Source: a virus. From it: 10,040 nucleotides of DNA. The stretch lies in the UHGV virus genome UHGV-0351092, one strand, 5' to 3'. How positions within the stretch are numbered: position 1 is the first letter of the stretch; the number at the start of each line of letters is the position of its first letter. A program made the translations under genes and the position numbers. Below, one piece after another: positions 1-10,040 of the stretch. The notes beneath the pieces were generated by a model. That model did no database searches. It had not been told where the DNA came from and worked only from the letters and a program-made list of their open reading frames with translations.

Positions 1-5669: not shown

Positions 5670-7080
5670 ACAGTGGGCGCACATCATCACCGTCAATAGC
5701 GATTACGCCGTCACCTTCCAGCTTGTACAGCCAGCGCCGGAAGTTTTTCATCTCATACCCCAGCTTTTTCATGTCATCGCGCAACAACGGAATAGTGCAT
5801 TTATCTCCGCGTTGCGTGCGTGAACGGATACAGCCCCATAGTGCGGCGTGATTCTCCGTCTTGTTCCCGGCTTCCTCGATGCGATCCAGTTCAACTGGCG
5901 GACGGGGCTTATCCTCCAGCACCAACGACGTGATTAACTCCCCGCCTTCATCCTTGAAAAGCTCAACCTCGCGCAAATCGCAAGCCATTTCTTTCAATTC
6001 CTCCGCATCCTTCATCTTGGTACATGCGATAACCAGGGCTTCACTGCCTGCACCTTCACGGCGTATCCGGTACTCTGCATCCAGTGCTGCACGAAACGCA
6101 CTGGAACCGCGCGCACCCTTTGTTTCGTCCTTGCCGGAATGGTGAATTACCAGCACTGTAGCGCCTGTACGCCGTTTCAGTTCGTCACATCCATGGACAA
6201 ATGCCCCCATATCCCGCGCATCATTTTCATCGCTGCCACCAAAGCAACGCGCCAGAGTATCCAGAATAATCATGCGTACAGGTTTACCCGTTTCCTGCTC
6301 AACCTGTCGGGCAGCAATAACCATTTCATCAACATCACTCGGTGCGGCCGGAAAAATTGGACGATTTACCAGGTACAGATTTTTCACCTGCTCACTGTTC
6401 ACCAGTTCCCATGCCTTGATACGACGAGGAACACCGATCCCGCCCTCACCAACGACATACATAACCGCACCATGTACAACCCGGCGACCTCCCCACGGGA
6501 TACCGGTAGCAACATGACATGCCCACGAACACGCAAGGAACGACTTATAAGAACCGCTCGCACCGTATGTGCTACATAGCGAATTAGCCGGAATCACGCC
6601 CTTAACTACATAGCTAAGCTGTGAATCATATCCTTCCGATCCAATGCTCATTGGTAGTGTGGTTTTTCGCTGGCTGTATTGCTCGTCAGTAAGCATTTCT
6701 TCGTGCTCTGCCTGTTCGCGGATTCGTTGCAGGTAATCGCGCCAGTTCTCCGGCTCCCGGTCGGTGATGCCTTTGTATAATTTCGCCTCCTGTACGCCAG
6801 CCAGCGCCAGTTTTTCAGCGATAGCATTGATCTGGATTGGTTCGATCTCCCCCGCGAGATAGACACGCGCAAAGCGGCGTTCATCGTCGACAATGCGGAT
6901 ATTCACCAGGTCTGCCAGTTGCTTTGGCCCCAGGTAAACAGGTGGTACGTTATCGCCGTGTTTTCGTCCTTCGCTTTCAATCCAGTGTTGAGCATGGGAG
7001 TAAGCGTCCGTCCCGGCAAAAATGATTACCTCGGTGAATTTATCCTTCGGCTGATATTTTAAATTCGGTGCGTTTTTCAC
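5668..7080 (-). CDS. replication protein: RepA/DnaB-like (RecA-fold, AAA_25-type) helicase with an N-terminal domain of unknown function
   Basis: ORF-track 470 aa. GTG start at 7080-7078 preceded by GGGAGGT with a 5-nt spacer. P-loop-like YGASGSYKSF, Walker B-like RMIILDTL, and VLVIHHSGKD typical of RepA-type helicases. Start overlaps the upstream stop as GTGA; iterons lie immediately downstream. Confidence 0.8.
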   Translation of the reverse strand: MKNAPNLKYQPKDKFTEVIIFAGTDAYSHAQHWIESEGRKHGDNVPPVYLGPKQLADLVNIRIVDDERRFARVYLAGEIEPIQINAIAEKLALAGVQEAKLYKGITDREPENWRDYLQRIREQAEHEEMLTDEQYSQRKTTLPMSIGSEGYDSQLSYVVKGVIPANSLCSTYGASGSYKSFLACSWACHVATGIPWGGRRVVHGAVMYVVGEGGIGVPRRIKAWELVNSEQVKNLYLVNRPIFPAAPSDVDEMVIAARQVEQETGKPVRMIILDTLARCFGGSDENDARDMGAFVHGCDELKRRTGATVLVIHHSGKDETKGARGSSAFRAALDAEYRIRREGAGSEALVIACTKMKDAEELKEMACDLREVELFKDEGGELITSLVLEDKPRPPVELDRIEEAGNKTENHAALWGCIRSRTQRGDKCTIPLLRDDMKKLGYEMKNFRRWLYKLEGDGVIAIDGDDVRPL

Positions 7081-7367
7081 TTCTTACCTCCCGCAACCAA
7101 CATTGCCCGGATTTTTTTAATATTCGTGGCTGCACGTCTTGCCACTGCCTGTTGTTTGTTTTCAACCAGAATAAAATCACGCTCAAACTGACGGCGCGGC
7201 ATTACGCAGTCATATTCGTAAGCCTCACGGCGGTAGGTGATATTGCCTGGCGTAACGTGACGAATAACCACTCGTCCCCCACGTCTGGTGTCGCGGTAAA
7301 TATCGCCGTGTCTGATTTCAGGCCGAGCGGGGCCGCTGGCAGTAAAGCCAGAATTTTTCTTTTTCAT
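7077..7367 (-). CDS. small basic hypothetical protein (96 aa)
   Basis: ORF track; ATG at 7367 preceded by AGGAAA; stop overlaps the helicase GTG start (GTGA). Lys/Arg-rich termini. No family recognised. Confidence 0.6.
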   Translation of the reverse strand: MKKKNSGFTASGPARPEIRHGDIYRDTRRGGRVVIRHVTPGNITYRREAYEYDCVMPRRQFERDFILVENKQQAVARRAATNIKKIRAMLVAGGKK

Positions 7368-7371
7368 GGTT

Positions 7372-7572
7372 TTATTTTCCTGTCAGCAGTTCCGATTTTA
7401 TTTCCGCACGAATACAAAGTTCAGAAAAAAATTCAGGAGAACCAACAATCTCATTACTTTTCAGTCGGCATTGTGATTTCACTTTCCCTTTATCCAGGTA
7501 AACCAGTACGCGTCCGGTGAAATCATCTGGCACACTCAGGGTAATTGTCATTGTTGCTTGCTGATTATCCAT
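7372..7572 (-). CDS. small hypothetical protein (66 aa) carrying one copy of a ~37-aa FTG...G.V.S..R module
   Basis: ORF track; ATG at 7572 preceded by GGGGGTGA; 8-nt overlap with the upstream gene (ATGGATAA). Shares the motif DDFTGRVLVYLDKGKVKSQCRL...GSPEFFSEL with both halves of the adjacent 121-aa protein. Confidence 0.6.
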   Translation of the reverse strand: MDNQQATMTITLSVPDDFTGRVLVYLDKGKVKSQCRLKSNEIVGSPEFFSELCIRAEIKSELLTGK

Positions 7573-7930
7573 GATTCACCCCCTGAATAACCTGATAACC
7601 GCAACTGGTCAGCAATTCGATAAATTCCGGCAGTGTTCCGAAACAGCAATTATCACGCATACGTTCGCGGGATACCTCAACGCCGTTTTCGTAGTGACTC
7701 ACCATGCGTCCGGTAAAATGCAGATCATCATCGTGATGGCACGTTGACGGCTTAATCAGTCGCGCACGTTCTGCCAGCTCCAGCAATGCTTCAACACTTC
7801 CGGCAATTGCACCATCCGGCAGGCGATAATTACTTACCACGCGTCCATTCTCCACATTGACCAGTAGCTGCCCGGTAAATTTCTCATCAAACTGAATGCT
7901 GTTAAGGTCAGAAATTGACAGGTTATGCAT
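7565..7930 (-). CDS. hypothetical protein (121 aa) built from two tandem copies of the same ~37-aa module
   Basis: ORF track; ATG at 7930 preceded by AGGAGGTG with a 5-nt spacer; 8-nt overlap with the upstream gene (ATGCATAA). Internal repeats EKFTGQLLVNVENGRVVSNYRL...GSVEALLEL and LHFTGRMVSHYENGVEVSRERM...GTLPEFIEL. Confidence 0.65.
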   Translation of the reverse strand: MHNLSISDLNSIQFDEKFTGQLLVNVENGRVVSNYRLPDGAIAGSVEALLELAERARLIKPSTCHHDDDLHFTGRMVSHYENGVEVSRERMRDNCCFGTLPEFIELLTSCGYQVIQGVNHG

Positions 7931-8288
7931 GGTGCACCTCCTGGCGAATACGGGCGGCGAATACCATCACGCAGCCATCAGGAGATTGCTGGCGTGCTTC
8001 CTGTTCGCTGGTGGCCTCGATGTGAATCACGCGCGGTTGTGCCGTACTCAGGGCGATAAAACGCCAGATAAAATTGTTTTCGCATTTCTGAATAAACAGC
8101 GTGTTTTCTTCGCGCCCTTTCCATGTTGCCGAGATATAGCCCATGCCATTGAGCATCTCGCAGGCATCAACCAGCGTATCAGCGGCTACGTGTACAGTGT
8201 TTTTACCGTCAGCTATGCAATCACGGTGCACCGCCAGGAAGGTGTATATAAATTTAGGGTGAGTTTGGGTATGCTGTGTTCCAGCCAT
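7923..8288 (-). CDS. hypothetical protein (121 aa); first gene of the minus-strand operon downstream of the divergent control region
   Basis: ATG at 8288-8286 preceded by GAGGT with a 7-nt spacer. Translation MAGTQHTQTHPKFIYTFLAVHRDCIADGKNTVHVAADTLVDACEMLNGMGYISATWKGREENTLFIQ... Corresponds to the C-terminal 121 aa of the 501-aa ORF-track entry, whose upstream part is antisense to the plus-strand RHH gene. No family recognised. Confidence 0.6.
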   Translation of the reverse strand: MAGTQHTQTHPKFIYTFLAVHRDCIADGKNTVHVAADTLVDACEMLNGMGYISATWKGREENTLFIQKCENNFIWRFIALSTAQPRVIHIEATSEQEARQQSPDGCVMVFAARIRQEVHHA

Positions 8289-8487
8289 AATCGTTACCTC
8301 ATTTAACGGTTTGGTTAGAAGCCCCGTTACTGCTCCAACAGTGCGGGGCTTCGTCGTTTCAATTGCTGAATTGCATGTATCAGCCCTTGTGGTATTCAGA
8401 TTACATTTTGGTGAATACCATTTCAAGTCTTTTTTGGTATTCACTTTTGTATTACACTGCATCCCGTTATTAATCGGAGGTGCAAAC
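8289..8487. promoter_or_regulatory. divergent control region with operator-like inverted repeats and a GC-rich stem-loop
   Basis: TGGTATTCA (8390-8398) and its exact reverse complement TGAATACCA (8412-8420) are separated by 13 bp; a third TGGTATTCA lies at 8436-8444. Stem-loop GAAGCCCCG (8318-8326) / CGGGGCTTC (8344-8352). Sits between the minus gene start at 8288 and the plus gene start at 8488. Promoter hexamers could not be placed reliably by eye. Confidence 0.5.
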
Positions 8488-8793
8488 ATGTCCACGAGTT
8501 CTGTTAACAATAAGTCACAGCAACTGAATGCCAGATTTCCACATGAAGTAGTGAGTGGCATTGAGGCATCCCTACAGCCAGGGGAAACTAAAGCGAATTT
8601 TATAGTTACGGCTGTACGCGGTGAGATCGCCCGCCGCCAGGCAGAAGGAAGCGGAGAAAATCCCCTGGTTTCTTCGCTCGATGCGCTGGCGCAGGTGGAA
8701 AAAATCGGAGTCAAAGCTGCCGAGGAGATCGGGCAGCTCGTCACCGTCGCACGTGAAGAACTCCAGCGCCGCAAGGCCAAAGAATCAGAATAA
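8488..8793 (+). CDS. Arc/Mnt-like ribbon-helix-helix DNA-binding protein (putative repressor), 101 aa
   Basis: ATG at 8488 preceded by GGAGGT (8476-8481) with a 6-nt spacer; TAATAA double stop at 8791-8796. N-terminus KSQQLNARFPHEVVSGIEASLQPGETKANFIVTAVRGEIARRQ aligns with the P22 Arc pattern (QFNLRWPREV...GRSVNSEIYQRV, recalled from memory). The ORF-track 8311..8793 entry is an in-frame upstream extension with no SD. Confidence 0.7.
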   Translation: MSTSSVNNKSQQLNARFPHEVVSGIEASLQPGETKANFIVTAVRGEIARRQAEGSGENPLVSSLDALAQVEKIGVKAAEEIGQLVTVAREELQRRKAKESE

Positions 8794-8850
8794 TAACTAT
8801 CATCGCCGTGGTGTGAGGAACTCCGGCGCATTGCTTTACAGGTACACAGA

Positions 8851-9030
8851 ATGACCAACAAAGAATCAACCAAAACACCATCACCAACTCGTAAGAGACG
8901 ACGCAAAAATATAGCGCATGAACATGAATCAGAAAGATTCGCACCTTGTTCGTTTGCTCTTGAGAAATTCCTTAAAGAGCACAGGAAAAAGCTCTCGTTG
9001 CAAACCTTGGAACGAACCAAATCTGACTGA
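8851..9030 (+). CDS. possible small basic protein (59 aa), weakly supported
   Basis: ATG at 8851 with only a weak AGGT 4 nt upstream; translation MTNKESTKTPSPTRKRRRKNIAHEHESERFAPCSFALEKFLKEHRKKLSLQTLERTKSD; TGA at 9028-9030. Below the ORF-track cutoff. Confidence 0.3.
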   Translation: MTNKESTKTPSPTRKRRRKNIAHEHESERFAPCSFALEKFLKEHRKKLSLQTLERTKSD

Positions 9031-9033
9031 TCA

Positions 9034-9428
9034 CATTGCCCACCAGCCGCAAATGTGGCATTGTTGGTGATGCGTTCAAGTATGTAGCTTTTCCACTGGC
9101 GGCTCTCTACGGTCGCCTTTGTTTTATCCAGAACGAAATCAGACATCAGATTGATCAGCACCTGGCGACCTGACAAAATCGCATCAGTCGCGCCACCAGC
9201 AAAATTTTTTGCTTTCCGGACGGCGTGACCAACGGCATTTTGCAGCAAAATATTCTGCATTTCTGGCGTGCTGTAGTAACGGTGATCAGCGCCTTCACTC
9301 TGTGCGACCACAACGCTATAATCTGCCTCGTAGACAGTAAGCAATATGGCGCAGTAGGCTATTCGTTCACAAAGGCGCTCCGGCAACGGGGCGCTTTCTC
9401 TTTTTGTAACGGTCAGAGCGTTACACAT
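9034..9428 (-). CDS. candidate gene with a strong start but no in-frame stop (3' boundary approximate); possibly frameshifted or disrupted
   Basis: ATG at 9428-9426 preceded by GGAGGA with an 8-nt spacer; overlaps the antirepressor stop as ATGTGTAA. First ~130 aa look protein-like (...AKNFAGGATDAILSGRQVLINLMSDFVLDKTKATVESRQWKSYILERITNNATFAAGG). Beyond ~9040 the frame stays open to 7923 with Ser/Cys/Arg-rich antisense-type composition. A TGA exists at 9031-9033 but in another frame. Confidence 0.3.
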
Positions 9429-10040
9429 GGCTGTTTTCCTCCATGCGACGGGCTAACCAACGCTGCGAAAGACGAATTAATTCAGCCTTCCGCTGGTGGT
9501 AGTCCTGGCCTAACTCAATCAGCGTGATATTGCTCTGCTCAAGGTAAGAAAGGTGCTCAAGCTGCAACGTGCTCATGTGGTCGCGTGGTTCGCCTGTAAT
9601 GCCGTTCGCCAGTGCCCACTGTTTTGCAGTCATGCCACCCAGCACGATACGCGCCAGCATGTTCGCTTCCGTGGTGTAGTGGTGCTGGAGTGTGTTTTTA
9701 CCCAGTTCAGCCCGGTACGCCTCCAGCGCGGCACACATTGGCTTAAAGTAGCTGGCAACTGTGATACGGGCTTTCAGTTCCCGGCGTAACGCTGCGGAAC
9801 GAACAGGCGCAACCTTGTGTAGCTCCTCCTCGCATTTGATAAAGTACTGGCGAACGGCGCGGCCCTGTTCGGTACGTTCGACCATCGCCAGTTCTTTCGC
9901 CATGTTCACTGTGATGATGTACTCAAGAGCGGTTTGCTGGCGAGATTTTGCGCTCACCGGATCGGGTCGGCTCAAATATTCAACAACCTCATAATCCACG
10001 CCTTCCGTGAACCCGTATTCTTCAATGCGCCCCTTGATCC
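9421..10040 (-). CDS. phage antirepressor-like protein (AntA-type domain), N-terminus beyond the window
   Basis: Frame is open from the window end (10040) to TAA at 9421-9423; the ORF-track start at 9999 is an internal GTG. Segment EGVDYEVVEYLSRPDPVSAKSRQQTALEYIITVNMAKELAMVERTEQGRAVRQYFIKCEEEL matches the AntA-type signature MAKELAMV.R...GR..R.YFI..E. Confidence 0.7.
   Translation of the reverse strand, partial: IKGRIEEYGFTEGVDYEVVEYLSRPDPVSAKSRQQTALEYIITVNMAKELAMVERTEQGRAVRQYFIKCEEELHKVAPVRSAALRRELKARITVASYFKPMCAALEAYRAELGKNTLQHHYTTEANMLARIVLGGMTAKQWALANGITGEPRDHMSTLQLEHLSYLEQSNITLIELGQDYHQRKAELIRLSQRWLARRMEENSHV

What the first reader, a model, noticed from the sequence alone, without database searches (positions are those of the whole stretch)
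7372..7930. Three copies of a ~37-aa FTG...G.V.S..R...GS.E...EL module spread over two adjacent overlapping genes
The 66-aa protein has one copy and the neighbouring 121-aa protein two tandem copies of the same module (DDFTGRVLVYLDKGKVKSQCRL / EKFTGQLLVNVENGRVVSNYRL / LHFTGRMVSHYENGVEVSRERM, each followed by G(S/T).E..(E)L). This indicates duplication and fusion of a small domain within one early operon. I cannot assign it to a named family. Small duplicated early-operon proteins in phages are often host-takeover or anti-defence factors.
Basis: seen in the sequence. Interest (0 to 1): 0.6.

Follow-up and report, generated by a model that had tools for sequence, protein, structure and literature searches.

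The report
Satellite-borne copies of a prophage antirepressor
The three repeated modules are real and belong to the family of small proteins (FsoA, GfoA, Rem) that switch on dormant prophages by disabling their repressors; here they sit, one single and one fused tandem pair, in the early operon of an E. coli phage satellite, which suggests the satellite can wake up neighbouring prophages.

Summary
Observation confirmed. The 66-aa protein A (7372-7572, -) has one copy and the 121-aa protein B (7565-7930, -) two tandem copies of one domain. All three pairwise similarities beat 20,000 shuffles. The unit is about 54-61 aa, not 37.

A and B fall in PHROG 340 (labelled unknown function), together with three experimentally characterised small antirepressors: FsoA of Salmonella prophage Fels-1, a close homologue of GfoA of Gifsy-1, and Rem of the E. 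coli Qin prophage. A precomputed faint hit on B homologues is to Pfam PF27490, "Rem". These proteins bind CI-type prophage repressors and release them from DNA.

The window is not a phage. It is a PICI-type satellite island, and the genes form a translationally coupled operon: Icd-like, B, A, DUF4222, helicase.

Best reading: A and B are satellite-encoded antirepressors acting in trans on repressors of co-resident, possibly helper, prophages. B would be a single-chain version of the antirepressor dimer. Homology is shown; the target and the activity are inferred.

The duplication is old, and module-to-module recombinants circulate in E. coli. Verdict: new variant of a known kind, moderate interest.

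The parts
7565..7930 (-). Gene B, 121 aa: tandem two-module member of the FsoA/GfoA/Rem small-antirepressor family (phrog_340)
   Evidence: ORF. phrog_340 at E 8.3e-29 with 2 stretches. Two HMM domains. Close homologues carry a faint precomputed hit to PF27490 'Rem'.
7748..7930 (-). Module B1 (B residues 1-61)
   Evidence: HMM domain 1, 71.7 bits, i-E 4.3e-24. 33% identity to FsoA over 39 aa.
7574..7732 (-). Module B2 (B residues 67-119). It lacks the N-terminal strand; a His/Asp-rich linker precedes it.
   Evidence: HMM domain 2, 68.1 bits, i-E 5.8e-23. 36% identity to FsoA over 47 aa.
7372..7572 (-). Gene A, 66 aa: single-module member of the same family
   Evidence: phrog_340 at E 2.1e-17. 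HMM 89.8 bits. 33% identity to FsoA over 55 aa, 34.7 bits. AlphaFold2 model with pLDDT 89.3: beta-hairpin 21-37, helices 46-55 and 60-64.
7923..8288 (-). Icd-like gene (121 aa), first gene of the operon. Its stop overlaps the start of B by 8 nt (ATGCATAA), with AGGAGGTG just upstream.
   Evidence: NCBIfam NF033153 phage_ICD_like at E 6.1e-23. RefSeq annotation of the homologous island. Junction sequence.
7077..7367 (-). DUF4222 gene directly downstream of A. This neighbour is conserved next to tandem B-type genes in distant satellites.
   Evidence: Pfam PF13973 at E 1.4e-19. Same synteny in Salmonella and in a metagenomic satellite.
5668..7080 (-). AAA_25 RepA-like replicative helicase; its GTG start overlaps the DUF4222 stop
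   Evidence: Pfam PF13481 at E 3.8e-44. Junction sequence.
8289..8440 (-). Structured untranslated leader upstream of the Icd-like gene, with several stem-loops including a 9-bp GC-rich hairpin
   Evidence: RNA fold -45.3 kcal/mol, z = -5.4 against shuffles. No Rfam family at the gathering score or at E <= 1 apart from two chance-level hits.
8488..8793 (+). Divergently transcribed YlcI/YnfO (DUF3950-type) small gene
   Evidence: Annotation of homologous islands. PF13132 on the equivalent Pectobacterium gene. ORF; the internal ATG start was read from the translation.
9421..10040 (-). AntA/AntB-type (large) antirepressor-family gene, cut by the end of the window
   Evidence: Pfam PF08346 AntA at E 1.4e-6. 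Annotation.

Best explanation
A and B are satellite-encoded members of the small antirepressor family typified by FsoA (Fels-1), GfoA/GfhA (Gifsy-1/-3) and Rem (Qin).

Proposed mechanism:
- When the island's early operon (Icd-like, B, A, DUF4222, helicase) is transcribed, ribosomes pass from one gene to the next through 8-nt overlaps.
- The B and A proteins bind dimeric CI-type repressors of co-resident lambdoid prophages, most plausibly the short non-cleavable GfoR/GtgR/DicA type, and take them off their operators.
- Those prophages are thereby derepressed. For a satellite this would secure or boost expression of helper functions, in the way that epsilon of P4 derepresses P2.
- Characterised antirepressor-repressor complexes behave as A2B2. 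The two-module protein B is therefore read as a covalent 'single-chain dimer' whose two diverged halves could contact one repressor dimer, or two different repressors. A would act as a homodimer.

What is shown: homology, domain architecture, operon structure, distribution.
What is inferred: repressor binding, the identity of the target, the stoichiometry, and the benefit to the satellite.
For: (1) Family membership.
- phrog_340 is hit by A (2e-17), B (8e-29, two stretches), FsoA (1e-26), the GfoA-like SEN34_55 (6e-21) and Rem (4e-21).
- hhalign of the 52-sequence module profile gives 97.2% (E 4e-11) against GfoA-like and 95.2% (E 2.6e-8) against Rem.
- The module HMM scores FsoA at 91 bits.
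- Direct BLASTP of A against FsoA: 33% identity over 55 aa.

(2) Identity of the characterised proteins.
- Fels-1 STM0898.2n is FsoA. Primers le154 (MNSQQMM) and le162 (EAGIRFEEISNVG plus the FLAG tag) in Table S1 of PMC3121763 match its two ends.
- The gfoA 3' primer maps to SEN34_55, which lies directly after dinI.

(3) Function of family members, from the papers.
- They bind repressors, and the repressor then dissociates from DNA.
- The complexes elute at a size consistent with an A2B2 heterotetramer.
- Rem derepresses the DicA-controlled promoter dicBp 165-fold (PMC10448788).

(4) Context.
- Single-module homologues sit in the early-left operons of lambdoid prophages that have cleavable S24-type repressors. 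Such phages do not need an antirepressor for their own induction.
- Other homologues sit in the same slot of PICI-type satellites of E. coli, Salmonella, Pectobacterium and Dickeya.
- Icd-like followed directly by a coupled antirepressor-family gene has the same order as icd followed by ant in the P1 immI operon (established knowledge; junction).

(5) Fusions.
- One relative has a Bro-N domain followed by the module (P0133).
- A PHROG annotated 'anti-repressor' weakly matches the module at its C-terminal end.
Against: - No experiment exists on A, B or any satellite-borne member.
- A and B are only about 33-36% identical to FsoA and more distant from GfoA and Rem, so target specificity cannot be transferred.
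- There is no LexA box and no recognisable control signal at the operon.
- GftA itself is not significantly similar to the profile (17%).
- The AlphaFold2 model of A is a monomer with no fold match. The model of B is poor, with pLDDT 52. Dimerisation and the single-chain-dimer idea are therefore untested.
- In Ragunathan et al., three other candidates (YpjJ, YeeT, YkfH) had no activity on dicBp. They were picked by altered-parameter BLASTp starting from FsoA, and I did not test whether they belong to this family. Loose sequence similarity to FsoA did not predict antirepressor activity on that target.
- Integrated PICIs are thought to be switched on by an already induced helper, so the benefit of inducing a helper is not obvious in that situation.
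Confidence: 0.6

Rival explanations
1. A and B act on the satellite's own circuitry. They would inactivate an island-encoded repressor, for example the divergent YlcI/YnfO-type protein, or another island regulator. This would lock the island into its induced state, and no other prophage would be the target.
For: - The genes are the first products after Icd-like in the island's early operon and face a divergent small gene.
- GfoA, GfhA and Rem act on the repressor of their own prophage (PMC3121763, PMC10448788).
Against: - No GfoR/DicA-type or S24-type repressor gene is seen in the island.
- The closest characterised relative, FsoA, plays no apparent role in induction of its own phage.
- Gram-negative PICIs are described as AlpA-activated rather than repressor-locked (PMC11773190; also established knowledge).
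Confidence: 0.15
2. This is the first reader's reading: generic host-takeover or anti-defence factors that bind a host or defence protein. The antirepressor fold would simply be re-used as a protein-binding scaffold.
For: - The genes occupy a cassette-like, variable slot among many small unknown ORFs in early operons.
- The proteins are mildly acidic (family median pI 5.7).
- Recombinant and swapped alleles are common.
Against: - No PADLOC match.
- No known anti-defence family is matched.
- All characterised homologues target phage repressors.
Confidence: 0.12
3. Accessory factors for satellite DNA replication, working with DUF4222 and the primase or helicase.
For: The order tandem B-type gene, DUF4222, primase or helicase is conserved in E. 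coli, Salmonella and a distant metagenomic satellite, even where the replicase type differs.
Against: - In lambdoid prophages the family sits in the left (recombination and accessory) operon, far from the replication genes.
- Characterised members have no replication role.
Confidence: 0.06
4. An antitoxin-like partner of a neighbouring toxin, that is a type II toxin-antitoxin pair.
For: - In 78 of about 120 Klebsiella-type prophage loci the FsoA orthologue is directly followed by a 72-aa protein.
- In a fused protein call (P0263) that 72-aa protein carries the ParE_like domain PF24732.
- The same domain lies two genes downstream of the family member in a Dickeya prophage.
Against: - The association is confined to one prophage lineage.
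- ParE_like is absent from the window, from all satellites examined and from several prophages.
- FsoA has a demonstrated antirepressor activity.
Confidence: 0.03

Closest known systems
FsoA, the antirepressor of Salmonella prophage Fels-1 (STM0898.2n, 78 aa; Lemire et al. 2011, PMC3121763)
   Same: - Same PHROG (340).
- 33-36% identity to A, B1 and B2 over the whole module.
- Same FTGR...NG hairpin followed by a helix.
- Encoded in an early operon that is expressed only after the element is switched on.
- Acts, or is inferred to act, in trans on another element's repressor.
   Different: - FsoA is a single-module protein in a complete lambdoid prophage. Here the host element is a satellite, and one of the two genes is a tandem two-module fusion.
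- FsoA's target (GtgR) is known. The targets of A and B are unknown.
GfoA, GfhA and GftA, the LexA-controlled antirepressors of the Gifsy prophages
   Same: - A GfoA-like protein is in the same PHROG, and hhalign gives 97% against the module profile.
- Small size.
- Shares the C-terminal GY.VTPP motif of the family consensus.
- Forms complexes with repressor dimers whose size fits A2B2.
   Different: - The Gifsy genes lie after dinI under LexA control. No LexA box is present here.
- GftA is too diverged to be detected by the profile.
Rem of the E. coli K-12 cryptic prophage Qin, antirepressor of DicA (Ragunathan et al. 2023, PMC10448788); namesake of Pfam PF27490
   Same: - Same PHROG.
- hhalign 95%.
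- Rem also carries a partial extra hairpin before the full module, so internal duplication recurs in this family.
   Different: Rem is one full module plus an N-terminal half module (83 aa), lies in a defective prophage, and has a known target (DicA).
Epsilon of satellite P4 (derepresses helper P2 by binding its C repressor); from established knowledge
   Same: The proposed logic is the same: a satellite-encoded early protein that inactivates the repressor of a resident helper prophage. It is encoded upstream of the satellite's primase gene.
   Different: No homology was detected or claimed. A tblastn search of the phage collection with B found nothing. This is a functional analogy only.
The P1/P7 immI operon (c4 RNA, icd, ant1/2); from established knowledge
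   Same: An Icd-family gene sits directly upstream of, and is translationally coupled to, an antirepressor-family gene. A structured leader lies upstream.
   Different: - The antirepressor here is unrelated to P1 Ant.
- No C4 antisense RNA was detected by Rfam.

Membership tests
FsoA/GfoA/Rem small antirepressors (phrog_340; Pfam PF27490 'Rem') | Significant sequence or profile similarity to characterised members | tested here: met
   - phrog_340: A 2e-17, B 8e-29, FsoA 1e-26, GfoA-like 6e-21, Rem 4e-21.
- Module HMM against FsoA: 91 bits.
- hhalign: 97.2% against GfoA-like, 95.2% against Rem.
- The precomputed PF27490 hit on B homologues is only 'faint', and the local Pfam copy lacks that model.
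FsoA/GfoA/Rem small antirepressors (phrog_340; Pfam PF27490 'Rem') | Small single-domain protein of about 65-85 aa | tested here: met
   A (66 aa) fits. B (121 aa) is two such domains in tandem and so departs from the known architecture.
FsoA/GfoA/Rem small antirepressors (phrog_340; Pfam PF27490 'Rem') | Encoded outside the immunity region, either in an SOS/LexA-controlled unit or in an early operon that is derepressed on induction | tested here: inconclusive
   The genes lie in the early operon of a satellite. No LexA box is present. How the operon is controlled is unknown.
FsoA/GfoA/Rem small antirepressors (phrog_340; Pfam PF27490 'Rem') | Binds a CI-type repressor and releases it from DNA, which derepresses a prophage | not testable with these tools
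   Needs reporter, induction and binding assays.
FsoA/GfoA/Rem small antirepressors (phrog_340; Pfam PF27490 'Rem') | Two antirepressor protomers per repressor dimer (A2B2) | not testable with these tools
   Only monomer predictions were possible. A: pLDDT 89, no fold match. B: pLDDT 52.
P1-type immI operon (c4, icd, ant) | icd-family gene translationally coupled to the downstream antirepressor gene | tested here: met
   Icd-like domain at E 6e-23. 8-nt ATGCATAA overlap with a Shine-Dalgarno sequence inside the upstream gene.
P1-type immI operon (c4, icd, ant) | C4-type antisense RNA upstream | tested here: not met
   No Rfam hit at the gathering score, and nothing relevant at E <= 1. The leader is nevertheless strongly structured (z = -5.4).
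P1-type immI operon (c4, icd, ant) | Antirepressor homologous to P1 Ant (ANT/KilAC domains) | tested here: not met
   A and B have no Pfam ANT, Bro-N or AntA hit. A separate AntA gene lies upstream at 9421 to beyond 10040.
Gram-negative PICI-type phage satellite (context) | Integrase at a tRNA gene, AlpA-type regulator, primase or replicase, no full virion gene set, about 10-15 kb | tested here: met
   The homologous island in NZ_CP122719 has: integrase next to tRNA-Gly, an HTH regulator, AntA, Icd-like, B, A, DUF4222, primase, ProQ, PerC, DUF2213. The same plan, with AlpA, is seen in Pectobacterium and Dickeya. It matches the description of E. coli PICIs in PMC11773190. Helper dependence was not tested.
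Type II antitoxin | Adjacent cognate toxin gene | tested here: not met
   No toxin family lies next to A or B. ParE_like adjacency is limited to one prophage lineage.
MORN-type repeat proteins | Arrays of YxNGxxxG hairpin repeats | tested here: not met
   Long repeat proteins match only the hairpin (FTG..Y.ENG.(I/V)KS) and not the helix half. I take this as convergent hairpin similarity.

The most novel reading that the evidence does not exclude
Enterobacterial PICI-type satellites carry their own trans-acting antirepressors. One form is a fused two-module 'single-chain dimer' whose halves have diverged and recombine. With these the satellite would actively awaken resident lambdoid prophages that have non-cleavable (DicA/GfoR-type) repressors. 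That would be a P4-epsilon-like helper-induction strategy not previously described for PICIs, with specificity reshuffled by module exchange.
Probability: 0.35. Interest if true: 0.7.

Novelty: new variant of a known kind. Interest (0 to 1): 0.5.

Why it matters
If A and B are active antirepressors, this class of satellites does not merely wait for a helper phage. It could trigger prophage induction itself and couple the induction of several prophages in a polylysogen. That bears on the spread of virulence genes, since these islands also carry PerC-family regulators.

The result also gives a functional label to a large family annotated only as 'unknown function' or 'hypothetical protein'. PHROG 340 members occur in early operons of lambdoid prophages and satellites across Enterobacterales.

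Finally, the family offers a natural series for studying how repressor specificity evolves: single module, tandem fusion, and in-frame module recombinants.

Tried and rejected
- Local Pfam, NCBIfam and PADLOC scans of A and B found no family. A Pfam scan of 52 relatives found nothing.
- Sequence searches of the PDB with two profiles found nothing significant.
- AlphaFold2 of B with a shallow alignment gave pLDDT 52 and was not used.
- tblastn of B against the phage collection found no hit.
It was replaced by a degenerate DNA pattern for P(D/N)FTGR(V/I/M)-x4-E-x-G, which returned at least 120 viral loci, essentially all true family members.
- Toxin-antitoxin idea from the ParE_like neighbour: rejected as lineage-specific.
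- LexA box search: none near the operon.
- C4-type RNA: not found.
- Promoter and terminator scans: uninformative.
- MORN-like long repeat hits: judged hairpin-only false relatives.
- The exact gfoA sequence from strain 14028 could not be retrieved. A close homologue was used instead: SEN34_55, located with the published primer.

Full report
**1. The observation**

On the minus strand the window encodes a 121-aa protein B (7565-7930) and a 66-aa protein A (7372-7572). They overlap by 8 nt.

BLASTP gives:
- A vs the N-half of B: 35.4 bits (34% over 58 aa).
- N-half vs C-half of B: 29.3 bits.
- A vs the C-half of B: 23.5 bits.

None of 20,000 residue shuffles reached the observed Smith-Waterman score in any of the three comparisons; the observed scores lie 8-15 sd above the shuffle mean.

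An HMM built from 52 diverse relatives finds exactly three domains in a six-frame scan of the window: B 1-61, B 67-119 and A 1-65.

The repeat is therefore real. The unit is about 54-61 aa rather than 37. The FTG-to-FTG period in B is 54 codons. Only the FTG codons remain similar at the DNA level, so the duplication is ancient.

**2. The surroundings**

The region is a chromosomal island of the Gram-negative PICI type, not a phage.

In a 96%-identical E. coli locus the order is: tRNA-Gly, integrase, hypothetical, HTH regulator, AntA, (divergent YlcI/YnfO), Icd-like, B, A, DUF4222, primase, ProQ/FinO, PerC, DUF2213.

The window has the same plan, with an AAA_25 helicase in place of the primase.

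Pectobacterium and Dickeya islands have the same architecture. There a chain of 62-80-aa overlapping ORFs lies between Icd-like and the primase, and one of those ORFs is a family member. This matches published descriptions of E. coli PICIs (PMC11773190).

The junctions show tight translational coupling from Icd-like through to the helicase:
- Icd-like to B: AGGAGGTGCACCATGCATAA.
- B to A: GGGGGTGAATCATGGATAA.

The B+A region occurs in 437 of 5426 complete E. coli genomes, always on the chromosome.

**3. The family**

Close homologues are all annotated 'hypothetical'.

An exhaustive HMMER search with a module profile found 94 proteins. Most are 56-90-aa single-module proteins with the consensus h-T-h-x-V-x-P-D-F-T-G-R-V-L-V-Y-h-E-N-G-K-V-x-S-x-x-x-L-R-D-D-E-h-V-G-T-L-E-x-F-h-E-L-A-R-x-A-G-Y-x-V-x-P-P. 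A few have two modules.

A profile search of the 5.8-billion-protein set found 302 relatives, and every listed hit that carries an organism name is from Enterobacterales apart from one Vibrio parahaemolyticus entry on a 444-nt contig.

PHROGs places both A and B in phrog_340, labelled 'unknown function'.

A degenerate DNA pattern retrieved at least 120 viral contigs, essentially all true members. In lambdoid prophages of Klebsiella, Citrobacter, E. coli, Dickeya and Salmonella the gene lies in the early-left operon, between the CI-type repressor and xis/int.

**4. The link to function**

A precomputed Pfam hit on B homologues turned out to be PF27490, 'Rem'.

- E. coli K-12 Rem (Qin prophage, 83 aa) aligns to the module profile with hhalign probability 95.2% and is in phrog_340. 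Ragunathan et al. showed that Rem is an antirepressor that relieves DicA repression of dicBp 165-fold. They found it by PSI-BLAST from the Salmonella antirepressors GfoA and FsoA (PMC10448788).
- The Fels-1 gene STM0898.2n scores 91 bits with the module HMM. It is FsoA itself: the published primers for PBAD-fsoA and fsoA::3xFLAG encode MNSQQMM and EAGIRFEEISNVG, which are its exact termini.
- The gfoA 3' primer maps to the gene after dinI in phage SEN34. That protein matches the profile at 97.2% and is in phrog_340.
- GftA is too diverged to detect.

Lemire et al. showed four things (PMC3121763):
- These small proteins bind the repressors and make them leave the DNA.
- The complexes elute at a size consistent with an A2B2 heterotetramer.
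- fsoA lies in the Fels-1 left operon under control of the cleavable FsoR.

**5. Structure**

AlphaFold2 of A with the 52-sequence alignment gives pLDDT 89.3. The model has an extended N-terminal segment, a beta-hairpin (21-37) and helices at 46-55 and 60-64.

It has no significant match in the PDB or BFVD.

The chance-level Foldseek hits include several intertwined dimers (ICP0, TonB C-terminal domain, CsrA). This hints at, but does not show, a protomer that needs a partner.

The model of B was poor. The single-chain-dimer reading of B rests on the published size of the complexes, not on a model.

**6. Evolution**

In a rough neighbour-joining tree of modules (about 60 positions), A, B1 and B2 fall in three different clades, each with relatives from other taxa.

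A 42%-identical tandem protein (P0107) has orthologous first and second modules. It lies in a different satellite, again followed by DUF4222 and a primase. The tandem form is therefore an established satellite architecture.

Other tandem proteins seem to have a different second module. Rem has an extra half module. Some prophages carry two adjacent single-module genes with the same 8-nt overlap. Duplication recurs in this family.

E. coli populations hold in-frame recombinants:
- P0050: B1 N-terminus joined to B2 at FTG, exactly one 54-aa period deleted.
- P0068: B1 N-terminus joined to A.
- Several out-of-register deletions.

In-frame bias may partly reflect the need to keep translational coupling to the downstream genes, so these variants are not proof of function.

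**7. Best explanation and rivals**

I conclude that A and B are satellite-borne members of the FsoA/GfoA/Rem antirepressor family.

The most likely action is trans-inactivation of repressors of co-resident, possibly helper, prophages, by analogy with FsoA cross-talk and with P4 epsilon. Overall confidence is about 0.6. Homology alone is about 0.95.

Rivals:
- Action on the island's own regulator (0.15).
- A generic host-takeover or anti-defence binder (0.12).
- A replication accessory (0.06).
- An antitoxin (0.03).

The order Icd-like then antirepressor gene, with coupling, resembles icd then ant in P1 immI. No C4 RNA was found, although the leader is strongly structured. No LexA box is present.

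**8. Novelty**

The family and its activity are known. The following were not found in the literature searched:
- its presence in PICI-type satellites;
- the fused tandem architecture;
- the module recombinants.

PHROG labels the family 'unknown function' and RefSeq annotates these genes as 'hypothetical protein'.

I rate this a new variant of a known kind, of moderate interest. It is readily testable with existing reporter systems.

Noticed in passing
window 7915-7950 and 7557-7592; also L123 1873-2874, L124 6020-7449, L126 6211-7434: The small ORFs of the satellite early operons are joined by a recurring junction: GAGGTG/GGGGTG, 3-5 nt, then ATG-N-N-N-TAA with an 8-nt overlap. Unrelated proteins therefore end in ...EV(H/S)HA or ...GVNHG, and the next protein starts MHN, MDN or MRD. 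The C-terminal peptides seem to be dictated by the embedded Shine-Dalgarno sequence and start codon. The junction could also serve as a site for cassette exchange.
   Followed up: partly
window 8289-8440 (-): The leader upstream of the Icd-like gene folds into several stem-loops (-45.3 kcal/mol, z = -5.4). It includes a perfect 9-bp GC-rich hairpin (GAAGCCCCG...CGGGGCUUC) about 40 nt before the start codon. No Rfam family matches. It may be a regulatory RNA element analogous to P1 C4 or P4 CI.
   Followed up: partly
window 7923-9428 (-): The 501-aa ORF listed here is a chance read-through. Homologous annotated islands show the real genes to be Icd-like (7923-8288, -) and the divergent YlcI/YnfO gene (8488-8793, +).
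   Followed up: yes
window 5668-7080 vs L001 10309-12081, L124 8089-10782: The replicase module is swapped between related islands: an AAA_25 RepA-like helicase here and in Salmonella, and a Zn-ribbon/Toprim/DUF927 primase elsewhere. The upstream DUF4222 gene is kept in the E. coli and Salmonella islands examined and in a distant metagenomic satellite (L141), but not in the Pectobacterium and Dickeya islands.
   Followed up: no
L123 2066-2299 and 2650-2874; L124 6382-7449; L130 4794-4991: Other cassettes of the same arrays form their own small helical families. One has the motif A.AVL.VWL and is present three times in one Pectobacterium island and once next to the family member in a Dickeya prophage. 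Another (FL(I/M)NT...I.IA.DYA) is inserted between B and A in many E. coli islands. None has a known function.
   Followed up: no
L099 3582-3800 and 77 other viral loci; P0263: In Klebsiella-type lambdoid prophages the FsoA orthologue is followed directly by a 72-aa protein. In a fused protein call (P0263) that protein carries the ParE_like domain PF24732, and some phage records annotate it as 'mRNA interferase'. Upstream is a conserved 118-121-aa protein (phrog_1737), which is also present in Fels-1 as STM0898.3n.
   Followed up: partly
window 4376-5202 (-): The island carries a ProQ/FinO-domain gene (4660-5202) overlapping a PerC-family regulator gene (4376-4663). PerC-like genes of PICIs have been linked to regulation of the LEE virulence island (PMC11773190).
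   Followed up: no
P0052 (196 aa): A natural variant fuses the N-terminal part of the AntA gene to module B2. This implies a deletion of about 1.5 kb that removes the AntA C-terminus, YlcI/YnfO, Icd-like and module B1. P0133 is a separate case: a Bro-N domain fused to one module.
   Followed up: no
NC_010391.1 3494-3730 (L136 4001-4237): The experimentally defined fsoA gene of Fels-1 is still annotated 'hypothetical protein' (STM0898.2n) in the phage record, and its PHROG (340) is labelled 'unknown function'. The annotation could be updated.
   Followed up: yes

Follow-up and report, generated by a model that had tools for sequence, protein, structure and literature searches.

A YlcI/YnfO-family ribbon-helix-helix protein and its likely operators as a proposed exchangeable repressor switch in Gram-negative phage-inducible chromosomal islands

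Introduction

In the immI region of phage P22, the ribbon-helix-helix (RHH) repressors Arc and Mnt belong with the divergent promoters Pant and Pmnt. Proteins of the RHH (MetJ/Arc) fold dimerise by way of an antiparallel sheet of two strands, which enters the major groove at repeated sites. Alternating positions of the strand contact the bases in Arc, and Mnt carries a C-terminal helical oligomerisation domain. The Stl proteins of the SaPIs are of the HTH type. RNA can also serve such control: the FinP/traJ/FinO system of F-like plasmids uses an antisense RNA of two hairpins with an anti-Shine-Dalgarno sequence in a loop, and in the c4-icd-ant immunity of P1 the C4 RNA, which is co-directional and processed and not cis-antisense, targets icd.

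Stl proteins are relieved by forming a complex with a helper-phage protein (PMC6092414). In EcCICFT073, the prototype Gram-negative PICI, AlpA is a necessary activator that is sufficient to induce the island when overexpressed (PMC6092414), and the paper defining these elements describes Gram-negative PICIs as "transcribed unidirectionally", without a clear repressor. The YlcI/YnfO family treated here is given in a 2026 survey only as a "prophage-associated protein" (PMC13612085), and our literature searches, including those combining PICI with RHH, found no functional study of YlcI/YnfO.

Results

Gene content of the island

The window is the whole 10,040-nt stretch of DNA that we analysed. 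A search of a phage collection returned no related phage. Over the 1.2 kb queried (7900-9100), it is 99.9% identical to an element of about 12 kb adjoining tRNA-Pro in strain ETEC4077, in which the gene order is int, an HTH/AlpA-type gene, ylcI (on the opposite strand), Icd-like, hypothetical, DUF4222 and RepA helicase, followed by ProQ/FinO, PerC, NUDIX, DUF2213 and more. Gram-negative PICIs are recognised by int, an alpA-type regulator, a pri/rep module, a length of about 12-15 kb, their own att site and the lack of a phage structural or lysis set (Fillol-Salom 2018). The window and the ETEC4077 island together show this content and organisation; the window holds the RepA-type helicase, DUF4222, Icd-like, PerC and ProQ genes, and int, which lies outside it, is known from the ETEC4077 island. 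Judged by its gene content, the island is a Gram-negative PICI-type phage satellite on the E. coli chromosome. The genes that concern us here are the following:

4660-5202, ProQ/FinO-family gene
5668-7080, minus strand, RepA-type helicase gene of the leftward operon
7077-7367, minus strand, DUF4222 gene of the leftward operon
7372-7572, minus strand, gene of the leftward operon
7565-7930, minus strand, gene of the leftward operon
7923-8288, minus strand, Icd-like gene (121 aa; NCBIfam "host cell division inhibitor Icd-like"), first in the leftward operon
8488-8793, plus strand, ylcI-like gene (101 aa)
8851-9030, plus strand, orf59, a small basic protein (phrog_21027), co-oriented with ylcI

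The genes downstream of the Icd-like gene all overlap or abut, and they are translationally chained to it. The region 8289-8487 is exactly the gap between the Icd-like gene and the ylcI-like gene.

Among 5426 complete E. coli genomes, 1486 contain DNA related to 7900-9100, and 57 of the complete genomes have the operator allele of the window. EcCICFT073 has the same module, with int, alpA, a 57-aa ORF and YlcI/YnfO on the opposite strand, then Icd-like ... DUF4222, primase, SSB, PerC and capsid, and this gene order is common to EcCICFT073 and all the islands that we fetched. The loci compared below were drawn from a one-genome-per-species collection, from assemblies encoding chosen homologues and from the complete E. 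coli genomes.

The 101-aa protein of the YlcI/YnfO family

The product of the plus-strand gene matches the YlcI/YnfO family (NCBIfam NF041551, YlcI_YnfO_N) over residues 9-50 with 60.3 bits against a cutoff of 30, and PGAP gives its homologues the same name. It consists of a predicted N-terminal RHH DNA-binding domain (residues ~9-54), within which residues 11-17 (QQLNARF) form the specificity segment, and of a conserved C-terminal part that is a single long confident helix in the structure model (residues 59-100). An alignment of 23 homologues is variable over residues 2-35, most of all at 11-17, and highly conserved in the C-terminal half. The exhaustive HMMER search gave 79 clusters at 50% identity, many of them proteins of 52-66 aa that are the N-domain alone. 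The family pattern, KSQ-xxxx-R-x-P-H-E-[VI]-xxx-[MI]-E-xx-K-xx-G-E-[ST]-x-A-x-F-I-V-x-A-xxx-E-I-x-R-R, reads as a strand followed by two helices that a G-x-S/T turn separates, with R16 invariant; the family consensus thus has the G-x-S/T/N turn between helices and the alternating polar strand residues of RHH proteins. The monomer model of the N-domain (pLDDT 89.8) shows an extended strand and two helices and is similar to solved RHH domains, the proteins named beside it being SvtR, ORF56, NikR, MazE9, TacA1, CopG-family proteins and PutA.

Profile comparisons are weaker. Pfam gave no match to the 101-aa protein at 0.01, and no RHH model of Pfam reached threshold; the weak matches of other family members cluster on RHH/CopG-type models (CB_ParB_C, RHH_1, TacA1, HicB_lk, PSK_trans_fac). 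The gene had been annotated as Arc/Mnt-like RHH. The fold model and the family motif uphold the RHH part, and we regard an RHH DNA-binding protein as the supported assignment. Membership of the Arc family is not established, since none of the 74 family members scanned matches PF03869 and hhalign against the Arc-family alignment gives a probability of only 8-38% (E 3e-4 to 5e-3), covering the strand and helix A only. The hhalign comparisons with Arc, Mnt and CopG are likewise weak; the one with Arc sets NARFPHEV against NLRWPREV in register (the Arc sequence was verified against the PDB) and includes the G-x-S turn. In being one long helix, the C-terminal part is like the oligomerisation domains of the Mnt type. 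A Hef-like helix-hairpin-helix would be the alternative: the sole match in a profile search of PDB sequences is a weak one of the C-terminal half to Hef (helix-hairpin-helix-like, E 0.0056).

Two relatives differ from this layout. The YlcI of EcCICFT073 is a 59-aa in-frame deletion form. In K-12, ylcI is divergent from nohD across cos and no GTG-N5/N6-CAC motif lies upstream of it, which suggests that the operator architecture described next is specific to the satellite clade.

Four operator-like sites upstream of ylcI

Exact copies of TGGTATTCA lie at 8390-8398 (+), 8412-8420 (-) and 8435-8443 (+), between the plus-strand RHH gene (8488-8793) and a minus-strand operon whose first gene starts at 8288, as the initial annotation had stated. 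The first two copies are the exact inverted repeat with a 13-bp spacer that it described. Its third copy is also present, not 38 bp downstream, however, but 14 bp after the end of site 2 and 36 after that of site 1. Another inverted repeat, this one divergent, is made up of sites 2 and 3, with arms of 10 nt on either side of a 14-bp spacer; measured from start to start, sites 1 and 2 are 22 bp apart and sites 2 and 3 are 23 bp apart. Neither the window nor the 25-kb locus of a near-identical island contains a further exact copy. When the 199-bp region was dinucleotide-shuffled, a 9-mer occurred at least three times in 106 of 20,000 shuffles, a figure inflated by T-runs, so that the comparative evidence is the real test of the sites.

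That evidence does not bear out three half-sites. It shows four positions, separated by about two helical turns, and each of them is an 11-bp GTG-N5-CAC-like unit:

O1, 8389-8399, GTGGTATTCAG, exact core 8390-8398; abuts the -10 and covers the predicted leftward start point
O2, 8411-8421, GTGAATACCAT, inverted, exact core 8412-8420; within the -35/-10 spacer of the leftward promoter
O3, 8434-8444, TTGGTATTCAC, exact core 8435-8443
O4, 8458-8466, TGCATCCCG, degenerate, 6 of 9 positions identical to TGAATACCA; read from the sequence and the anchored alignment

As the unit is an 11-mer of the GTG-N5-CAC type, we read each site as a whole dimer site, and each 11-bp unit probably takes one dimer; being 22-23 bp apart, the operators fall on one face of the helix. 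At the O4 position, directly after the ylcI -10, the fourth site of relatives is a strong one. The three exact sites carry the core GGTATTCA.

Site sequences follow the N-domain of YlcI

The positions of the sites recur in 23 related loci and their sequences differ. In a gapless alignment anchored on the ylcI ATG, the repeats lie at -98, -76, -53 and -31 in nearly every one of 20+ loci, which come from Escherichia, Yersinia, Klebsiella, Enterobacter, Xenorhabdus, Photorhabdus, Pantoea and others; of these positions, -98, -76 and -53 are occupied by exact sites in the window and -31 by the degenerate one. Examples of the GTG-N5-CAC-type 11-mers are GTGGTATTCAC, GTGTGTTTCAC, GTGTGGCCCAC and GTGCGGTTCAC. 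The sites alternate in orientation in most classes, and in others two direct sites are followed by two inverted ones. Their central bases vary by class and track residues 11-17 of YlcI:

QQ[LI][NG]AR[FV], site core (G/C)(T/G)ATTCAC
[KR]QISIRI, site core TGTGATTCA (the type of locus L032)
QLTTVRV, site core GTGTGTTTCA
QSLTARI, site core GTGTAAG
QIKNVRV, site core GTGTGCAT
QALKARV, site core GTGTGGCCCAC

Comparing the top 7-mer of each locus with all loci gave a block-diagonal matrix, in which cores are common only to loci with identical residues 11-17. The blocks cross genera, joining E. coli with Yersinia, E. coli with Xenorhabdus and Photorhabdus, and E. coli with Klebsiella. In the class of the window the three GGTATTCA cores are invariant and their flanks vary.

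Could another protein read these repeats, be it AlpA, the Icd-like protein, the orf59 product or a protein of the host or helper phage, with the YlcI-like protein doing something else? AlpA is a DNA-binding activator of island genes, and the C-terminus of the Icd-like protein matches phrog_6196 and phrog_1743, both labelled 'transcriptional repressor' in PHROGs. Against this stand several natural swaps. Locus L033 and EcCICFT073 have the same int, alpA, orf59 and Icd, and differ in the YlcI N-domain and the operators; the window and L032 have the same Icd and the same YlcI residues 45-101, and differ in the same two elements; and islands with differing Icd N-termini can carry identical operators. 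The gene orf59, kept in EcCICFT073 and others and missing from many related loci, does not covary with the operators. The site sequence is tracked only by the N-domain of YlcI, which the swaps single out to the exclusion of other binders, and we consider another reader of the repeats very improbable.

Fewer than 100 bp separate the operators from the N-domain, and the two are inherited as one, so that linkage may account for part of their covariation. All four sites change in concert from class to class, however, which points to a trans-acting reader of altered specificity and argues against pure linkage. The repeats are thus likely to be operators of the YlcI-like protein. The hairpin (see below), the operators and the N-domain would together make up an exchangeable cassette that sets specificity and can be compared with an immunity region.

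The likely operators overlap a predicted replication-operon promoter

When the loci were scanned with position weights, the top sigma-70 match on the minus strand fell at one and the same position in 23 of 23. In the window it is:

8398-8426, minus strand, predicted leftward sigma-70 promoter, -35 TTGAAA (8426-8421), 17-bp spacer, -10 TAATCT (8403-8398)

The predicted start point is near 8391. Relative to the ylcI ATG, the 5' end of the -35 is at -62 and the 3' end of the -10 at -90, or at -91 to -94 in six loci, and the spacer is usually 17 bp across the 23 loci. A stricter consensus scan for promoters and terminators over 8200-8900 called neither this promoter nor the hairpin. O2 fills the spacer next to the -35, and O1 reaches from the final base of the -10 over the expected start, so that two of the four sites overlap the divergent replication-operon promoter in every locus. 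Binding within a promoter spacer or at a start point is repressive in essentially all known cases. From their placement, protein bound at O1 and O2 would be expected to occlude RNA polymerase.

On the other side, TATAAT or TATACT in most relatives ends at -31, immediately in front of O4, and is accompanied by a weak -35 overlapping O3, an arrangement that fits autoregulation of ylcI. The allele of the window has no convincing ylcI promoter; TATTAC (8450-8455) was considered as its -10 and rejected, being TGTTAC in a close relative.

These sites might serve autoregulation and addiction only, and not the life cycle of the satellite, if the YlcI-like protein were a local autoregulator such as an antitoxin-like partner of orf59 or of an Icd-like toxin. 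Antitoxins of the RHH class (HicB, TacA, MazE9, ParD) do occur among the structural and weak Pfam matches, a small conserved ORF comes after ylcI, Icd-like proteins are annotated as division inhibitors, and the known trigger of induction is AlpA, not derepression. We nevertheless find this explanation quite unlikely: orf59 has no toxin family match, many loci with all four sites lack orf59 altogether, and the overlap of two sites with the replication-operon promoter is general.

Hairpins and a proposed antisense RNA

The 9-bp GC-rich stem noted in the initial annotation (8318-8326/8344-8352) is exact. It had been assigned to the leader of the early operon; what appears to be selected is instead a two-hairpin structure on the plus strand, antisense to that leader:

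8283-8316, plus strand, hairpin SL1, loop CCUCAUU complementary to the icd-like Shine-Dalgarno sequence, stem covering the complement of the start codon
8318-8352, plus strand, hairpin SL2, GC stem and an inner ACTG/CAGT stem, 13 consensus pairs, 7 with compensatory changes
8270-8275, plus strand, -10-like hexamer TATGCT for the proposed antisense RNA, position kept in 21 of 21 loci

Over 18 distinct sequences, 96.5% of the SL2 cells pair, values that none of 500 shuffles reached, and controls slid along the alignment paired in only 38-51% of cells. Downstream of SL2 is a T-tract (TTT at 8357-8359, up to 5 T in relatives) that begins 4-5 nt past the stem. As an intrinsic terminator SL2 would thus have a strong covarying stem, but its T-run is offset by 4-5 nt and the scanner did not call it.

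The hairpins might act on the minus-strand mRNA, as a 5' leader with a role in stabilising the early transcript or in sequestering the ribosome-binding site of icd, with no antisense RNA in existence. On the minus strand, too, 8289-8391 is more stably folded than its shuffles (z -4.9), the 5-bp core of SL1 places the Shine-Dalgarno sequence in a loop on the mRNA too, the offset of the T-tract is atypical for an intrinsic terminator, and neither the terminator scan nor Rfam found anything on the plus strand at the hairpins. The Rfam search (E up to 1) gave no match on the plus strand of 8280-8362, including to the C4/CI antisense RNA RF01695, and only a chance-level RsaJ on the minus strand; over the whole window, at the same threshold, it gave nothing relevant. 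Three observations make us doubt the leader explanation. First, in plus-strand reading 54 cells of the paired columns are G·U and a single one is A·C, and several SL2 pairs covary through G·U intermediates; most of this variation would break pairs on the minus strand. Second, the plus strand is the more stable in 21 of 21 loci (mean -35.4 against -22.8 kcal/mol); in the window, the plus-strand RNA of 81 nt folds at -35 kcal/mol with a z of -6.7. Third, the -10-like hexamer ends 34 ± 2 nt upstream of SL2, always has T1, A2 and T6 (TGnTATGAT in one subgroup) and is kept although the overlapping icd codons encode different residues.

The strand-specific variation and stability and the fixed -10-like hexamer led us to propose a plus-strand antisense RNA. 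With less confidence than for the operators, we suggest a cis-antisense RNA of about 80 nt (~8282-8362, plus strand) over the translation-initiation region of icd. Selection for an mRNA leader free of structure could account for part of the strand asymmetry, and in alleles without a proximal promoter the plus-strand RNA could be the 5' portion of the ylcI transcript. We found no functional study in the literature linking PICIs with an antisense RNA, or FinO with PICIs.

A stop-free minus-strand frame across the region

The list of open reading frames contains a 501-aa minus-strand ORF (9428-7923) that spans the region. Since one minus frame is open across 8289-8487, this is not plain intergenic DNA:

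7923-9449, minus strand, stop-free frame with ATG at 9428, GGAGG 9 nt upstream of it, overlapping the antA stop

The frame runs antisense through orf59 and ylcI, then through the operators and hairpins, and enters icd in phase. A single minus frame stays open over 0.9-2.1 kb, from just past alpA/antA into icd, in 22 of 26 loci, and neither of the other two minus frames is free of stops for more than 243 nt; exceptions are L003, L004 and L029. Stop codons summed over 25 loci are distributed as follows:

Operator/hairpin region: 4 in this frame; 119 and 110 in the other minus frames; 45, 46 and 73 in the plus frames
ylcI antisense: 5 in this frame; 114 and 133 in the other minus frames

The open frame of L006 and L007 reaches only as far as the icd ATG, an arrangement suggestive of translational coupling, and at least 16 of 21 loci have an in-frame ATG with a Shine-Dalgarno sequence near the 5' end of the frame.

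We considered whether the long frame is an accident of composition or of the coding constraints on ylcI, and never translated. Its peptide has no family match outside the Icd part and looks like antisense translation, being of low complexity opposite ylcI. The read-through RNA has no strong C>G bias of the Rho rut-like kind. No codon periodicity is seen in the spacer substitutions that separate the window from L032 (4/8/4 by codon position; 4 synonymous, 12 non-synonymous), a test that is uninformative on purifying selection with only 16 substitutions. We still think an accident unlikely, given the scarcity of stops relative to the other frames counted, the phase of the frame with icd (or its end at the icd ATG) and the recurrent start signals. 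Translation from the AlpA side would suggest, tentatively, that AlpA-activated transcription must be translated continuously to reach the replication operon, and continuous translation from there fits the published "unidirectional" transcription; the three exceptional loci and the absence of rut-like bias keep this read-through tentative. As the ylcI cassette is antisense within the read-through path, transcription there would be convergent.

Discussion

The mechanism that we consider probable is a switch in which dimers of the YlcI-like RHH protein, bound at O1-O4, silence the replication operon and regulate their own gene. What we infer on binding, on the sign of regulation, on cooperativity and on a role in induction comes from comparing sequences and can be put together as follows. 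Dimers would bind four 11-bp GTG-N5-CAC-like operators on one helix face, three of which carry the exact core GGTATTCA in the allele of the window, the fourth being degenerate. Protein at O1 and O2 would occlude RNA polymerase and keep the Icd-like/DUF4222/RepA-helicase operon silent, while O3 and O4, flanking the promoter region of ylcI, would provide autoregulation. The conserved C-terminal helix probably links dimers, and binding would then be cooperative. Two layers may be added with less confidence: an RNA of about 80 nt with two hairpins, transcribed from the plus strand antisense to the icd ribosome-binding site, and translated read-through from the AlpA side, by which induction could bypass or overrun the repressed promoter.

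The initial interpretation of the region thus stands in kind, with an RHH gene facing a minus-strand operon, and is revised as to the half-sites and the leader stem. A strict master-repressor role is doubtful for the YlcI-like protein, because overexpressed AlpA suffices for induction and EcCICFT073 has the deletion form of YlcI.

A fuller scheme joins all three layers, placing the RHH cassette inside the translated read-through frame and letting a FinP-like antisense RNA block translation of the Icd-like gene. The frame would carry AlpA-activated transcription, with its ribosomes, across the repressor gene and operators into the replication operon; its freedom from stops would be the signature of this, protecting the transcript from Rho or helping the polymerase past bound repressor. 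The antisense RNA would act in the quiescent state, and convergent transcription would silence ylcI and make the flip irreversible. We put this scheme forward as a speculative one that may well not hold as a whole.

To return to the YlcI-operator switch, its mechanism would be of a known kind; what appears new is its presence in Gram-negative PICIs as a module that is conserved, can be exchanged and had not been annotated before, together with the two further layers. The analysis points to an opposite-strand RHH regulator with matched operators over the replication promoter, present also in the prototype EcCICFT073, in a group of islands thought to lack such a repressor, and the switch, if true, would supply the missing repressor arm. 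The exchangeable cassette would then explain element-specific "immunity" classes, and it would offer handles to engineer or block satellites by which virulence and defence genes are spread. Further testable cases, here of coding and regulatory constraints that overlap, are provided by the stop-free frame and by the RNA structure with its strand specificity.

Among described systems, the locus resembles P22 immI in its small putative RHH repressor, in operators overlapping back-to-back promoters, in an antirepressor-type gene (antA/Bro-N) nearby and in the strand motif (Arc NLRWPREV, Mnt NFRMPMEV, here NARFPHEV), with Q, N or R at alternating positions. It differs in having four sites two helical turns apart where immI has two adjacent half-sites, in the satellite operon of Icd-like and replication genes that would be controlled, in the many swapped classes of specificity segment and operators, and in the lack of significant homology to Arc. 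With Stl/Rpr of the SaPIs it has in common a divergent regulator at the same place of the island map, facing the excision/replication operon, that would keep the island quiescent; the fold here is RHH, however, and the published activator is AlpA. The heptads of the Omega repressor of pSM19035 are contiguous, whereas the 11-bp units here are 22-23 bp apart, and the YlcI-like protein has an extra long C-terminal helix compared with Omega and with RHH regulators of the AmrZ/CopG type. The proposed RNA is like FinP in its two hairpins, in being antisense to the ribosome-binding site of the first gene and in the anti-Shine-Dalgarno sequence in its loop; the island encodes a ProQ/FinO-family protein as well, yet many islands that keep the hairpins do so without ProQ/FinO. 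With C4 of P1 it shares an Icd-like target, and it differs from C4 in being cis-antisense and in having no match to the C4 family of Rfam.

A candidate antisense RNA and a long open frame opposite ylcI

The plus strand is the selected strand for the two hairpins that lie antisense to the icd ribosome-binding site (8270-8362), with 54 G·U cells against a single A·C. A -10-like hexamer, conserved in position, is found 5' of the hairpin pair and a short T-tract 3' of it on the same strand, which makes this segment a candidate for an antisense RNA of about 80 nt, resembling FinP of F-like plasmids.

One frame of the minus strand runs for 1527 nt without a stop codon (7923-9449), from the end of antA, antisense across orf59, ylcI and the operator region, and then in phase with the Icd-like ORF. 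An open minus-strand frame of 0.9-2.1 kb is likewise present in 22 of the 26 related loci. This absence of stops is why Icd proteins in the output of gene callers and of PGAP are at times long or flagged 'N-terminally incomplete'. The annotations of the Icd-like gene (7926-8288, minus strand) also conflict: NCBI describes a cell-division inhibitor, whereas its C-terminus matches phrog_6196 and phrog_1743, both labelled 'transcriptional repressor' in PHROGs.

Forms of YlcI and its C-terminal half

In the prototype PICI EcCICFT073, YlcI is only 59 aa long (NC_004431 1380473-1380652; 8474-8653 in our locus L021). In this form EIKRRQ is fused to RRKAKEQE, apparently through an in-frame deletion that removed the C-terminal helical domain. 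The full 101-aa protein, of the window's specificity class (defined by residues 11-17 and the matching operator core), is found in the island of strain 2017C-4173W12, which has the same att site as EcCICFT073. Residues 54-101 of the YlcI-like protein (8647-8790) matched the nucleases Hef and XPF weakly, in a helix-hairpin-helix-like segment (LDALAQVEKIGVKAAEEI; E 0.0056), whereas the AlphaFold model shows the C-terminal half as a single continuous helix. Since conservation is far higher in this half than in the DNA-binding domain, it hints at a conserved partner.

Repeats and putative terminators elsewhere in the island

An intergenic stretch rich in A and T (5258-5670) follows the RepA-type helicase gene on its 3' side.

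In it CCTCACTTTT occurs at least nine times, on either strand, alongside a 40-bp near-perfect palindrome (5574-5613), and the stretch is probably the replication origin of the island, with CCTCACTTTT as iterons. At least six copies of GGTTGACACTTT, again in both orientations, lie inside larger 47-nt repeats (1849-2106) downstream of a 175-aa HTH-like gene (2113-2640, minus strand); these repeats may be a site for packaging or else a further set of operators. Directly past orf59, the motif TGCCCACCAGCCGCAAATGTGGCATTGTTGGTGAT (9039-9075), which includes a CCAC/GTGG inverted repeat and reads '..NNATFAAGGQ..' in the long minus frame, is kept at the DNA level across many otherwise unlike islands, and could either terminate the ylcI-orf59 unit or be bound by a protein. 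Immediately 3' of the PerC gene, two tandem GC-rich hairpins with U-tracts (4303-4372, minus strand) give a sub-threshold match to the Rfam 'ncr1175'/Thr-leader; they probably form a double intrinsic terminator closing the regulatory/replication operon.

Phage members of the YlcI family

The family takes its name from ylcI (64 aa) of the E. coli K-12 prophage DLP12. There ylcI and nohD, the gene for the small terminase subunit, diverge from each other on either side of the cos site (L034 4752-5335). A motif search of this locus found no GTG-N5/N6-CAC motif upstream of K-12 ylcI, and the context of the family's phage members therefore differs from that of its satellite members.

Follow-up and report, generated by a model that had tools for sequence, protein, structure and literature searches.

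Gene content of the window

The window, that is, the whole stretch of 10,040 nucleotides that was analysed, ends on its right side within an AntA-domain gene on the minus strand. A small plus-strand gene, which probably codes for a ribbon-helix-helix (RHH) protein and is called the RHH gene below, points towards it. A long minus-strand open reading frame, called here the bridge ORF, spans the distance between the two. The genes and reading frames of this region are as follows.

7923..8291, minus strand: Icd/Kil-like gene, 122 aa from an internal ATG at 8291, nested in frame in the bridge ORF (NF033153, E=6e-23)
7923..9428, minus strand: eta-like bridge ORF of 501 codons from the ORF listing, ending as an Icd/Kil-like protein
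8488..8793, plus strand: YlcI/YnfO-family protein of 101 aa (NF041551), the proposed type-specific repressor
8851..9030, plus strand: possible basic ORF of 59 aa, 3' of the RHH gene, doubtful (a PGAP call in some E. coli relatives)
9421..10040, minus strand: last 205 codons of a gene of the "antirepressor family" with an AntA domain (Pfam PF08346), cut by the window end

The AntA-domain gene and the RHH gene lie where the first-pass annotation had placed them and in the orientations it gave; they converge, with 627 bp between the stop codons, in agreement with the roughly 600 bp named there. The seemingly empty gap between AntA and RHH is filled by the bridge ORF. Its ATG (at 9428) overlaps the AntA stop codon in the string cATGTGTAA, and from there the frame continues in antisense, crossing first the small plus-strand ORF, then the RHH gene and then the operator region, to a stop at 7923.

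The replication operon begins with the Icd/Kil-like gene, which is followed by two small ORFs, DUF4222, a RepA-type helicase and the iteron origin. The gene content of the window includes the helicase (AAA_25, E=4e-44), DUF4222, about ten CCTCACTTTT iterons, ProQ, PerC and DUF2213. The int gene, alpA and the tRNA site are known from relatives with 94-97% DNA identity over the matched parts, which made up 88-92% of a 3-kb query. Relatives in E. coli are located at tRNA-Gly or tRNA-Thr, and their gene order is int, a hypothetical gene, AlpA, AntA, RHH (opposite strand), the Icd-like gene, DUF4222, a primase or helicase, ProQ, PerC and DUF2213. In Klebsiella, Serratia, Enterobacter, Xenorhabdus, Photorhabdus and Phytobacter we observed this core as well, with the AntA slot taken by other genes or left empty.

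An integrase together with AlpA, a replication module with an iteron origin, a small size, a tRNA attachment site and the lack of a full phage gene set are the features of Gram-negative phage-inducible chromosomal islands (PICIs), and they were found in the window or, for int, alpA and the tRNA site, in its relatives. On the whole, the likely and best explanation of the locus is that the window holds the regulatory core of such an island, a P4-type satellite. Gene identities and synteny, both observed, are part of its basis. That the element is a helper-dependent satellite, in line with the helper phage brought up in the first-pass annotation, is borne out by the relatives at tRNA genes, which carry int, alpA, a primase or helicase and PerC as does the characterised PICI EcCIMP1 (PMC11773190). 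Together with EcCICFT073 (PMC6092414), EcCIMP1 shares with the island studied here the integration at a tRNA site, int and alpA, a Bro-zone gene, the replication module, PerC and late genes. Induction and packaging by helper phages were demonstrated for relatives such as these two (PMC11773190, PMC6092414), and AlpA is the helper-induced activator of Gram-negative PICIs (PMC6092414, PMC11773190). A four-zone scheme divides PICIs into Integration, Bro, Replication and Late zones (PMC10111431). The AntA gene and the small YlcI/YnfO gene are independent parts of the control region of the satellite.

The AntA-domain gene and the comparison with P22 immI

Despite the missing N-terminus, the AntA-domain fragment matched PF08346 with 48.8 bits (E=1.1e-12; the gathering score is 27 bits). 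Full-length relatives, identical over these 205 residues, have 266 aa, and a full-length copy with 99.5% identity (L003) scored 82.9 bits (E=2.4e-23). This profile search with a complete relative, of the kind proposed in the first-pass annotation as a check, upheld the AntA homology. Codon position 3 takes 74% of the substitutions in this gene, and AlpA (PF05930) is encoded directly upstream of it in the relatives.

The label "antirepressor" should not be taken as homology to P22 Ant or P1 Ant1, the two antirepressors that were compared. P22 Ant is made of P22_AR_N (PF10547, 1e-44) and P22_AR_C (PF10548, 1e-31); the window-type AntA protein matched neither family, and BLASTP against P22 Ant gave E=29. 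Similarly, P1 Ant1 and KilA match the ANT family (PF03374) at ~1e-30, while the window-type AntA protein had no match to ANT/KilAC and BLASTP against P1 Ant1 gave E=0.21. The claim that the locus has the same protein classes as P22 immI fails here, as the AntA protein shares no domain with either antirepressor. For the RHH protein, described at first as Arc/Mnt-like, the RHH part stood as probable and the likeness to Arc and Mnt did not. P22 Arc and Mnt match Pfam Arc (PF03869) at ~1e-30, compared to no match of this family among the 30 + 54 RHH-family members scanned, and the profile comparison gave a probability of 7% against Arc and of 0.9% against Mnt.

The layout, as had been pointed out earlier, is also unlike that of P22 immI (mnt, arc, sar, ant). 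The two loci share a small RHH-type regulator and a so-called antirepressor within 1 kb, and opposing transcription as part of the control logic. Nevertheless, the proteins are non-homologous, and P22 immI belongs to a phage and the window to a satellite. In P22, arc and ant are co-transcribed, the operators overlap the ant promoter and sar lies over the ant ribosome-binding site; the window, with its converging genes, has none of these arrangements. For sar RNA in the window the best model score was 16.8 bits (8318-8353) against a gathering score of 43.

Could the RHH protein, in the part of Arc or Mnt, still control an antirepressor that inactivates a repressor, as the first-pass annotation implied? 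Both nominal protein classes are adjacent, convergent RHH transcripts could interfere with the antA operon, and two plus-strand terminator-like sites lie between the genes. Against such a derepression circuit stand not only the missing homology to P22 Ant, Arc or Mnt and the absence of a sar-like RNA from the window but also the position of the RHH-specific repeats described below. These repeats are on the far, Icd-like side of the RHH gene, and none was found near antA or alpA, including the upstream regions in the relatives. Moreover, AntA adjoins the RHH gene in just 24 of 76 informative RHH loci (52 are without AntA), and it is present without RHH in EcCIMP1 and in one Salmonella island. 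We regard an immI-like circuit as very unlikely. Under the best explanation AntA and RHH are not a regulator-target pair; they are neighbours because of the architecture of the island.

We place AntA among the variable cargo of the Bro zone, where it is one of several interchangeable genes that follow alpA; its function is putative. EcCIMP1 has an AntA/AntB gene after alpA as well, but it differs in having isrK and C4 RNA and no RHH gene. We disfavour the idea that AntA counteracts the RHH protein of its own island, because AntA also occurs in islands with RNA immunity and no RHH.

Another option, compatible with the best explanation, is that AntA is a genuine antirepressor directed against the repressor of a helper prophage, like P4 epsilon, so that an induced island would derepress its helper. 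The first-pass annotation proposed likewise; the family name and the place in an early induced operon point the same way, and P4 and a mycobacterial satellite induce their helpers, according to a passage in PMC12822802. On the other hand, the AntA name is an annotation only, the EcCIMP1 copy of the gene is likewise annotated only, and the characterised P22 Ant and P1 Ant1 belong to other families. In addition, the AF2 model of the AntA protein is similar to DdrC, a protein that binds DNA, in that its N-domain is winged-helix-like and its C-domain helical. Satellite proteins of the Bro network can be DNA-binding repressors, e.g. CapR (PMC10111431, section 20). On balance we find it doubtful that AntA acts on a helper repressor.

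The YlcI/YnfO-type gene and its operator-like repeats

The protein of the small gene matched NCBIfam YlcI_YnfO_N (NF041551) with 60.3 bits (E=1.3e-16), well over the curated cut-off of 30 bits, and we found about 130 homologues of about 100 aa each in Enterobacterales. The gene is a core part of the related islands. YlcI and YnfO of the E. coli K-12 cryptic prophages (NF041551; Pfam DUF3950) have the N-terminal ~45 residues in common with it. Many NF041551 members consist of this N-domain only (55-65 aa), whereas the window protein adds a conserved C-terminal helix of ~45 residues and a site in the control region of a satellite. The NF041551 family has no function on record. A tblastn search of the protein against phage genomes found nothing.

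The protein probably has an RHH N-domain (residues ~9-52) followed by a long C-terminal helix. An RHH domain is a dimeric DNA-binding domain with an N-terminal strand, helix A, a G-x-S/T turn and helix B, and in the family alignment the strand (residues 11-17) is hypervariable, while a sequence pattern is conserved: xxxxR-V/F-P-H-E/D, then GES/T, then xxFIVTA. The covariation of the strand residues with DNA repeats, described below, likewise speaks for an RHH domain. Global hhalign gave P=0.007 against Arc and 0.042 against CopG, compared to ~0.8 for the HTH controls. Weak Pfam matches were led by PSK_trans_fac, an RHH-type family (21 of 30 members); RHH_1, TacA1, CB_ParB_C and FitA-like (Mnt only) were other RHH-type families among them, and the remaining matches were to unrelated families at similar E-values. 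The AF2 monomer (pLDDT 75.8) showed no strand and had a low-confidence helix at residues 8-14, where the strand was expected. Foldseek with this monomer against the PDB gave no match, and sequence searches of the PDB with the protein brought up nothing beyond DNA polymerase beta and Hef (E=0.027), which are spurious or weak HhH-like matches.

The weak profile matches to RHH families of the VapB, TacA and ParB-C types and, in E. coli, the basic ORF 3' of the RHH gene might suggest an antitoxin of a toxin-antitoxin or addiction module with the 59-aa ORF as partner, or a centromere-binding protein of the ParG/omega type. Such weak matches, though, are expected from any RHH domain. The 59-aa ORF had no family match and is missing in Klebsiella, Photorhabdus and many other RHH loci, and the repeats stand at promoter positions between divergent genes. 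We consider both of these roles highly improbable.

The sites around the RHH gene are as follows.

8319..8353, strand not assigned: GC-rich hairpin in two tiers, conserved, located between the operators and the Icd-like ATG
8391..8399, plus strand: operator-like repeat 1 (GGTATTCAg), overlapping the -10/+1 of the putative minus-strand promoter
8398..8426, minus strand: putative promoter of the Icd-like/replication operon, the equivalent of P4 PLE, read from the sequence (TTGAAA, 17 nt, TAATCT)
8411..8419, minus strand: operator-like repeat 2 (GGTATTCAC), within the spacer of the putative promoter and in the opposite orientation to repeat 1
8436..8444, plus strand: operator-like repeat 3 (GGTATTCAC), 44-52 nt upstream of the RHH ATG and placed for autoregulation
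9098..9126, plus strand: terminator-like hairpin with a T-run, at which the RHH transcript likely ends
9372..9407, plus strand: second terminator-like hairpin, an 11-bp stem followed by CTCTTTTTGT, just before the AntA 3' end

Within the window the repeats cluster at 8391-8444 only. We observed that the residues of the N-terminal strand of the RHH protein covary with repeats of 8-10 nt situated between the RHH start and the Icd-like gene. In a survey that found 22 N-terminal types, the same strand motif came with the same repeat across genera, while differing motifs came with differing repeats. For example, QSLTARIP is paired with GTCTTACA in E. coli, Klebsiella and Enterobacter, and QLTTVRVP with GAAACACAC in E. 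coli, Xenorhabdus and Photorhabdus; for the KQISIRI strand type the candidate operator is CTGAATCACA. The offsets of the repeats from the RHH ATG are roughly -98, -76, -53 and -30 in nearly all types, and the offset of repeat 1 equals that seen in other types.

The putative minus-strand promoter has 8 of 12 consensus positions, which is under the threshold of the scanner. In a Photorhabdus locus (L016), the scanner finds TTGACG-17-TAATAT at exactly this distance from the RHH ATG (-62 to -90); a similar plus-strand terminator downstream of RHH is also present there. Most likely, the RHH protein represses the replication genes of the island and not the "antirepressor", and it probably does so at the promoter of the replication operon, with an operator of its own for each type. 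The repressor would bind type-specific repeats, three to four in number, that lie between the RHH start and the Icd-like start; once bound, it would shut the local replication-operon promoter and regulate itself. The RHH protein would then be, in effect, the protein immunity determinant of the island.

The hairpin at 8319-8353 was found in 14 of the 14 types aligned, with compensatory changes. When aligned as a minus-strand structure, two stem pairs contain A-C and C-A cells (L005, L008 and L016). A reading of the hairpin on the plus strand would turn these cells into G-U wobbles, and this favours an RNA from that strand.

We considered and rejected an antisense sRNA that would start from a promoter-like site (9294-9322) and end at the second terminator (9372-9407). 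The promoter count was at the chance level (2 found, 2.3 expected), and the terminators are more simply explained as ends of the RHH transcript.

The bridge ORF and satellite immunity

A closer precedent than P22 immI is the immunity and eta-kil region of P4. In the left operon of P4 (vis/ORF88, eta/kil, CI RNA, PLE/PLL), as here, a long ORF comes after a gene of the AlpA family and has its start at or over the stop codon of the preceding gene. The C-terminal 65-122 codons of this ORF make a Kil/Icd-like protein that also has an internal start, with NF033153 matching both; the long ORF also contains the local replication-operon promoter, and a primase or helicase follows downstream. The C-terminus of the bridge ORF matched NF033153 with E=1.5e-21, compared to E=1.4e-20 for the P4 eta/kil ORF, a homology of the ORF ends that we observed directly. 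The coordinates are 9428 to 7923 for the bridge ORF, with its overlap of the upstream stop and its Kil/Icd-like end, and 8812 to 8168 for the P4 ORF; the window ORF is much longer, with 501 codons against ~199-214. The Icd-like N-terminus, MAGTQHTQTHPKF, is kept in Photorhabdus and resembles P4 Kil, and codon position 3 takes 68% of the substitutions in the Icd-like gene.

Gene calls in this region are inconsistent between pipelines: the Icd-like gene was called as 73, 121 or 222 aa, and the long ORF was mostly left uncalled.

There are also clear differences from P4. The window has the Bro-zone gene or genes, here AntA, between alpA and the long ORF. P4 immunity is a same-strand RNA (74.9 bits with the C4 model, 60.8 bits with isrK). 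In the window neither C4 nor isrK had a match even at E<=10, with a working P4 positive control; the window carries instead a protein gene on the opposite strand, with operators of its own. We saw nothing clear in the way of a rut-like C-rich bias on the minus-strand RNA. Across the related loci, the covariance model found C4 and isrK in 10 of 99 RHH loci; conversely, none of the 80 C4-pattern loci carries RHH, so that a negative association remains.

A strict substitution of CI/C4 RNA by RHH had fitted an early sample, with C4 in 0 of 13 RHH loci and in 3 of 3 RHH-less loci. It was ruled out by the 10 RHH loci that also carry isrK and C4.

The P1 immI region (c4 RNA, icd, ant1/ant2) shares an Icd-like protein with the window, as judged by alignment. 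However, the order is reversed, with the "antirepressor" of the window preceding Icd; P1 Ant1 is of the ANT/KilAC family and the window protein of the AntA family, and the window is without c4 RNA. In P1, repression of icd/ant translation by C4 leads to Rho-dependent termination before ant. The annotation of the P1 record states that ant expression apparently needs icd and that C4 RNA is a repressor of icd/ant translation.

The conservation of the open bridge frame was observed over a large set of loci. In 96 of 99 related loci no stop interrupted the frame across RHH, and in 95 of 99 it stayed open for at least 150 nt past the RHH start; since the loci are related, these counts are not from independent samples. 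Among distinct RHH genes, 58 of 59 leave the frame open, compared to the ~20% expected with random synonymous codons. The bridge and RHH frames have their wobble positions in common, and therefore a part of this openness is cheap. The frame was also open across 11 sequence-unrelated spacer classes, for which shuffled spacers were open with probabilities from <0.0003 to 0.25. The start of the bridge ORF is coupled to whichever gene is upstream: in the genome-derived architectures, its ATG is positioned from 15 nt downstream of the stop of the preceding gene to a 7-nt overlap with it. We found no codon-position bias in the first 133 codons of the bridge or in the intergenic part. The unbiased first 133 codons fit a leader role and, equally, a non-translated region.

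The 501-codon ORF might instead be an accident of antisense composition, given that the wobble positions common with RHH make stops rarer than in random sequence, or a real long protein whose sequence matters, as the equivalent 290-aa ORF called by the gene caller in a Serratia locus (L106) might suggest. An accident is at odds with the open-frame statistics, the start coupling, the openness across spacer classes and the P4 precedent. A sequence-constrained protein, in turn, is hard to reconcile with spacer classes that are unrelated between genera and with the absence of a position-3 excess in the non-overlapping parts. We judge these two readings to be unlikely and prefer that of a translated leader.

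As a leader, the bridge ORF would act in the manner of P4 eta. The helper-inducible alpA operon, with alpA just beyond the window, would run along the minus strand into the AntA-domain gene. Translation would pass from the AntA stop into the bridge ORF, the equivalent of P4 eta, the last 122 codons of which are the Icd/Kil-like protein. By analogy with P4, ribosomes on the bridge would shield the transcript from Rho-dependent termination and allow read-through into the replication operon. We infer this effect of bridge translation from the conservation of the open frame and from P4 genetics (Forti et al. 1999), in the summary given in section 20 of PMC10111431. Induced read-through from the alpA side would bypass the RHH repression and would meet RHH transcription head-on.

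AntA/AntB, YlcI/YnfO and Icd are jointly listed among the accessory genes of Enterobacter cf-PICIs (PMC13612085). A role of YlcI/YnfO, or the antisense nesting of its gene, is not mentioned in four papers on PICIs (PMC6092414, PMC11773190, PMC10111431, PMC13612085), and in the founding paper on the Gram-negative islands the existence of a repressor was called unclear (PMC6092414). A probable RHH protein with putative DNA-contact residues that covary with promoter repeats is a concrete candidate for this repressor.

In its general form, our proposal is tentative, with a chance of being correct that we put slightly short of even. The YlcI/YnfO-type RHH protein would serve a large class of Gram-negative PICIs as their protein repressor, or immunity determinant, with at least 10 mutually specific repressor/operator types. 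Its gene would lie antisense within a translated leader ORF, with the frame kept open by selection on the codons and residues of the repressor (absence of tyrosine, and constraint on the codons that precede His and Gln). Induction would be a ribosome-protected read-through from the alpA operon that bypasses repressor expression and collides with it, and in most islands the module would stand at the place of the P4 CI RNA.

Such a system would explain how related islands within one cell could be regulated independently, because each RHH type has its own operator. With a repressor gene placed antisense in a leader ORF that has to be translatable, a single stretch of DNA would be under two constraints at once, which is unusual, and the P4 eta/kil mechanism would be extended from RNA immunity to protein immunity.

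The converging genes and their island

At the right end of the window, an AntA-type gene and a small gene on the opposite strand converge. This observation of the first-pass annotation was confirmed, with the two stop codons 627 bp apart.

Features of the region (reading frames from the ORF listing)
9421-10040, minus strand: AntA gene, stop side at 9421, open to the window edge at 10040
8488-8793, plus strand: gene of the YlcI/YnfO family for a probable ribbon-helix-helix (RHH) protein of 101 aa, here called the RHH gene
9428 to 7923, minus strand: long ORF, 501 codons open, with its ATG overlapping the AntA stop (cATGTGTAA)
7923-8291, minus strand: Icd/Kil-like gene, the end of the long ORF
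8391-8399, 8411-8419 and 8436-8444: three copies of the repeat of the window's RHH type

By megablast, the 3-kb right end of the window was found in 1532 of 5426 complete E. coli genomes, 47 of which had a near-full-length match. In annotated relatives, the order along the window minus strand was tRNA, integrase, a hypothetical gene and AlpA (PF05930, E=2e-19); AntA and then ~400 bp unannotated, with a small ORF and the YlcI/YnfO gene on the opposite strand; the Icd-like gene, at least two small ORFs, DUF4222 and a primase or RepA-type helicase; and ProQ/FinO, PerC and DUF2213. This is the four-zone layout (Integration, Bro, Replication, Late) outlined for Gram-negative phage-inducible chromosomal islands (PICIs) in PMC10111431. 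In the characterised island EcCIMP1, an AntA/AntB gene follows alpA and is drawn as "antirepressor", a label that comes from annotation (PMC11773190).

The helicase in the window matched AAA_25 in a profile search (E=4e-44). Directly 3' of this RepA-type gene, the AT-rich stretch 5280-5670 holds about 10 CCTCACTTTT iterons in both orientations and a near-perfect 40-nt palindrome (5574-5613). With these typical features it is very likely the replication origin of the island.

We also observed the int-alpA RNA motif (Rfam RF02996, 39-50 bits) just 3' of the integrase, before the hypothetical ORF preceding alpA, in a part of the island that is outside the window and known from relatives (loci L001, 13564-13631; L003, 11009-11076; L004, 10588-10655; L015, 4504-4572; L016, 8326-8394). 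Two tandem hairpins at 4300-4376 (minus strand), the second followed by a U-run, lie ~4 to 80 nt 3' of the stop of the PerC-family ORF (4376-4378). They gave weak Rfam matches to the unrelated terminator-like families ncr1175 and Thr_leader, and are probably an intrinsic terminator.

The AntA and RHH proteins

Pfam AntA (PF08346) matched the window protein with E=1.1e-12 despite the absent N-terminus. Database proteins identical across its 205 residues have a full length of 266 aa. The profile search of a complete protein, proposed in the first-pass annotation, was made with the full-length copy of the E. coli locus L003 (99.5% identical) and gave E=2.4e-23. The RHH protein matched NCBIfam YlcI_YnfO_N (E=1.3e-16); its ~130 homologues, each of ~100 aa, are spread over Enterobacterales.

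The two proteins had been placed in the same classes as those of the P22 immI region (mnt, arc, ant). We retrieved P22 and P1 and compared their proteins directly with the window-type proteins. P22 Ant is composed of P22_AR_N and P22_AR_C, P1 Ant1 carries ANT/KilAC, and the window-type AntA protein has no domain but AntA, with BLASTP E-values of 29 against P22 Ant and 0.21 against P1 Ant1. Therefore, "antirepressor" is here a family label and not a statement of homology to either of these two characterised antirepressors. Pfam Arc matched P22 Arc and Mnt at ~1e-30 and none of the 84 scanned members of the RHH family, for which profile comparison gave a probability of 7% with Arc and 0.9% with Mnt. 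The immI analogy is not supported, as neither Ant nor Arc/Mnt had a homologous counterpart in the direct comparison. The suggestion of a switch that is wired differently and linked to a helper was right in spirit.

For the full-length AntA protein, the AF2 model (pLDDT 75.6) has an N-domain of strand and helix and a C-domain of helices; in the PDB, only DdrC, a DNA-binding protein, was matched significantly (E ~2e-6), with low TM-scores of 0.34-0.42. AntA may be a DNA-binding regulator or an antirepressor of a helper prophage; we give the latter a fairly low probability. AntA adjoins RHH in just 24 of 76 informative RHH loci and is present also in islands without RHH, while Bro-N or nothing fills the slot in other islands. 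The two genes are independent, and the best description of AntA is exchangeable cargo of the Bro zone, with early expression from the alpA operon. We saw one locus, L020 (IMGVR_UViG_2718217885_000003), where an RHH protein 100% identical to that of the window has no AntA beside it; the Bro-zone slot can thus vary even among islands sharing a repressor type.

The RHH family has a conserved pattern of a strand ending in R-V/F-P, then H-E/D-V, a G-E-S/T turn and FIVTA-R-EI-RR. Among its weak Pfam matches, RHH-type families came first (PSK_trans_fac for 21 of 30 members, also RHH_1, TacA1 and CB_ParB_C), with unrelated families at similar E-values. Global profile alignment gave P=0.007 to Arc and 0.042 to CopG, compared to ~0.8 for helix-turn-helix controls. 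The AF2 monomer lacked the expected strand and a fold search with it had no matches; therefore, we rate a ribbon-helix-helix fold as probable. The conserved C-terminal half (residues 52-101, window 8640-8790) was predicted as one long helix, with pLDDT up to 93. Its segment LDALAQVEKIGVKAAEEI gave a weak, helix-hairpin-helix-like match to Hef (E=0.027), and the whole half is absent from short family members. This helix may serve oligomerisation for cooperative binding to repeats ~22 bp apart.

Type-specific repeats and predicted repression

Homologues gathered from genomes and IMG/VR made up a set of 99 RHH loci. In all annotated or gene-called genome loci examined, RHH diverges from the Icd-like/replication operon over ~190 bp; the IMG/VR loci have the same Icd-like gene just upstream of RHH on the opposite strand. 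The putative DNA-contact strand (residues 11-17) is hypervariable, and the loci fall into 22 N-terminal types. Each type has its own 8-10 nt repeat, located in nearly all types at offsets of roughly -98, -76, -53 and -30 from the RHH ATG.

Strand motifs of RHH types and their repeats
QQLNARFP (window's type): GGTATTCAC; E. coli-type loci
KQISIRIP: CTGAATCACA; E. coli
QSLTARIP: GTCTTACA; E. coli, Klebsiella, Enterobacter
QLTTVRVP: GAAACACAC; E. coli, Xenorhabdus, Photorhabdus
QQINARFP (one residue off the window's type): GGGATTCA; Phytobacter

The window has no other cluster of its repeat, and no RHH-type repeats were found near the alpA/antA upstream region in relatives. A promoter scan in Photorhabdus gave a minus-strand promoter (TTGACG-17-TAATAT) at -62 to -90 from the RHH ATG. 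At the identical offset the window has TTGAAA-17-TAATCT, where two of the repeats cover the spacer and the -10/+1. We consider it quite likely that the RHH protein binds the type-specific repeats, and reasonably likely that it would repress two promoters, its own and the local one for the replication operon.

Between the operators and the Icd-like ATG there is a GC-rich two-tier hairpin (8319-8353), flanked by conserved GGTTAGA and CGTCGTTT and kept, with compensatory changes, in all 14 types aligned. A-C and C-A cells at two minus-strand stem pairs (loci L005, L008 and L016) correspond to plus-strand G-U wobbles, which suggests a plus-strand RNA. If such an RNA began inside the Icd-like gene, it would cover the Icd-like ribosome-binding site in antisense; no promoter for it was found on the plus strand.

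The long open frame and comparison with P4

On its way to the Icd-like stop, where it ends, the long ORF crosses three elements in antisense: the small ORF, RHH and the operator region. Its frame is open over the entire RHH gene in 96 of 99 loci and for at least 150 nt past the RHH start in 95. Random synonymous codons for a fixed RHH protein left it open in ~20% of cases, compared to 58 of 59 distinct genes observed; tyrosine is absent from 56 of these 59. The spacers upstream of RHH fall into 11 classes without detectable similarity, with the frame open in all, which by construction says only that nothing interrupts it up to the preceding gene. For shuffled spacers, the probability of an open frame was from <0.0003 to 0.25. 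In genome-derived architectures, the first ATG is located from 15 nt downstream of the preceding gene's stop to 7 nt overlapping it, and the genes so coupled include AntA, Bro-N, a 310-aa protein and AlpA itself. Third-position substitutions made up 25% in the first 133 codons and 32% in the intergenic part (no excess), compared to 74% for AntA and 68% for the Icd-like gene. Conservation extends to the frame and apparently not to its product.

The Icd-like CDS is annotated as 222, 121 or 73 aa in near-identical islands (L001, 9924-10592; L003, 7367-7732; L004, 6924-7145). The long ORF is mostly uncalled; one gene caller gave an equivalent 290-aa ORF in Serratia (L106, 4803-5675), and in a sister contig a DUF3950 gene was called on the opposite strand instead. 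Near the ORF start, a plus-strand promoter-like site (9294-9322, TTCACT-17-TATAAT, 10/12 matches) lies ~50 nt 5' of a strong terminator-like hairpin (9372-9407). Together they would yield a ~75-nt RNA antisense to the ORF start; promoter-like sites are no more numerous here than expected by chance.

The corresponding P4 region is built in the same way. Its ORF 8812 to 8168 starts within the 3' end of vis/ORF88, an AlpA homologue, and its last 65 codons are Kil; the Icd-like model matched it with E=1.4e-20 and the C-terminus of the window ORF with E=1.5e-21. According to section 20 of PMC10111431, citing Forti et al. 1999, translation of P4 eta blocks termination of upstream late-promoter transcripts, with read-through into the replication genes. 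By analogy, we somewhat favor the long ORF as a translated leader that would take a helper-induced alpA-antA transcript past RHH, which converges on it, and on into the replication operon.

In P4, eta contains both the CI RNA (Rfam C4, 74.9 bits) and isrK, the target of this RNA, whereas the Rfam search of the window found neither C4 nor isrK even at E<=10. EcCIMP1 and a Salmonella island have AntA without RHH, each with isrK and C4. This pattern pointed to a clean replacement of the RNA by the RHH protein, a reading rejected when a covariance model found C4 in 10 of 99 RHH loci; there, Rfam placed isrK and C4 3' of the RHH-side promoter, inside the same long ORF. With RHH in none of 80 sampled C4 loci, the two modules are thus negatively associated and stackable, and not strict alternatives.

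Stacked protein and RNA immunity modules were seen in L054 (3250-4644), as well as L026, L038, L039, L055, L065, L088, L090, L095 and L097. The RHH gene (antisense), isrK and C4 all lie within one long minus-strand ORF (464 codons in L054), which has two Icd-like segments, the first N-terminal and the second complete. In EcCIMP1 (L110), an eta-like ORF of 355 codons (16141-17208) has an ATG overlapping the DUF4222 stop, covers isrK and C4, lies in a different frame from the Icd-like gene and stops at the start of the next gene; PGAP annotates an "ash family" pseudogene there.

The founding PICI paper considered it unclear whether Gram-negative islands have a repressor (PMC6092414), and we found no paper that gives YlcI/YnfO a role. 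We read the region as a version of the P4/PICI control region that uses a protein repressor, whose gene sits antisense within an eta-like leader ORF; the mechanistic steps are predicted. By repressing the replication operon, the RHH protein would be a protein immunity determinant.
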